A DNA stretch of 64,000 nucleotides from a virus, in the IMG/VR virus record IMGVR_UViG_3300028384_000675, positions 1-64,000 of that record. One strand, 5' to 3'. The position numbers and the translations under genes were made by a program. Shown here in pieces: positions 1 through 64,000 of the stretch; the stretch's first letter is position 1, and the number at the start of each line of letters is the position of its first letter. Under the pieces are notes generated by a model. The model had not been told where the DNA came from. It did no database searches and saw only the letters and a program-made list of their open reading frames with translations.

Positions 1-704
1 GTAACCTCCGTTCCAGTTTTGTTTTGACGTCGACCAAGAATCCAGATGTTATCAGCAGAGTAATAGATACCCGTGCCGCCCGAGACGATATCTTTCGGGA
101 ACAAACCAATTTCTTTGTACGTGTGATTAATTGCAATCAATGGGATGCTCTTCATTGTCAGGTATGGCGTAGTCATACGGAACAGACCTTTCAGTGCTTT
201 GGCACGTGACATATCAGCAACTGACTTCTCATTGATCGCATCTTCAAGTTCTTTCTTTGATGCTAGGTTGCCCACCGAGTCAATCACAATGATTACCTTG
301 TCGTTTTTGTCAAGGTTTTCAAGTTGACCGATCAGATCAAACTTCAGTTCTTCGACATTCATGACAGGTGTGTGTAGTACGCGATCCGTGTCAATACCGA
401 AGTTGGTGAAGTATGACTGGGGTGAACCGAACTCAGAGTCATAGAACAGCATGACTGCTTCGGGGTTAGCATCCAGGAATGCCCCTGCCATCTTCAACGC
501 GAATGATGTTTTAAAATGCTTAGATGGACCGGCAAGAACGGTGAGTCCGCTCGTGAGTCCACCGTCAACGCGACCAGACAGCGCAACGTTGAGCATCGGT
601 ACATCGATCGTGGTGATTTCTTTTTCATTAAAAAACTCTGACTGACTGAGCACCGAAGTGCCCGAGACTTTTGAGTTCTTCTTAAGTTTTGCCATTATAG
701 ACAT
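1..704 (-). CDS. uvsX: RecA-like recombinase UvsX (3' end runs off window)
   Basis: Not in the ORF track. Manual translation from ATG 704: MSIMAKLKKNSK...PMLNVALSGRVDGGLTSGLTVLAGPSKHFKT (Walker A) ... IGLFPKDIVSGGTGIYYSADNIWILGRRQ. SD GGAG upstream. Confidence 0.95.
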   Translation of the reverse strand, partial: MSIMAKLKKNSKVSGTSVLSQSEFFNEKEITTIDVPMLNVALSGRVDGGLTSGLTVLAGPSKHFKTSFALKMAGAFLDANPEAVMLFYDSEFGSPQSYFTNFGIDTDRVLHTPVMNVEELKFDLIGQLENLDKNDKVIIVIDSVGNLASKKELEDAINEKSVADMSRAKALKGLFRMTTPYLTMKSIPLIAINHTYKEIGLFPKDIVSGGTGIYYSADNIWILGRRQNKTGTEV

Positions 705-712
705 AGTTTCTC

Positions 713-1636
713 CTAACCATTCCGGTAAATATATTCAAGAGCGGAATCCGCTTCAAGTTCCAATGGTCTATTATCATACCAATTTCCATTGTCTTTGTCA
801 AATTCAGAGCACAGTTTCGCTATTTCTTTCGCCGTTATAGGGTACTCGCGCTTCACAGCATTGCCTGCGATAGCGACCATGATCTGAAACATTTTATGAT
901 ACCAACCTGTGCTGGTAATCGTTTGGTATTCCATGGCAAGTTTCTTGGGGAAAAACGGGCAGTCAGTATAACTTGTCCACGTAATACTTGTATTATTGAG
1001 CGATTGTTTGCGATGCTCGATGACCGCTCGTTGCATCTCTTCAGGCAGACGTTCCAAGAAAGACTTACCTTCACGCTCTTTATATGGATGCTTTACAACC
1101 AGATAATCAATATCGACAGGATCACCTGCATTATGGAAAATAAAATTGTGAGCGCCATCGTATTTTGCAGGGACATAGTACATCCTGCTAAGGTCTTTAG
1201 TTTGTTTGTCTCCAATCGAATCGAGCTCGGTATTAAGTGCGTACCAGAACTTGGAGATTTGATCTTTATGTACAACCTCCATAAGGTTGAATACAAGTCT
1301 GAACTTCGGTCGATCCACGGTAGAAGACGCAGTACTATAGCAAACGAAATCCCAATGACCAAAACGCTCAGTAAGAATTTCCACGAGTTTATCTGCTGGT
1401 ATATCAATGTCATCGACATCAACTGCAGCCCACTTTCCCCACATATTGACATTTTTGTTACTCCTTGTTGTTCCTTCTTCATAGGTTGCTGGACTAATCA
1501 ATGGCGCGGTTGCCTTAGTTTCTGGTTTCTCAGATAACTTGTACAGCAAAGACACGAACTCATCCCAGGATTCAAAGTTCATGCTCTTATGCGTTTTGTT
1601 ATCGTACCGATTCTTAAAGATAGTCAGCGAGTACAT
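713..1636 (-). CDS. Putative archaeo-eukaryotic primase (prim-pol-like) protein
   Basis: AVDVDD (DxD), YSTASS...PKFRLVF and DLSRMYYVP resemble AEP/prim-pol motifs. Start placed at 1636 (MYSLTIF), TAATG-coupled to the gp43 stop. Confidence 0.65.
   Translation of the reverse strand: MYSLTIFKNRYDNKTHKSMNFESWDEFVSLLYKLSEKPETKATAPLISPATYEEGTTRSNKNVNMWGKWAAVDVDDIDIPADKLVEILTERFGHWDFVCYSTASSTVDRPKFRLVFNLMEVVHKDQISKFWYALNTELDSIGDKQTKDLSRMYYVPAKYDGAHNFIFHNAGDPVDIDYLVVKHPYKEREGKSFLERLPEEMQRAVIEHRKQSLNNTSITWTSYTDCPFFPKKLAMEYQTITSTGWYHKMFQIMVAIAGNAVKREYPITAKEIAKLCSEFDKDNGNWYDNRPLELEADSALEYIYRNG
773..801 (-). promoter_or_regulatory. sigma70-type promoter for uvsX
   Basis: TTGACA-N17-TATGAT on the minus strand, about 70 nt upstream of the uvsX start. 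Confidence 0.7.
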
Positions 1637-4068
1637 TATATAAAAAAATCTTCCAATGTTGCACGTGGTTCTGACGCCCACCCAACTGCATCAAGTATGG
1701 GTTCGAGCGGATCTAAAAATGTCTTAGTAAACATTGTATCATAATCAACCGAAGAAGTCAAGCCAAATTCTGGGGGCAGTACTGTGGGGAAAGCAATGAC
1801 GTTTTCTCTGATGCGGTTGGGTTTCTTAAGATAGATGAACTTGACTTTCTCTCCATCTTGTATGCGTTCATACTTCTGCTCTAGGTCAAGGTTTTGTAAC
1901 TGTCGATTGTATAGTAGAGATCCACGCGCATGTATAGGAGTTGCCTTCTTGTAGATCTCTTCTCGATCAGAGAACTTGGTAAGTTCAGACACGCCACGCG
2001 GGAACGCGATCGCCTCGGCGGGAAGTTGTTTAAACTCTGCCTTGAAGTTGCGAATAAACTCCTGCGTTTCTTCCTCAGTGCCGTTCACGATTACCTTGAA
2101 AATTTCCTGAAACTTATCGCGTACTACTTGCGGCGTGCTAGACTTGACTGCCTCAATACCCATCATCTTTAACTTAGGAGTGGCATACTGTACTCCCTCG
2201 TTATTATGCACGTTCAGAATATATCGCTTCTTAGCAACCCAGATACCACGGTCAGCGATCGCCTCGCGCTTCATGATCATGCGATTCTCATACGAGTTAG
2301 TCATGGTTGCTAGTTTATCGTATCCTTCCTCCAACTTCTTCTCGAAATGCTGTTCGCAGATTTTATCCAGGAACTTTACAGGGTTGGGCGGATCAAACTT
2401 ATCGACCAGTGGCGCCATGTTGATGTATACTGAATCGGTATCGATGGCGAGCACATAGTCCTCGTCAGTAGTCCCTAGCAGTTTATTCATCTCATGGTTT
2501 ACGACTGCCTCGGCACACTTAATAGCGCGCTGACCAGACTTGGTGACGCCCTCAGCGATACGGTGATCAAAGTAGCGGAACCACTTATTAGCGAGCGCGC
2601 CATAGAGCGAGTTCATTAGAATCTTGATACCCATTTGCTGGTTGTCAAGGTTAGCGATCTGGTTCTCCAGTTTACGCGACGGTGACTGCTCATACTCCTG
2701 CTTCTTAGCAAGCATCTGATTCTTGATGTTGACACGATTGTCATAGAACTTTCGAATAACTCGAGGGATGATACCCTCTTTATCGGTACGGTAGTTCACA
2801 CCGTTGGCAGTCTTGGTGCCCTCAGGAGCAATCGTTTCGGGTGACATATTATACTGTACAATGATGTTAGGGTACAGCGAGTTCAAGTCAAACGAAACAA
2901 CCCACTCGTGACCGCCGACGAACGGTTCTTTCACATACCCGCCGACGATCTTACCGGCATCGTGATCAACAGAAGGTTTGAGTGGGATGACAATATTATC
3001 TGGGAGCAGTTCGTTGTAGATCACAGTGTCCCAGATGTTTGTGGTGCCCAGCGCGTCAGACAGATTAGTCTTGGCAGAATATGCCATGGTTAGCACCAGA
3101 GAAATAATGCCAATCTTTTCGTCGAGGCGATCCACCAGTTCAACGTCTTTGATGTTATAGTCAATGAACTTCTGGAAGTCATGCTTATACAGAGAGTGAA
3201 GCGAACCATACTCGTCATAGGATAACTTTCGCTCGCCGAGGATAACGTGAGCGATGTGATCCAGTTTATATGACTCTTGCCGTCCAAAGGTATTCAGGGT
3301 GAACTTCTTAAACAGATCAAGGTAATCGAGTTGCGACACGCCTTCAATCTCATAAACAGTCTGTTTTCTGCCACCCAGCGTTGGGATGTCACGCGCGCGT
3401 ATGCCGCGCCACGGTGAGAACTTTTTGGTGGTCTCATCGTTCATAATGTTTTTAATACGATTGACCAGATAGGGGATATCGAACAGACGCGAGTTCCAAC
3501 CTGTCAAGACGTCAGGGCAGTTACGCTCCCACCAATCCAAGAAGTTAAACAACAGTGCTTCCTCACTGTTCGCGTGATAATACTTGACGTTCTTGTCAGA
3601 TAGGGAGGTGTCGTAGTCATACAGACCCCAGACATAATAAGTGTCAGACTGATTGTTCTTGATAGTAATGGCGATGACAGGGTGTGCCGCCTCGTCAGGT
3701 TCAGGGAACCCAGCATCAGATGCCACCTCAATATCGATCGTAGCAATATTCATCTGATCTTGATCAAACTTGACATCATGCGGGAATCGGTTAGAGATAA
3801 ACTGAGAAACGTAATTGGTCTGCCCGTGGACGCCAAACCCTTCGACGTGCTTGTACCTTTCGAGGAACTCTGTCGCCTCGCGCATGGAACCAAGTTGCAC
3901 AGGTTCAACAGGGACGCCATGAAGTGTCTGGTATTTTCCGGTGGAGTTTTTAGATTCTACAAAGAGAACTGGTTGAAAGGGGATTCGCTCTTCGATACGT
4001 TTGCCGTTTTCGAATCCACGGTAGAGGATGTTGTTGCCGAGTCGTGATACATTCGTATAAAATTTCAT
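1636..4068 (-). CDS. gp43: Family B DNA polymerase (gp43)
   Basis: Exo[43 protein letters not shown] and a C-terminal clamp-binding LEDFF. Confidence 0.98.
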
Positions 4069-4074
4069 TCAACT

Positions 4075-4103
4075 ATCATATAAAAAAAGGAAGGGAAAAG
4101 CAA
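4075..4103 (-). promoter_or_regulatory. sigma70-type promoter for gp43 (probably leaderless transcript)
   Basis: TTGCTT-N17-TATGAT, with only 6 nt before the gp43 ATG and no SD. Confidence 0.65.
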
Positions 4104-4106
4104 GTT

Positions 4107-4130
4107 GGGGGGAGTTAGCGACAACCCCCC
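4107..4130 (-). terminator. GC hairpin, probable terminator after the hsp20 unit
   Basis: gggggg-N12-cccccc stem followed on the minus strand by a pyrimidine/T-rich tract. Confidence 0.45.
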
Positions 4131-4139
4131 ATGTCGTTA

Positions 4140-4277
4140 TTAGAGCGCAGTAGCAAAGACTGTAACAATCGGCAATGCAAACGATAATACGGTGAATAGC
4201 ATTGGTTTGATGACTGCTTCAGAATAGCGACCGCGTTCTTCCCTACTCACGTAGAGAATATCTCTTTCGCGGTGCAT
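4140..4277 (-). CDS. Small (45 aa) putative membrane protein
   Basis: Manual ORF MHRERDILYVSREERGRYSEAVIKPMLFTVLSFALPIVTVFATAL. SD AGGAG 5 nt upstream, hydrophobic C-terminus, tandem TAA TAA. Confidence 0.65.
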   Translation of the reverse strand: MHRERDILYVSREERGRYSEAVIKPMLFTVLSFALPIVTVFATAL

Positions 4278-4285
4278 GTTTACTC

Positions 4286-4720
4286 CTAGGTTTTTTCTGA
4301 TTTGCCAATGGAAATTTTACGGGGACGCTTCTCTTCTGGCAGGACTACTTTCAAATCAATGACGAGTAATCCATTTTCGAAGTCTGCTCCATCAACAACA
4401 ACGTGCTCTGATAACCTAAATGTTCTCGTAAACTTTTTGGATGAAATCCCTTTGTGAATATACTCGCGTTCGGGTGTCCCTCCAAAAGACCCCTTAACAA
4501 CGAGAATACCCTCTTGAACCTCAACGTCGATCTCATCTTTGTCATATCCTGCCAAAGCGAGTTCGATTGAGTAGGTACTATCATCGTGCTTGACTACATT
4601 GTGCGGAGGATAGAGTTTAGTGTTTTCAGACGAAACTGCTGATAAACGCTCTATCTCGCGCCAAATATGATCAAAACCAATAAAGTGTGACTGCGGAAAA
4701 CTAAATGCTTTAGATACCAT
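4286..4720 (-). CDS. hsp20: Small heat shock protein (Hsp20/IbpA-like)
   Basis: FIGFD, YPPHNVVK, IELALAG, YIHKGIS, FTRTFRL, A.FENGLLVI.L, PEEKRPRKISI. Confidence 0.96.
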   Translation of the reverse strand: MVSKAFSFPQSHFIGFDHIWREIERLSAVSSENTKLYPPHNVVKHDDSTYSIELALAGYDKDEIDVEVQEGILVVKGSFGGTPEREYIHKGISSKKFTRTFRLSEHVVVDGADFENGLLVIDLKVVLPEEKRPRKISIGKSEKT

Positions 4721-4783
4721 AACGGTTCCTCCTTAAATTAAGCAAGGTTTGTTGTGTAAACGACCGGACAATCCGCGCCGTCA
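4721..4783 (-). promoter_or_regulatory. ROSE-like RNA thermometer in hsp20 5' UTR
   Basis: CCUUGCUUAAUUUAAGGAGG: UUGCU pairs with the SD leaving a bulged G. A 5' hairpin GACGGCGCGGAUUGUCCGGUCGUU precedes it. Confidence 0.7.
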
Positions 4784-4788
4784 ATATT

Positions 4789-4796
4789 TATTTATA
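4789..4796 (-). promoter_or_regulatory. T4-type late (gp55) promoter for hsp20
   Basis: TATAAATA on the minus strand. Confidence 0.75.
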
Positions 4797-4827
4797 CATG
4801 CATAACTTTCAGTTATGCCGGAACGTG

Positions 4828-4859
4828 AAAAATTACCCAACCCGAAGACTAGGTAATTT
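4828..4859 (-). terminator. Rho-independent terminator
   Basis: AAAUUACCUAGUC-UUCG-GGUUGGGUAAUUUUU, just after the 106-aa gene. Confidence 0.65.
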
Positions 4860-4871
4860 CTGACGATACAA

Positions 4872-5192
4872 TCATTCAGAAACAGGTGGCATTTCTTCAG
4901 AAACGCGCGGAAGTTCTTGTGGGGCAGGTTCAGGTTCTGGTGCCACCACTGGTTCCAATGCGCGTTTCTGTGCTTCCTCTTTCTTCCTATAGTATTCAAT
5001 CAATGTCGAAACTGATGCTAGCAGTTCCTTCGCTTCATTGTACTTACGAACTTCAACATCTACAGATTCAATCAGATCAGAATGTTCGCCAATACCCATA
5101 GGGTTCTCAATGTACGTTCTGATGTTAGTGTTAGCAGCAAGCATCTCTGCCCGATACTTCATTTGTAGTGTTTGTAAAAAATCAGTTCTCAT
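4872..5192 (-). CDS. Hypothetical protein (marine T4-like conserved type, NPMGIGEHSD)
   Basis: 106-aa ORF, co-oriented, Pro/Glu-rich tail. Confidence 0.75.
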   Translation of the reverse strand: MRTDFLQTLQMKYRAEMLAANTNIRTYIENPMGIGEHSDLIESVDVEVRKYNEAKELLASVSTLIEYYRKKEEAQKRALEPVVAPEPEPAPQELPRVSEEMPPVSE

Positions 5193-5212
5193 AAAATTTT
5201 CATCCTAAACAA

Positions 5213-5371
5213 TTATACCCAAATATCGATTCTCGATTTCCTAGCTGTCAAACCCTCTTCGCGTAAAAACATTTGATAATAACGATCAAATATCTTTGGT
5301 TGAAACCTGGGATGTGGACAGTTAGGGTATCGCCTTCGGAATTTTTTCATCAATTCGTCGGCGTTTCTCAT
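5213..5371 (-). CDS. Small (52 aa) basic hypothetical protein
   Basis: Manual ORF MRNADELMKKFRRRYPNCPHPRFQPKIFDRYYQMFLREEGLTARKSRIDIWV fills the gap after regA. AAGGG upstream. Confidence 0.55.
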   Translation of the reverse strand: MRNADELMKKFRRRYPNCPHPRFQPKIFDRYYQMFLREEGLTARKSRIDIWV

Positions 5372-5388
5372 TTTCCCTTAAGGTTTTG

Positions 5389-5796
5389 CTATTTACTGTT
5401 ACCTATGTTATACTTTGGACAGAGTTCCCACTCAGATTTTTCTTTAAATCCGATGATTTTGATTTGTCGAAGAGGAGCACAGTCCTTCGCAATTTCACTA
5501 TCAACAATCTGGATTAGTCCCCAGTCGGACAATAATGTAGCAATACTATTCCTTCGCTGTAGGTCAGAGAGTTCTAGGTTAGACTTCTTACCGTCAAGCA
5601 AAAATAATTCTTTGAAGTGGACGATAAAGTACCGCCCTTGTTTGTGTAGGATGTGACATGACTGAAAGAGTTTTTTCTCTTTACGTGATGCCACACCGAT
5701 ACGAGTTAATGTTTCACGAACCTTCAGAAAATCATCTGGTTCGTTGAGGGTTATCTCTAGCATATCTGCCGGAGACCAAATTTTAGTTTCTTCCAC
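5389..5796 (-). CDS. regA: Translational repressor RegA
   Basis: DDFLKVRETLTRIGVAS, LFQSCHILHKQGRYFIVHFKELF, WEL.PKY.IG. Confidence 0.97.
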   Translation of the reverse strand: MEETKIWSPADMLEITLNEPDDFLKVRETLTRIGVASRKEKKLFQSCHILHKQGRYFIVHFKELFLLDGKKSNLELSDLQRRNSIATLLSDWGLIQIVDSEIAKDCAPLRQIKIIGFKEKSEWELCPKYNIGNSK

Positions 5797-6160
5797 CTTT
5801 ATAGATCCTTGTTTTTATTGTATTCAACTGTTCTTTTGAAAGGAGGGACAAGGCATACTTTGCCTTTTCATTGCTGTAACCATAATATTCTTTTACCGCT
5901 TCCAAATCACTTTCAAGCTCAGGTTTGTTCCATTTAGAAAACCTTTTTCGCTTTCGTACAATATTTATTAAAAAGTCGAATTGGAGTTTGTTGTCCAACC
6001 CGTGATACTTATTTATAATATTTGCCGCTATCACAGTGTCTGGGAAGTAAGAAAGTGACCGATTTACCAAAAAAGAGTTATACGCTTTCGAGTCGAGATC
6101 GGTTTGCATCAGATCTTCTTTGGTAAAGTTAATCGCATTCACATAATCAAAGGGGTTCAT
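5783..6160 (-). CDS. gp62: Clamp loader small subunit (gp62)
   Basis: MNPFDYVNAIN, FLVNRSLSYF, LQFDFL...RKRKRFSKW, YYGYSNEKA. Adjacent to regA. Confidence 0.93.
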   Translation of the reverse strand: MNPFDYVNAINFTKEDLMQTDLDSKAYNSFLVNRSLSYFPDTVIAANIINKYHGLDNKLQFDFLINIVRKRKRFSKWNKPELESDLEAVKEYYGYSNEKAKYALSLLSKEQLNTIKTRIYKGGRN

Positions 6161-6966
6161 TTCATCACCATAATCTGGTTTTCATTCACTAAAGGAGAAA
6201 GTTCTTCTCTCCTCGGTTCTGTAGGGGCAGTTCTGATTGCTTTCACTGAGACTATCAGCAAAATGACTGCCAAGGGATCGAATACACTCACAATTAATAG
6301 TATAACTAATCTGACCGCTTGGTCAAAGTAATTTTCAGCATTTGCACCATAAATTAATTCCGAGATGTATTTAAGCGGTCCAACTTCAATCTCCAACGCC
6401 AACCTGTCGCGTTTAAGGTCGAATAGATCTGTTTGCCATGTTTCAATTGTCTGGTACGACTCATCGATCGTTTCGTTAAGAGTCTGCCTTTCTTCTTTCT
6501 GAGTCTCGCGCACAGCAATCGCACCGTCATCTCCTCGGATCCTGTCAAAATCGATGAGTGTTTGAACCGATGCGTCAAGTTGAGAGAGAACTGTCTCTGC
6601 GTCAGAAATAGTTCGGCGTTCATTTTCAATACGCCGTTCAATGTTTTGTATTTGTAATTCATTAATGCCTCCATCACTAACAGACTGTTCCATGTGCGCT
6701 TTCGAAAGATATCCAAAGATACCCATCGAAGTGATAAACATGAGAATAATCACAGCAAACGTCAAGTACATACGTGTAAACACCCCTGTACTCTTCCACT
6801 CTAGGTGCAACCATGTCGCTGCTACCAGTTTACCAATCTCCAGAACACTCGCCATAACCACAACTGATATGAACGCTCCGGAGAAAATACTTGCCAATCC
6901 AATGATTGAGAAGTATGCCGCAACAGCGGCGATACTAATTGCTGTGATCAGCGTCAGGTATTTCAT
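6157..6966 (-). CDS. Membrane protein with coiled-coil loop
   Basis: Three N-terminal hydrophobic segments (FSIIGL, LEIGKLV, ITSMGIFGYLSKAH), a coiled coil, then EVGPLKYI and VFDPLAV in a C-terminal TM. Confidence 0.8.
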   Translation of the reverse strand: MKYLTLITAISIAAVAAYFSIIGLASIFSGAFISVVVMASVLEIGKLVAATWLHLEWKSTGVFTRMYLTFAVIILMFITSMGIFGYLSKAHMEQSVSDGGINELQIQNIERRIENERRTISDAETVLSQLDASVQTLIDFDRIRGDDGAIAVRETQKEERQTLNETIDESYQTIETWQTDLFDLKRDRLALEIEVGPLKYISELIYGANAENYFDQAVRLVILLIVSVFDPLAVILLIVSVKAIRTAPTEPRREELSPLVNENQIMVMK

Positions 6967-7735
6967 CTGATCGGTTCTTACTGTTGGCGCGAATCATAGA
7001 CTCTAAAAAATCTGTATCTGTGTTCTGATTCGACATCTGCAACAATGCGTTTGTATCTTTTGGTAAACAGTGACCGCCATAACCAAACTTACCGTCCGGA
7101 CCAGGAACCTGAGAATGACTCGTCCCGATGCGAGGATCAATTCCAATCGCATCGACCATCACGTCAAAATCTTTGTATCCTAGGTCGTTGTAGATTTGAT
7201 ACATTTGATTCCAGAATGTCACCTTCATCGCAAGGAATGTATTCTCAACATACTTTGCGAATGCTGCCTGATCACGGGAGCAGAACTTTACATCTTCTAG
7301 GTGAGGCAGTAATGGTTTGAACATTTCATGCCAGAACCTCATAGCACCGCCGCCATATATAGCGAAGGTTTGGTTGGCAAACTCTTGCACAGGGTCGCGG
7401 TTAGCATTCGAACTTGCAAGAAACTCCGGAGATACCGTGATATCCAGATCGTCGTAGTCTTCAAGAAATGTAGGAATTACTGCGCTCTTAATAAGGTATT
7501 TGGTGTCACCATACTTTGCGAACACATCTGCAACATTAGATGTATCGCTTTCCCCGTTAGGTGATGCAGGAGTTGCAACGCAAACGATAACGCCATCAAC
7601 CGTATGCGCCTGATCTTCCGGAAACGTTGCGCCTTTATAGGGGTCGTCAATGTAGAGGTCTACACCTGCGTGCTGCCTCAGAACGTGCTCAATTGATTGC
7701 CCAACTGGACCATACCCTGCAATTATAATCTTCAT
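6935..7735 (-). CDS. UDP-glucose/GDP-mannose dehydrogenase family protein (no C-terminal domain)
   Basis: GYGPVG Rossmann motif, CVATP, IKS, SPEFL, KYVENTFLAMK, DPRIG and catalytic GYGGHCLPKD. Confidence 0.9.
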   Translation of the reverse strand: MKIIIAGYGPVGQSIEHVLRQHAGVDLYIDDPYKGATFPEDQAHTVDGVIVCVATPASPNGESDTSNVADVFAKYGDTKYLIKSAVIPTFLEDYDDLDITVSPEFLASSNANRDPVQEFANQTFAIYGGGAMRFWHEMFKPLLPHLEDVKFCSRDQAAFAKYVENTFLAMKVTFWNQMYQIYNDLGYKDFDVMVDAIGIDPRIGTSHSQVPGPDGKFGYGGHCLPKDTNALLQMSNQNTDTDFLESMIRANSKNRSDEIPDADHSN

Positions 7736-8043
7736 TCTTCATCCTCAATACTTTGATGGCGTATCTTATAAGTTTGTTTGCCTGTCGAAACCTTTACAAT
7801 GTTGGGAACAGGAATTATCTCATAATCCTCTTTGTATGCATATCCCTCACGTTCCAATACATCTACAATGAAAGCGGCACGCTGATCCACTGATAGCGGG
7901 TTATTCGCAGAACCGTCTGATTCAATTAACATGATCACTACTTGACCAACTTCTTCAAGCGCCGATTTAAATAACTGAGTGTGACGGTCGTGCCAAGGTT
8001 GGAAACGACCGAGCATCTGCGCGGTGCGTTTTTGCCAATCCAT
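7732..8043 (-). CDS. Cytidylyltransferase-like (HxGH) nucleotidyltransferase, possibly degenerate
   Basis: LGRFQPWHDRH, NPLS. Start placed at 8043 (TGATG overlap with the gp44 stop). Confidence 0.75.
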   Translation of the reverse strand: MDWQKRTAQMLGRFQPWHDRHTQLFKSALEEVGQVVIMLIESDGSANNPLSVDQRAAFIVDVLEREGYAYKEDYEIIPVPNIVKVSTGKQTYKIRHQSIEDEE

Positions 8044-8981
8044 CACTGAAATTCCACGTTCGCCATTATCTCTGTCATACATGCAACAATATTTAGTTCG
8101 TGATCTGCAACGAATGCGTTCTTATATTGATAGTCGGCAAGATACAAAACCAACTGTGGGATAGAAGAGGGTTCAACTTTTTCGTACATGCTGTCATAAA
8201 TGCTGCGGAAAATAACAGAAGAATCAACGTCCATGTTATCTGACACCCACTTGCGCATCTTCTTAAAGTCTTTGTTCTTTAAGTGCTCAAACAGATCGTC
8301 ATACTGATCGCTGGCGCTTTGAAGCATGGCGATGTTCAACTTACCACCGATGGATGAACGCTGTAGTTCGTTCAGGACACGCCGCCAATCAGGGGCATAA
8401 CGCATGATCAGATTGGCGATTTCATCTTTGCTCTCAACGACGATACCTTCTTGCTCAAGGACATACATCGTTCGGGTAAAGAACTCAGCGCATAACTTTT
8501 GCATATCTTTCTTTGAGGTATTGAACTCATAGATACTGCACCGTGAGTGTAGTGGTTCAATGACACGGTTCTTAAAGTTACATGTCATAATGAACCGGCA
8601 GTTATCAGAGAACTCCTCGATGAATCCACGAAGGGCAGGTTGCGTTGACTGCGCGTTTAGGTAGTCCGCCTCGTCTAGGATGACAACCTTCAGATCACCT
8701 TCGAGTGACACGGTGGACGCGAAGTGTTTGATCTTGGTACGGAGAGTGTCAATATTACCCTCCTCCGAACCATTGATAAGAATATAGTCAAGGTTCAATT
8801 GGTTACAGATTGCTCGGGCGACTGTAGTTTTACCGAGACCTGCGGTGCCGGTGAGAAGCATATTGGGGACTTGTTCGTTTTCAACAATCTCAGAAAACGT
8901 AGACTTGAGTGACTCAGGGAGAATACACTCGGAAACTGTGCGGGGGCGATACTTTTCAACCCACAGAAAATCGTTACTCAT
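8043..8981 (-). CDS. gp44: Clamp loader large subunit (gp44)
   Basis: LWVEKYRP, GTAGLGKTT, VILDEAD, PLHSRC. Confidence 0.97.
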   Translation of the reverse strand: MSNDFLWVEKYRPRTVSECILPESLKSTFSEIVENEQVPNMLLTGTAGLGKTTVARAICNQLNLDYILINGSEEGNIDTLRTKIKHFASTVSLEGDLKVVILDEADYLNAQSTQPALRGFIEEFSDNCRFIMTCNFKNRVIEPLHSRCSIYEFNTSKKDMQKLCAEFFTRTMYVLEQEGIVVESKDEIANLIMRYAPDWRRVLNELQRSSIGGKLNIAMLQSASDQYDDLFEHLKNKDFKKMRKWVSDNMDVDSSVIFRSIYDSMYEKVEPSSIPQLVLYLADYQYKNAFVADHELNIVACMTEIMANVEFQ

Positions 8982-9000
8982 TACAACTCCATAATATAAA

Positions 9001-9024
9001 ATAAAAGAGGGTCATAAGACCCTC
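9001..9024 (-). terminator. Probable terminator
   Basis: GAGGGTC-TTAT-GACCCTC followed by TTTTATTTT on the minus strand. Confidence 0.55.
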
Positions 9025-9050
9025 GCGATAAGGTCAATATTAACTGTACC

Positions 9051-9323
9051 TTATTTTAACTGAGTAGTCAACTCAGAAACAATTTCCGCCTTGGTAGATG
9101 AAGTCGGGACGTTGACACCTTGAGATGTAGCAAGTGACAAAAGTTCTGACTTCTTCATACGCATGAGCGCTGACTCAGATGGAAGTTCTGCGACTTCCGG
9201 TGCAGGTGGTGCTGCTGGTGCTGGATTGACAGGAGTCGAGGGGTCAACATGCTTGCTCCCAGGACGGACGATGTAAAAAATTACACCTGCCAAAAGTACC
9301 AGCAAAACGATTGCGAGTTCCAT
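9051..9323 (-). CDS. Membrane-anchored protein with C-terminal HeH/SAP/Rho-N-like motif
   Basis: N-terminal TM, Pro/Ala linker, MKKSELLSLA..QGVNV....TKAEIV. Confidence 0.7.
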   Translation of the reverse strand: MELAIVLLVLLAGVIFYIVRPGSKHVDPSTPVNPAPAAPPAPEVAELPSESALMRMKKSELLSLATSQGVNVPTSSTKAEIVSELTTQLK

Positions 9324-9326
9324 AGA

Positions 9327-9518
9327 TTACTCCTCTGTTTCCTCTTCTTCGCTTTGTGCTGCTTCGACTTGTTGAATCAGGTTGATGCAGTGATCACGCA
9401 ACTGCCCGATAGTCGAAAGTTCCTCGCCGCGGAAACCGCCGCGAGATGAAACAGTGTCAACCACAGCAACTGTGCTGCGAGCGACACGGTTTACCAGGTC
9501 GATCATTTCAGTATTCAT
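9327..9518 (-). CDS. Hypothetical protein
   Basis: 63 aa, strong SD AAGGAG, RGGFRGEELSTIGQLRD. Confidence 0.8.
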   Translation of the reverse strand: MNTEMIDLVNRVARSTVAVVDTVSSRGGFRGEELSTIGQLRDHCINLIQQVEAAQSEEEETEE

Positions 9519-9528
9519 GAATTACTCC

Positions 9529-10203
9529 TTAAAATTTACTTGTTTTCTGTAGCGCTACCCAATATTCGACATTGGATTCTGTGTTCACAAAGTGTGAAAT
9601 TAGTTTCGATGAGAGATACACGTCATAGTCGCCATCAATCATTTTGAGATTATTAATGTTGAAGATCATCTTGAAGTCTTCAGCATCAGAGTTACCGTCA
9701 ACTGCAATCTTCAATGTATTTGAGGTTGGATCTTCGTTGTTCAAAACAGTTAGAACAATCGCGCCATCCTCTTTCGTTACCGCAACCTCAGTGTGACCGA
9801 ATACAGATGCGGCACGCTTGATTCGACTCATAGTTTCTTGATCCAAGCGGAAAGAAACATCAGGGTCAGGCATAGAAACATCTTTGTTAGAGGTGGTAAG
9901 CATATTGGGATCAGAGTAAAAATACTTGACACTTGAGCGACCCGAACCATCAGAAATAGTCAGGAACTTTTCTTCGAACGCGATACGAGGCGAGTCGACC
10001 AGATTGAGTACACTGAGGAACTCGCTTAGGTCGTAGACTCCAAACGAAGAGGGGAACTCGACGTCTACTTCAGAGCGAGCAAGAACGGTCTTCGCCTCAG
10101 ATACTGTACGAAGAATGTTACCCTCTTGAATAACGATGTTCGAGTGGATGGATGCGAAGTTACGAAGAACTTGCAATGTGTTTTCAGATAATTCCATAAT
10201 CAT
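9529..10203 (-). CDS. gp45: Sliding clamp (gp45)
   Basis: MELSENTL.VLRNFASI, FGVYDLSEFL, NLKMIDGDYDV, EYWVAL. Confidence 0.95.
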   Translation of the reverse strand: MIMELSENTLQVLRNFASIHSNIVIQEGNILRTVSEAKTVLARSEVDVEFPSSFGVYDLSEFLSVLNLVDSPRIAFEEKFLTISDGSGRSSVKYFYSDPNMLTTSNKDVSMPDPDVSFRLDQETMSRIKRAASVFGHTEVAVTKEDGAIVLTVLNNEDPTSNTLKIAVDGNSDAEDFKMIFNINNLKMIDGDYDVYLSSKLISHFVNTESNVEYWVALQKTSKF

Positions 10204-10226
10204 TAACCCTTGTTAGTAATACATCT

Positions 10227-10255
10227 ATTATGCAAAAAAATAAACGAAAAATCAA
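10227..10255 (-). promoter_or_regulatory. sigma70-type promoter for gp45
   Basis: TTGATT-N17(T-rich)-CATAAT. Confidence 0.6.
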
Positions 10256-11958
10256 GCCACTTGACTGAAGTTTTTACGTTTGACGAACTCAATCTTAGAT
10301 TCGAACTTGCCATCGAGCAGTTCACCCTTATGAGATATGATGAATACATTGGTATCGTCATCCAAAGTATCTAATATTTTTGTCAGGTTGTCAACCCCGT
10401 CGGCGTCCATACTTGAATCAAATGTTTCATCAAGAATCAGCAGGTTGGTTGCGACTGAGTTCTTCATCTTGGCAACCTGCCGCCATGTAAATAGTAGCGC
10501 CAAGTCAATGCGTTGCTTCTCACCCTCTGAGAATGAGTCATACGAGAACGCATCGCGGTGACGCGACTTGATAGTTTCTTTGAACGTATCGTCGAGGTGG
10601 AACGAGACGAAGAAGTCCAGCACCTGTAGATACTTGTTGGTGAGATTATTGATCACGGGCAAGTACTGCTTGATGATCTTGGTCTTGATGCCCGTATCCT
10701 TCAGCATCTCAGTGATCACCACATGGTATGATGTTCTGTCGGCGAGGTTAGATTTTTGCTCAACGACCTCATACTTCTGTTCAGTCAATGTACTCAGTTC
10801 TTTTTCTGCTGTTTCGATGTCGCCTGTATCCTGCTCATACTTAGTAAGTTGCGACTGCAGTTCAGTAATCCTGCGCTGGTACTCGCTCACTTGCATGTTT
10901 CGACGGTCAATCTCAGCGACGACAGCGGTACACGACTCAATTTCTTCCTCAAGTTCAGAAAGGGTTCGCTTGAGCGTTCTTACCTTTGCTGCTGCTTGGT
11001 GCCGACCTTCTTCAAATTGATCCCACTTCTTTGCGGAGGAGTCGACTCTTTTCTGTTTAAATTCTTCGTCGATACCTTGATCGCAGGTGGGGCAGGTAGT
11101 ATTGTTTTCATAAAATGTAATTTCCTTGTTCAGTTCTTTCTGCTTCACGCCGAACTGATAATCATACTTCTCAACCTCAGATATCTTCTTAATCGTATCT
11201 AATGACTTAGACTTGAGAGAGTCGAGGTTATCATGATCTGCTTTCTCCTGCGAGGCACGAAGTTCTTCAATGGTTTCTTCAAGTGCTTTGATCTCATTAA
11301 GTTTCTCATACTTCGCCTCTTGGTTCAGATTGTGAAGTTTTTCGACATATCGCTTCTGAGTCTTAACCTTCATCTCAACTGCATCCAAGTCAGCGATATT
11401 CGCTCGAACCTGCTCCTTGAGGACAGACTGGCGCTCCTTGAGGATGCCGTTCATCTTGGAGAATACATTGATGTCCAGCAGATCTTCAATCACGTCACGG
11501 CGAATATGCGAGGGTAACTGCATAAATGGCACGAACGATGACGAACCGAGGACAACGATCTGGTGGAATGACTTGTGATTCAGTTTCAGAATATTCTGCT
11601 CAAGAACTTTCTGGTACTCTTTATTGTGCGAGTCCTGATTCACAAGGTTGCCGTCGCGCCAAATCTCAAAGCGCACAGGTTTAATGCCCCGAACGATCTT
11701 ATAGTCTGAACCGTTGACCGAGAACTCAACCTCAACCAAGCAGTTCTTTTGATTGATAGAGTTGATCAACTGTGGTTTGTTGACATTGCGGTGTGCCTTA
11801 CCGAACAGAGCAAACGAGAGCGCGTCGAGCATGGTGGACTTACCGGCACCGTTTTGCCCAACGATCAGCGTTGATGAGTTTCTGTTAAGGTCAATTTGCG
11901 TGAACGAATCACCAGTACTAAGAAAGTTCTTGTACCGTAGCATTTTAAAAAATATCAT
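10252..11958 (-). CDS. gp46: Recombination endonuclease subunit, Rad50/SbcC-like (gp46)
   Basis: GQNGAGKST, CPTC zinc hook, FSEGEK, LILDE, IISH. Confidence 0.97.
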   Translation of the reverse strand: MIFFKMLRYKNFLSTGDSFTQIDLNRNSSTLIVGQNGAGKSTMLDALSFALFGKAHRNVNKPQLINSINQKNCLVEVEFSVNGSDYKIVRGIKPVRFEIWRDGNLVNQDSHNKEYQKVLEQNILKLNHKSFHQIVVLGSSSFVPFMQLPSHIRRDVIEDLLDINVFSKMNGILKERQSVLKEQVRANIADLDAVEMKVKTQKRYVEKLHNLNQEAKYEKLNEIKALEETIEELRASQEKADHDNLDSLKSKSLDTIKKISEVEKYDYQFGVKQKELNKEITFYENNTTCPTCDQGIDEEFKQKRVDSSAKKWDQFEEGRHQAAAKVRTLKRTLSELEEEIESCTAVVAEIDRRNMQVSEYQRRITELQSQLTKYEQDTGDIETAEKELSTLTEQKYEVVEQKSNLADRTSYHVVITEMLKDTGIKTKIIKQYLPVINNLTNKYLQVLDFFVSFHLDDTFKETIKSRHRDAFSYDSFSEGEKQRIDLALLFTWRQVAKMKNSVATNLLILDETFDSSMDADGVDNLTKILDTLDDDTNVFIISHKGELLDGKFESKIEFVKRKNFSQVA

Positions 11959-13028
11959 ACGAGTTCTAGAGTCTGCGCCTCAATCATTAGTTCATGAACC
12001 ATGTTTTTGATCCGGTCTTTATCGAGCGGAGTATCAACAGCATCAACATAACTATACAATAAATCTTCGGTGGAGTCAAGAGAAACTTTCTCATCCTCGA
12101 CTGACGATCCCACGAACTCCTCAAAGTTCTCAGCAATCTTCAACTCATGAATGCGGCGAGAGTTGATACGGTCGACAAACTTTTCGAAGAGTTTCGGGTT
12201 GGACTTATTGACTACAATTAGCTTGACAAACTTCTCATCGATGTCAGGCAGTTTACCTGCATTGTAATAATAGTCTGACTTTTCGCGCGTATCGTCATAA
12301 TAAATCTTTTCGAACAGACGTACAGGATTCTCTACTGCTTCCAGTTCACGCGTGTCAGTGTCAAACACATGGAAGTATTTTGGATCGTGTGCATCATTCC
12401 AGAAGAACTCCATTTGCGATCCAAGGTAGTGGATATTGCCGCTTGAAGACTTGGTATGAAAGTGTCCCGTCAGAACGCTCTCAAATCGCTCAAATACGCT
12501 TGCAGGCATCCCCTCGGTACAAGGTATACCCGCTTGCATTTCGAACCCTGCAATCTCTAGATGCGCTCCCACATGCGTCGCTTTGCACTTAGATAAAAAG
12601 CGCATTGATTCCACTTCGTTTTCGTGGTTTATCCATGGAATCAATGCGAAGTCTAGACCGTCATAATTCACCACCATTGGTTTCTCAATGATGCGAACTT
12701 CTTGCATATAATGCCCGAGCAACTCTTTCAGAGCATTAAGATTATTTGTGTTCTTGTAATATACGTCATGGTTTCCTGGTATGATGTCCATGTGTATCTG
12801 TAATTCTCGGAGCTTCTCCAGAAAGATCTTCCGATTGTGTTCGAGTGCTTTGAAATTAATAAACTTACGATTATCGTAATAATCGCCCAAGTGCAGAATC
12901 TTTTTGATGCCGTGCTGCTCAAGATGCGGGAAGAAAACGTCACGATAGAATTTTTCCTGATAGTCCATTAATATTTCGGATGAGTTGCGAATACCACAAT
13001 GGGTATCGTTAAGAATAGCAATCTTCAT
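11955..13028 (-). CDS. gp47: Recombination endonuclease subunit, Mre11/SbcD-like (gp47)
   Basis: DTHCG, HLGD, GNHD, GHFH metallophosphoesterase motifs. Confidence 0.97.
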   Translation of the reverse strand: MKIAILNDTHCGIRNSSEILMDYQEKFYRDVFFPHLEQHGIKKILHLGDYYDNRKFINFKALEHNRKIFLEKLRELQIHMDIIPGNHDVYYKNTNNLNALKELLGHYMQEVRIIEKPMVVNYDGLDFALIPWINHENEVESMRFLSKCKATHVGAHLEIAGFEMQAGIPCTEGMPASVFERFESVLTGHFHTKSSSGNIHYLGSQMEFFWNDAHDPKYFHVFDTDTRELEAVENPVRLFEKIYYDDTREKSDYYYNAGKLPDIDEKFVKLIVVNKSNPKLFEKFVDRINSRRIHELKIAENFEEFVGSSVEDEKVSLDSTEDLLYSYVDAVDTPLDKDRIKNMVHELMIEAQTLELV

Positions 13029-13231
13029 TATATATTAGCCAGTTGTACAACAATGATGAATAGTAGAATATTTGTCATAAACAATTCTAAAGCAAGAATG
13101 GTATGGTACCAAACCCACCTAGTCTTGTATGCATTTTCGACGTTTAGATTTTCGGGATTCGGATCTTCGTTCGGTTTAGACGCCAAACGTAAACCCTTAG
13201 AGAAGAATTTAATCCACCCCATATTCTTCAT
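13028..13231 (-). CDS. Small hypothetical membrane protein
   Basis: 67 aa, hydrophobic C-terminus, overlaps both gp55 and gp47. Confidence 0.65.
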   Translation of the reverse strand: MKNMGWIKFFSKGLRLASKPNEDPNPENLNVENAYKTRWVWYHTILALELFMTNILLFIIVVQLANI

Positions 13232-13817
13232 CCTCTCCTATGAACTCGCTGAGATCAGAGTCGACTTTGCGTTTGCGCTTTTGCCGCTGACCTTTTTCAT
13301 ATGCCTTCACTACTTTATCTGATTCCTTGACTATGTCAATACGCCCACGCAGTTCATCTACAAATGCCTGAGTCTGGCGGAATGCATCATCATTCTGCGA
13401 CTCCTCGGAGATGAGATCTTCAATGCCACTCTCAGTGAGGTAGCGCATCTTGATGTCTTGCTGTTTTTTCTCTCGCTCGATGCGGCGCAGGAATGCATAC
13501 CATGAGATCTGTGTAAAGTACGCAAAGGCATTCGGTTTACCTGTTCGCGTAGCAGTCTCAAGGTTATAGTTGTCAATTGCTTTCAAGCAGTTCTCAACTG
13601 CGTCCATCATCATTTCTTCGCGATAAGTGTATCGTACAAAGTTCGCTTTGTGCGACAGACCCTCGGCGATCTTCAAAAAACATGAAGCGATATAGTCATT
13701 GATCTGAGGTTTATCCAGACCCTGACTTTCTACTTCGCGCGCGTGCTTTACATACTCAACCACCGCCTCAGAGAACTGAGCGTTGTTAACATAATGCGGT
13801 TTGTCTTTCGCTTTCAT
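13209..13817 (-). CDS. gp55: Late transcription sigma factor (gp55)
   Basis: HYVNN, YIASCFLKIAEGLS..NF..YTYREEM..DAVENC, NAFAYFTQI..YAFLRRI. Confidence 0.97.
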   Translation of the reverse strand: MKAKDKPHYVNNAQFSEAVVEYVKHAREVESQGLDKPQINDYIASCFLKIAEGLSHKANFVRYTYREEMMMDAVENCLKAIDNYNLETATRTGKPNAFAYFTQISWYAFLRRIEREKKQQDIKMRYLTESGIEDLISEESQNDDAFRQTQAFVDELRGRIDIVKESDKVVKAYEKGQRQKRKRKVDSDLSEFIGEDEEYGVD

Positions 13818-13847
13818 ACAGATACCTCTACATCAAATACTTCATAC

Positions 13848-13876
13848 ATTATACAAAAAAAACAGATGAAAATCAA
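13848..13876 (-). promoter_or_regulatory. sigma70-type promoter for gp55
   Basis: TTGATT-N17(T-rich)-TATAAT. Confidence 0.7.
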
Positions 13877-13937
13877 CCCCTTGCTTTTTCTGAAAATATA
13901 GGTAGAATAGATCTTGAATCGCAGGGGAAAGAATATA

Positions 13938-14429
13938 TTAATGAATTGAATCAGGTCCTGGGAACTTAATGATATTTGAACCGCCATCTGAATCATCTAA
14001 ACTAAAAGATTCTTCTTCTGTTTGTTTTTCCATTTCATCAATTAATGCCATGATTTCATCATGCATTTTAGCATATTGATTTTTTTGATCGTTAACAATC
14101 TGTTCTTCGGTTTGGGCCCGAGCGCGTGAATTTAAATGCATTTCTGTTCGCGCTTTCCTATACTCAGAATACAACGTTGTGTTGGGTGAAACACAAGCGA
14201 CTATATGATCTTTGGCAATAGAGATCAATTGATCTTCTCTTTCTGCCATAGTGAACCAAGGTTTGAACATGTACTTAGTATGTGATGTTCCCACAGTCTT
14301 GGTGATCATAGATAGTGCATTCTTAACCACATAATCTGTACCTTCATCTTCAGGATATTCCATCACTTGGCAAATTATTTCTTCGCCGTTGGTCATCTTA
14401 AACTGCATAATTCCTGGGTACATCATCAT
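13938..14429 (-). CDS. Conserved T4-like hypothetical protein (Sm-like fold likely)
   Basis: FKMTNGEEIIC..., NIIKFP C-terminus. Usual position between uvsW and gp55. Confidence 0.75.
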   Translation of the reverse strand: MMMYPGIMQFKMTNGEEIICQVMEYPEDEGTDYVVKNALSMITKTVGTSHTKYMFKPWFTMAEREDQLISIAKDHIVACVSPNTTLYSEYRKARTEMHLNSRARAQTEEQIVNDQKNQYAKMHDEIMALIDEMEKQTEEESFSLDDSDGGSNIIKFPGPDSIH

Positions 14430-15904
14430 TAAATTTCTACCTGAGTAATTTTATAGGGGAATTTCTCTTTAGTATATATCTTAATTCTTTCACCGCTATG
14501 CAGCAGCGTAAAGTTCTTCTTGGACTTCCAGTGAAGGTCGTCCGCGATGTCATATAGTTTAGTCACCGAACCGTCATCAGACAAACGAAGACCCCGACCT
14601 ATCGATTGGAGTACTCGGATTTGACTTTTTGATGGAGATGCAAAAATAACGTTATGCAGATTTTTGATATTAATACCAGTGGAGAAAGTGCCCAGAGAAG
14701 CGAGTATAATGCTATTCTTTTGCTTGTCCACAATATTCCGGATTTGTTCGCGGTCTGTTGTTTTTGTTTCGCCTGAGACGAAAAAGAGTCGTTGTCCATT
14801 TTGTAATCTCGACTCAATTAAATCCCGTAGACCCTTGCCGTGGCGATCCACAAGGTTAAACAAAACAAGTGTATTTCCAGTTTGATTGACTGCAAGGTTT
14901 GCGATAAACTTGTTCCGCTTTTCATATGTGACGAGGAAATCGATTTCATCTTGGTAACTCCTATTCTCTGTCGGTCTACAAAACTCTTCGGCATACTTTA
15001 ACAATATGATATCAATGTCGAGTTCCGCGAGCGCTTCTTTCTTTTGAAGTTCGTGCGTCGTGATGACTTTCTTAACAGGTCCAAACAGTCCTTCAAGAAC
15101 TAATTTGTGGACCTGCGTACCATCTAACGTACCCGTTGTGCCGAAACGATATTCAGCATTGATCGCTTTATTCATAATCGAAGACAGAGACTTGGACTTG
15201 AATCCATGTACTTCGTCGCCAATGATACAACCGAACTGATGAAACCAGTTAGGGTGTAATTTGTAGATCGACTGCCATGTTGATATGACAATCGGGCATT
15301 CCGTTTCCTTATCTTTTCCTGAGTAGATGCGGTGACAATTTGTTTCTACATCATACCCGTACTCAGAGAAGTCTTTGTACATCTGCTCTACGAGTGATGT
15401 GGTCGGAACAACAAGGAGAATTTTTTTATTGCGGTTTTCCAAATACCAGCGCGATAGCAGGTAAATGATAAATGATTTACCCGAACCTGTCGGGGAAACG
15501 AGAATACATCTTTTGTTCTCAATGCCATGCGCTATAGCATCGTATTGGTAGTCGCGAGGTTTGAACGGCAGGTTTAGAGTGTCGAACCACTCCATTGTTT
15601 TCATATGATTTACGGAGTTTTTATCATACGGGTATCCATATGGACCCTCTTCAACCTTGATACCATACCCACGCTGTATGGCAAACTTCTTGATTGCCCA
15701 GTACAGTCCTGCGTTGATCTCGCCGTTGGTGCGGTTGAACATACGGATCTTTCCGTCCCACACCTTCTTTTTTACTGCTGGCATAAACTTAGCGCCAGGA
15801 ACCTCGAATGTAAAATATTCTGACAACTCAGAGACGACGTGTGGCGCGCACTCTATCATCTGCAGCATCGAATAATCTTTCATTCTCAGTTTAATTATTT
15901 CCAT
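14429..15904 (-). CDS. uvsW: RNA-DNA/DNA helicase UvsW
   Basis: WDGKIR, PRDYQ, SPTGSGKS, DEVH, TGT, LQSIGRGLR. Start at 15904 (TAATG with uvsY). Confidence 0.96.
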   Translation of the reverse strand: MEIIKLRMKDYSMLQMIECAPHVVSELSEYFTFEVPGAKFMPAVKKKVWDGKIRMFNRTNGEINAGLYWAIKKFAIQRGYGIKVEEGPYGYPYDKNSVNHMKTMEWFDTLNLPFKPRDYQYDAIAHGIENKRCILVSPTGSGKSFIIYLLSRWYLENRNKKILLVVPTTSLVEQMYKDFSEYGYDVETNCHRIYSGKDKETECPIVISTWQSIYKLHPNWFHQFGCIIGDEVHGFKSKSLSSIMNKAINAEYRFGTTGTLDGTQVHKLVLEGLFGPVKKVITTHELQKKEALAELDIDIILLKYAEEFCRPTENRSYQDEIDFLVTYEKRNKFIANLAVNQTGNTLVLFNLVDRHGKGLRDLIESRLQNGQRLFFVSGETKTTDREQIRNIVDKQKNSIILASLGTFSTGINIKNLHNVIFASPSKSQIRVLQSIGRGLRLSDDGSVTKLYDIADDLHWKSKKNFTLLHSGERIKIYTKEKFPYKITQVEI

Positions 15905-16347
15905 TAAAATCCTGCTTCGAACTTCTTCCACTCAAGGGCATTACGAATCGTTTGGTGCCGCCACTTGATGCTTTCGAGGATCTCCTTCAACGTTTCTATC
16001 ATAGTATTTAGGTATGCCATTTTCGCCTCGCTGGCAACCAACTCTGGGTCTGCCTCGACGTAATGCTGCATCTCACCCTTGAGTATACGCAACCCGTCAA
16101 ATGGATCGGGGTCCCAACCTAGTTTTTCAATCTCGTGTTGATCAAGTTTGCCATTATACCATAACCACTTATTCTTCATGAGTTCTTTCTGTTTGAACTC
16201 CGCGTCCTTCAACTTGAGTTTGTACGTTGAAAGCAACTCGAGATACTTGGCATGTAGTTTTGGGGTCTCTACTGAACTCACGTCCAGTTTGTTAAATTCA
16301 ATTTGCGAGTCAGATTTCCATTCGGCATGCAACTGCTCTAGGTTCAT
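15904..16347 (-). CDS. uvsY: Recombination mediator UvsY
   Basis: W..DS.I, PKLHAKYL, IKWRHQTIRNALEWKKF.AG. Confidence 0.9.
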   Translation of the reverse strand: MNLEQLHAEWKSDSQIEFNKLDVSSVETPKLHAKYLELLSTYKLKLKDAEFKQKELMKNKWLWYNGKLDQHEIEKLGWDPDPFDGLRILKGEMQHYVEADPELVASEAKMAYLNTMIETLKEILESIKWRHQTIRNALEWKKFEAGF

Positions 16348-16381
16348 GATGTAGTGCTCCTAATAATACTGTATAGACTAT

Positions 16382-16410
16382 ATTGTACTATGCAAGAGTG
16401 AAATAGTCAA
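16382..16410 (-). promoter_or_regulatory. sigma70-type promoter for uvsY/uvsW
   Basis: TTGACT-N17-TACAAT, overlapping the end of gp3. Confidence 0.65.
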
Positions 16411-16882
16411 ATCTAAATGTGACTGGGAAAGTAATATATTCTCCGGTTGAGGTAGAAGAGAAGTTAACATTTCCGATGTTGATGGGTGTAGCGTTCACAT
16501 AACGAAACGCTCGGTTTGGATTATTCGAACTGGTGAGTATGAACAGAGTGATATCCTGATAAGATGGTGGTAATGGTTCTTGCGTGATATTCAGACGGTG
16601 ATTGTATTCGACCATGCCTTCAAACCACAGATACATTTCTTGATAGACATTCATGTCTTCGTCCATCAACACATCGAATGTCAACTGTCCAAACTGCAAC
16701 GACTCACCCGAAAATGGAATTGGAGTTGCCTTCCGGAAGTTCACCTCTGACGTGTCAATGTTTAGATCGGGGTGTTGTACAGATTGCGCAAAAAACTCGA
16801 GGTTCGAATAGTTCTCTCGATTTATAACAATCTTGAAACCATTTGGTTGCAGGAAGTTAGTTCCGCACTCAAAGTTTGCCAT
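16388..16882 (-). CDS. gp3: Tail tube terminator / tail completion protein (gp3-like)
   Basis: NFLQPNGFK, FFAQSVQHP, VLMDEDM..Y.EMY.W, DITL.ILTS.NNP. Downstream of gp23 as in marine T4-likes. Confidence 0.85.
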   Translation of the reverse strand: MANFECGTNFLQPNGFKIVINRENYSNLEFFAQSVQHPDLNIDTSEVNFRKATPIPFSGESLQFGQLTFDVLMDEDMNVYQEMYLWFEGMVEYNHRLNITQEPLPPSYQDITLFILTSSNNPNRAFRYVNATPINIGNVNFSSTSTGEYITFPVTFRFDYFTLA

Positions 16883-16911
16883 GGTTGGTTCTCTCAATAA
16901 TCAGTACAAGT

Positions 16912-16919
16912 TATTTATA
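16912..16919 (-). promoter_or_regulatory. Late promoter for gp3
   Basis: TATAAATA. Confidence 0.75.
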
Positions 16920-18240
16920 CGCAAAAAAAAGGGCACCGAAGTGCCCCAAAAAACGATCCCTTGTGAGGATTCTTATTTTTATGGTTAGACGCCATACCAT
17001 AACGAGTCTTAAACCCGATACGTGGTTGGAAGTCATTCTCACCAACTGCACGTACCATCTGCAGCGGTACGTATGGGCAGTAGAACATACCAGCGTCATA
17101 TGGGTTAGTACCCTTATAACCAACTGTCACGTAGTCAGCGACCGCATATGGATCGATGTATACGCGTGTACGACCGTTCAATACACCAGCGAACGTGTTA
17201 CCAGTGTCATCAACTTGCAAGTTAGTTGACAATGCTGGAGTGTAGTCAAGCATACCAGCAGCAACAAGAGCAGTAGCAACATCAGAAGAACAAACTACGA
17301 TGTTACCCTTACCGCGACGTGTTTCTTTCGCGATAACGTTTGCTTCACGCTCGAGTTGAACCAACAGACCCTTGAACTTCTCAACAGACCAACGACCGTC
17401 AGCGTCAGTTGAAAGGTCAAATACGCCCTGATTAGTGACGTTAGATTGACGACAACCGATCTTCGCTTGAGCGTTGATTGTGCGGATAACTTCGCGGTTG
17501 ATTTCTGCGAGGATTTCTGTTGACAGAATGTTTGCCAACTCAGTCTCAGCGTCAAGACCGTGAATTGCCTTCAAGTCCTGAGCAAGTTCGAGAGTGTATT
17601 CTGCCTTCAACGCGCGCGAACGTGCTGTAACAGTTGACTTCTCGATTGTGAAACCCATCTCAGCAAAATCATTGCCACCAGGGGTGCCAAGTGCTTCTGC
17701 GTCAGCAGTCTGGTAACCCAGTGATGCTGGTGGTGTACCAACGCCATCTGGACCAGTGTTTGAAGCGACGTCTGAATCTGGAACACCAGCAAGACCAGAT
17801 GGTCCTGTTGTCTGAGAGTTCGAAGAATCGCCTGAGTATGGTGCTACTGGCTCTTGGAATAATGCCTCATCGCCAGCGGTTGCGCCGCCCTTAGTTGTCT
17901 GGTAGCGTGACTTCATTGCGAAGATCAGACCAGTTGGACCTGTCATTGGCTGAACGCCAGCAAGGTCATATGCCATCAGGTTTGGCATTGCGCGACGTAC
18001 AAGTGCGATCAAAACTGGATTCCAGTTTGCGCCTGTTACGCCATCAGCAGCACCTGTTACTGATGCGTTAGAGTTACCTGCAACTTCATTGAGTTGTGCT
18101 TCCTCGCGGAATGCAACTTCTTGGTTCTCAAGAATTGCAGCAGTTACAGCACGACGGTGAGCGTCTTTGATTTCACCCGCGCTAGTTTCGTCAAGAACTG
18201 GACTCCACTTCTCGACCAGCTTATCGTAAGATACTGTCAT
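16915..18240 (-). CDS. gp23: Major capsid protein (gp23), C-terminus aberrant
   Basis: LVRRAMP, GVQPMTGPTGLIFAM, LAQDLKAIHGLDAE.EL, FYCPYVPLQM, FQPRIGFKTRYG. The last ~22 aa are read-through of the terminator. Confidence 0.95.
   Translation of the reverse strand: MTVSYDKLVEKWSPVLDETSAGEIKDAHRRAVTAAILENQEVAFREEAQLNEVAGNSNASVTGAADGVTGANWNPVLIALVRRAMPNLMAYDLAGVQPMTGPTGLIFAMKSRYQTTKGGATAGDEALFQEPVAPYSGDSSNSQTTGPSGLAGVPDSDVASNTGPDGVGTPPASLGYQTADAEALGTPGGNDFAEMGFTIEKSTVTARSRALKAEYTLELAQDLKAIHGLDAETELANILSTEILAEINREVIRTINAQAKIGCRQSNVTNQGVFDLSTDADGRWSVEKFKGLLVQLEREANVIAKETRRGKGNIVVCSSDVATALVAAGMLDYTPALSTNLQVDDTGNTFAGVLNGRTRVYIDPYAVADYVTVGYKGTNPYDAGMFYCPYVPLQMVRAVGENDFQPRIGFKTRYGMASNHKNKNPHKGSFFGALRCPFFCV
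16923..16947 (-). terminator. Rho-independent terminator of gp23
   Basis: GGGCAC-TTCG-GTGCCC followed by T8 (cUUCGg loop). Confidence 0.9.
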
Positions 18241-18252
18241 TTTGGATACTCC

Positions 18253-19305
18253 TTACTTAGAGGTTTTCTTAATTGCGTTGAGGTACTGTGACATTACAGC
18301 ATTAACTTCTACTGGTTGGTCATCAGTACTCCAGTCTTCTGTAATCTCTTCAGTCTCTTTTACATTCTTCTTGAAGTAAGACTCTTTTACAGTCCTAACT
18401 TTCTGAGCGAATGATTCTTCGTCTTCGAAGTCTAGAGATTCTACAAGAGATGCTAATTTTTCTACTTGAGTTTCCGCCAAATCACGTGACGCTTCACGGA
18501 TGATTGTGTGACGTTGGAAATCTTCAAGCGATTCGTTCATTTCGAGCATATTAGCAGTTTGGACGTTGAGTTTCTCTTCGAGATCTTCAACCTGCTCTGC
18601 CAACTCGTCAACTAGATCTACTTTGGATTCTGGAACATCGATGTAAGATTCAACGAACAACTCACGGAGATTGTTCATGAAACCTTCAGCGATTTCAGTA
18701 CGGAGACCATTCTCGACAGCGAGTTTGTTCTCCTCCATCCAATTTTCAACCACGTAGTTGAGGTACGAATCAATCTTCTCTACGAGGTCAGAACGAGTAG
18801 TGTTCAGTTCCTCTTCGAGACGTGATTGATATTCATCCTCCAAGCGTTCGACTTCTTCAGTCAACTTGGAACGAATAGCGGTTTCGAAAATAACAGCAGT
18901 TTTCGCTTTAAATTCATCGGACAAAGTTTGTTCTGATTCAACCAGTGCGTTTAGATCATCAGAGAAGTCGTATGAAGTTTCAGGCAGTTCAACTGCATCT
19001 GATTCTTCAAAATCTTCCATATCAAGATCTTCACGCATTTTCTTATATGCTGCAGTGAGTTGGTCTTTTTTCATACCAGACATTGTAGCATACATTGCGT
19101 TGATCATTCCTGCTTTTGTTTTCGGCATCGGATCCTGCTTAGTTTGATCACCTTTACGTGAAGGCGCTTTCTTCACAGCATCGTCAGTTTTATCTACAGA
19201 CGCGATAGAATCTGCCTCAGTACCAACTGGCATTTTCTGAGCACTTGCTTCCTCGATTTGATTGTTCTCCTCGGCAGGAAGCTCAACATTGTTTATTTCT
19301 GACAT
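18253..19305 (-). CDS. gp22: Prohead core scaffold (gp22)
   Basis: Acidic; LSDEFKAK...IFETA, DSYLNYVVENWMEEN..AVE.GLR.EIAE.F. Confidence 0.93.
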   Translation of the reverse strand: MSEINNVELPAEENNQIEEASAQKMPVGTEADSIASVDKTDDAVKKAPSRKGDQTKQDPMPKTKAGMINAMYATMSGMKKDQLTAAYKKMREDLDMEDFEESDAVELPETSYDFSDDLNALVESEQTLSDEFKAKTAVIFETAIRSKLTEEVERLEDEYQSRLEEELNTTRSDLVEKIDSYLNYVVENWMEENKLAVENGLRTEIAEGFMNNLRELFVESYIDVPESKVDLVDELAEQVEDLEEKLNVQTANMLEMNESLEDFQRHTIIREASRDLAETQVEKLASLVESLDFEDEESFAQKVRTVKESYFKKNVKETEEITEDWSTDDQPVEVNAVMSQYLNAIKKTSK

Positions 19306-19310
19306 ATGTT

Positions 19311-19976
19311 TTACTCCTTAAAATTAGATTTGAGCAACGAGAGGAAATTCTTGTACTCACGAACCTGCGTCTCATAGAGATGCTTTTTCGGAGCATTACT
19401 AATTTCTGTCTCCATTTGTTCAATGACTTGAGGTTCTATAACACCGTTGTTCCATACCCACTCAACACCTTCCATTATGCCGTTGACAAATGCAGCGGGT
19501 GCTGATGGATCCTGTACAATATCTACCGTGTTTAGAATAAAATCGTCGCGAACGTACATCACGCCGTTTTTCTGCTCAAGACTACCCATACCACGAGTTG
19601 ACACGCCTAGTTGAACGCCACCTTCTAGAAGACCTTTCACAATCTGACCCATTGGTGTATCCAATATTTGTGCCTTTCCCATAACATCATTTCCCTCAAA
19701 ACGGAGGTCGGTGATGAGATGCGAAACTTTATCGAGGTTCACAGTCGGTCCCTCAGGGTGATTTAACTCCCCGACGGCACGCTTCTTTTTAACTTGATCC
19801 TCGACGTATTTGTTGACCGCGTTCTCCATAATTGCTTTAGGATAAACACGACCATTTCTATTCTTTTGTTCTGCTTGCGCGAAGATGCCTTCGATGATGA
19901 AGTTCTTCTCGCCATTCTCTTTCTTCTCTACGATACATTGAATATCGTTTTCTTGGTATTCTGCAATTAGTTTCAT
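19311..19976 (-). CDS. gp21: Prohead protease (gp21)
   Basis: NRNGRVYP, GELNHP, LGVSTRGMGS, DIVQDPSAP.AFV.GI.E. Confidence 0.96.
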   Translation of the reverse strand: MKLIAEYQENDIQCIVEKKENGEKNFIIEGIFAQAEQKNRNGRVYPKAIMENAVNKYVEDQVKKKRAVGELNHPEGPTVNLDKVSHLITDLRFEGNDVMGKAQILDTPMGQIVKGLLEGGVQLGVSTRGMGSLEQKNGVMYVRDDFILNTVDIVQDPSAPAAFVNGIMEGVEWVWNNGVIEPQVIEQMETEISNAPKKHLYETQVREYKNFLSLLKSNFKE

Positions 19977-20188
19977 TTACTTAACTCTTTAGCAAACTCC
20001 ATACCTGCTTTCTGCGCTTCACGCTTCGAGCGAAACGTATCGAGTTTGTCACCGTCGATGTAAACAGTAAACCCCTTGGCGTCTTTGTGAATCATCACTT
20101 TCACGTTCTTGACGCGCTTGTCAAAAACATGTTCGCCAGGAGGCATACCCCTTAACTTTTTTTCTCTTAATTGCTTGAAATCAATCAT
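19973..20188 (-). CDS. Hypothetical protein at the gp68 position
   Basis: 71-aa basic ORF coupled to gp21, with a late promoter upstream. Confidence 0.75.
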   Translation of the reverse strand: MIDFKQLREKKLRGMPPGEHVFDKRVKNVKVMIHKDAKGFTVYIDGDKLDTFRSKREAQKAGMEFAKELSK

Positions 20189-20216
20189 TTTAGATCACTT
20201 TCACTTGTAACCAAAT

Positions 20217-20224
20217 TATTTATA
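20217..20224 (-). promoter_or_regulatory. Late promoter
   Basis: TATAAATA. Confidence 0.75.
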
Positions 20225-20243
20225 CGAAAAAGAATTTTAACTA

Positions 20244-20558
20244 TTACTCAGCGTTATCGAAGTCTTCTTCGTCAGTAAAATCGTAATCGACCTCTTCTTC
20301 ACCGACTTCTTCAGACTCTTCATCCGATTCTTCGCCGTTAAAAATACCTGAGGCGATACGAACTTTCGCCTGATCCAGTGTGTCTTGTAGGCGATCGCCG
20401 ATTAAGTCATTGAACTGACTCTCCGCTGAAGTATAATCTTGAGTTTCGATTGCGTTCAGAAGATCTTCGATGGGGTTGTTGTTTTCAATTGGATCTGCAC
20501 CAACCTCAGCAACAACAGGATCTTCGATGGGGTTTTGTACTGCTTGTTCGATATTCAT
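20244..20558 (-). CDS. Prohead core protein (gp67-like)
   Basis: IEDLL.AI...D...A...F..LI.DRL...LD...RIA..IF plus acidic tail. SD GGAG before ATG 20558. Confidence 0.7.
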   Translation of the reverse strand: MNIEQAVQNPIEDPVVAEVGADPIENNNPIEDLLNAIETQDYTSAESQFNDLIGDRLQDTLDQAKVRIASGIFNGEESDEESEEVGEEEVDYDFTDEEDFDNAE

Positions 20559-20606
20559 AATTTTCTCCAAATAGAAATAATAAAAACCACATAGTATATA
20601 TAGGCG

Positions 20607-20636
20607 AAAAAAAAGGCGGAGTCAACCTCCGCCTTT
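20607..20636 (-). terminator. Rho-independent terminator (second hairpin at 20649-20669)
   Basis: AAAGGCGGAG...CTCCGCCTTT followed by a T-run on the minus strand. Confidence 0.8.
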
Positions 20637-20685
20637 CTTCATATTATAAAGGGAGGATTGCCCCCCCTTAATCAGTGTAGGATAA

Positions 20686-22533
20686 TTACTTACCCATAAC
20701 TGTAACTTTGACGTTGGTAAGGTCGACCAATGAACGGATGTTCAAAGTGTCCTTATCAACTGCTTCGATGTCGACAGAGATCTGAGAGTTGTCAGAATCC
20801 ATAACGTTAACAACGAAGTTCGCTGAAGAAGCGAGGTCAAGGTTGTGAGCAACTGAACGTGGTACACCTGCAGTAACCGCAACTGTAGAGTTGTGGCACT
20901 TGATGTGGTCACGCGCTTCGAGGACTGCAGTACGACCTTGGAGATCAAGGATGTCTGAGTCGTTAGAAACGATTTCTGATTGCAACTCGTTAACTGCACC
21001 AGCAAGGTCAGCGGCGTCAGTTGTAAGAGCAGTGCCGAAACCAGCAAATGTCTGCATCGCAGCGATGTCAGAGTCATTTCCAGTGATGCGCGCATCGTTA
21101 GTATCAACTTCACCATGGATCTCGTTGATTGCAGCAGCAAGATCTTGTGCTACTGTATCAAGCGGAGTACCTTCGCCAGTGAATCCTTGCAGAGAAGTGA
21201 TCGAAGCAAGGTTAGCAGCGATGTCAGAATCGTTACCGAGGATTGCTGACTCAGCATCACCCATACGTCCTTGAAGAGAAAGGATATCTGAGTCGTTACC
21301 TTCGATAGCAGATTCTGCTGCGCCCATACGTCCTTCAAGAGAAAGGATGTCCGAGTCATTGCCCGCAATTTGCGTGAATGCAGACGCGATGTCTGAATCA
21401 TTTGCTGTAATTTGCGCTTGAAGGTGTGCGATGTCGGAATCGACGCCTGAGAGAATATCACCTTCTACCTCAGTGATGCGAGCGTCGAGAGCAGCGATAT
21501 CGGAATCGTTAGCGATGATTGCAGCAAGGTTGGCAGCAGCTTGAGCAGCGTTTGCAGCGATGTCTGAATCGTTACCTTCGATAGCAGCAAAGTTAGCATC
21601 TACTTCACCGTGCAATTCGTTGATTGCAGCAGCGAGATCAGTAGCAACTGTGTCGAGTACAGTGCCTTCGCCAGTAAATACCTGAAGGGAATCTACTTCA
21701 CCTTCAACAGCAGACATACGAGTGTCAGCAGAGTCTGAACGACCTACCAACTCATTTACAGCACCAGCAAGAGTAGTTGCTGTTGTAGTAAGTGTAGTGC
21801 CTTCGCCTACGAATGTTTCAAGAGCGTCGACTTCTGTGTCTGCGGAGTCCGCGCGGGATACCAACTCGTTGATTGCTGCAGCAAGATCAGTTGCTGTTGT
21901 ACTGAGGGCAGTACCTTCGCCGGTAAAGGTTTGCAGAGTTTCGATGTCGCTAGCATTGTCGCTGATGTCTTGCTGGTTTTGCGCGACGTCAGAAGCGAGT
22001 TGAGAACCCGCCAAAGTTGCTGGAGTGACAGCGAGTGAAGTGCTTACACCAGAATCAACTTCTGTTTGAGTAGCAATCTCGATGATACCTGCTTGATCAG
22101 TTGTAGCAGCATCGATGTTACGGTTGAAGACTGTTGCTTCAGTTGAAGATGTGAAGAGAACGATATCGCCTACTTCAACCTTCGCGCTTGGCGAGAACGT
22201 TACGCCAGTCTTAGCGAGATCGCCAGCAGCATCAACTACATACTGATAACCTTTGATCGCGTCAACTGATGCAGTGTCTGCGTTAGTTGGGTTGATAACG
22301 CCTTTAAATACTACGTCTCCGTCGATATCAGACGATACGCTTGAAAACTTTACGCCGTCCCAGATGCGAATTGCTTGGAGGGTAGTATCAAAGATGATTA
22401 AACCAGTGTTAGCTGCAGAAAGTTGTCCCGCGAGAACACTAGCTTCAGCAGATGTGACGTTTTGAATACGCGCATCTACTAATTGACCTACTTTTACAAG
22501 GTCAATGTCGTGGTAAAATTGTTTTGTTGCCAT
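20686..22533 (-). CDS. Fibrous coiled-coil virion protein with NDSDI and LAAAINEL repeats
   Basis: Repeated GEGT.L.T.A.DLAAAINEL and (G/A)NDSDI, with a small C-terminal HNL beta domain. Confidence 0.8.
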   Translation of the reverse strand: MATKQFYHDIDLVKVGQLVDARIQNVTSAEASVLAGQLSAANTGLIIFDTTLQAIRIWDGVKFSSVSSDIDGDVVFKGVINPTNADTASVDAIKGYQYVVDAAGDLAKTGVTFSPSAKVEVGDIVLFTSSTEATVFNRNIDAATTDQAGIIEIATQTEVDSGVSTSLAVTPATLAGSQLASDVAQNQQDISDNASDIETLQTFTGEGTALSTTATDLAAAINELVSRADSADTEVDALETFVGEGTTLTTTATTLAGAVNELVGRSDSADTRMSAVEGEVDSLQVFTGEGTVLDTVATDLAAAINELHGEVDANFAAIEGNDSDIAANAAQAAANLAAIIANDSDIAALDARITEVEGDILSGVDSDIAHLQAQITANDSDIASAFTQIAGNDSDILSLEGRMGAAESAIEGNDSDILSLQGRMGDAESAILGNDSDIAANLASITSLQGFTGEGTPLDTVAQDLAAAINEIHGEVDTNDARITGNDSDIAAMQTFAGFGTALTTDAADLAGAVNELQSEIVSNDSDILDLQGRTAVLEARDHIKCHNSTVAVTAGVPRSVAHNLDLASSANFVVNVMDSDNSQISVDIEAVDKDTLNIRSLVDLTNVKVTVMGK

Positions 22534-22578
22534 TAGAGTTTCCCCTTGTTATTATTCTAGAATAAAAGTTAAACTGTA

Positions 22579-23262
22579 TTAGTTTGAGATAACATAAAGG
22601 CTATGTCCATTAAGTGTGATGCTGGATTCAACTGTCAAGTCAGAATCACTAATGTTGACATCTACATCAACAACATTACCATGAGGATCCAACACATAAA
22701 AGTTAATCAAGTTATTAATACCATTATGCTCGAGCGAGTAGCTATTTCCGCTCAGGTTGTATTTATACGAATTCTGAATTGGAGATTCGCTGGCGCTAAT
22801 AACACGACCCTGCATGTCGATAATAAGCGATGGAATTTTGTTTCCGCCGCCGTATCGACCGAACTGAACTCCGGTGTCAGTAAGGGAGATAAGAGTTTTA
22901 TCTCCCGCAGGTTGCATATAAATACCATTACCGGCGACTAATCCTTCGCCGCCAAAGAAGAAAGGTTCCCAATAATCGCTATCGTTCGGAAGGTCTCCGG
23001 TCGAAGCGTCTCTTTCTTCGCCCTCCTTTAGAGTGTATTTATAATATTGATCACCGTCAAAAGAAGAATAACCATTTTTTAGGTAAACAAGCATGCCTTC
23101 CTGAAGTCTTTGTCCAGGAATGTCTTCCATACGATCGTCTGAATCGCCGGTAATAAATCGCAATCCACCACGAATTTCCGTGTCGAGCGCGATCGGGTGG
23201 TCACCGCTTGGCGACCAAGTACCCGTCCATGTATTACGTGTCAGACCATCATAATTTGCCAT
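22579..23262 (-). CDS. Putative virion structural protein
   Basis: IPGQRLQEGMLVY, G.YG....IP...ID.QGRV.SA fibre motif. C-terminal domain resembles that of 20686-22533. Confidence 0.7.
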   Translation of the reverse strand: MANYDGLTRNTWTGTWSPSGDHPIALDTEIRGGLRFITGDSDDRMEDIPGQRLQEGMLVYLKNGYSSFDGDQYYKYTLKEGEERDASTGDLPNDSDYWEPFFFGGEGLVAGNGIYMQPAGDKTLISLTDTGVQFGRYGGGNKIPSLIIDMQGRVISASESPIQNSYKYNLSGNSYSLEHNGINNLINFYVLDPHGNVVDVDVNISDSDLTVESSITLNGHSLYVISN

Positions 23263-25331
23263 TATGCAATCCTCACGTAAGTATCACCTGGCTGCAGCGT
23301 AATACCATAAAGTTTGTATGATTCTGGAATATAATCAGGAGCAGCAGAATCGGGGAACAACTCTACGGTATACCCTGATGTAATCGTTACATCCGATAAC
23401 AGCGAAGCACTTGGTCCGGTTTGGAATACGTTAGGTTGCGATGTGCTTCCTCTCACACCAAACCAAAAACACTGAGGCACGTCAGCAGGGTTTGTAATGA
23501 AACCAGATATATCTTTATCGTGGTTTGAATACTCGACGACATCAGAAGAGAAGTCGAATCCGGTTACGACATCTGACCTCGTGGGAACTGTCGCATTATC
23601 TATCGTAAACACAGAGAAACTAGGGTACGAGAATGACGCACTAATTGTTGTGTCATCATCATTATCGATTACAGTATACTCTACACCCGTCACTGATGCT
23701 GGTCGAGTAAACGTTGCTGTCAGATCAATTGTTCTGCCGCTATTGTTATTCTTGTGGAGATACTCGGCGAATGTCATCACACCGCTTCCTGATGCATTCG
23801 AAAGCGTACCTTGTTGCGGTTCAACTACGATCTGTGCATTATTATTATTTCTCAATCCTGTTATTGAAACAGTATAGTTTACCTTGTCATAATACTGAAG
23901 GAAGTTTTTGCCAGAGAGGTTTCGGAATCTGACAGTAGAGTTTGCGTTTGCCCAGTTAAAGTTGATCCGCTCTTCTACATCCGAGTAAACTGAACCATCG
24001 TCTTCAAGGAAACAAACTTCAAGGAACGCGCTGCCCCCAGATAATCCAGAACCGTTAGAATATATCACCGCTGAATCTGCGTGAGTAAATTCTTGCCTCC
24101 AGTCTACTCCACCGTTGGGGTCAAGGTTAGGTCCGTTCGTATTAAAGTTCGAGATTGCTTGTGTAACGCCAGCAGAAGCGTTAATAATATTTGCCGCTGC
24201 AATAAAACGAGAAGGAAAATCGTCAGGGTTCTCTACCGAAACACTAAACTTAGTTGCTGGTTCATCCCACTTTAATGATTGCCCTGTTACTGAGAAAGTA
24301 GGAGAGAAGTTTGCAAGTTCTACTTGAATCTGGTCGTCAACTAAATTGACTGCGCGGATAGAATATTCGTTATCGTTTTCGAAGAAAGAAGCAGTAGTAC
24401 GGAACTGATCTTGCTCGCCGCTAGTAGTCCACTCAAAATAAGAGTGCTTACTGCTAACCTCATTCACCAACTCAGGAAGGGAGCGGACCTTAAACTTACC
24501 AATTGATTCGTCAAAAATTAAGATGCCGTCATTAATGACTTCACCGTGTTTTATTGACTTATATTCTACATCTCGATTATCAAGAAGTTGATATGAACCG
24601 CCGCCAGAAGTAGCGCCGACAGTTCCGTCAGAAAGCATCTTGAGTCTTTGTTGTAGACGCTTGCTCGCATCATTCTCAAAGTCAGCGATCTTCTTAGTAA
24701 ACTTTCCGACCAGTTCTTCGAAGCGAGGTTCGTAATCTGGCACCTCTCCTGGGTCACCCTTCTCACCTTTCTCGCCCTTTGGTCCCATTGGACCAGTTGG
24801 ACCAAGTTCGCCGCGATCGCCCTTCGGACCGATTGGACCGATTGGACCAAGTAAACCTGTTTCGCCCCGATCGCCCTTTGGTCCCTGAACTCCAGGATAT
24901 CCGCGCTCACCCTGATCACCTATTGGACCAGGAATACCCTGCGGACCAATCTCGCCTTGGAGACCTTGGATACCCTGTATACCTTGGATGCCTCTCGGAC
25001 CGATCTGACCAACTTCGCCTTTAGGACCACGCGGACCAACGTCGCCTTGTAGACCCATTGGACCAACGTCACCGCGATTACCCTTTACACCCTTACTACC
25101 TTGGATGCCGCGTTCGCCACGATCCCCTTTAAGACCTCGGTCACCCTTGATGCCTTTATCACCGCGAAGACCCTTTTCTCCGCGTGCACCCTGTGGTCCA
25201 CGTGGACCAACCAGTCCTTTCGTGAATTTAGCATCAATCTCTTCTTGTAGTCGTTTTTCTTGCTTTTTTAATTCTTCAGTTGTATAAGCAATGTTAAAAG
25301 CATAAACGACCTCAGGGTCTAGCTTCTCCAT
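23262..25331 (-). CDS. Collagen-like fibre protein
   Basis: About 53 uninterrupted Gly-X-Y triplets followed by beta-rich domains. Confidence 0.88.
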   Translation of the reverse strand: MEKLDPEVVYAFNIAYTTEELKKQEKRLQEEIDAKFTKGLVGPRGPQGARGEKGLRGDKGIKGDRGLKGDRGERGIQGSKGVKGNRGDVGPMGLQGDVGPRGPKGEVGQIGPRGIQGIQGIQGLQGEIGPQGIPGPIGDQGERGYPGVQGPKGDRGETGLLGPIGPIGPKGDRGELGPTGPMGPKGEKGEKGDPGEVPDYEPRFEELVGKFTKKIADFENDASKRLQQRLKMLSDGTVGATSGGGSYQLLDNRDVEYKSIKHGEVINDGILIFDESIGKFKVRSLPELVNEVSSKHSYFEWTTSGEQDQFRTTASFFENDNEYSIRAVNLVDDQIQVELANFSPTFSVTGQSLKWDEPATKFSVSVENPDDFPSRFIAAANIINASAGVTQAISNFNTNGPNLDPNGGVDWRQEFTHADSAVIYSNGSGLSGGSAFLEVCFLEDDGSVYSDVEERINFNWANANSTVRFRNLSGKNFLQYYDKVNYTVSITGLRNNNNAQIVVEPQQGTLSNASGSGVMTFAEYLHKNNNSGRTIDLTATFTRPASVTGVEYTVIDNDDDTTISASFSYPSFSVFTIDNATVPTRSDVVTGFDFSSDVVEYSNHDKDISGFITNPADVPQCFWFGVRGSTSQPNVFQTGPSASLLSDVTITSGYTVELFPDSAAPDYIPESYKLYGITLQPGDTYVRIA
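24741..25217 (-). repeat. Collagen Gly-X-Y repeat tract
   Basis: GLVGPRGPQ...GDPGEV, counted by eye. Confidence 0.9.
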
Positions 25332-25337
25332 GAACTT

Positions 25338-27086
25338 TTATCGCTCTTCGTCGTCTACCAATTTATTCATATACCGATTCATCGTCTCCATCAATTCTTC
25401 TTGTTGAGTCGGTATGTAACGATTGTCCTCTAGGTCAATCTCTTCTTCATAACAGTCTTGAGCGGTGTCCGAGTTCCCATCTTTATATAAAAAATGCTCT
25501 TCTTGTTGTTTTGGTTGTTGAGGTTTTGGTTCCGGTTTTGGTTTTGGTTCTGGTTTCTCTTCCGGTTCCTCTTCGTCTCTAGGTTCTTCCCCAGCGATCT
25601 CCTTTTCCATATCCTTAATATCGTCATCAGAGAGTCGTAATACTGAACGCTGAACCCATTCTTTCGAGAAGTAATCACCAACATACTGCGAAACTTGATC
25701 AAGCAACGCCATACGCTCGCGAAGAACTTCTGATTCTTTCAATTCGGTAAAGTGATTATCTTTAACGTAGTTGATGTAGATGTCGTCTTTCCATCCATCC
25801 CAATCTTGCTCGGTGATAATGCCCTTGAGCAATAACTGTTTGCGGAGAATCCCTAGGAACATCCAAGAGAAACGACGACGGAGTCGGTCGATAAACTTCT
25901 GGAACTTAACCTCGTCCCTAGAAATTTCAGAAGACCGACCCAATGAAAACTGTGCCTCTTGTTCCAGACGGTTCACCGGAACATTGAGCGAACGATACAA
26001 TCTCTTTTGGAAGTAGACGATATCGTCAATCTGCCCGAGGTTCTCTCCCCCAGGAAGTGTGGTGATCTCAGTACCGCGACCGTTCTCTCGACGAGGTAAC
26101 CAGAAATCTTCAAGCATTGACATATGCTTTCGGTCATCCTTGATCTGACCTGTGTTGGCATCGTACACCAGTTTGTTACGGTACTTTGCCTGAATATCTT
26201 TCATGTACTGATCTGCCTTACCGCGTGGCAAGTTACCCACGTCGATATAGAAGATACGTCGCTCGGGCGCACGCGCGAGGCGGTAGATTACCAGCGAGTC
26301 TTCCATCATACGCAACTGGTTGATTGGTTTGAGTGCTTTATGAAGGTGGGAAAGAACCTTCTTTCTTGACTCATCCAATACGCCAGATGTCACATAACTG
26401 ATCGCGTCAGTCGAGATACGAACTGCTGATGAAGTTGCTGCTGACCCAGTCGCCCTTGACGTTCCTGGTTTTTCTTCGTACACATAGTATTCTTCGATCT
26501 TATCGATAATCTTGACGTTTGTCTTCGGATCTTTCTTATACTTGACTTCTTTTACTTTACGGATTTTTGCCGCATCAATATTACGAATCTCTTGAATACC
26601 TGCTTTCATATTGCTTTCGTTCACGAGCAGGTGATGAACCACGCGACCGTCGACATACCATCCACGGAATATATCGTGTGATAATTCGTTGAAGTCTAGC
26701 ATGCCAACAACGCCATCAAACTCTTCACGAATTTGATCTTTAATTTTGTCAGGTGCTTCTACATCATCGAGCGACAACTCTACTGAAGACTGCAACTCAG
26801 AAGCAGAGATTGCTTCGTTAACAACCTCTTCGATTGCCATGTCAACTTCAGGGTGTTGTGATACGCCGCGATAGCGCATAATCAACTGGTGATTATCTTT
26901 CGCCTGATCGCCTTCGATATTGATGTATTGACCATAGTAACCCGCGCCACTGGTTATGTATCCAGCGCCATCCGGATCGGTTGGGGGGACTGGAGAAGGT
27001 AGTTCTTTCTTCTCTCCGGTTTTACCTTGCGCTCTTCGGACTTCAAATCCAAATAGCTTGAATATATTGTTCTGCTCGTCTGCCAT
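25338..27086 (-). CDS. gp20: Portal vertex protein (gp20), with C-terminal extension
   Basis: WYVDGR, NQLRMMEDSLVIYRLARAPERRIFYIDVGNLP, MSMLEDFWLPRR, RDEVKF.KFI.RLR. Confidence 0.97.
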   Translation of the reverse strand: MADEQNNIFKLFGFEVRRAQGKTGEKKELPSPVPPTDPDGAGYITSGAGYYGQYINIEGDQAKDNHQLIMRYRGVSQHPEVDMAIEEVVNEAISASELQSSVELSLDDVEAPDKIKDQIREEFDGVVGMLDFNELSHDIFRGWYVDGRVVHHLLVNESNMKAGIQEIRNIDAAKIRKVKEVKYKKDPKTNVKIIDKIEEYYVYEEKPGTSRATGSAATSSAVRISTDAISYVTSGVLDESRKKVLSHLHKALKPINQLRMMEDSLVIYRLARAPERRIFYIDVGNLPRGKADQYMKDIQAKYRNKLVYDANTGQIKDDRKHMSMLEDFWLPRRENGRGTEITTLPGGENLGQIDDIVYFQKRLYRSLNVPVNRLEQEAQFSLGRSSEISRDEVKFQKFIDRLRRRFSWMFLGILRKQLLLKGIITEQDWDGWKDDIYINYVKDNHFTELKESEVLRERMALLDQVSQYVGDYFSKEWVQRSVLRLSDDDIKDMEKEIAGEEPRDEEEPEEKPEPKPKPEPKPQQPKQQEEHFLYKDGNSDTAQDCYEEEIDLEDNRYIPTQQEELMETMNRYMNKLVDDEER

Positions 27087-27244
27087 TATTCTTTCCCAAA
27101 AATATAGTTCCTAAACGAAAACGCTCTATGGACTACACCTCTGGTAGAATCTGAGCGTTCTAAAATAATTTTATAACACAATTACATAAATTTTTTTCAC
27201 GTTTCTCACTTGCCGCTCAGGCTTCCCATTCAATATATTCAGTA

Positions 27245-27271
27245 AAAATGGTGGGGGGTTTCGCCCCCACC
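27245..27271 (-). terminator. Rho-independent terminator after gp19
   Basis: GGTGGGGG-CGAAAC-CCCCCACC-ATTTTT. Confidence 0.85.
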
Positions 27272-27286
27272 TCATATAGTTTTAGT

Positions 27287-27814
27287 TTAACTTGTAGTAT
27301 TGCTTTCCCAATACTGGTATGAGAATGAAACAGTAAACTGCTCAATCTCACCACGCGTGTCATAACTTAACTCGATTGGACTGAGTACTGTCGGAAACGC
27401 TCCACGTATATTTATACGTTTAATAACCGACTCGTCACGATCTAATTGTTCAACGATCAAATCTGCCTGATAGTCAACAGGGTTGACCAGACCAGTATTT
27501 GCCGCATGACCGTTAATACCGTTCATCCAACGCTCCATCGGATCACGTACACCAAAGTCAGTATCGTTGATGATTGTTACTGTCCAATCTTCAAACGTTC
27601 GCTCCGAAGCAACTTTTAATTCGCGACCGCGAAAGTTTACTGGGAACGAACCAACACTTGACTGTGGTAACTGTGCCGCCTTACAAAGGAACGACGTAAG
27701 TTCTACATCACCGCCAGCATATGCAGGGTAGTTCAGTGTAACCTTGAATAGATTAGCACGAGCACCGCCGCCACGGAGTTTTGACTTAAAGTCATCTACA
27801 CCTAAAATTGCCAT
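27287..27814 (-). CDS. gp19: Tail tube protein (gp19)
   Basis: GGARANLF, FLCKAAQLP, FRGR, RTFEDWTVTIIND.DF. Confidence 0.96.
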   Translation of the reverse strand: MAILGVDDFKSKLRGGGARANLFKVTLNYPAYAGGDVELTSFLCKAAQLPQSSVGSFPVNFRGRELKVASERTFEDWTVTIINDTDFGVRDPMERWMNGINGHAANTGLVNPVDYQADLIVEQLDRDESVIKRINIRGAFPTVLSPIELSYDTRGEIEQFTVSFSYQYWESNTTS

Positions 27815-27825
27815 TTCTATTCTCC

Positions 27826-29631
27826 TTATACAATTCCAACAACTTCTTCGAAGTCTACGCCAGTTCTAACTGCTACGAAGTTCAATGTAACGTAGTTGAT
27901 AGAACGCGCAGGTTTCACGAAGATAGATGCGACGAATGAATTGTTGTCGATAACATCAGGCGTGTTGTTTGTTTCGTCACAAACTACACGGAAATCGCTG
28001 ATGCCACGACGACCCTTGATCTCACGCAGGAATGGTTCTACAATGTTAACAAACTCAGCACGAGTAAACTCGTCGTTGAATTCGAACATAACACCTTGCG
28101 CTGCTTGCTTGATAGCACGCTCCATCACTAGGAACAAACGGCGAACGTTGATTCGGTCGAATGCTGATGGGCGACCCAACTTAGTCTTATCTCCATAGAG
28201 CAAGATACCCTGTCCAGGAAGGTTGACGATTGGGTTAACAGATGCTTTGTACAGCGTATCGCGCTGAGTCTTAGTTGCGCTGTATGCCAATGAAGTCACG
28301 CCAAGGTATTGACCACGACGCGAACCTGCAGGCGAGAACCATGGTGCAGAAGTGAAGTCAGTTGATGCCATCAAACCTGCAGTTGAAGATGCTGCTGGGA
28401 TAAACGTATACTCATCATTGTACTTGTCATAAACTTTCAAGAAGTTATTATCGAGTACGAGGTATGATGATGCTACCTGTGCGTCTGCGAATGCCTTGAC
28501 TGAGGCGACAACTGTAGTTGGATTGTTAATACCAACAACTGCGTCACGGTGCGGAGAAGAAACAACAACACAATCTTTACGGTCTGTCGCAGTTGCCACA
28601 AGGTCAGTAATGATTGCTGTTTGATCATCTTGAGATGCCATTTGCGGTGCGATTAAGAAATCTACCTGAATCGCATCGGCGTCTTCGTATTGATTGAATG
28701 CTGTTAAATAACCATCCTTACCGACTGTTACACTAGAATCACGACCGCCCCGAGTAAGCGAGAAGTCAAGAACGTTATCTGTACCAGAAGCGCTGTCCCA
28801 CGCTGAAGCAGAAGTCAATTCTGCGTCTGTTAAATCTGCACCCCATACGTATGACGAACGATCGTTCAATACGTCAAGAATGTAGTTAGAAGAACCATCG
28901 ACAGTCTTAGCATCTGTTGCCAATGAAACGAATGGGAATGTTTCTAGAACAGTACCCTTCGAACCAGTGAGAACGCCATCTTCATCGACAACTACAACGT
29001 GCGCTTCATCATATGCATCTGCACCGTCTTGCGACAGAGCAGCAACGTAAGATGAAGTTGTTGGAGCAGCGTCGAATGCGCCGGAATATGCCCAGTTTTC
29101 GAATGCTGAATCAGCAGCGATCGCTGGAACGTAACCAGGAGCACCTGCTGAATCGCCAACTTGATCTACAGCAGCAGTTGCTGGACAAATAGAAACTGCG
29201 AGAGAGTTACCGACTGAACCAGGATACTTTGCAATGATCTGGTTATCGCTGAAGTCACCGCCATCAAACGCATCGCGATTCTTGACTTGAATGTCAATCG
29301 TTTCCGCCGCTGAGTCTTGTGTAGTTGCAAAGGTTGCTGCCGCACTGTAGTCAGAATCTGCTACTGCGCGAGTTACAAAGGTGTTTGTAGAATATTTGAG
29401 GAAGTATGCCGCAGACAAAAAGTCCGTGGAAGACGCTCCTCCTGAGAGAGAGGGTGCACCAAAATTCGCTGCCAATTCCGCTTCGTTACCGACAAGGATT
29501 GGTTGCTCCGCTGGTCCCCAATTAAAATCTCCGACTAACGCGCCAGTTGATGATGTAACTGCCGGAACAACGCCCGACAGATCAATCTCTTTGACGACGA
29601 TATTAGGAGACTCAGACAATTTGAGTGCCAT
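27826..29631 (-). CDS. gp18: Tail sheath protein (gp18)
   Basis: F.WGP, YPG..GN, PWFSPAG..RG, SAFDRINVRRLF, FEFNDEFTR, KPARSINY..LNFVA. Confidence 0.97.
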   Translation of the reverse strand: MALKLSESPNIVVKEIDLSGVVPAVTSSTGALVGDFNWGPAEQPILVGNEAELAANFGAPSLSGGASSTDFLSAAYFLKYSTNTFVTRAVADSDYSAAATFATTQDSAAETIDIQVKNRDAFDGGDFSDNQIIAKYPGSVGNSLAVSICPATAAVDQVGDSAGAPGYVPAIAADSAFENWAYSGAFDAAPTTSSYVAALSQDGADAYDEAHVVVVDEDGVLTGSKGTVLETFPFVSLATDAKTVDGSSNYILDVLNDRSSYVWGADLTDAELTSASAWDSASGTDNVLDFSLTRGGRDSSVTVGKDGYLTAFNQYEDADAIQVDFLIAPQMASQDDQTAIITDLVATATDRKDCVVVSSPHRDAVVGINNPTTVVASVKAFADAQVASSYLVLDNNFLKVYDKYNDEYTFIPAASSTAGLMASTDFTSAPWFSPAGSRRGQYLGVTSLAYSATKTQRDTLYKASVNPIVNLPGQGILLYGDKTKLGRPSAFDRINVRRLFLVMERAIKQAAQGVMFEFNDEFTRAEFVNIVEPFLREIKGRRGISDFRVVCDETNNTPDVIDNNSFVASIFVKPARSINYVTLNFVAVRTGVDFEEVVGIV

Positions 29632-29701
29632 AATCGTGTCCTTTTTTTCGTTAAGTTATGATAAGATTTCATAATACGGTGTATTTCTTTCAATCATTCA
29701 T

Positions 29702-29709
29702 TATTTATA
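29702..29709 (-). promoter_or_regulatory. Late promoter for gp18/gp19
   Basis: TATAAATA. Confidence 0.8.
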
Positions 29710-29720
29710 CTTAACGCTTT

Positions 29721-30827
29721 TTAGAGATCATATGGGTCGAACAGTTGCCACGGTTCGTATTTCATCCTTTCTTGTTCTTCGATTTGCTGAATTGCGTCGC
29801 TACCGTCGTCAATAAAACCGAACGGAACGATGTCGTCTTCGATCTGTCTCATCTGTTGTTCGAACATCATCTGCTTTAGGTTGATGTCTGTCATATCAGC
29901 GAACATCTGAGTTGTAATGAAGTACCCTAGCATCACGAGGTTCATCATGAGGTCGTCGTGGTTTCCTTCGCTTGCTTCGTATGACACTCCTTTCGATACA
30001 AAGGTAGACACTTCCATGATCGTATCTTCGTCAACAATCTCAAGCTTTTTCTCTTCTAGCAAATCTTTAATACCCGAGCAACCGAGACGCTTGACCCTTC
30101 GTGTCATCTCAATACCAATAGCATTCGCTTTCACGGCAGACTCTACGTGTACGTTCTCGTACTCCAGATCGTAGTACAGACCATTACAGACGACTGCGCC
30201 CTGATCGTTCGACTCAATTACGACGTATGCATTGTTGTATGCTTTCGCGATTTTATATATAATATCAGGGAAGAGTATTGGAGAAATAGTGTTGTTCCGA
30301 TACGCAGCGACCTGACGAAACGGGCGTGTGGCAATGTCGATAACTGTAAAAGTCGAATAGTCCTGTCCTCTTCCTTTCGCTACGTCAACAGTCATGAGAT
30401 ATTCATGACTGGGTTGTGTTTCTTCGTATACGTTGAGGCAACCATTCTCCAATACTTTGATCGGTGGCAGTGCCCTAAGATTCAATAGAGTTTCTGCGCC
30501 GATCAAAGTATCCCCCGTTCCGAAGAACGTGTTGTGGGAAGTAAACGATTTATCGTGATTATAAACTTTGCCGTTTTCTACATTCAGCGGGTCATAAAAA
30601 TATTGCCCCTCGCAAACTTCCCTACGAACAACAACCTTTCCTATGTCATCTCCGGAGAAAATATCTTTGGCAAACTTGACTTGACTGGTAATAACAAATT
30701 TATGATTGATTGCGGTGCAAAGTTCAGTGCCGTCTTCGAATACAAAACGAAACCCATAATCATGCCAATAACGATTTACACCATGAAATTTTTGAAATCC
30801 AGAAGGTGTTAAGATTTGTATATCGAT
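29721..30827 (-). CDS. gp17: Split-intein C-fragment fused to terminase large subunit C-terminal (nuclease) half; start codon uncertain (candidate ATC 30827)
   Basis: Open frame from 30842 (after TAG): NGEAPIDIQILTPSGF...TAINHKF...YDPLNVENG...SHN|TFFGTGDTLIGAE...DVAKGRGQDYS...IESND...HDDLMM. Confidence 0.85.
   Translation of the reverse strand: MDIQILTPSGFQKFHGVNRYWHDYGFRFVFEDGTELCTAINHKFVITSQVKFAKDIFSGDDIGKVVVRREVCEGQYFYDPLNVENGKVYNHDKSFTSHNTFFGTGDTLIGAETLLNLRALPPIKVLENGCLNVYEETQPSHEYLMTVDVAKGRGQDYSTFTVIDIATRPFRQVAAYRNNTISPILFPDIIYKIAKAYNNAYVVIESNDQGAVVCNGLYYDLEYENVHVESAVKANAIGIEMTRRVKRLGCSGIKDLLEEKKLEIVDEDTIMEVSTFVSKGVSYEASEGNHDDLMMNLVMLGYFITTQMFADMTDINLKQMMFEQQMRQIEDDIVPFGFIDDGSDAIQQIEEQERMKYEPWQLFDPYDL
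30531..30827 (-). mobile_element. Split intein, IntC (~99 aa)
   Basis: Block B TxxxH (TAINH), block F (FYDPLNVE), block G terminal His-Asn then Thr+1. Confidence 0.9.
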
Positions 30828-31531
30828 GGGAGCCTCTCCGTTCTAGTTTTTCCAGACACTATATCTGCAATGCATTTCGCAGTAACATTATAATACTCGC
30901 AATATTTTCTGGCGAATGTAGAGTATGGAGTTATCGGTTTCCAACCAGAATTTTTCTTTCTTCTTTCTTCGTTAATCGGTATCAGTTCTTCTCTTATTTT
31001 ATCTAGTTCTTTCGCAAAAGTATCTCTGATCTCATCAACTTGATTGTCTGTCAATTTTGGCGGTCTTAATCTTTTTCCTGATTTGGATTCTTTTTGTTTT
31101 TTAATATATTCTGGGTTTTTGTAATTTTCTTTACTTCTCTTTGACCTTATGTGAAATCCTTCTCTTTTTGCGCGTTTTTTTGCTGACTCAGACATTTTTT
31201 TTCTTTGTTCGTCAGAAAACTTATATCCCAATGTTGTGAAGTTAGGCGAGTTGTGCCCATACCCTTTACCAGAAGGAGATTCGTTCAACCCATTATTAAA
31301 CGTATCAAGGGAATTAATCCAATACTCTTCTCTTCCTTCAATATAGTTTCGGTCGTTAGATTCTTCAAGTATTTGTACATCGAAATCGTCACCTTTAAAA
31401 CGATTAGACCTTTTGTGATCGCCCATTCGAATCTTGAATCTACGTTGTATGGTAATCCCAACGTATTGCTTTGAGTCTGACTTCCTCTTCAAAAGATAAA
31501 CCAAGTGTTTCTCTTGTTCTGATACAGTCAT
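30809..31531 (-). mobile_element. Free-standing GIY-YIG homing endonuclease (Seg-like, NUMOD3 + HTH)
   Basis: VYLL...QYVGIT...R...H, E.YWI...DTF.NGLN, GYKFSDEQRKKMS. AT-rich relative to flanks. Confidence 0.88.
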
Positions 31532-31604
31532 AAAAATCGCCTATTCTTATTTCGTATATAATATTATTTATAAGAACAGTTATTTGAGAACGACTTTCTA
31601 GGCA
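31440..31604 (-). mobile_element. Split intein, IntN (block A only; 54 aa including tail)
   Basis: Cys1 at 31602-31604: CLESRSQITVLINNIIYEIRIGDFY. Confidence 0.88.
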
Positions 31605-32411
31605 ATTACCAAATTCTTGGTCGAACTGTAATTGCGAAGTGTTTGAAATTGTTTGTCGTTTCCACTCCTCGTCTCGACCAGGAACGTCCCACCAATTTAC
31701 CGTGAATGCTTTGTACTCATTAACCTTTTGTACAGCACCTTCCCATATTTTATGATAGGTGTTTCCGATACCATTCGCTGTAGATGTAATAATAACTTTC
31801 GTATCTTTACCAGATGAGATAACAGGATAGGTTGAAGTATAGAACTCAGCAGCACGCTCAACAAACGCAAACTCGTCCAGAAAAAGCAGGTTAACAGACA
31901 TACCACGTATAGAAGAACCAGAGGTGGCAGCAGCAATAATGCGAGAATTATTACTAAACTCAATTGAACCTTTATTAAGAGCGCGACACCCTGGCTGTAG
32001 AAAAAACGGTAAATTTTCAAGCGCCAAGGTGACTCTGGCGAGCATCTCTCGAGCGGTTGCACCTTTGTTAGCGAGGACAGCGATCGTCTTCTCAGGGTGA
32101 AATATAGCATACCATAATAGATAAACAACGGATGAAATAGACTTACCACTTTGTCGACAGGCGAGGACGATCGAGAAACGATTATCATTAAAGTGGTCAA
32201 ACATATTTTCTTGATATGGGTAAAGGTCAAAGTTGACAAGTCCTTTATCGAGAGAAATGATTTTTACATATGTTCGTGCAAAATATGCAGGATCTTTCAT
32301 ACATTTAGCATACTCAACGACCTGTTCTTCAGTCCATTGTTGTTGTACGCCATCCCGTTTTACATTAATATTACCAAGGTAACTATCATTCATCCTGATC
32401 GCTAGCATCAA
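31440..32411 (-). CDS. gp17: Terminase large subunit N-terminal (ATPase) half fused to split-intein N-fragment
   Basis: LYPYQ, CRQSGKS, IRG.S.NLLFLDEFAF, ITSTANG, WWDVPGRD..W, QEFGN|CLESRSQI. Confidence 0.95.
   Translation of the reverse strand: MMLAIRMNDSYLGNINVKRDGVQQQWTEEQVVEYAKCMKDPAYFARTYVKIISLDKGLVNFDLYPYQENMFDHFNDNRFSIVLACRQSGKSISSVVYLLWYAIFHPEKTIAVLANKGATAREMLARVTLALENLPFFLQPGCRALNKGSIEFSNNSRIIAAATSGSSIRGMSVNLLFLDEFAFVERAAEFYTSTYPVISSGKDTKVIITSTANGIGNTYHKIWEGAVQKVNEYKAFTVNWWDVPGRDEEWKRQTISNTSQLQFDQEFGNCLESRSQITVLINNIIYEIRIGDFYDCIRTRETLGLSFEEEVRLKAIRWDYHTT
31565..31572 (-). promoter_or_regulatory. Late promoter inside IntN coding sequence, upstream of endonuclease
   Basis: TATAAATA about 35 nt upstream of the ATG at 31531. 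Confidence 0.7.
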
Positions 32412-32742
32412 TCACCTTCTCATCATTTTGTTGCAGTAGTCTCTGCAGGTCAGTGGTACTTCCTATGAAAACATTATTATTAGTGATTGCCTTTTGTTCT
32501 TCTTTCTTAGGATCGCTCATTATATCCATGTTCTTTTTATTTAGATCCATCAGTTTGTCGGTCACATCAGCGATGTTCTTGATCATGCCGGATAGAACCT
32601 CGAACGCACGTGGGTGCTCGCTCTCGCGCGCGACCTCCATCATTAGGTCCATGCCACGTTTACCGTTCTCAATTAAATCAAGATATGTATCGCGAGAGGT
32701 TTCATAATCGTCTTTGATGTTTTTCTTATCTTGATCTGTCAT
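32386..32742 (-). CDS. gp16: Terminase small subunit (gp16)
   Basis: DDY...R, ESEHPRAFEV, NNNVFIGSTTDLQRLL. Confidence 0.95.
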   Translation of the reverse strand: MTDQDKKNIKDDYETSRDTYLDLIENGKRGMDLMMEVARESEHPRAFEVLSGMIKNIADVTDKLMDLNKKNMDIMSDPKKEEQKAITNNNVFIGSTTDLQRLLQQNDEKVIDASDQDE

Positions 32743-35700
32743 ACTGGTTCTCCTCCTTCAAACGCTTCATATGCTTCAAGCAATACAAGCCAACTGTCGG
32801 AATTACTAGGGTTTGAAGTTTCGCGAATCTCAAACAAAATCTGCAGGTCTGCCATAAAATTGGGATCAGTAACTGTTATGGACCAAGTTCTGTTCTGATC
32901 CAGCGTTTCCCAACTGCCGAAACTTCCAGTAGCAACTCCGGAGTAATAATTACGAGTCGCTTTGATTACATAATCTCCTGCACTCGTTGGCAGGTTAGTG
33001 GTTGGATCTAACCAAGTTCCAACTGTGTTTGTAACAAATTGATTGAACGGGTTGGAACTCATAATATCACCATCAGGTTCGAACCTGACAGTTGTCGTTA
33101 CTGACTGACTGTTTCCAGACGTAGTGATACCAAAAGGTTTGTTGGATATCTCAACAATATCTGCTTGGGTTGTGTCATTAATATTAATTAATCGTGAAGC
33201 GAGTAGTGAACCGACATGAGAATCGTAAACACCGAACGTATAAACGTCATCTGATAGATCAGAATCTTCTGCTACGTCGACTCGAAATGTTCCTGAGTTT
33301 GAGGAGACGCTAAATGAACCTGATGCTTCATATATGTCATCAAAGTCTTCGAACACTTCAGGTTGCGCGAAGTGAAAATCGTATCCGACTGGTAATGAAG
33401 AAAGCGGAACTGCGTTACTCATAGTCACGCCAGATCCAGGAGATATACTCACGATAGTTCCAGGAACATCCGGAGTGTTAGACTCCATACCCAGCGCGAG
33501 GTTGGAAGTGTCTTCAAGATATATGAAGAATGTTCCTTGAGGAACGACCTGATCTGTTCTGACCGGATATATGTTTGATGTACGATAATAATATGTGCCA
33601 TCAGTAATATTTGTGCCGTCAAACGTAAAGTTAATCGTGTCACCTTCGTTGGCAGAATCATTAGCGAGGTCAGTCGATAAAGAATAAACGGATGCTTCGT
33701 CAGATAGAACAAAGGTATCTGATGCCAAAAACAATCCATTAGCACTATCGAGTCTTAACGTCACTGTTCCTGTCAAATCTCCATGACCAATATCATCTGA
33801 GGTCGTAACGAACTGAGTAATAGTCGGTGTTGAATTTACAACAGCAGTTTTAGAAGTTATAGGGAACCTGCTTGTTATTCCAGCACTGCCAGTGATCGCA
33901 AAATGAACCGCTTCATTTTGTGCTCTATCTGCTATAGTGCTAATGGTGAACAGATTTCCCTCTGTCACATTGAACGCATCTGCAGTGTACGTCGGAATAC
34001 TTGTGTCAAGGATTGTAATCGTTGGTGATTCAGCAAGCGCACCGCCTCCTGCTGTTTTAGAAACCAGAACTTTGTATGTCTCAGTACCTTCGCGGAGAAG
34101 ATCTTCGTTCAGATCAGCAAAGATTGTACCATAACTTGTAGAAACGGTAAACGCTTGTTTTGCCGAAACAGGAGCGAACCCAGAAACGAAATCGTCGGAG
34201 GTTATATTGTCCCCTTGAAACCAGTAATAGTATGTTCCGTCGGAATCGGTCGTATAGAACGAAACAGTCTGTACCACTTTCGATTCATTGATCTCTAGGT
34301 TGGCGCTGTCCAAACTTAATTGATACACGCGGTTTCCTGCGATGGTGTAGTCTAGCGTTGCGAGTTCAGTTCCGGTAGTTGTTTCTACCACTGCAGTAAA
34401 TGTTTCTGGGTCGAGGTCACCGTTAGTCGCAAACTGAAGTAGCGGTGAAGGGGAACTGACGCCGCCTGACATGGTGATGGTGTCAGGAGAACCTGATTGC
34501 GGAACCGTTCCCACGAAATCTGCAGCAGAAGTTTCCCCAAAATTGATATAAAAGTTCACATCTGAGTCAGGGATATTTGTACCGCCGATCTCATATGATA
34601 CCGAATCGCCTTCGGTCGCAATCGCAAAAGAAGGCGTGATGGTATAAACAGGTGCCTGATCTAAAATATCAAAGGTATCGTTGGCAGTAAATCCTAGGTC
34701 AGAAGTAAACGAGACAGTTCCTGCCGTTGGACCTTGATATGTGAGTAGAGAAGTTGTGTTAGACAGAAAGTAAGTATCGTTGACACCCGTAACTGTAAAC
34801 GAACCAGAAGAAGATAACAAGCGCGAATCTGAAGCAGCAGCGCCTGTAACGCTCCAGTTAACTGTGTCCCCGATTGTTGTCGAATCAACTGACAGTGAAG
34901 CGAGAAGCGGATTGCCTTCCACTGGATCGTCGACAGTCAGATCAAACGTTGGAATTGTATCAGAAACAGTAATTAAAACAGAACCTTTCGCTATGCCGCC
35001 ACTCGCTTCAGTTTGTAGTGAAACTGTAAAAGTTTCGTTATCGTCTACAACATTGTCAACCATTGTTCTCAGCGAGAATGAACCGTTGCTGTTTAATATA
35101 GAAAACGGTTGCGCGGCAGTGGACATTGGCGGTGCAACTGTGAAGTCCGAGTCTGAGGTTGTACCATGCGTAACGTAATAGTACAACGTTGTGTTGCCGT
35201 TATTCGGTACGTCTGTTCCGGCAATATCAAATGTTATGATATCGCCCTCGCTTGGTGTAGCAGACGATGGTGTGATAACATATGAAGAAACAACATCGTT
35301 CAGATTAATTAATGACTGACCCTTTACACGTTCTTCGTCATCAATTACAAATACATTGAACTGCTCAACGCCTTCTGCTTCATCAGAATCTGTTCTAGTT
35401 GGAATAGAAAACTTACCGACCGCAGTACCAGCACTGTCATTTATTTCAAAGTATGATGGCGACAATATGCTCGGCGGAGGCGATACGAAATCTGAGTCAG
35501 ATGTAGAAATATGATCCACATAATAATAAAGCGCATCTGTATTATCTGGCACATCAGTTCCGCTCACTGTAAACTTAAATAATGTTCCCTCGTCTTCAGA
35601 GTCAGAGGGTGATACCCCTATAGAATATGATGAGGTAATCCTCTGAGAGACTGCAGAGTCGTCCATGCGCGTACTTACCAGAGACTGTACCGTATCCTCT

Positions 35701-36317
35701 AGTAATACTTCTCCGGCGAGGTACATACCTGCAGGGTGTACGAACAGTTTGAACAAGTCTTTCCACTGCGATATGGGAACACTAGCACGAACCAAAAGTG
35801 CAAACGTTTGATACAGTTCATCATTGGTTAAATAGCGCAGAGAGTCGGCGCCAATCCTTGAGTTGACGTCGCCGACCTTAAATATATTTTCTTTTGGATA
35901 CACTACCTCGGCATCAATCCCGTAGAAAGAACGGAAGAACCATTCGATAGCGAACCGTGTCCCCTTTGAGCGGAACATAATATTCGAGAAGTTAGCAGCA
36001 GCACGTAGTTGCGCCTCGCGCTCTTGCGGGGTTGCGTCTTGATTCGCGAACCCTTGGAAATATGAACCACCAAGTAACAACTCGTCTTCGATAAATGAAA
36101 GCAAATCTATCTCAGTTTCATTGATATCGCGCGCAGCGAATAAGTGATTGAGCATCTCTGTTGAGGAACCGTCAGAGTCCATGAATTCATAGTAGTGTTC
36201 GAGCAACGAAATAAATTTCGGATATGATGCCGCAAAGTGTTCAGGAAGAACACCGCCTACTTTCGCAGTGCGTAGATTTATATGCCTACGTTTCTTGTCT
36301 AGAAAATGATTATGCAC
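32739..36317 (-). CDS. Baseplate wedge-like protein (gp7-like N-terminus) with repeated Calx-beta/Ig-like domains
   Basis: YPKFISLLEHYYEF, SKGT....WFFR..YG, VHPAGM, then repeated EG..I.F...GT..P and T...DF domains. Confidence 0.7.
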   Translation of the reverse strand: MHNHFLDKKRRHINLRTAKVGGVLPEHFAASYPKFISLLEHYYEFMDSDGSSTEMLNHLFAARDINETEIDLLSFIEDELLLGGSYFQGFANQDATPQEREAQLRAAANFSNIMFRSKGTRFAIEWFFRSFYGIDAEVVYPKENIFKVGDVNSRIGADSLRYLTNDELYQTFALLVRASVPISQWKDLFKLFVHPAGMYLAGEVLLEDTVQSLVSTRMDDSAVSQRITSSYSIGVSPSDSEDEGTLFKFTVSGTDVPDNTDALYYYVDHISTSDSDFVSPPPSILSPSYFEINDSAGTAVGKFSIPTRTDSDEAEGVEQFNVFVIDDEERVKGQSLINLNDVVSSYVITPSSATPSEGDIITFDIAGTDVPNNGNTTLYYYVTHGTTSDSDFTVAPPMSTAAQPFSILNSNGSFSLRTMVDNVVDDNETFTVSLQTEASGGIAKGSVLITVSDTIPTFDLTVDDPVEGNPLLASLSVDSTTIGDTVNWSVTGAAASDSRLLSSSGSFTVTGVNDTYFLSNTTSLLTYQGPTAGTVSFTSDLGFTANDTFDILDQAPVYTITPSFAIATEGDSVSYEIGGTNIPDSDVNFYINFGETSAADFVGTVPQSGSPDTITMSGGVSSPSPLLQFATNGDLDPETFTAVVETTTGTELATLDYTIAGNRVYQLSLDSANLEINESKVVQTVSFYTTDSDGTYYYWFQGDNITSDDFVSGFAPVSAKQAFTVSTSYGTIFADLNEDLLREGTETYKVLVSKTAGGGALAESPTITILDTSIPTYTADAFNVTEGNLFTISTIADRAQNEAVHFAITGSAGITSRFPITSKTAVVNSTPTITQFVTTSDDIGHGDLTGTVTLRLDSANGLFLASDTFVLSDEASVYSLSTDLANDSANEGDTINFTFDGTNITDGTYYYRTSNIYPVRTDQVVPQGTFFIYLEDTSNLALGMESNTPDVPGTIVSISPGSGVTMSNAVPLSSLPVGYDFHFAQPEVFEDFDDIYEASGSFSVSSNSGTFRVDVAEDSDLSDDVYTFGVYDSHVGSLLASRLININDTTQADIVEISNKPFGITTSGNSQSVTTTVRFEPDGDIMSSNPFNQFVTNTVGTWLDPTTNLPTSAGDYVIKATRNYYSGVATGSFGSWETLDQNRTWSITVTDPNFMADLQILFEIRETSNPSNSDSWLVLLEAYEAFEGGEPV

Positions 36318-36323
36318 AACGAA

Positions 36324-36638
36324 TCACCAAGGGAGTCCGGAAGCAACTCTTAAAAATTCTTCAGATTCGACTCTATATCTAAATTCTACTTCCTCTTCGG
36401 TGTCTCTTTTCAGTTTAGAATTCGAGTGAATCCAATCTAATACCACCTCTTCTGTCAAACTATCATATTCCACAAATGAAGAGTCTTGAGAATCCGGATT
36501 AAAAATTGTCATTCCCTCATAATCAACAGAAAATATGCTGCCATCGAGGTCTTCAGATTTTGTACATTTCCAGCGGACGGCGAAAACGCCACCGTCCGAA
36601 ATATTCCTGTCCATCGAGACAATAGTCCATGTTATCAT
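36324..36638 (-). CDS. Tail-fibre-associated small protein
   Basis: W.I..M.R...GGV..V.W ... F..YD.LTEE.VL.W ... G.PW pattern typical of fibre-adjacent ORFs. Confidence 0.7.
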   Translation of the reverse strand: MITWTIVSMDRNISDGGVFAVRWKCTKSEDLDGSIFSVDYEGMTIFNPDSQDSSFVEYDSLTEEVVLDWIHSNSKLKRDTEEEVEFRYRVESEEFLRVASGLPW

Positions 36639-36649
36639 TTCTATATCCT

Positions 36650-39600
36650 TTACCTTTGGTATCCATAAGTCGCTTCAAGAGAGCGAAAATAAGCTAAAGC
36701 GGGTCCCACATAATTGGAAAGCTTCCATGTTACTGCGAGCGTGATTCCTTGTGATGCAGTTGTTGATGGCAAAATACCACTGAAAGGAATAGACACATTG
36801 TGAATGCGACCGTCTACTCCGCCGCCGCCTCCATTAGTTACACCAATTTTATTCCAGTCAGCGGTGTTAGTTGCGGAAGAAGGTATTAACTCCCATGTTG
36901 CGTTATCTCCTATCGGTCCATCATCCTCATCATAAAGGAACAACGTTTCGTTGCTTGTTGGATCATAATTAGCACCATAAAATGCTCTCGAACCACCTGA
37001 GCTAGTATAAATTATTCCACCACTAACTACTCTATCAGTATAATTTCCAGAAAATCTAGCATATTCTTTACGTCCTGACCAACCGCTAGGGATAGCACCC
37101 AAGAAACCAGTAAGCGTTGTGCTAAACGTCGGACCAGATACATATCTTATTTCTACTTCAAAATTTTGATATGATGCAGAGCTGGACGGGGTTAAAATTA
37201 TTCTACCGTCAATAAAGGGTCTTTTAGAAATTCCTCCTGTCGGTGGTGGAATATAAATCTCTTGCGTTTCTGTAGTTACACCAAAACTACCCCCAGACGA
37301 TCTTACATAAGTATAAATTTCAGCAACATCACCAACCAGTTGTGTTGATGACAGTGTTCCGTTAATCGTAACATCGCCGTTTAGTGCAATGTCATTTCCA
37401 TTAATTGAAAACGGTGTAACCGCAGTGTTTGAAGCATTCACTATTTTAAATGTGTCTGCAGTGATAACGAAACTAGAAGTCTCTCCTGTATTCAATAATT
37501 CTAAACCAGAAATATGCCCATCAACGTTAGTCGTCACAAAATATTTCGATTGAATGTTAGTAATATCACTATCTATTGCTTCAACCTGAGTCACCAACCC
37601 TTGAGTAGCTGTTGCGACACTAGAATCGATACTTGATGACAAATTTGTGATATCTTGCGATACAACGCGCAGTCTATCGCTGTCTCGGTCTATTCTGGTC
37701 GAAAGGTCACTAAGTGCCTGACCAGTAACATCTAGGACAAAGTCAGAGTCAAGCACTTCTGTAAGCGAAACTTCGAATTCTTGTACGCGTCCGGAAAGAA
37801 CTGAAATACTGCTATCGGTTAGATCGATTCTAGAAATAACTGAATCAGTAGCAGTCGCTAGAGCATCCAACACGAAGTCAGAGTCAAGCGTATTATTTAA
37901 TGCAGCAGACAGCGAGGTAACTTGTTGCGAGAGAATTGTTAGACTATCGCTATCCTGGTCAATTCTGGTCGACAATTCACTGACCGCGTCACCGACAGCA
38001 TCTACGACGAAACTTGAATCAATCGCATTAGATAATTCAGCAGATAATATAGTAACATCTTGTGATAAAACTGAGAGTCTATCGCTGTCTCGATTAACGC
38101 GCGTCGACAGATCGTTTACTGCGCCACCAACAACTGACAATACCAGATCAGAGTCAATACCTTCAGTCAACGATGCCTCGAATTCTTGTACCCGTCCAGA
38201 AAGAACTGAAATACTGCTATCGGTTAGATCGATTCTTGACATTACTGAATCTGTGGCAGTAGCAATCGCTGACTGTACAAACGATGAGTCTAGTCCAGCA
38301 GTTTCTAGACTAGTCTCGAGTTGCGTTACCTGCTCTGATAGAACAGTAACACCGCTGTCAGTTTGATCAATTCTAGAGTTGACCCCTTGAATTGATGTTG
38401 CCATCGCATCGACGACAAAATCAGAATCAATCGTTTCTAGACTTGCTTGAAATTCTTGCATCCTACCAGATAAAACTGTCACGCCACTATCAGTTTGATC
38501 AATACGAGCATATACAGAATCAACTGCGGTAGCAATCGCTGAATGTACAAACGATGAGTCTAGTCCAGCAGTTTCTAGACTAGTCTCGAGTCGTGTTACC
38601 TGCTCTGATAGAACTGTCACGCCGCTGTCAGTTTGATCGACCCTTGAGTTGACCCCTTGAATCGCAGAAGCAGTAGCACTTTGTATGAAGTCAGAATCGA
38701 TCGTTTCTAGCGTTGCTTCAAATTCTTGCATCCTACCAGATAAAACAGAGATACTGCTATCGGTCAGATCAATACGAGCATATACAGAATCAACTGCAGT
38801 AGCGAGCGCTTCTTGGACAGAAGAATCGTTTCCGATAGTGCTCAACCTTGCTTCTAGGTATAAGAACTGATCTGATAAAATAGTAAGGTCGCTGTCTGTT
38901 CTGTCGATTAGAGTTCGAAGTTGACTTCTCGCGTCTGCAGTAGCATTGACAATATAGTCAGAATCAATAGTTGCGAGTTCTGATTGAAGGTCTACAATTT
39001 TTAGTGACTCGATTGTTAACCTATCGCTGTCCAGATCAAGTCGAGTCGACAGTTCTTCTCGCGCTCTCCCAACTGCGCTATCGATAATATAGTCCATGCC
39101 ATCGAGTCGCTCAAATGCTGAATCGAGCGAAACTGATAATTCTACAAGGTCGCGTGAAAGGAGGTTTATGCTGTCGGAACTAACGTTGACTCTCGCTTCT
39201 AATAACGATAACGCTTGTGCCGATGCTTTAGATGCAATCACCGCATTTAAATCAACTATTTGCCTCGCCAAGGCAGATATCCCGCTATCATTATGTTCAA
39301 CGTATGCTGTTAATTGATTCAGAGCAGTCGCGAATGCAGAGTCTTCTGAGTTCAGTGCCGCTTCCAATGCCAGTGTATACTGAGATAATGCTGACAGAGA
39401 ATCGCTGTCCTGATCAATCCTAACTTCTAATGTTCGTAATCCGCTGGCGACAATGCCTTGTATTGAGTTGTATTGCCCATCCATGAAACTGCGCAATGCT
39501 GCTGAAGTTGGAATAGCATCCTCTTGTTCTAAAAGCATTTCTCTGGTATTCGCAATACCAGATGCCACGACGTCGTTATCCCTATCTTCAAGTTGACCGA

Positions 39601-39853
39601 AAGATACCTTACCTGTTGTTCTTAAATCACCATATAAGATAATATCGTTGTTGACGATAAGATCTGATGCGACAACAGCATTATCGCCGGAATCGGTAAC
39701 ATTCTTGGTGATTTCTTTTAGAAGGTCGCCTTTGCGAACGGTTCGTGTTTTGTTGCCCAAACTGGTGTCACTGACGATGAGAATGTCATCGTCGCTGACT
39801 TCGACTACTTTCTGTAGTTCTGAGATTCTTACATCTTTATCATCTGTCGTCAT
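36650..39853 (-). CDS. Long coiled-coil fibre protein with DSD repeats and tail-tip J-like distal segment
   Basis: ~44-aa repeats RID.(T/D)SD..L.VLS..., then KYFVTTNVDGHISGLEL...SSFVITADTFKI. Confidence 0.78.
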   Translation of the reverse strand: MTTDDKDVRISELQKVVEVSDDDILIVSDTSLGNKTRTVRKGDLLKEITKNVTDSGDNAVVASDLIVNNDIILYGDLRTTGKVSFGQLEDRDNDVVASGIANTREMLLEQEDAIPTSAALRSFMDGQYNSIQGIVASGLRTLEVRIDQDSDSLSALSQYTLALEAALNSEDSAFATALNQLTAYVEHNDSGISALARQIVDLNAVIASKASAQALSLLEARVNVSSDSINLLSRDLVELSVSLDSAFERLDGMDYIIDSAVGRAREELSTRLDLDSDRLTIESLKIVDLQSELATIDSDYIVNATADARSQLRTLIDRTDSDLTILSDQFLYLEARLSTIGNDSSVQEALATAVDSVYARIDLTDSSISVLSGRMQEFEATLETIDSDFIQSATASAIQGVNSRVDQTDSGVTVLSEQVTRLETSLETAGLDSSFVHSAIATAVDSVYARIDQTDSGVTVLSGRMQEFQASLETIDSDFVVDAMATSIQGVNSRIDQTDSGVTVLSEQVTQLETSLETAGLDSSFVQSAIATATDSVMSRIDLTDSSISVLSGRVQEFEASLTEGIDSDLVLSVVGGAVNDLSTRVNRDSDRLSVLSQDVTILSAELSNAIDSSFVVDAVGDAVSELSTRIDQDSDSLTILSQQVTSLSAALNNTLDSDFVLDALATATDSVISRIDLTDSSISVLSGRVQEFEVSLTEVLDSDFVLDVTGQALSDLSTRIDRDSDRLRVVSQDITNLSSSIDSSVATATQGLVTQVEAIDSDITNIQSKYFVTTNVDGHISGLELLNTGETSSFVITADTFKIVNASNTAVTPFSINGNDIALNGDVTINGTLSSTQLVGDVAEIYTYVRSSGGSFGVTTETQEIYIPPPTGGISKRPFIDGRIILTPSSSASYQNFEVEIRYVSGPTFSTTLTGFLGAIPSGWSGRKEYARFSGNYTDRVVSGGIIYTSSGGSRAFYGANYDPTSNETLFLYDEDDGPIGDNATWELIPSSATNTADWNKIGVTNGGGGGVDGRIHNVSIPFSGILPSTTASQGITLAVTWKLSNYVGPALAYFRSLEATYGYQR
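38281..38591. repeat. Near-exact intragenic tandem duplication, period 270 nt
   Basis: acgatgagtctagtccagcagtttctagactagtctcgagt at 38281-38321 and 38551-38591. Confidence 0.85.
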
Positions 39854-39884
39854 GTCACCAATGTTCCAAAATTTATTTACGTGT

Positions 39885-39892
39885 TATTTATA
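39885..39892 (-). promoter_or_regulatory. Late promoter
   Basis: TATAAATA. Confidence 0.75.
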
Positions 39893-39895
39893 CGG

Positions 39896-40705
39896 TTAAT
39901 TGTTGTCGAATCCGCCACCACCGCCGAATCCACCGCCGAATCCACCACCAGTAGCGCTTCCGTTACTCGCAGAAAGAGATATCTGTGTAGCAGTAACGCT
40001 GCAAACAGAATAGAACGTTCCTGCACTTGATACGATTTTTATTCTAAAATGAGGATCGCCACCTAACACCATAGGGAACGAACCAGATATATTGCCAGAA
40101 AGATTTTGATTGGGATTGCTCATCGCCAACCATTCAAACTTTAATCCTCCAGAACTCGGAACAGTATAATATGATCCGCTACTGTATCCAAATAGTGTAG
40201 GAGTGTAACTACCATCATTAGGAATTCCATTACTGCCCATTGTTGCACAGTGACTGGTACAAGATTGCGATGATACATTGTACTGCGCTTCAATCGAAGT
40301 GATTGTACCCAGATTACTGTAATTTACATATCCAGTATATACTGTCGGTTGAGCAGTAGAATCACCATCTGCCCAGTTAATCTTTACCCGATTGTTTGTA
40401 TTCTCGCGAGAAAATTGTACCCATCCATATGCTTCAGTGTAACCGCTTGGTTGATTGACAGAATTTTGAAGATCCCAACCTGACATACTCCATGACGTGT
40501 CTACTGTACCAGAAACGTTTGACGCATTATAAAAGTCACTCCAACGTATTTCGCCAGATGCCGGAACGTTTGGCGCAGTTGCAGATGTAACGAGACCAGC
40601 GCCCGAGTAGTAATCGCTGATCTCGTTTTCGGTCTGACTGTTCGTCCCCTTGAACTCAGTAATAATCTGACCGAACCCAATCTGTCCAGAAGCAGGAAGT
40701 GCCAT
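39896..40705 (-). CDS. Fibre-tip adhesin-like protein
   Basis: MALPASGQI....I..EF...ISDYY...VP.SGEI..SDFY adaptor motif, directly after an S74-bearing fibre. Gly-rich C-terminus. Confidence 0.7.
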   Translation of the reverse strand: MALPASGQIGFGQIITEFKGTNSQTENEISDYYSGAGLVTSATAPNVPASGEIRWSDFYNASNVSGTVDTSWSMSGWDLQNSVNQPSGYTEAYGWVQFSRENTNNRVKINWADGDSTAQPTVYTGYVNYSNLGTITSIEAQYNVSSQSCTSHCATMGSNGIPNDGSYTPTLFGYSSGSYYTVPSSGGLKFEWLAMSNPNQNLSGNISGSFPMVLGGDPHFRIKIVSSAGTFYSVCSVTATQISLSASNGSATGGGFGGGFGGGGGFDNN

Positions 40706-40708
40706 ACC

Positions 40709-43700
40709 TTACCCCTTCAACGCCTTGATTTCTGCCTTTAATGCTTCAATCTGTTCTTGCTGTTCTTTAATCGCCTCAATAAACAGAGCACTCATAGTAT
40801 CATAGTTGACGGTCTTGACGACTTCGCCTTCACCCATGATATCTTTCTCCTTGACTGCCTGAGGAAGAACCTTCTCGACATCTTGCGCGATCACACCAGC
40901 AGACTTTTCACCGTCCTTTTTCCACGTAAACTCTACGCCGCGAAGTTGCTGTACTTTATCTACAGCATTCTCGACGACCGTAATGTTTTCCTTCAACTTC
41001 TCATCAGATACTGAGTTAGAGTATGCGATGATATCACCGTCAGCATGGAAATCACCAGTAGAGACATTGAAGAAGAATTTGTTAGCATTCGCCACATCAC
41101 TGATATAAATGTCATTGGTAGAAACTTGATTCTGGTGAATATACAAGTGACTTCCGTCGAACGAAATTTCATAGTCATCACCAGTACCGAACTGAACCTT
41201 CTTATCATCGTTCAGATCAATATGATCACCACGAATATAATAACGTCCGTCTAGATCAACCGACGCTCCTGCCGAACCTGTGCCTGTCAGCGAGAGAACA
41301 CCGCTACCTGTATTGAACGATGCCGCATTAATGTAGTCAGTAGAACCGCCAGACGCTGCAGCAGGAAGAGAAACTGTTTTCGTGTTAACTGCAGTTATGT
41401 GACCTTCTGGGTTGGTTGTGATATTATCGACAACAGTGAACGAACCGCTGTATCCAGGAGAAGTGCTGTTCGTTGTATTCGTTCGGTCAGTCTTATTATG
41501 ACTAATCGCTAGATCATATGGGTCACCAGTAGAACCAGGAGAAGTGTCGACCCAGTTCATATTGATGTAATTGGAAGATCCAGAAACAGATGCTGCTGCT
41601 TCAACAAACTTGAACCTCTTTCCGTGAGACATAGTAACAGCAGTGCCGTCTCCATCTTCAACGGTGAAGGTGGTTAGTCGATTTGTATTGGTATCAGTGT
41701 TTGTATCAGTCCAAGGAACATTGACGTACATCTGACCATTCGACAGTTCAACTGGGTAGTTCTGACCGTTCTCGTTGTAACCAATCTTGACAAGACCCAG
41801 CGTAGAACTTGTTGCTTGCGAGTAAGTCGTGTTTGTATCTGTAGTTGAGTAGCGACCATCAAGGTCAACAACAACGTTCGACATTCCTCCGCTACGACTC
41901 AGCGTCAGTTCACCGTTGCCAGTGTTAAACGAAGCACCGTCAAGGTAGTTGTTGCTGTTGCTACCAATCGTCACATCGATAGAGGACAACCCTGCACGAT
42001 GTAATGTCAGTTTACCAGATCCAGCACTATAACTAGCAGAGGAAACATAGTTGTTTGTATCAGTAGAAGCAATGTTAATTTGGTTGCTAGAAACACGACT
42101 TACTGAAACATTGTTGCCACCTTTCAACCATACCTGATCTGACGTTCCGGTACTAGGGTCTAGTGTAATCGCCGCGCCGTCAATATTTGCGCTTGTAGAA
42201 GCATACAAATCGTATGTTGTATCTGTATTACTTGTCGCGTAACGACCGTCAAGGTCAACTGTTACGTCACCCAGACCTGCTCGCGATAATGTTAGAATAC
42301 CGTTAGTGTCATTGAACGAAGCGCCATCGACATAGTAGTTCGTGTCGGTGTTAGTGTCAGTAGAAGAAATTGTTACCGTGTTTGTTTCAGCATTATACCC
42401 TAATGACGTTGCGCCGCCTGACAAGAACTTCAGCGTATTTCCTGAGTAGATGTTGTCAGTGTTATTTGATCCAACCTTCACCTTCCAGTGATTGTAGTTG
42501 TCATAACTTCCTGCTAACTGATAGCGTCCATCAAGACTTACCGAAGCACCTGCTGCGCCGACACCACCCAAAGCGAGCACACCACCACTGAAACTTGCGC
42601 TGTTGACATAATTGTTAGTATCCGTTGAACTAATCGTTACCTTCTTACTTGTAGCGTTGTATGAAACGCTACTAGCACCGCTTCCTGCGAACTCAATTGT
42701 TTCGCCAGAAGTAACTGCTTCGGTGGTGCTTCCATTCTTTAAGTTCCAAGAAACATAGTTATCGTATGTTCCCTGTAGCAGATAACGTCCATCCAGATCA
42801 ACCGAAGCGCCTGCACCACCAGTTCCGGTGAGTGATAGAATACCTGTTCCTGTACTGAACGAAGCGCCAGTGATGAAGTCGTTAGTATCTGTCGAAGTAA
42901 TTCGAAGTGTATTTGAAGCAGCATAATAAGTGGTAGAAGCAGCACCCGCCCCTTCAAATTTTACTGATTGCCCGCTGGTAACCGCCTCATCATGTGTGCC
43001 ATCAGTTATAGTCCAAGAAGTATACTTGTCGAATCTTTCCGTCAGACCCAAGTCAACCGTGACATCTGACATAGAGTGTCTGCTCAGAGTCAGAACATCG
43101 TTCGAACTATTAAACGAGGCACCGTCGACATAAGTGTTGGTAGAACCAATTGACAACGTGTTTGTCGATGCAGTGTAAGTTGTACTTACATCGCCAGACC
43201 CAACAACCTTAAGAGTATCGTTAGAATAGATGTACTCGTGATTGGTACCGTCGCTGATCTTCCAACGATCATACTTGTCGAACCTTTCCGCCAGACCCAG
43301 ATCAACTGATAAACTGCTCAGACCGTTTCGACCAAACGTGATTTCGTCAGTAGAAGCATTCCATGAAACGCTTGAGAGATAATTGTTAGTGTCAGTTGCA
43401 CTAATTGTCAATTGATTATCAGTTGTATTTAACGAAGTAGTGACATTCGTGCCACCTACAACCTTAATGAGGTCAAGGGATGTTACTTCTTGAGAAGTAG
43501 AACCGTCAGATAAACTCCAAGAAACATAATTGTCATATGTTCCCTGTAGTAGATAGCGACCATCAAGGTCGACTGTATTCCCGTCACTGATCGTAAGTTT
43601 ACCGGTGGTTCCGTTCCAAGAAAGCGTCTGATCGTCATATTCAAAGTAATCGCTGATCGTAACAGATTCAGAAGTGCCATCACCTTTATGGATTGTGATT

Positions 43701-46700
43701 GTGTCATCAGATACTGTTAATGCGTTACTGGCACGAAGTGCTTGGGGACTAGTCTGCTCAACATACCGACCATCAAAGTCAGTCGTCAATGTCTGTCCAT
43801 CATTACGATTAGCAGTAAGAACTCCATTACCGGTATTAAATGATATTCCTGTAACGAAATAGTCAGTACCGATTGCGTCACTAATTGTAACAGATTCGGT
43901 TGTGCCATCTGCTCTCTTCAGAGTAATTGTGTCATTGTTAACCTGTAGCGCATCTGTTGGATGCAACGCCTGAACGTGTGAGGTTGTTACATAATCTCCG
44001 GCAGGTTGGTAACGCCCATCAATATCGATTGTGTTACCACCAGAAATACTGATCTGACCATTCGCTCCATTCCAACTCAGATTTTGATTCGGGAAGAAGT
44101 CGTCGTCAATTGTTACAGCATCTGTCGATCCGTCTGCCATGTGGAGTGTGATGGTATCGCCGCTGACTGTAAGAGGGTTCGTTGTTCTGAGTAACTGCGG
44201 ACTCTGACTATGTACGTATCGATCGTCGAGGTCAACAGAGAAATTGCCACCATCGTTTCTACCGATCGACAATACTCCATTCACATCATTAAATACGAAT
44301 GAGGTAGTGTATGTGTTTGTGTTAGCGTCCGAGATCGTTACTGATTCAACAGTGCCGTCTGCTCGAGTCAGAGTAATTGTATCATTGTTTACCGCAAGTG
44401 CCGCCCCTACAGGTAATGCTTGCGAACTTGTCTGATGAACATAACGACCATCAAGGTCAACTGAGTTTCCATTAGAAATCGAAAGAACACCAGTACCGCT
44501 GTGACCACCGCTGAAAGAAAGGTTTTGATAATGATAGTGCTCATCATCAAATGTAACTGATTCGTACGTCCCGTTCCCCTTATACAGGTAAATCGTGTCA
44601 CCAGATATTCTCAATGCATCAGTTGAATGTAACGCCTGCACTCCATCATTAGGAACATAACGTCCATCAAGGTTTACTGATGCTCCTGCTGCTCCGACAC
44701 CAGTCAACGAAAGAGTACCGCCATTAAATGTAGCAGCGTTGATGTAGAAGTTAGTGTTTGCATCACTAATCGTCACTTCATCCGTTGTCCCATCTGCAAG
44801 ATGAAGTGTTATCGTGTCATTGTTAACTGTCAGAGGGTTGGTCGCACGTAGTGCCTGAGGACTTGTCTGTTCAACATATCGACCGTCAAGACTCACCGAA
44901 GCGCCTGCGTCTCCGGTTCCAGTTAACGAAAGAGTACCATTACTAAACGAAGCGCCAGTGACGAAATCGTTTTCAGCACTAATCTCCAATGTATTCGTTG
45001 ACGTTGACAACGTTGTGGTTACATTATCACCACCAGAAACCGTGATAGTCTCACCAGATGATATCGATTCGGTTGACGAACCGTCAGTCAATTTCCAGTT
45101 CGAGTAATTATCGTATCTACCATCGAGACCGGCAGTCACTGAATTACCATCGTTGCGCGTTCCGGTCAATACACCATTCGATGTATTGAAAGACAGACCT
45201 GTGATGAAGTAGTCGGTACCAAGAGCGTCAGAAATGTCGTGACTTTCTGAGGTGCCGTCTGCTTTATTAATTGTAATTGTATCGTCGTTCACTTCCAGTG
45301 CGTTTGTCGGATGCAACGCTTGGGCACTTGTTGTTGTAACATAATTACCAACAGGTTGGTAGCGACCATCAAGACTTACCGAAGCGCCTGCAGATCCAGA
45401 TCCAGTTAGGGAGAGAGTACCACCAGTAAACGAGGCGCCAGTAATAAAATCATTATTGTCAACGATAGTAACTGCTTCGCGAGTACCATCACCCTTGTAT
45501 AGATAAATCGTGTCGCCGCTCGACCTTAATGCGTCAGTTGGGTGTAACGCTTGCGGTCCTGCTTTATCAACGAAATGACTTTCTAAATCAACAGTAAATG
45601 AACCACCGTCATTTCTTCCTATGGTCAGTTCACCATCGGTGCTTAGTGCAAGAGAAGTAATATAGGTGTTAGTGTTAGCATCGCTAATTGTTACAGATTC
45701 TGATGTACCATCGCCTTTGTAGATTGTAATTGTATCATTGTTAACTGCGATTGCGTTTGTAGAACGCAAAACCTGCGCGCTTGTAGTCTGAGTATATCGC
45801 CCATCGATATCAACAGTGTTTCCATCCGATATAGTCAACTCACCTGACGAAGCATTCCAAGAAAGCGTTTGATCGTCAGGATAAAACTCGTCGTCTATAT
45901 CAACGCTGATGGATGTACCGTCAGCACGATGTAATGTAATAGTGTCACCACTAATAGTCAGTGGAGTGTTAGCGCGTAGTGCCTGTACACTATTCTGATT
46001 GACATAACGTCCATCGAAGTTTGTTGAGACCGTATTCCCGTCATTACGAGATCCAATCAGCGTGCCACTACTAGTATTGAACGATAAACCTGTAATGAAA
46101 TAGTCAGTTCCGATTGCATCAATGATAGAATGAGATTCGAATGTACCATCTGCTTTGTAAAGAGTGATTGTATCGTCATTCACTTCTAATGCGTTAGTTG
46201 GATGCAATGCTTGAGCGCTGGTTTGTTCAACATAGCGTCCATCCAAACTAATTGTTACTAATCCAGCATCATTGCGATATGCGGTTAAGAGACCTGTTGT
46301 GGTATTAAATCCAACGCCAGTCAAGTAATTGTCGTTAACAGTTACCTGAACAGAATTTCCATCTGCTAGATTCAGAGTGATAGTGTCGTTAAGAACAGTG
46401 ATCGGGTTAGTTGGATCTAACGCCTGTGCGCTATTGGTAGTGACATAATTACCTGTTGGTTGATAACGACCATCAAGTGTCACATTCAGATCAGGTAATC
46501 CAGAACGTGATGCTGTTAGTACACCGTCCGATGAATTGAATGTCAAATTATTGACGAAGTTGTTAACATCTGAATCGTCAACAGTTACCTGAGCAGTATT
46601 TCCATCTGCTAGGTGAAGCGTAATTGTATCGTTGTCAACCGTTATAGGGTTGACAGAACGTAACGCTTGACTACTTTGGTTGTGCACATATCTGCTATCG

Positions 46701-49700
46701 AATCCGGTCGCGACAGTTTGACCGTCTCTTCGGAATCCAGTCAGAACACCTGTTGTTGGATTTAGCGAAATGCCAGTTAAGAAGTTATCGTTAACTGTAA
46801 CACTGACACTAGTGTCATCAGCAAGGTGTAATGTGATTGTGTCATCGCTGACTGTAAGAGGATTCGTTTCACGAAGAACCTGCTTTCCGCCCTTTATATC
46901 CTGTATCGTTGTTCTAATGGCATCGATGTCAGAGTCATTACCATCAACTCTTAGGTCGAGCGATGCGATATCATCGTCGTTTCCTAGGATCCTAGTGCCT
47001 AGTGCCGAGTCAGCGAGTTGTAATGAAACGATATCGCCAAGAACATCAACCAATACTGCAGAGTTTGAGTCCAGTCGATCTTCTGTGATTTCTATTCTTG
47101 AGATAACTGAATCAAAAGCAGTCAGGTTGTACAATGCGTTTGCTGCAATATCAGATTCTGCTGCTGTCATACGACCTTCAACTAAGTCGTGCTCACCGTG
47201 TAATTCGTTGATAGAAGGAATGATTACTTGGTTAACAGTGTCGAGTGGTCCAGACCCTAGTCTGCTCTGAAGATCTGCAACATCTGACTCGCCGACTGAG
47301 GTTCTTCCTTCAAGAGAATCTAAACGGTTCTCTGCTGAATCCATTCTCGGTTGAAGATCATCAAGAATATCTTCGGCGTCATCCATCTCCCCTTGTAGAG
47401 TACCGACGTCGGTATTCAGAGTTGATAGTATCGAAGAGTTATTCTCGATTAGTGTTTTGAGATCACTATCCGCGTCTCTGAACGCTTCAATGATTTCTAG
47501 GATTGTGTCCAGATCACCAGGAGCGCTGTCCAATAACCCATCAACTCTGCGGTTTACAGCGTCAATGTTAATTTGTAGTGCAGAGTCAGCATCATATCTC
47601 GTTTCCGCTTCTTGAGTTATGGCAGTACTGAGTTCAGAATCACGAAGAATTGCGCGTGCTATTTCCTGATCGATTAATATGTTGTTCGCTCGAATGTCTG
47701 TTGCATTCGAATCAATCATGCTGGTTAAATCTGCCTCGAGGTTGATAGATCGACTTAGACCTGAATCAATCTGACTTTGTAAATCTTTCTCAACATCCAA
47801 TGCACGATTCATTTCTGAGTCGATCAGGTCACTGAGAGTCTTGTTTATATTCGTCAGTCGAGATGTTGCCGAATCGATTCCGCTCTGTAGATCGCCTTCG
47901 GCAAGAATGGCACGAGTAATTTCATCAGCGATAGAAGTTGAGTTAGAGTCGATTCTACTGAGGAGGTCTGACTCCAAATTCACAGACCGCTCGAGTCCTG
48001 AGTCAATCTGACTTTGTAACCTTGCCTCGACGCCCTGCGCCCGAGTCATCTCAGAATCAATGAGATCAGAAAGTGTACGATTGATGTTTGTTAGGCGAGT
48101 GGTCGCAGAGTCAATCGCATCTTGTAGACCTTCTTCTGCCAAAATCGCTCTGCCTATTTCTTCAGCGATAGAGGTTGCGTTTGAGTCAATTCTTCCTAGT
48201 AAGTCAGATTCAAGGGTGACTGAACGTTCGAGTCCTGAGTCGATCTGACTTTGTAGCCTTGTTTCAACATCAATCGCTCGGCGAGTCTCAGAATCAATTA
48301 GGTCGCTCAATGCTTTGTTGATGTCAGTGACTCTTGTAGACTCGGAGTCAATCAGATCTTGTAAATCGCCTTCCGCTTCAATTGCTCGTGCGATCTCGTC
48401 AGCGATAGAAGTTGAGTTAGAGTCGATTCTGCTGAGAAGGTCAGATTCAAGGTTCAGCGTACGACTTAAACCTGAATCAATTTGACTTTGTAAAGATCCT
48501 TCTACTGCTAAAGCGCGAGTCATCTCAGAATCAATTAGGTCGCTGAGAGTTTGATTGATGTTGGTTAGTCTTAGTGATGCTGAGTCAATCAGATCTTGTA
48601 GTTCACCATCAACACGAATCGCTCTGGTAATCTCTGAGTCAATCGCTGCTGTGTTCGCATCAATATCGAGACGAATATCTGAGTCAGCGTTGATAGAAAG
48701 CGACAGACTCGAATCGATCAGATCTCGCAAGAAACGCTCTGCGTCAATGGCACGACTCAACTCAGAATCAATAAGTCCTCTCAATTCTGATTCGGCATCT
48801 AGAGCACGGTTCATTTCTGAATCAATAAGACCATCCAGAGTTTGATTGATGTTGGTTAGTCGCAGTGTTGCCGAGTCAATCTGACTTTGAAGATTACCTT
48901 CGACTCTGATTGCTCGTTGCGTTTCCGAGTCTATCATGCTGGTCAGGTCTGATTCTAAATTAAGTGTTCGACCTAAACCTGAGTCAATCTGACTTTGAAG
49001 GTTTCCTTCGATTCCGATTGCTCGTTGAGACTCAGAGTCGATCAGATCACTGAGAGTCTTATTAATATTTGATAAGCGAGCAGTTGCTGAGTCGATTGCT
49101 GTTTCGGCATCATCCAGTCTGCTCTCTGCCGAGTCCATTCTTGCAGTCAGAGAAGTAACCTCTCCTGATCGCAATCCAATAATTTCGTTATCGGTATACG
49201 TGTTCGCTTCTTGTTTCGCTGTAGCAATACGGGAGGTAATTGTGTTTCCTGCTGTACCGTCTACAGTCGCGTCACCGATCATTAATGCATCGCGTTGACG
49301 AGTGTACAGTCGCGCAGCAGAAAGGGTAGCAGAGTCTCCTACCGCCCTGAGCGATTCCTCTTGCTCGATTCTATCAATCAGTTCTTCTCGGGCAGAATCA
49401 ATGTTGCCTTGTAGGTCTTCTCCGACTGAGAGGCGATTTAAAACTTCTTGGTCAATTCTTGCATTGATATCAGAATCAGCAGCAGATCGTAGACTCGCTT
49501 CTGTATTGACACTTGTATTAATCGCGTCCTGTAAGTCAGAGTCTGCTGCTCTTCGCGCAGCAATTTCCTGATCAATTCGTACGCCAAGCGCGGAGTCACC
49601 TGCCAATCGCTCGCTCGTTTCGTCAGATACGCGAGTTGTGTTAGATGAAACGAGTTGCCTTACATCGCTGTCGACTTCATTAAGATAGTTGACGATTTCA

Positions 49701-51496
49701 GTCAACGAGTCTATAGCAGCAGGATCTGTGTTGGTTATGACGTTATTAATCTTGTCTTCGATACGCTGTTCTTCACCCTTTGCGCGCAGTTCTTCTGCGT
49801 CAATCTGTGCTCGTAGGTCAGAGTCTGCTGCGATTCTAGCAGAGTTTTCGATACCGACAGTGTTCGCTGCTTGCTGTATAGCATAGTCTCGTGCCGAGTC
49901 AATTCTTTCTACAACAGTGTTACCAGAAGTACCATCAATTGATGCGTCACCAATGAGTAGCGTGTCATGCGCCTTCGCGCTCGCGAGTGTATCCGAGTCG
50001 CCCTGATTAATTAAATCTGTCAAATCTTGGCGTAATGATTGCTCATCAGCAAGACGAGAGGTTCTTTCGGAATCAAGCGAACTGGTTAGTTCTGACAGCG
50101 CATCGATACGTGCTGAGATTTCTGAATCAAGTCCAGTTTGTATATTTTCATTGTCATCAATTCTATCCGATCGTTCAGAGTCAAGTAAATCGAGCAGGTC
50201 TTCGATTGCATCAAGGCGGTTTGATGTTTCTGAATCAACTTTAGAAGAGAGATTAGAAATAGCAAGGGAAAGTGCTCTCGCTTCTGAGTCAAGGTTGCTT
50301 TGTACCGCAGCGTCACCTAAAATCCTTGCGCCGCGCTCAGAGTCGATTAAACCTAAAAGATCAGCATCTGCTTGTATTCTATCTGCACGTTCTGAATCTA
50401 AGTTTGAGGACGCGCCTTGAATTGAGTTAATTCTGTCAAATCTTTCTGAGTCGAGTTCTGCCAATAAGTCTTCTATCGCATCGAAGCGATCTTCTTTTTC
50501 AGAATCCAGTTGCGCCAGTATGCTTTCGATTGCGTCAAGACGATCATCTTTTTCTGAGTCAAGTCGCGAGATAAGGTCATTGATTGCTGCGAAACGATCG
50601 CTCTTCTCTGAGTCGAGATCGCCAGAAAGTGCACTAAGTGCATCTATTCTAGCATTCGTTTCTGCTGTCAAATCAGAATCAAGGTTGGCGTCACCCTGTT
50701 GCCTTGCTGCTATTTCTATTTGTAACGCAGAGTCAAGGGAAAGGATTGCTTCTTCGTTGGTTGAAACTCGATTAGTAAGCAACCCGAGATTGATATTTGT
50801 AAGATCAATTCTAGATGACAGATCAGTGTCAAGCGAAGCAACTGTATTGGTGAGCGTTGTAATACCACCCTCGGCAACTCCCATACGAGAATTTAAATTG
50901 CTCAACGTTGAATTATTGTTGCCAATATCTCTGTTAACGTCAATCTTAAATTGATCAAACTCACCTTCTAATGATTCGAGGTTGTCGCTGTCAATGTTTA
51001 ATCGTTCTACAAGAGGAAGGGTCGCTGTCGCAATTACATCGTTAATAAATGCAGAGTCTTTTGAATAGATATCGTATCGCAGACCTTCGATTTTATCATT
51101 AAGTGCACCAACACCCATCTCTGCCATGGTGTCGACAACATAACCTCGGATCGCACCAGAGGTAGGAATCGTAGAGTCGAGCGTTAGAAAATCGTCAGCA
51201 TTATCTACAATGCCATTTACTGTAACTTGTGTGACGTGATCGCGTAATTTACCAAAACTTAATTCACCTGTCGCACGAACGTCTCCACCAACCTCAATAT
51301 CATTATTGACGATCAGGTCTTGACTAACAACCGCATCATTACCGACATCGGTAACGTTCTTAACAGTGTCAGCAAATAAATTTTCCTTTCTTACTTTCTT
51401 GGTTCTGCCACCGTCGCTTGCATCGTTGACAATCAGGGTGTCTTTATCACCAACCTGATCCAATTCTTGTAATTGCGATATTTTTACGTCTGTCAT
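40709..51496 (-). CDS. Giant (3595 aa) tail fibre with C-terminal peptidase S74 intramolecular chaperone
   Basis: N-terminal ~1540-aa coiled coil with IDS(E/A/G) repeats, then many (L/F)DGRY beta repeats, then SDEKLKENI...GVIAQDVEKVLP. Confidence 0.9.
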   Translation of the reverse strand: MTDVKISQLQELDQVGDKDTLIVNDASDGGRTKKVRKENLFADTVKNVTDVGNDAVVSQDLIVNNDIEVGGDVRATGELSFGKLRDHVTQVTVNGIVDNADDFLTLDSTIPTSGAIRGYVVDTMAEMGVGALNDKIEGLRYDIYSKDSAFINDVIATATLPLVERLNIDSDNLESLEGEFDQFKIDVNRDIGNNNSTLSNLNSRMGVAEGGITTLTNTVASLDTDLSSRIDLTNINLGLLTNRVSTNEEAILSLDSALQIEIAARQQGDANLDSDLTAETNARIDALSALSGDLDSEKSDRFAAINDLISRLDSEKDDRLDAIESILAQLDSEKEDRFDAIEDLLAELDSERFDRINSIQGASSNLDSERADRIQADADLLGLIDSERGARILGDAAVQSNLDSEARALSLAISNLSSKVDSETSNRLDAIEDLLDLLDSERSDRIDDNENIQTGLDSEISARIDALSELTSSLDSERTSRLADEQSLRQDLTDLINQGDSDTLASAKAHDTLLIGDASIDGTSGNTVVERIDSARDYAIQQAANTVGIENSARIAADSDLRAQIDAEELRAKGEEQRIEDKINNVITNTDPAAIDSLTEIVNYLNEVDSDVRQLVSSNTTRVSDETSERLAGDSALGVRIDQEIAARRAADSDLQDAINTSVNTEASLRSAADSDINARIDQEVLNRLSVGEDLQGNIDSAREELIDRIEQEESLRAVGDSATLSAARLYTRQRDALMIGDATVDGTAGNTITSRIATAKQEANTYTDNEIIGLRSGEVTSLTARMDSAESRLDDAETAIDSATARLSNINKTLSDLIDSESQRAIGIEGNLQSQIDSGLGRTLNLESDLTSMIDSETQRAIRVEGNLQSQIDSATLRLTNINQTLDGLIDSEMNRALDAESELRGLIDSELSRAIDAERFLRDLIDSSLSLSINADSDIRLDIDANTAAIDSEITRAIRVDGELQDLIDSASLRLTNINQTLSDLIDSEMTRALAVEGSLQSQIDSGLSRTLNLESDLLSRIDSNSTSIADEIARAIEAEGDLQDLIDSESTRVTDINKALSDLIDSETRRAIDVETRLQSQIDSGLERSVTLESDLLGRIDSNATSIAEEIGRAILAEEGLQDAIDSATTRLTNINRTLSDLIDSEMTRAQGVEARLQSQIDSGLERSVNLESDLLSRIDSNSTSIADEITRAILAEGDLQSGIDSATSRLTNINKTLSDLIDSEMNRALDVEKDLQSQIDSGLSRSINLEADLTSMIDSNATDIRANNILIDQEIARAILRDSELSTAITQEAETRYDADSALQINIDAVNRRVDGLLDSAPGDLDTILEIIEAFRDADSDLKTLIENNSSILSTLNTDVGTLQGEMDDAEDILDDLQPRMDSAENRLDSLEGRTSVGESDVADLQSRLGSGPLDTVNQVIIPSINELHGEHDLVEGRMTAAESDIAANALYNLTAFDSVISRIEITEDRLDSNSAVLVDVLGDIVSLQLADSALGTRILGNDDDIASLDLRVDGNDSDIDAIRTTIQDIKGGKQVLRETNPLTVSDDTITLHLADDTSVSVTVNDNFLTGISLNPTTGVLTGFRRDGQTVATGFDSRYVHNQSSQALRSVNPITVDNDTITLHLADGNTAQVTVDDSDVNNFVNNLTFNSSDGVLTASRSGLPDLNVTLDGRYQPTGNYVTTNSAQALDPTNPITVLNDTITLNLADGNSVQVTVNDNYLTGVGFNTTTGLLTAYRNDAGLVTISLDGRYVEQTSAQALHPTNALEVNDDTITLYKADGTFESHSIIDAIGTDYFITGLSFNTSSGTLIGSRNDGNTVSTNFDGRYVNQNSVQALRANTPLTISGDTITLHRADGTSISVDIDDEFYPDDQTLSWNASSGELTISDGNTVDIDGRYTQTTSAQVLRSTNAIAVNNDTITIYKGDGTSESVTISDANTNTYITSLALSTDGELTIGRNDGGSFTVDLESHFVDKAGPQALHPTDALRSSGDTIYLYKGDGTREAVTIVDNNDFITGASFTGGTLSLTGSGSAGASVSLDGRYQPVGNYVTTTSAQALHPTNALEVNDDTITINKADGTSESHDISDALGTDYFITGLSFNTSNGVLTGTRNDGNSVTAGLDGRYDNYSNWKLTDGSSTESISSGETITVSGGDNVTTTLSTSTNTLEISAENDFVTGASFSNGTLSLTGTGDAGASVSLDGRYVEQTSPQALRATNPLTVNNDTITLHLADGTTDEVTISDANTNFYINAATFNGGTLSLTGVGAAGASVNLDGRYVPNDGVQALHSTDALRISGDTIYLYKGNGTYESVTFDDEHYHYQNLSFSGGHSGTGVLSISNGNSVDLDGRYVHQTSSQALPVGAALAVNNDTITLTRADGTVESVTISDANTNTYTTSFVFNDVNGVLSIGRNDGGNFSVDLDDRYVHSQSPQLLRTTNPLTVSGDTITLHMADGSTDAVTIDDDFFPNQNLSWNGANGQISISGGNTIDIDGRYQPAGDYVTTSHVQALHPTDALQVNNDTITLKRADGTTESVTISDAIGTDYFVTGISFNTGNGVLTANRNDGQTLTTDFDGRYVEQTSPQALRASNALTVSDDTITIHKGDGTSESVTISDYFEYDDQTLSWNGTTGKLTISDGNTVDLDGRYLLQGTYDNYVSWSLSDGSTSQEVTSLDLIKVVGGTNVTTSLNTTDNQLTISATDTNNYLSSVSWNASTDEITFGRNGLSSLSVDLGLAERFDKYDRWKISDGTNHEYIYSNDTLKVVGSGDVSTTYTASTNTLSIGSTNTYVDGASFNSSNDVLTLSRHSMSDVTVDLGLTERFDKYTSWTITDGTHDEAVTSGQSVKFEGAGAASTTYYAASNTLRITSTDTNDFITGASFSTGTGILSLTGTGGAGASVDLDGRYLLQGTYDNYVSWNLKNGSTTEAVTSGETIEFAGSGASSVSYNATSKKVTISSTDTNNYVNSASFSGGVLALGGVGAAGASVSLDGRYQLAGSYDNYNHWKVKVGSNNTDNIYSGNTLKFLSGGATSLGYNAETNTVTISSTDTNTDTNYYVDGASFNDTNGILTLSRAGLGDVTVDLDGRYATSNTDTTYDLYASTSANIDGAAITLDPSTGTSDQVWLKGGNNVSVSRVSSNQINIASTDTNNYVSSASYSAGSGKLTLHRAGLSSIDVTIGSNSNNYLDGASFNTGNGELTLSRSGGMSNVVVDLDGRYSTTDTNTTYSQATSSTLGLVKIGYNENGQNYPVELSNGQMYVNVPWTDTNTDTNTNRLTTFTVEDGDGTAVTMSHGKRFKFVEAAASVSGSSNYINMNWVDTSPGSTGDPYDLAISHNKTDRTNTTNSTSPGYSGSFTVVDNITTNPEGHITAVNTKTVSLPAAASGGSTDYINAASFNTGSGVLSLTGTGSAGASVDLDGRYYIRGDHIDLNDDKKVQFGTGDDYEISFDGSHLYIHQNQVSTNDIYISDVANANKFFFNVSTGDFHADGDIIAYSNSVSDEKLKENITVVENAVDKVQQLRGVEFTWKKDGEKSAGVIAQDVEKVLPQAVKEKDIMGEGEVVKTVNYDTMSALFIEAIKEQQEQIEALKAEIKALKG

Positions 51497-51531
51497 CTTA
51501 AACTGATCCTGGTGAGTAGTTATACAAGATC

Positions 51532-51539
51532 TATTTATA
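51532..51539 (-). promoter_or_regulatory. Late promoter for giant fibre
   Basis: TATAAATA. Confidence 0.75.
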
Positions 51540-51551
51540 AGATATTGAAAT

Positions 51552-51578
51552 AAAAAAAGGGGACCGAAGTCCCCTTTT
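51552..51578 (-). terminator. Rho-independent terminator
   Basis: AAAAGGGGAC-TTCG-GTCCCC-TTTTTTT. Confidence 0.9.
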
Positions 51579-51601
51579 AGATTATCAATAGTGATGCCGG
51601 T

Positions 51602-52891
51602 TTAGAACTTGAGATAGCACATTACGATCTCATGACTTGAGTTAGAAGTTCTATTTTTTACGCCCACCATACCGATGACCGACTCACTAACCTTATAGAA
51701 AGACTCAGGTTGTGTTGTCATTGGTGTTACGCTCGGTGTACTGAATGTTACAGTGCCAGAAGTGGCAGGAGAGCAGATTAGAGTGTTGCCCGAACCTGGT
51801 TTTAATACTCGGATTCTATAATTATATGGATTCCTAAATTGATCATCAGACCATTGATCGGTGGTATTGTTAGCCCCATGATTCGAATGAATATAAACCA
51901 TTGTCTTCTCATCGTCGTTACCAAGTTGATGCCATTCTAGGTAACTTGAATCGATTCTATAGTCGCGCGCTATATCATTGGCGAAACTTAGTTCTGAGGT
52001 CACATTATTACTATTAGTGCCATAACCGCGTACATATCCAACCCCTTCACCGACCATATACCAGTCGGACGTCGAGTATGCAATAGGCAGTGAATTCACC
52101 AGATCTGCCAAATCAGCATCCTGAGGTGATCCACCGGTTCTCGCCATCACATCGTATACTTGACTTCCGGAGAAATTGCTACGGAAAATCATATACCCAT
52201 TCGAGCTGCTGACTGAGCTGTTGGAGTTCAAGTAATAGGTTATAAAGAATTGTCCTGGCGTAGATTTAACTTCTTTCATACTTACCCAACCGTAAATTCT
52301 GTTGTTAGTTTCCATAAATTGTCCTGAACCAGGAACACTCATGGCGGTAACAGACATATTATCGCTAGTCGTACTGAATGAAATTTTATCAAGATGACAA
52401 TACGTGTAACCAGTAGAAGATCTATATTCTGGCCAACCGAAGGCAACTTGGTTCTCGGCAACTTGTTCAAACATCACACTCATATACTGCGGGGCAATAA
52501 TACTAGGAATGGTGTATTCGTCATCTACCTGATACATATTGTTGTCATCATCAGCATCAATTCGAATCGGGTACACATTGGCAGATGTGTTCGACTGAAC
52601 TAAAATTGCAACTGTGTTGTCATTAAGTTTTGCGACTCGAAGTCCATAATGTGAACTAGTAGTAGTTGTCGGCGCGATACCTGCGATAGATTGCGTTTTT
52701 TGAATTGTAATGGAAGGGGAACTTGTTCCTTCTCCGGTTACAGTGTAAAGGCAACCAAATACGTGGTTCGGATTAGTTTGAGCATAAACAACAAAATATT
52801 GACCATTGCCCATTTGACAATATCCAGCAGTCGACAGGTCAACAATGGATCCGCCGTCAACTGGGATTGGAGTTAAAGATACTTGTGACAT
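51602..52891 (-). CDS. Hypothetical beta-rich late protein (possible propeller)
   Basis: 429 aa, SD AAGGAG, own late promoter and terminator. Confidence 0.75.
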   Translation of the reverse strand: MSQVSLTPIPVDGGSIVDLSTAGYCQMGNGQYFVVYAQTNPNHVFGCLYTVTGEGTSSPSITIQKTQSIAGIAPTTTTSSHYGLRVAKLNDNTVAILVQSNTSANVYPIRIDADDDNNMYQVDDEYTIPSIIAPQYMSVMFEQVAENQVAFGWPEYRSSTGYTYCHLDKISFSTTSDNMSVTAMSVPGSGQFMETNNRIYGWVSMKEVKSTPGQFFITYYLNSNSSVSSSNGYMIFRSNFSGSQVYDVMARTGGSPQDADLADLVNSLPIAYSTSDWYMVGEGVGYVRGYGTNSNNVTSELSFANDIARDYRIDSSYLEWHQLGNDDEKTMVYIHSNHGANNTTDQWSDDQFRNPYNYRIRVLKPGSGNTLICSPATSGTVTFSTPSVTPMTTQPESFYKVSESVIGMVGVKNRTSNSSHEIVMCYLKF

Positions 52892-52916
52892 TTGCTGTCT
52901 CCTTAAAGGTTTTGTT

Positions 52917-52924
52917 TATTTATA
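52917..52924 (-). promoter_or_regulatory. Late promoter
   Basis: TATAAATA. Confidence 0.75.
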
Positions 52925-52956
52925 GTTTTTTCGTTGTTACGCTGGAACTAATCCAG

Positions 52957-53883
52957 TTAGTCAATAATAGTGAATGTTCCACCCATATTTTGATGCAATT
53001 GGCACTTATACTCATAACTTACACCCGACACTGGGGTGAATGAGACACTACCAGTTTCCGTTGGATCAGCAATGAGGACATTATTATCGTCAACGATCAT
53101 AAACGGATGACCAGAAGTGTTTACATTAAACGTATATTCTGTTCCAGAAGTAAGGTCTAGTGATGGAGCTTCCACACCATTCAAATAGAACTTACCGTTA
53201 GAAACTGTCACGTTAAATGTCGTAACTTCTGGTTCTGGATCAGGTGCCGATTCAACCGTAAAGTCAGAAGTCGTTGTCGTAGCATTACCATTCGCATCAG
53301 TCGCAGTAAATCTCATTGAGAACGAAGTCGCTTCACTTCCTGGTGTTACTGTGAATACATTATCAGACTGGGATACTGTAGCGCCGTTGAGTGCGGAAGA
53401 AGCAGAAATTGCAGTAACTGAAACACCGAATTGATCGCCCCCAGAACCATCAAACGCAGTTAGTTTGGTTGGTTGAGCAGATAGATTGTTTGCGTCATAG
53501 ACGTAGACTGAACCAGTGTAAGAATCGTCATAATACGCACCAACGACGATCTTATCAGCAGTAGCAGCAACTGATATACCGAACTGATCGCTAGCAGCGC
53601 CATCAAACGCTGTTAGTTTAGTCGGTTGAGCAGATAGATTGTTGGCATCATAGACATAAACTGAACCCTTAGTGTCGTCACCATATGCACCAACAACGAT
53701 CTTATCACTAGAAGCAGCAACTGAGTGTCCAAAGAGATCATTCGCAGCACCATCAAATGCTGTTAGTTTCGTTGGTGTTGCAGATAGATTGTTGGCGTCA
53801 AAGACATAGACTGAACCAGATTGAGTTCCATTGTCATCGTCAGCTTGTGCGCCAACAATGATCTTGTCAGCAGTAGCAGCAAC
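52957..53883 (-). pseudogene. In-frame 3' continuation of the giant propeller protein beyond TAG-TAA (3 blades, Ig half-domain, cupredoxin-like domain)
   Basis: VAATADKIIVGAQADDDNGTQSGSVYVFDANNLSATPTKL... reads open and in frame to TAA at 52957. The 119-aa track ORF is its end (GHPF...YKCQLHQNMGG). Confidence 0.85.
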
Positions 53884-54495
53884 TTACTAACCGAAGGAAT
53901 CAAAAGAAGCACCATCAAACGCAGTTAGTTTAGTCGGTTGAGCAGATAGGTCATTGGCGTCATAAACATAGACTGAACCATTGAAATCGTCACCATTTGC
54001 ACCAACGACGATCTTGTCGGAAGAAGTAGTAATTGAATATCCGAATTTATCATTCGCAGCGCCATCAAATGCAGTTAGTTTAGTTGGTTGAGCGGATAGA
54101 TTGTTGATGTCATAGACATAGACTGAACCAGTGTAAGAATCTTCGCCGTATGCACCAACAATGATCTTATCAGCAGCAGTAGCAATTGAGATGCCGAAGA
54201 AATCGCCCGCAGCACCATCAAATGCTGTTAGTTTAGTTGGTGTTGCAGATAAATTATTGGCGTCATAGACGTAGACTGAACCAGACTGAGATCCATTGTC
54301 ATCATCTAGGCGTGCACCAACAATAATCTTATCAGCAGTAGCAAAAACATTCTCTCCGAAGCAATCACCTGCAGCAGCATCAAACGCTGTTAGTTTCGTT
54401 GGTGTTGCAGACAGATTGTTGGCGTCATAGACATACACTGAACCGGAACTAGATCCATTGTCGCCGTCACCCCATGCACCAACAACGACATAACT
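53400..54495 (-). repeat. Seven highly similar ~145-160 nt blade repeats
   Basis: Recurring GGTTCAGTCTATGTCTATGACGCCAACAATCTATCTGC..CCAACTAAACTAAC.GC.TTTGATGG.GCT. Confidence 0.85.
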
Positions 54496-57400
54496 TGATC
54501 CTGACGCTACTTCCTCATAAGACCATGTAATCGCATCGCCTTCTGGATCAGTACCAACTGCAGTAATTGCTGTTCCGCTTCCACCTGCTGTCAGCAGATA
54601 TGAAGACTCAATACCAGTCACCGATGGTGCTTGGTTGACATATGTAAAGTCAAAGTCAGATGACACTGACGTTACATTACCTTCTGAGTCAGTCGCCTTA
54701 AAGGTCAACTGGAAGTCAGCGTCCTGTTGACCAGGAGTTACTGTGAACACGTTATCAGATTGCGCAACGGTTACATCACCGAGTGGACTAGGTGCAACAG
54801 ATCCAACTGCGTTAAATCCAAAGCTAATGCTAGTACCAGTTCCCGCAGGTGGATTTACTAATTCTGGTGCTGCCGATAAATCGCTCAGGATGTAAACATA
54901 CATACCACCAGTACTCGCGTCTTTTCTGTGAGCAGAAGAATATAACTTATCGCCAATTATGGTTGTGTTATATCCTAGCATTGCACCTGTTGCTGGAGAT
55001 TCCAATACTGTCGGAGCAGCAGAAAGGTTGTTTATGTTATAAACATAAATAGCACCTGCTGATGAGTTTCTTTGGTGTGCCCCGACGAAAAGTTTATCTT
55101 CGTGTGGAAGAACAGACATACCAAAGTAATCTCCTTCAGCAGCATCGAATGCTACAAGTTTCTCAACAAAGGATAAGTCGCTTTCGTTGTACACGTATAC
55201 AGCACCACCACTAGTACCGTTCGAATTATGGTCCGCAGTCACAGCAGAAATATAGATCTTACCCCCATAAGTTTTTATTGAGTATCCGCCAAATCTGTCA
55301 GACTCAGACGCATCTGGCGCAGTTAATTTCTGTACGAATGCATAAGTATTGACATCGTAAACATAAACTGCTCCAGCATCAGTACTATTGTCGTCGTCTC
55401 CCATCGATCCAATCAAGATATGATTAGATGTTACTGTTATACCTCCGCCAAGTCCAAAATAGTCGCGATGATCGCCGTTGGTAGGAGTTAATGTTGCCTG
55501 AAGCGAAAGGTCAGATTTGTTGTAGATATAGACTTTTCCGGTATAATCATCATTACTGTTCGTTGTTGGTCCCCATCCATATGCTCCAATGATCAATAAG
55601 TCGTCAGTGACGGAAATTCCGCTTCCGAATCGAAGGTTATTCTGCGCTTCGCCAGTAAGCATGGTCGGCGCGGCAGAAAGGTCGCTTCTATCGTAAATAT
55701 AAACCGCTCCGCCCCAGGTTTCATCCGATTCATCTGACATCATCTCACCTATGTAGATTTTGTCGGAATCAATTTCCATTGAAAATCCAAATCGTTCTGC
55801 TGATGAACCGTTCGGCGCAGTAAGCAATGTTGGTTCCTCTGTCAAATCAGTTGGATTATATACATACACATAACCCTGATAACTATTAGATTGTATCGCA
55901 GAAACAAATAACTGATCTTGTGACGTGGATGACACTGCCTCATACGACCATGTAACCGTGTCACCTTCTGGGTCAGTTGCCGCAGCAGTGATCACAGTGC
56001 CCTGACCTTGAGTCAGAGTATATGTTGAGTCAATACCAGTCACCGATGGTGCTTGGTTAACATAGGTCAACGAGAAGTCTGCATCTCTGGTATCCGTATT
56101 TCCTGCTGTATCAGTGAGGGTGAATCGTATCGTGAAGTTTGCATCAGCAGTTCCTGGTGTTACTGTGAATTCGCCGCCATTTTGCGTTATAGCAGTTCCG
56201 TTCAAACCAGAAGGAACGCCTCCGTTCAAGACTTCTGCAAACGACCAAGTAACAGCGTCGCCGTCAGCGTCAGATGACATACCAACGATCACCTCGTCTA
56301 CACCCTGAGTCAGCGTATACACAGATTCAATACCTGTGATCACTGGCGCAGCATTATAGTCAAAGGTGATGTCAGAGGTCGCAGTAGTCGCTGCACCGTT
56401 TGTATCAGTTGCCGTAAAGGTCAACTGGAAGGTAGCATCTTGATCCCCAGGAGTGATTGTGAACACGTTACCCGCCTGAGTTACTGTTGTACCTGAAAGG
56501 TCGCCAGAAGTTACTGCGTAAGTCAACGAAACAGTATCACCGTCAGAGTCTGAAGTTGTTACTGTGATCTCAGTATCTTGACCTTGATCCAGCGTATACG
56601 AAGAATCAACGCCAGTTATTGATGGCGCGTCATTATAGTCTAGTGTAAACTCAGAATCGAAGTTTGTCTGGTTTCCTGACTCATCAGTTGCAGTAAAGCG
56701 CAACGTGAAGTTAGCATCCTGTTGTCCAGGAGTTACTGTGAAGTCATTACCGTTCTGCGTTACAGTAGTTCCGTTCATACCAGAAGGAACACCCTCGCCT
56801 AGAACTTCTTCGTAACTCATAGTAACTGTTTCGCCTTCGGCATCAGATACTACAGGAACGATTACTTCGTTAACGCCCTGAGTCAATGTATACGCAGGTT
56901 CAATACCGCCGAGTGACGGTGCTTGATTCACGTATGTAAAGTCAAAGTCAGATGTTGTAGAAGTCACATTACCGTTTGAGTCAGTCGCCTTAAAGGTCAA
57001 CTGGAAAGTAGCATCCTGTTGTGCAGGTGTTACTGTGAAGACATTGTCAGATTGTGTTACAGTGACACCGTTGAGTTGCGAAGATAGATTATTTGCAGAA
57101 ACTGAATAACCGAAATAATCTGCTCCTGCGCCATCATATGCTGTTAGTCTGGTCGGTTGAGCAGAGAGATCATTTATATCATAGACATAAACTACTCCAG
57201 TATATGTACTACCAGGACCGCCGTATGCTCCGACAATGATTTGTTCAGACGTTACCGCAAGACCAGTGCCGAACATATCAGTCGCAGCACCATCAAACGC
57301 TGTTAGTTTCGTTGGTTGAGCAGACAGATCGTTTGCGTCAAAGACATAAACTGATCCAGATTGCGCCCCTCGGTCATCATCAGCATATGCGCTCACAACT

Positions 57401-60400
57401 ACCTTATCAGAACTTATAGCAACGTGTTGCCCGAACATATCGCTCGTTGCCCCATCGTATGCTGTTAGTTTCGTTGGTGTCGCAGAAAGATCGTTCGCGT
57501 CATAGACATAGGCAGTGCCTGTATTGCTATTATCGCCCCTCGCTCCGATAACGACCTGACTAGAGGATGCTTCGATTGATATTCCAAACATTTGGTTTTC
57601 TGAAGCATCCGGAGATACCAACTTAGTTGGTTGAACAGAAAGGTCTGACTTATCGAAAACGTATACCGCTCCAGAATTATTTCCGTGATCGTCATCAAAC
57701 GATCCGACTAATATCTTATCAGCAGTCGTAGCGAATCGATATCCGAAGTTATCACTCACAGCGCCATCATATGCTGTCAACTTAGTTGGTTGTGCATTAA
57801 GGTTATTTATGTCAAAGACATAAACTGCACCGGCATAAGTTGCCTCTTGATCATCCCAAGAATTTCCGACAATAATTTGATCTTCGGTAACTAGAACACG
57901 TTCTCCGAACCTTTTATCTCCTGCTTGATTATGCATATCATATGCTGTCAGTTTTGTTGGAGTAGCAGAAAGGTTGTTCAAATCGTACACGTAAACTGAA
58001 CCAGAGTTAGGTTGCCCATCATCATCACCATATGATGTTACAGCTAATATATTAGAATTTAAAGAAGAATGCCTGCCGAAGGAATCACCCGCAGCACCAT
58101 CAAACGCAGTTAGTTTCGTTGGTTGGGCAGATAGATTATTCGCGTCAAAGACATAAACTGAACCAGAATTAGACCCGTTGTCATCGTCTCCTGCTGCTGA
58201 CACAACCACATAATTCGTACCAGAGATTACTTCCTCATAACTCCATGCGATCGCATCACCTTCTGGATCAGTTCCGACTGCAGTGATCACAGTGTCCTGA
58301 CCTTGAGTCAACGTGTAAGCAGACTGGATTCCAGTCACCGATGGCGCTTGGTTGACGTAAGTAAAGTCAAAGTCAGAAGTTGCTGAAGTTGCGTTACCTT
58401 CTGAGTCAGTCGCAGTAATGCGTAACTGGAAGTCAGCATCAGCAGTTCCTGGCGTTACTGTAAACACGTTATCAGATTGTGTTACAGTGACACCGTTGAG
58501 TTGTGAAGGAGCAGAAACTGCAGCGACTGCCCAACCGAAACGATCGTCGTAAGCAGCATCAAATGCGAACAACTTAGTTGGTGCTGCTGATAGATCGTTT
58601 CTATCATAAACCCATACTGACCCATTTCTGCCATCGTCCATATTGGCGCCAATTACAATACTGTCTTCATTTATAGAGATATCTTGTCCGAAGTATTCGG
58701 ATTCAGTATCGCCATCATCAGGTGCCGTGAGTTTTGTTGGAGCAGCAGAAAGATCGCTAGTATCATAGACATAAACTGCGCCTTGATAAGCATTACCATT
58801 TTCTGATTTTCTTTCTGCACCAACTACAAGAGACCCATGACGTGCATCGACCCGCTCTCCAAAGTAACTATTTGACGTTAAATCTGACTCAGTAATAATT
58901 GTTGGCGCTGCTGATAGATCACTCAGAGCGTAAGCAAAGACTGCACCTTTTCTACCATTATATCCCATGGCACCAACGTAAAGATTAGTGTCATCAGAAG
59001 CGAGGTAACAACCTAACTGTAAGTAATCTGTACCATCTTCGAGTTTTGTTGGTGCTGCTGATAGATCGCTCAGAGAATATACATAAACTGCTCCGTGATT
59101 ATAAGAACCATGTTGTCGGCAACCAACATAAACATTATTGCTGTCTATGTGTACAGCTCTTCCAAATTGATCAGAACTACCGCCATCAGGTGTAACCAAC
59201 TTGGTAGGAGTTGCACCTAAATTAGAAGCGTCATAGACATAAACTGCACCGGCATTAGTCGTTTTTGTATCGTCGTTGATTGCAGAGACTACTACATGCG
59301 TTTCAGTTGCTGAAATTGCCCAACCCACATTGTCAGACGCAGTTGATGGTGATAGTATTGTTGGTGCTGCTGATAGATCGCTTAAATCATAGACGTAGGC
59401 GCTACCAAAATTGTTCCCTCCGGTGTCATCGGAATAAGCACCAACGTAAAGTTTAGTGCTAGTCATAAACATACTCGCACCATAATTGCCGGAAACTGGT
59501 GATAATTTAGTTGGTCGAACAGATAAATTGTTAGCATCATAGACATAAACTGAACCAGAGTTAGTTCCGTGAACGTCATCGAGCGGTGCACCAACAGCAA
59601 TATAACTTGATCCAGACTTAACTTCTTCGAACGACCATGTAATCGCGTCACCTTCTGGATCAGTTGCCGCAGCAGTGATCACAGTATCCTGACCTTGAGT
59701 CAGCGTGTAAGCAGACTGGATTCCAGTGACGGTTGGCGCTTGGTTGACATAGTCGAAGTTGACCGTTGCTGGTACAGTTGCCGTGTTACCGTTTGAGTCA
59801 GTCGCCTTGATGTTCAATGTAAACGAAGCATCCTGAGTTCCTGGCGTTACTGTGAACACGTTATCAGACTGTGTTACAGTAGTTCCGTTGAGTGCAGATG
59901 ATAATACATTATATTCATTAACATTCTTAGAGTCATTGTAGTCCGCAACAAAAACCTTACCAGATCCGAAACCTATACCCAACTCAGAATAATTATATGA
60001 GTATTCAGATGGATTGTATGATCCTGCTAAAGCATTTGTACTTAGATCATATATCCTCATCTCACCAGAATTATGATTCAGTATCAAATATCCATCAGAG
60101 ACAGATATCTGTTCAGATATCTGACTACTAGAATATGAAACTACATCAGAGAGTCTATTTCCAGTGGTAGCATCGTATACGAAGATGGTTCTTTGGTCCG
60201 AAACATAAATCTTATCGTTCGAAATCTCAACATCCGCTATCTCATTAACTCCATCGAAATCGATTCTAAATGAACCATTTTGATAATCTGTGATGTCTGG
60301 ATATACAGTTAAGTGTTTTCCATATGAACTCTTGCTAGCCACTACAACCTTATTCTCTTCGGATACTATAACTTCTCCCCATTTAGCATATTCTACAGCA

Positions 60401-63400
60401 CCTTGTGGATCAGCAATCCATCCATCTATTTCAGCATATGTGTTTTTGTCGTAAATACGAATTGCACCAGATTGGTTTCCTGATTGATGTCTCCCATGAG
60501 CACCAACAACAATTCTATCGGTTGTCACAGTGACAGCGAAACCGAATTTTTCACCGTTAGATCCAGATGGGTTGTAGATTGATTGGAGTTTATTACCATT
60601 CAGGTCTGCAATCACAATACCACCTGCTTGGGTTCCGCCTGTAGGCGCTAATTGCTCCCCGCCGCTGACAACAATATCGTCCCCAAAGGCAATTGAAGCG
60701 CCTAAAAACTGAGATCCGGATGTCGAATCAGGTTCTATTCTATTAATCAATTGTCCTGTTTGATGATTGAACAGGAATACTGCTCCTCCATAACTACTAT
60801 ATCCAGTATTACTGATCGCAACGATATCACCGCTTACTTTTACCGTCTTCCCTGGGCGATCAGAAGACCCCGGATCTGCAAATTTATATGGTGCATAACT
60901 GTTTCGAACGAACGATTCAGAAGTTAGAGAAACAGATAGTTGCTCCTCGAACGACCATGTGATCGCATCACCTTCTGGATCAGTTGCAGCAGCAGTGATC
61001 ACTGTATCCTGACCCTGAGTCAGCGTATATGCTGCGTCAATACCAGTAACGGTTGGAGCGAAGTTATGCGCTCTTGCGTCTGCTGTATCATACATTGCAA
61101 GAGAAGATCCCAAGAATGCGCGATTAGTTGGATTAGACTGGTGAATTGTATTCAGTAGATTACCGCTCATGTCGTATACACGGAGTTCACCAGAAGAAGT
61201 CTCTGCTGCATTCTTACCGTAGTCGCCGACAACGATTCTGTTGTTTGCAACAGAGATTCGAGTGTTGTTGGTAGATGCGATCTTTTGCATATTCGATCCA
61301 TCAAGGTCGAAGATGTAGAAGTGAGCGGCGTTATCTGAACCGACAACAACCTTCTCATGTCCAATTGCGAGACCAGTACCGAAACGGGCAACACTTGTAA
61401 GTGCTGGATCGTAGAGTCTTACCTCATTAGATCCATCGAGGTCATAAAGATAAACCGATCCAGCGAAACTGTTGATTGATCCGCCGTCAGCGATAAACGC
61501 AGTAACTGCAATTTTTCCGTTACCAATAGCGATCTCATAATCGCCGAATTGATCGCTTTCAGTCTGACCATCTGTAGCAGAAATTGTATTTATGAACGTT
61601 CCCTGCATGTCATAGATATAAACCTGACCTGAATCTGTAACACCGTCAGCATCTGCCATTGGAGCGCCGACTACGATTCTTCCATGACCCGCAGCAACTT
61701 TCCAACCGAATTTGGTCCAACCGTTCTGACTTCCTGCTCCTGGTAATCCAGCAGAAGGTTCAGTAACTTTAATTTCGTTTGAACCATCCAAGTCGTAAAT
61801 GTAGAATTCCCCTAGTCCAGAACCGCCTTCATAAGTACCGACGATAATCTTCCCATCGCTGATTGCGACTGATGTACCGAATAGGGTACTAGGTGCCGAA
61901 GGAGTTATCTCTATTGGTTCGTTTGTAGTTGCGAGATCGTATACGAAGACTCTCTGTTCAGTTCGTTGACCAACAACGAGGATTGTACCGTCGATTGCCA
62001 TGTTTTCGTCAGCACCGAACTGAGAATCATTATCCATACCTGCTGGGATGAACAATTCTTTCTCGTTTGATCCGTCAAGGTCAAACGCATACAATTTGTT
62101 CGAGTAGTTGTTATTTGATGCTGCTGCAATAATTCTTCCAACAGAAGTATCATTAACAACTGGTACCGGAATCTCATAATCGAACGTTGGTGTGACCTTA
62201 GTAGAATTGCCTTCTGAGTCAGTCGCCTTGATGTTCAATGTAAACGAAGCATCCTGAGTTCCTGGTGTTACTGTGAATACGTTATCAGATTGTGTGATAG
62301 TGACACCGTTGAGTGCAGACGAAGAAACATACCCTACCATATTGTCACTAAATGCAACATAAGTATTTGACCCAGAGATTTGATGCGATGTTCCTTGCCC
62401 AGTATAGAGATATGTACCAGAACTTAAATCCGCAAAGTCATATACATACAATTTTCCGGTGTTATTATTCTCAGTCTTGTCTCCAACAAAGAGTCTATCT
62501 CCTGATACGGCAAGATCTGAACCGAATTCATAACCCGTATTGGAAGGTTTGTATATGATTGCTGGATTGGCACTCAAGTTATTCCTATCGAACACCCATA
62601 CGCTTCTATCACTTTCTTTCTGGACTATTACATGATCAGAAGAAAGTGCAACACTTCTACCAAATTTAGCGCTTCTAATAGCAAACAAAGGTACAGATAT
62701 TGGCGCTGCAGACAAATTTTCAGTATCGTAAATATACGCTGCTCCGGAGTTTGCCTGAGATCCATTATATTCAAACGGTATACCAACGACAAAATGCGTT
62801 CCGAAAGCGGCAATGGAACAGTCTTGTAAAGTTGCAGACGCATTTAGTACTGTTGGAGACGCAGATAAATCGTCAAGGTCATATACGACCAAAATTCCAT
62901 AACTTTGACCTGACGCAGTCGACTGCGAACAGATCAACTTATTACCCGAAACGACGATATTTTCACCAAAATCACGATTCATTGCAGAATTTGGCGAAGT
63001 TAGTACTGTCTTGTTAACAGTATACGGATCGACGGTACCAGAACCTAAATCATTCAGATCAAATACCCATATTGCACCGCGATTGTTTGTTAATGATGGA
63101 TGACCTACAATTAGGTGATTATCTGTAATTGCAATTGATTCTGCAGTAGATTGATACTGTATTTCAACTTCATGGGTAGATAAATCATTTAGGTCATATA
63201 TTCTTATTGAATTACCACGCTTTCCTGCTAATTTACCGCCGCCAACAGTCATCATTATCAGAGGATCTTGAATGGTTTCGATTAGTTCCATTGTAGACGG
63301 GTTGTACAAATATGTGTCGTAACTGCTTTTAACAAAAACGCCTGATCCCAGTACTTCTTCGAACGACCATGTGATTGCATCGCCTTCTGGATCAGTTCCG

Positions 63401-64000
63401 ACTGCTGTGATCACAGTATCCTGACCTTGAGTCAGTTCATATGTTGAGTCAACGCCAGCAATTACTGGTGGTTGATTGACATATATGATGTTAGTTGTTA
63501 CAGATGTTGTGTTGTCTTCAGTGTCAGTCGCAGTAATACGCAAGTTGAAATCTGCATTTTTCATTTCTGCTGTTGGTGTCACTGTAAACGTGTTATCAGA
63601 TTGCGTGATAGTGACGCTGCTCGCTGGAGCAGTGTTTGCTGAAACTCTAATTCCAAAGAAATCCCGATATCCACCATCGAATGCTGTTAACTTGGTTGGT
63701 GCTGCGGATAGATCGTTTAGATCATAAACATAAGTCGAACCGGCTTGATTTTCACTATAACTCGATCCGACGATAACATGATCGTCAGTTATCGCAACAT
63801 CTGATCCGAAAAATTCGAATTCAGAGTCGCCGTCATCTCCCACATACAATTGAGTCGGTTGAGCAGAAAGGTCGCTTAGGTCAAAGACGTAAACAGCACC
63901 TTGATACACTTGTCCATCCATTGTTTTTCTATGGGCAGCGATTACAGCAAAATTTTCGTTCGCTACAATCCTATCTCCGAAGTTGTCTCGACCATGACTA
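53887..64000 (-). CDS. Giant adhesin-like virion protein: FG-GAP beta-propellers plus cadherin/Ig-like domains (5' end beyond window)
   Basis: Repeated FG..VA....(I/V)VGA...G.VYVYD blades and NQAP..TG...T.TQGQ...ATDPEGD / TQSDNVFTVTP...ATDS.GN domains. Frame stays open upstream of 63921 to the edge. Confidence 0.9.
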   Translation of the reverse strand, partial: SHGRDNFGDRIVANENFAVIAAHRKTMDGQVYQGAVYVFDLSDLSAQPTQLYVGDDGDSEFEFFGSDVAITDDHVIVGSSYSENQAGSTYVYDLNDLSAAPTKLTAFDGGYRDFFGIRVSANTAPASSVTITQSDNTFTVTPTAEMKNADFNLRITATDTEDNTTSVTTNIIYVNQPPVIAGVDSTYELTQGQDTVITAVGTDPEGDAITWSFEEVLGSGVFVKSSYDTYLYNPSTMELIETIQDPLIMMTVGGGKLAGKRGNSIRIYDLNDLSTHEVEIQYQSTAESIAITDNHLIVGHPSLTNNRGAIWVFDLNDLGSGTVDPYTVNKTVLTSPNSAMNRDFGENIVVSGNKLICSQSTASGQSYGILVVYDLDDLSASPTVLNASATLQDCSIAAFGTHFVVGIPFEYNGSQANSGAAYIYDTENLSAAPISVPLFAIRSAKFGRSVALSSDHVIVQKESDRSVWVFDRNNLSANPAIIYKPSNTGYEFGSDLAVSGDRLFVGDKTENNNTGKLYVYDFADLSSGTYLYTGQGTSHQISGSNTYVAFSDNMVGYVSSSALNGVTITQSDNVFTVTPGTQDASFTLNIKATDSEGNSTKVTPTFDYEIPVPVVNDTSVGRIIAAASNNNYSNKLYAFDLDGSNEKELFIPAGMDNDSQFGADENMAIDGTILVVGQRTEQRVFVYDLATTNEPIEITPSAPSTLFGTSVAISDGKIIVGTYEGGSGLGEFYIYDLDGSNEIKVTEPSAGLPGAGSQNGWTKFGWKVAAGHGRIVVGAPMADADGVTDSGQVYIYDMQGTFINTISATDGQTESDQFGDYEIAIGNGKIAVTAFIADGGSINSFAGSVYLYDLDGSNEVRLYDPALTSVARFGTGLAIGHEKVVVGSDNAAHFYIFDLDGSNMQKIASTNNTRISVANNRIVVGDYGKNAAETSSGELRVYDMSGNLLNTIHQSNPTNRAFLGSSLAMYDTADARAHNFAPTVTGIDAAYTLTQGQDTVITAAATDPEGDAITWSFEEQLSVSLTSESFVRNSYAPYKFADPGSSDRPGKTVKVSGDIVAISNTGYSSYGGAVFLFNHQTGQLINRIEPDSTSGSQFLGASIAFGDDIVVSGGEQLAPTGGTQAGGIVIADLNGNKLQSIYNPSGSNGEKFGFAVTVTTDRIVVGAHGRHQSGNQSGAIRIYDKNTYAEIDGWIADPQGAVEYAKWGEVIVSEENKVVVASKSSYGKHLTVYPDITDYQNGSFRIDFDGVNEIADVEISNDKIYVSDQRTIFVYDATTGNRLSDVVSYSSSQISEQISVSDGYLILNHNSGEMRIYDLSTNALAGSYNPSEYSYNYSELGIGFGSGKVFVADYNDSKNVNEYNVLSSALNGTTVTQSDNVFTVTPGTQDASFTLNIKATDSNGNTATVPATVNFDYVNQAPTVTGIQSAYTLTQGQDTVITAAATDPEGDAITWSFEEVKSGSSYIAVGAPLDDVHGTNSGSVYVYDANNLSVRPTKLSPVSGNYGASMFMTSTKLYVGAYSDDTGGNNFGSAYVYDLSDLSAAPTILSPSTASDNVGWAISATETHVVVSAINDDTKTTNAGAVYVYDASNLGATPTKLVTPDGGSSDQFGRAVHIDSNNVYVGCRQHGSYNHGAVYVYSLSDLSAAPTKLEDGTDYLQLGCYLASDDTNLYVGAMGYNGRKGAVFAYALSDLSAAPTIITESDLTSNSYFGERVDARHGSLVVGAERKSENGNAYQGAVYVYDTSDLSAAPTKLTAPDDGDTESEYFGQDISINEDSIVIGANMDDGRNGSVWVYDRNDLSAAPTKLFAFDAAYDDRFGWAVAAVSAPSQLNGVTVTQSDNVFTVTPGTADADFQLRITATDSEGNATSATSDFDFTYVNQAPSVTGIQSAYTLTQGQDTVITAVGTDPEGDAIAWSYEEVISGTNYVVVSAAGDDDNGSNSGSVYVFDANNLSAQPTKLTAFDGAAGDSFGRHSSLNSNILAVTSYGDDDGQPNSGSVYVYDLNNLSATPTKLTAYDMHNQAGDKRFGERVLVTEDQIIVGNSWDDQEATYAGAVYVFDINNLNAQPTKLTAYDGAVSDNFGYRFATTADKILVGSFDDDHGNNSGAVYVFDKSDLSVQPTKLVSPDASENQMFGISIEASSSQVVIGARGDNSNTGTAYVYDANDLSATPTKLTAYDGATSDMFGQHVAISSDKVVVSAYADDDRGAQSGSVYVFDANDLSAQPTKLTAFDGAATDMFGTGLAVTSEQIIVGAYGGPGSTYTGVVYVYDINDLSAQPTRLTAYDGAGADYFGYSVSANNLSSQLNGVTVTQSDNVFTVTPAQQDATFQLTFKATDSNGNVTSTTSDFDFTYVNQAPSLGGIEPAYTLTQGVNEVIVPVVSDAEGETVTMSYEEVLGEGVPSGMNGTTVTQNGNDFTVTPGQQDANFTLRFTATDESGNQTNFDSEFTLDYNDAPSITGVDSSYTLDQGQDTEITVTTSDSDGDTVSLTYAVTSGDLSGTTVTQAGNVFTITPGDQDATFQLTFTATDTNGAATTATSDITFDYNAAPVITGIESVYTLTQGVDEVIVGMSSDADGDAVTWSFAEVLNGGVPSGLNGTAITQNGGEFTVTPGTADANFTIRFTLTDTAGNTDTRDADFSLTYVNQAPSVTGIDSTYTLTQGQGTVITAAATDPEGDTVTWSYEAVSSTSQDQLFVSAIQSNSYQGYVYVYNPTDLTEEPTLLTAPNGSSAERFGFSMEIDSDKIYIGEMMSDESDETWGGAVYIYDRSDLSAAPTMLTGEAQNNLRFGSGISVTDDLLIIGAYGWGPTTNSNDDYTGKVYIYNKSDLSLQATLTPTNGDHRDYFGLGGGITVTSNHILIGSMGDDDNSTDAGAVYVYDVNTYAFVQKLTAPDASESDRFGGYSIKTYGGKIYISAVTADHNSNGTSGGAVYVYNESDLSFVEKLVAFDAAEGDYFGMSVLPHEDKLFVGAHQRNSSAGAIYVYNINNLSAAPTVLESPATGAMLGYNTTIIGDKLYSSAHRKDASTGGMYVYILSDLSAAPELVNPPAGTGTSISFGFNAVGSVAPSPLGDVTVAQSDNVFTVTPGQQDADFQLTFKATDSEGNVTSVSSDFDFTYVNQAPSVTGIESSYLLTAGGSGTAITAVGTDPEGDAITWSYEEVASGSSYVVVGAWGDGDNGSSSGSVYVYDANNLSATPTKLTAFDAAAGDCFGENVFATADKIIVGARLDDDNGSQSGSVYVYDANNLSATPTKLTAFDGAAGDFFGISIATAADKIIVGAYGEDSYTGSVYVYDINNLSAQPTKLTAFDGAANDKFGYSITTSSDKIVVGANGDDFNGSVYVYDANDLSAQPTKLTAFDGASFDSFG

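Follow-up and report, generated by a model that had tools for sequence, protein, structure and literature searches.

The 64,000-nt window analysed here comes from an uncultured marine T4-like phage in which an essential DNA-packaging gene is cut in two by an intein and a homing endonuclease gene (HEG). The large terminase (TerL) gene (gene 17, minus strand) is a “fractured gene” consisting of three overlapping open reading frames (ORFs), in the order TerL-N with a 26-aa IntN, a free-standing GIY-YIG HEG whose ends overlap the two halves, and IntC (99 aa) with TerL-C (Table 1).

Table 1. Features of the fractured terminase locus (window coordinates)
Feature	Position	Strand	Description
TerL-N + IntN ORF	32411..31440	-	Reads ...QFDQEFGN, then CLESRSQ...IGDFYD, then a tail; stop TAG 31442-31440
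TerL N-extein, ATPase domain	31605..32411	-	Pfam Terminase_6N, 1.9e-19; ends ...QFDQEFGN
IntN	31527..31604	-	26 residues, Cys1 to ...IGDFYD; intein block A only
N-half ORF tail	31440..31526	-	28 codons out of frame over the HEG 5' end, plus TAG 31442-31440
Late-promoter motif, T4-type, TATAAATA	31565..31572	-	Within the IntN coding region; HEG ATG 33 nt downstream
GIY-YIG HEG, free-standing	30809..31531	-	240 aa; ATG 31531 to TAA 30811-30809
Upstream stop of the IntC frame	30843..30845	-	TAG; L004 and L005 have TGA at window 30839-30837 instead
Shine-Dalgarno (SD) sequence GGAGAGG	30833..30839	-	GGAG (30839-30836) 8 nt and GAGG 5 nt before ATC
ATC, Ile6 of the open frame	30825..30827	-	Best candidate initiation codon by SD spacing
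ATA, Ile8	30819..30821	-	Alternative candidate initiation codon
IntC	30531..30827	-	99 residues from ATC to ...TSHN
TerL C-extein, nuclease domain	29721..30530	-	Pfam Terminase_6C, 1.9e-18; begins Thr+1 (TFFGTGDTLI...); stop TAA 29723-29721

The TerL N-extein, for which TTG 32411 and ATG 32408 or 32393 are start candidates, shared 73% identity with the intact TerL of Phage C48C1, and the C-extein could also be aligned to that protein. Homologues of IntN were present in the related loci L099–L120, including the contiguous inteins of L111 and L114, and the EE(I/V)RLKAIRW motif of the N-half ORF tail was kept in relatives. The HEG product matched PF01541 (4.6e-7) and phrog_314 ‘homing endonuclease’ (2.7e-17), and its ORF overlapped that of the N-half by 92 nt. 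The C-terminus of the endonuclease (..KTRT..LPSIYKS-stop) was conserved throughout the family. The motif TATAAATA occurred 13 times in the window, against 2.2 expected, with 12 of the 13 matches on the coding strand and most of them just upstream of genes. The hairpin predicted ahead of the HEG start was no better than those of shuffled sequences (z −1.1).

The intein is a member of the AceL-TerL/GOS-TerL/Cat family, a known group of atypically split inteins. IntC matched the ‘consensus engineered intein CatC’ (PDB 6dsl_B) at 1.6e-11 as a single sequence and at 1.4e-25 as a profile built from 10 IntC sequences, and it contained a block B TxxxH-like motif (TAINH), block F (YDPLNV), and block G (SHN). 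These matches, together with the coordinates and the Pfam assignments, agree with the first-pass annotation, which was made from the letters of the DNA and had described a terminase fractured by an intein of this type around a GIY-YIG gene. All catalytic residues of a class 1 intein were present, namely Cys1 (CLESR), the terminal His-Asn (...SHN), and Thr+1, and H103 and N104 were invariant in 22 homologues. Judging from its family membership, TerL-N-IntN and IntC-TerL-C would be made as separate proteins, after which the short IntN would dock on the long IntC and trans-splicing through Cys1, His-Asn, and Thr+1 would yield normal TerL. The same annotation had predicted that splicing restores QEFGN-TFFGTGDTLI. 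The uninterrupted TerL of C48C1 reads QFDQEFGN-TFFGTGN across the junction and corresponds residue for residue to QFDQEFGN plus TFFGTGD, so splicing would be expected to restore a normal terminase.

Purifying selection acts strongly on IntC, the HEG, and both exteins. Between the two sub-lineages, for which dS was about 1 or more, IntC showed 34 synonymous versus 13 non-synonymous differences (dN/dS about 0.05). The dN/dS was 0.07 for the HEG, which is intact in both sub-lineages, and 0.014 for TerL-N (compared with L005), while the C-extein gave a pN of 0.19 versus a pS of 0.78. No second TerL-C was found in the 93-kb record. The low dN/dS and the lack of a second copy indicate that the protein is made and needed.

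The IntC frame lacks a canonical start. As had been noted at first pass, it lies in the −1 frame of the HEG, and it contains no ATG, GTG, or TTG between the upstream TAG and TTG 30506, which is 8 codons inside the C-extein. The open leader that is left, GAG GCT CCC ATC GAT ATA CAA ATC, leads into a conserved ILTPSGF strand. This start-less state is common to six independent contigs of two sub-lineages, the other five being L002 and L003 (99% aa identity), L004 and L005 (88% aa identity), and the ENA contig L171 (97.5% nt identity). A metagenome pattern scan for a variant with the HEG fused in frame to IntC, as in the database protein P0005 (see below), turned up the 5-nt-spacer form alone, in 2 contigs, and a word-index protein search returned a single match. 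Contigs from four public runs, belonging to three studies, had no listed indel in the overlap; the table behind this result hides 237 substitutions, so some of these contigs may differ at the ATC. Two RNA-library contigs (X15 and X16) span the locus without a joint; DNA carry-over is possible, and these contigs are neutral on transcription.

Several alternative explanations were rejected. A sequencing or assembly error is incompatible with the agreement of the six assemblies and with the lack of a listed overlap indel in the contigs of the four runs, and a lineage-specific indel is incompatible with the frame relation between HEG and IntC, which was identical in all relatives. Recoding or readthrough of the stop from the in-frame ATG at 30875-30873 was rejected because two further stops occur in that interval in L004 and L005; moreover, all three stop codons (TAA, TGA, and TAG) are in use in this genome and no tRNA gene is present, from which we conclude that its genetic code is standard. 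A genome-wide habit of weak starts was also rejected: canonical starts were found in 58 of the 61 long ORFs, and only the IntC-TerL-C gene and one other oddity stood out. The stops that close the frame upstream differ between the sub-lineages (TAG versus TGA), and in the HEG frame they amount to synonymous or conservative changes, which indicates that no IntC-frame translation takes place in this stretch. On this comparative evidence, the lack of a start is genuine, and it is both conserved and under selection.

The starts of relatives suggest how this state arose. In a comparison with 76 further viral loci and some 20 representatives of protein clusters, the IntC of these either starts with Met, TTG, or GTG 2–20 codons before ILTP or, in contiguous or fused forms, has a frame continuous with the upstream coding sequence. 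Met1 of P0006, P0021, and L103 aligned exactly with Ile6 (ATC). Ile8 (ATA) coincided with the ATG start in L103 and L116–L120, and with a TTG start in the sister lineage L106/L108–110. In this sister lineage, deletion of the HEG body has left roughly 27 codons of its 5' end and roughly 8 of its 3' end, the latter with the SD and start, and the TerL-N ORF terminates at the TAA of the HEG. Comparison shows that the ancestral cassette carried an IntC start (ATG GAA AAC...) in the 3' end of the HEG, formed from x-x-A and TGG (Trp). In the present lineage these HEG codons became TCT GGA, with loss of the ATG and a gathering of stops in what is now an untranslated leader, and, as the alignment indicates, different in-frame stops arose in each sub-lineage after this loss. 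HEG codons further downstream became GAG AGG, giving the SD. An SD 5 nt before the ATC was found only in the start-less lineage and the L108 lineage and was absent where the upstream ATG was kept; in other words, the SD is specific to the lineages needing one. Aligning homologous loci, as had been suggested at first pass, thus revealed a conserved start-less state and a GAGAGG that is invariant across all start-less contigs. The spacing from SD to ATC matches the ribosome-binding sites of the genome itself, which follow the pattern GGAG, 7–9 nt, ATG (GGAG or GAGG in 19 of 58 genes versus a 5.6% background). The GGAG, the ATC, and the 4-bp GGAG/CUCC hairpin noted in the first-pass annotation are all present, but the hairpin region folds no better than shuffled sequences (z −0.14).

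We therefore consider that IntC-TerL-C is probably initiated at AUC or AUA behind the SD, possibly with coupling to termination of the HEG; initiation at a non-AUG codon, one of the two routes proposed at first pass, gives the best fit to the comparative data. The locus lacks any canonical start upstream of conserved N-terminal residues, has an SD at a working distance, and retains this state across relatives. Initiation with fMet would be favoured at AUC 30827-30825 by the SD spacing, and AUA 30821-30819 would be an alternative at a position that several relatives use as a start. In the measurements by Hecht et al. on all 64 codons in E. coli, initiation from AUC and AUA reached about 0.02–3% of the AUG level and gave an N-terminal Met (bioRxiv 10.1101/063800). 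The output here would probably not exceed a few percent of that from AUG, to which ribosomes terminating at the HEG UAA (30811-30809), 8–16 nt downstream, may add by reinitiation. Near-cognate starts are weak, yet a full yield of spliced terminase needs IntC-TerL-C and TerL-N at roughly 1:1. Low initiation may be acceptable or even advantageous, given that little terminase is required and that too much of the free nuclease half could be harmful. A single change from ATA to ATG would replace Tyr with Cys in the HEG tail, which relatives tolerate (SICKS versus SIYKS), but it has not occurred here, for which our only explanation is that selection for more protein is weak or lacking.

The second route proposed at first pass, a programmed −1 frameshift from the HEG into the IntC frame between 30836 and 30812, would give a GIY-YIG-IntC-TerL-C fusion and now appears very improbable. 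The frame relation itself is compatible with it, and tRNA-Pro could re-pair from CCA to CCC at 30830-30827; however, the interval has no X-XXY-YYZ slippery heptamer, and C-CCA, the sole re-pairing site, is conserved equally in relatives with their own ATG and is therefore not a dedicated frameshift signal. No stimulatory downstream structure was detected by the same fold test, and the SD lies 3–6 nt from C-CCA, which is not a stimulatory −1 spacing. In dnaX, the stimulatory spacing of the SD for −1 shifts is about 10 nt. The database protein P0005 (98% identical), which reads ...TRTER-SPIDIQ... and has the HEG fused in frame to IntC, would fit such a product, but it requires a 1-nt insertion absent from the six assemblies and is also frameshifted at its 3' end inside the essential extein, so it looks like the product of an error-prone contig.

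It is barely conceivable that the intein is defunct, with translation of TerL-C beginning at an internal canonical codon (TTG 30506; GTG in relatives) and the product acting non-covalently with TerL-N, or with the gene in decay. A G-rich stretch does precede TTG 30506, and fractured genes without splicing exist, as in Aeh1 nrdA (cited in PMC2677866). However, IntC would then be non-coding, which is at odds with its low dN/dS and the retention of every splicing motif. Nor are internal canonical starts conserved, since L005 has CTT in place of TTG 30506 and the window has GTA where L005 has its first GTG.

A further possibility is that TerL-C production depends on translation of the HEG. If the coupling were obligatory, IntC-TerL-C would come only from HEG-translating ribosomes that terminate at the HEG UAA and step back a few nucleotides to reinitiate at AUC or AUA, and loss of HEG translation would abolish the terminase. 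We consider this unlikely, even though several features are compatible with it. Throughout the family, the IntC codons ATC-TTA-ACA contain the HEG stop, and this common position indicates that the overlap is ancient; near-cognate codons occur at three points upstream of this stop (4, 10, and 16 nt); a late-promoter motif within the cassette could place the HEG and IntC-TerL-C on one mRNA; and Dassa et al. described overlaps of this kind and proposed a HEG-supplied start (PMC2677866). On the other hand, a good SD at the normal spacing of the genome suggests independent 30S loading. The HEG's own ribosome-binding site looks weak, with no GGAG or GAGG before ATG 31531, and coupling alone would therefore yield very little protein. 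In addition, L106/L108–110, which start from TTG, have lost the HEG body and keep only its last ~25 nt, which shows that the family has no need for HEG translation as such and weakens the first-pass proposal that the HEG is undeletable. The broader proposition that the HEG is indispensable, with the C-half reached only by HEG-translating ribosomes through either reinitiation at AUC/AUA or a rare −1 shift, is quite improbable. If it were true, selection on packaging would maintain HEG translation, making the arrangement a translational ‘addiction’ module for a selfish gene; the locus makes such coupling between HEG translation and host-gene expression testable.

Gene finders truncate or miss IntC-TerL-C, an essential protein; the database representative of the sister lineage begins 32 residues into IntC. 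Split inteins of the AceL-TerL/Cat family will consequently be under-counted and mis-delimited when they are mined for protein-engineering tools. The locus also illustrates the stepwise loss of a start codon that a mobile intein-HEG cassette had brought for the downstream half, with expression then apparently rescued by an SD and a near-cognate codon. The far lower divergence of the cassette compared with the surrounding exteins shows that it has still moved into two phage lineages.

Like AceL-TerL, GOS-TerL, and Cat-TerL (PDB 6DSL), the present intein resides in TerL, is split after block A, and has Cys1, a terminal His-Asn, and a homologous IntC. Its 26-aa IntN and 99-aa IntC compare with 25–37 aa and 104–115 aa, respectively, in known atypically split TerL inteins (review PMC11766414). 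It differs in having Thr instead of the Cys of characterised members at the +1 position, an unrelated 28-aa out-of-frame tail on the IntN ORF, and an IntC without a canonical initiation codon. The gene arrangement is that of the ‘fractured genes’ of Dassa, London, Stoddard, Schueler-Furman and Pietrokovski (2009), which include a Lake Gatun terminase locus (PMC2677866): a split intein divides the host gene, a free-standing GIY-YIG HEG with a candidate late-promoter motif ahead of it lies between the halves, and the 3' end of the HEG overlaps the 5' end of IntC. Those authors reported HEG/IntC overlaps of 6–69 bp in 15 loci and proposed the 3' end of the HEG as the source of the start for the downstream half (PMC2677866). 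In the present locus this overlap is 19 nt (from the ATC to the end of the TAA) and includes no initiator Met codon; in contrast to the earlier loci, the HEG-supplied ATG has been lost, with an SD and near-cognate codons in its place.

Near-cognate starts in bacteria include the AUU codons of infC and pcnB of E. coli. As in such genes, an AUH codon behind an SD is the sole possible start of a conserved protein here, and low output is expected. However, the present case concerns half of an essential phage structural-enzyme gene, the start lies inside the 3' end of another gene and arose secondarily within a mobile element, and there is no evident autoregulatory logic like that of IF3 and infC. 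The locus is thus of a known kind, a split intein with a HEG, and most likely represents a variant in which the canonical ATG has been lost and an SD with ATC or ATA serves instead.

Gene 17, which encodes the large terminase (TerL), lies with the TerS and tail sheath genes in T4 order on the minus strand of the window and consists of three overlapping ORFs.

Features of the fractured gene 17 locus
Feature	Coordinates	Strand	Description
TerL-N	32411-31605	minus	matches Terminase_6N; C-terminal end ...QFDQEFGN
IntN (N-terminal intein half)	directly after TerL-N	minus	26 residues, the first Cys
Tail of TerL-N/IntN ORF	to TAG 31442-31440	minus	28 codons in a second frame, overlapping the 5' end of the next gene
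GIY-YIG homing endonuclease gene (HEG)	31531-30809	minus	middle gene; PF01541; phrog_314
IntC (C-terminal intein half)	opens past TAG 30845-30843	minus	third frame; 99 residues, end ...TSHN
TerL-C	after IntC	minus	begins with Thr+1; Terminase_6C nuclease domain

In the uninterrupted TerL of Phage C48C1, QFDQEFGN-TFFGTGN spans the junction, so intein removal would restore a normal protein; no second TerL-C was found in the 93-kb record. The ORFs, domain matches, and C48C1 junction agree with the first-pass annotation, which had described a terminase fractured by a split intein around a GIY-YIG HEG.

A frame scan of the window showed that ATG, GTG, and TTG are absent from the IntC frame between TAG 30845-30843 and TTG 30506, which is already within the extein. 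The start-less sequence is common to four IMG/VR contigs (L002 and L003, 99% amino acid identity; L004 and L005, 88%) and an ENA contig (L171, 97.5% nucleotide identity), and contigs from four public runs in three studies contained no indel in the overlap. In L004 and L005, the frame is closed instead by a TGA two codons further downstream, a change that is synonymous in the HEG frame. Because the closing stops differ between the sub-lineages, only GAG GCT CCC ATC GAT ATA CAA ATC is translatable ahead of the conserved ILTPSGF strand. The earlier claim that IntC lacks a canonical start is thus upheld, and it is well supported that the only possible start of this essential half-gene is a near-cognate codon, an unusual variant feature.

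An exhaustive phmmer search returned 76 matches, in which most IntC-TerL-C proteins start with a Met aligned to residues 6–9 of the open frame. Among 80 viral loci then analysed, 76 had ATG, GTG, or TTG before ILTP (up to about 20 codons upstream in split forms) or a frame continuous with upstream coding sequence, the exceptions being four loci of the start-less lineage. In an alignment of homologous loci, a check proposed in the first-pass annotation, Met stands opposite Ile6 (window ATC 30827-30825) in P0006, P0021, and L103, and opposite Ile8 (window ATA 30821-30819) in L103 and L116-L120. A three-frame comparison of relatives showed family-wide conservation of the HEG C-terminus, ..(W)KTRT..LPS(I/L)(Y/C)KS, and of the HEG TAA within the IntC codons ATC-TTA-ACA, indicating that the HEG/IntC overlap is ancient, and revealed no indel specific to the start-less lineage. 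Among the closest relatives that bear an ATG (L099, L102, L112), the start ATG-GAA-AAC takes its A from the last base of one HEG codon and its TG from the TGG (Trp) that follows, with TTG replacing this ATG in L115; the window has TCT GGA at this site, and the ATG is therefore gone. Downstream of it, relatives read CAC/AAA GTT CT(C/A/G) CC(A/T), with no Shine-Dalgarno (SD) sequence; GAG AGG CTC CCA in the start-less lineage and AAG GAG CTA CCA in the L108 lineage put the core of an SD 5 nt ahead of ATC.

In this genome, GGAG/GAGG occurs at −18 to −4 in 19 of 58 genes versus a 5.6% background, usually as GGAG, 7–9 nt, then ATG. GGAG 30839-30836 precedes ATC 30827 by 8 nt, within the usual spacing, and ATA 30821 by 14 nt, so SD spacing favours ATC, while the starts of relatives support both. 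On the best-supported reading, initiator tRNA would start IntC-TerL-C at AUC, with AUA as the alternative; output from these codons in E. coli is about 0.02–3% of that from AUG, with N-terminal Met (10.1101/063800). Canonical starts elsewhere, use of all three stop codons, and the absence of tRNA genes from the genome indicate that the start loss is local, rather than a relaxed code. Separately, a repeat-protein gene of 3,839 codons (minus strand; ORFs 65406-53887 and 53883-52957) is cut mid repeat unit by adjacent in-frame TAG TAA (53889-53884; ...FDSFG-stop-stop-VAATADKIIVGA...), past which the frame continues for 308 codons with no ATG, GTG, or TTG in the first 189; possible explanations are readthrough, a C-terminal module with its own start, or a recent disruption of the gene.

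The first-pass annotation had also offered a −1 frameshift from the HEG frame into IntC-TerL-C, but this route is not supported: there is no heptamer or structure, the SD spacing is unsuitable, and the sole possible slip site is equally conserved in relatives that have no need of it. The single fused database protein, P0005 (98% identical), does join the HEG C-terminus in frame to IntC (...TRTER-SPIDIQ...), but only through a 1-nt insertion found in no assembly; because a frameshift also disrupts its extein towards the 3' end, it probably derives from an error-prone contig.

With the HEG stop (TAA 30811-30809) 16 nt downstream of AUC, 10 nt downstream of AUA, and 4 nt downstream of a third codon, also AUC, ribosomes terminating there could add to IntC-TerL-C initiation. 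A late-promoter motif, TATAAATA, which matches 13 times in the window versus 2.2 expected, lies within the IntN codons and could also allow co-transcription of the HEG and IntC-TerL-C. An obligatory dependence on HEG translation is possible, and is the more exciting reading. However, the sister lineage L106/L108-110, a split intein without its endonuclease, keeps only the first ~27 and last ~8 HEG codons; its TerL-N/IntN ORF now terminates at the TAA that the family conserves within the IntC codons (L108 about 2370-2530), and IntC starts with TTG at the window's ATA position. This loss indirectly suggests that the family retains the 3' end of the HEG, not its translation.

Between the window and L005, dN/dS was 0.05 for IntC, 0.07 for the HEG, and 0.014 for TerL-N (TerL-C: pN 0.19, pS 0.78, saturated), and this constraint argues that the start-less half-gene is functional. 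Production of TerL-C from internal canonical starts would leave IntC non-coding, which its dN/dS contradicts, and those starts are not conserved. Across window 29721-32411 compared with L005, the cassette (dS about 1–1.4) is far less diverged than the flanking TerL exteins (saturated; C-extein 27% different in amino acids), consistent with transfer of the cassette, including the start-less IntC, between two phage backgrounds through horizontal spread by homing. A low-depth contig from run X9 skips the cassette, passing from the final base of the N-extein (31605) straight into the C-extein interior (30368); it probably represents a co-occurring relative whose TerL is uninterrupted, possibly a homing target.

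Other arrangements occur among relatives. L111:1595-3625 and L114:1451-3613 carry contiguous (cis) forms of this intein, the former a clean mini-intein without a HEG and the latter with remnants of the HEG ends linking IntN to IntC in one frame, so that intact, invaded, deleted, and re-fused states are all present in the family. In L117:921-2504, TerL-N/IntN runs on in frame at its C-terminus into a different, zinc-finger-like endonuclease (...CPHCQKTGS...RRWHFDNC...), which is not free-standing. In P0023, P0029, and P0062, IntC and a few extein residues precede another IntN-like segment of this family, which suggests two atypically split inteins a few residues apart in some TerL genes. Distant IntC relatives (29–32% identical) occur in terminase genes of cultured phages: Campylobacter phages IBB35 and CP21 (L007/L008; multiply interrupted, poorly annotated TerL), Vibrio phage vB_VmeM-32 (L009; contiguous 704-aa TerL), and Vibrio phage VP-1 (L010).

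Both the IntC-homologue profile (1.4e-25) and the window IntC alone (1.6e-11) matched 6dsl_B, a solved structure named "consensus engineered intein CatC". AceL-TerL and GOS-TerL, whose consensus is Cat, are TerL inteins with a natural atypical split, into an IntN of 25–37 aa and an IntC of 104–115 aa (PMC11766414), compared with 26 and 99 aa here. The arrangement of the locus, a split intein plus a free-standing HEG with overlapping ends, is that of the "fractured genes" described by Dassa et al. 2009, among which a terminase locus was already included (PMC2677866). The element as such is therefore already known, and that of the window is a new member of this intein and fractured-gene family.
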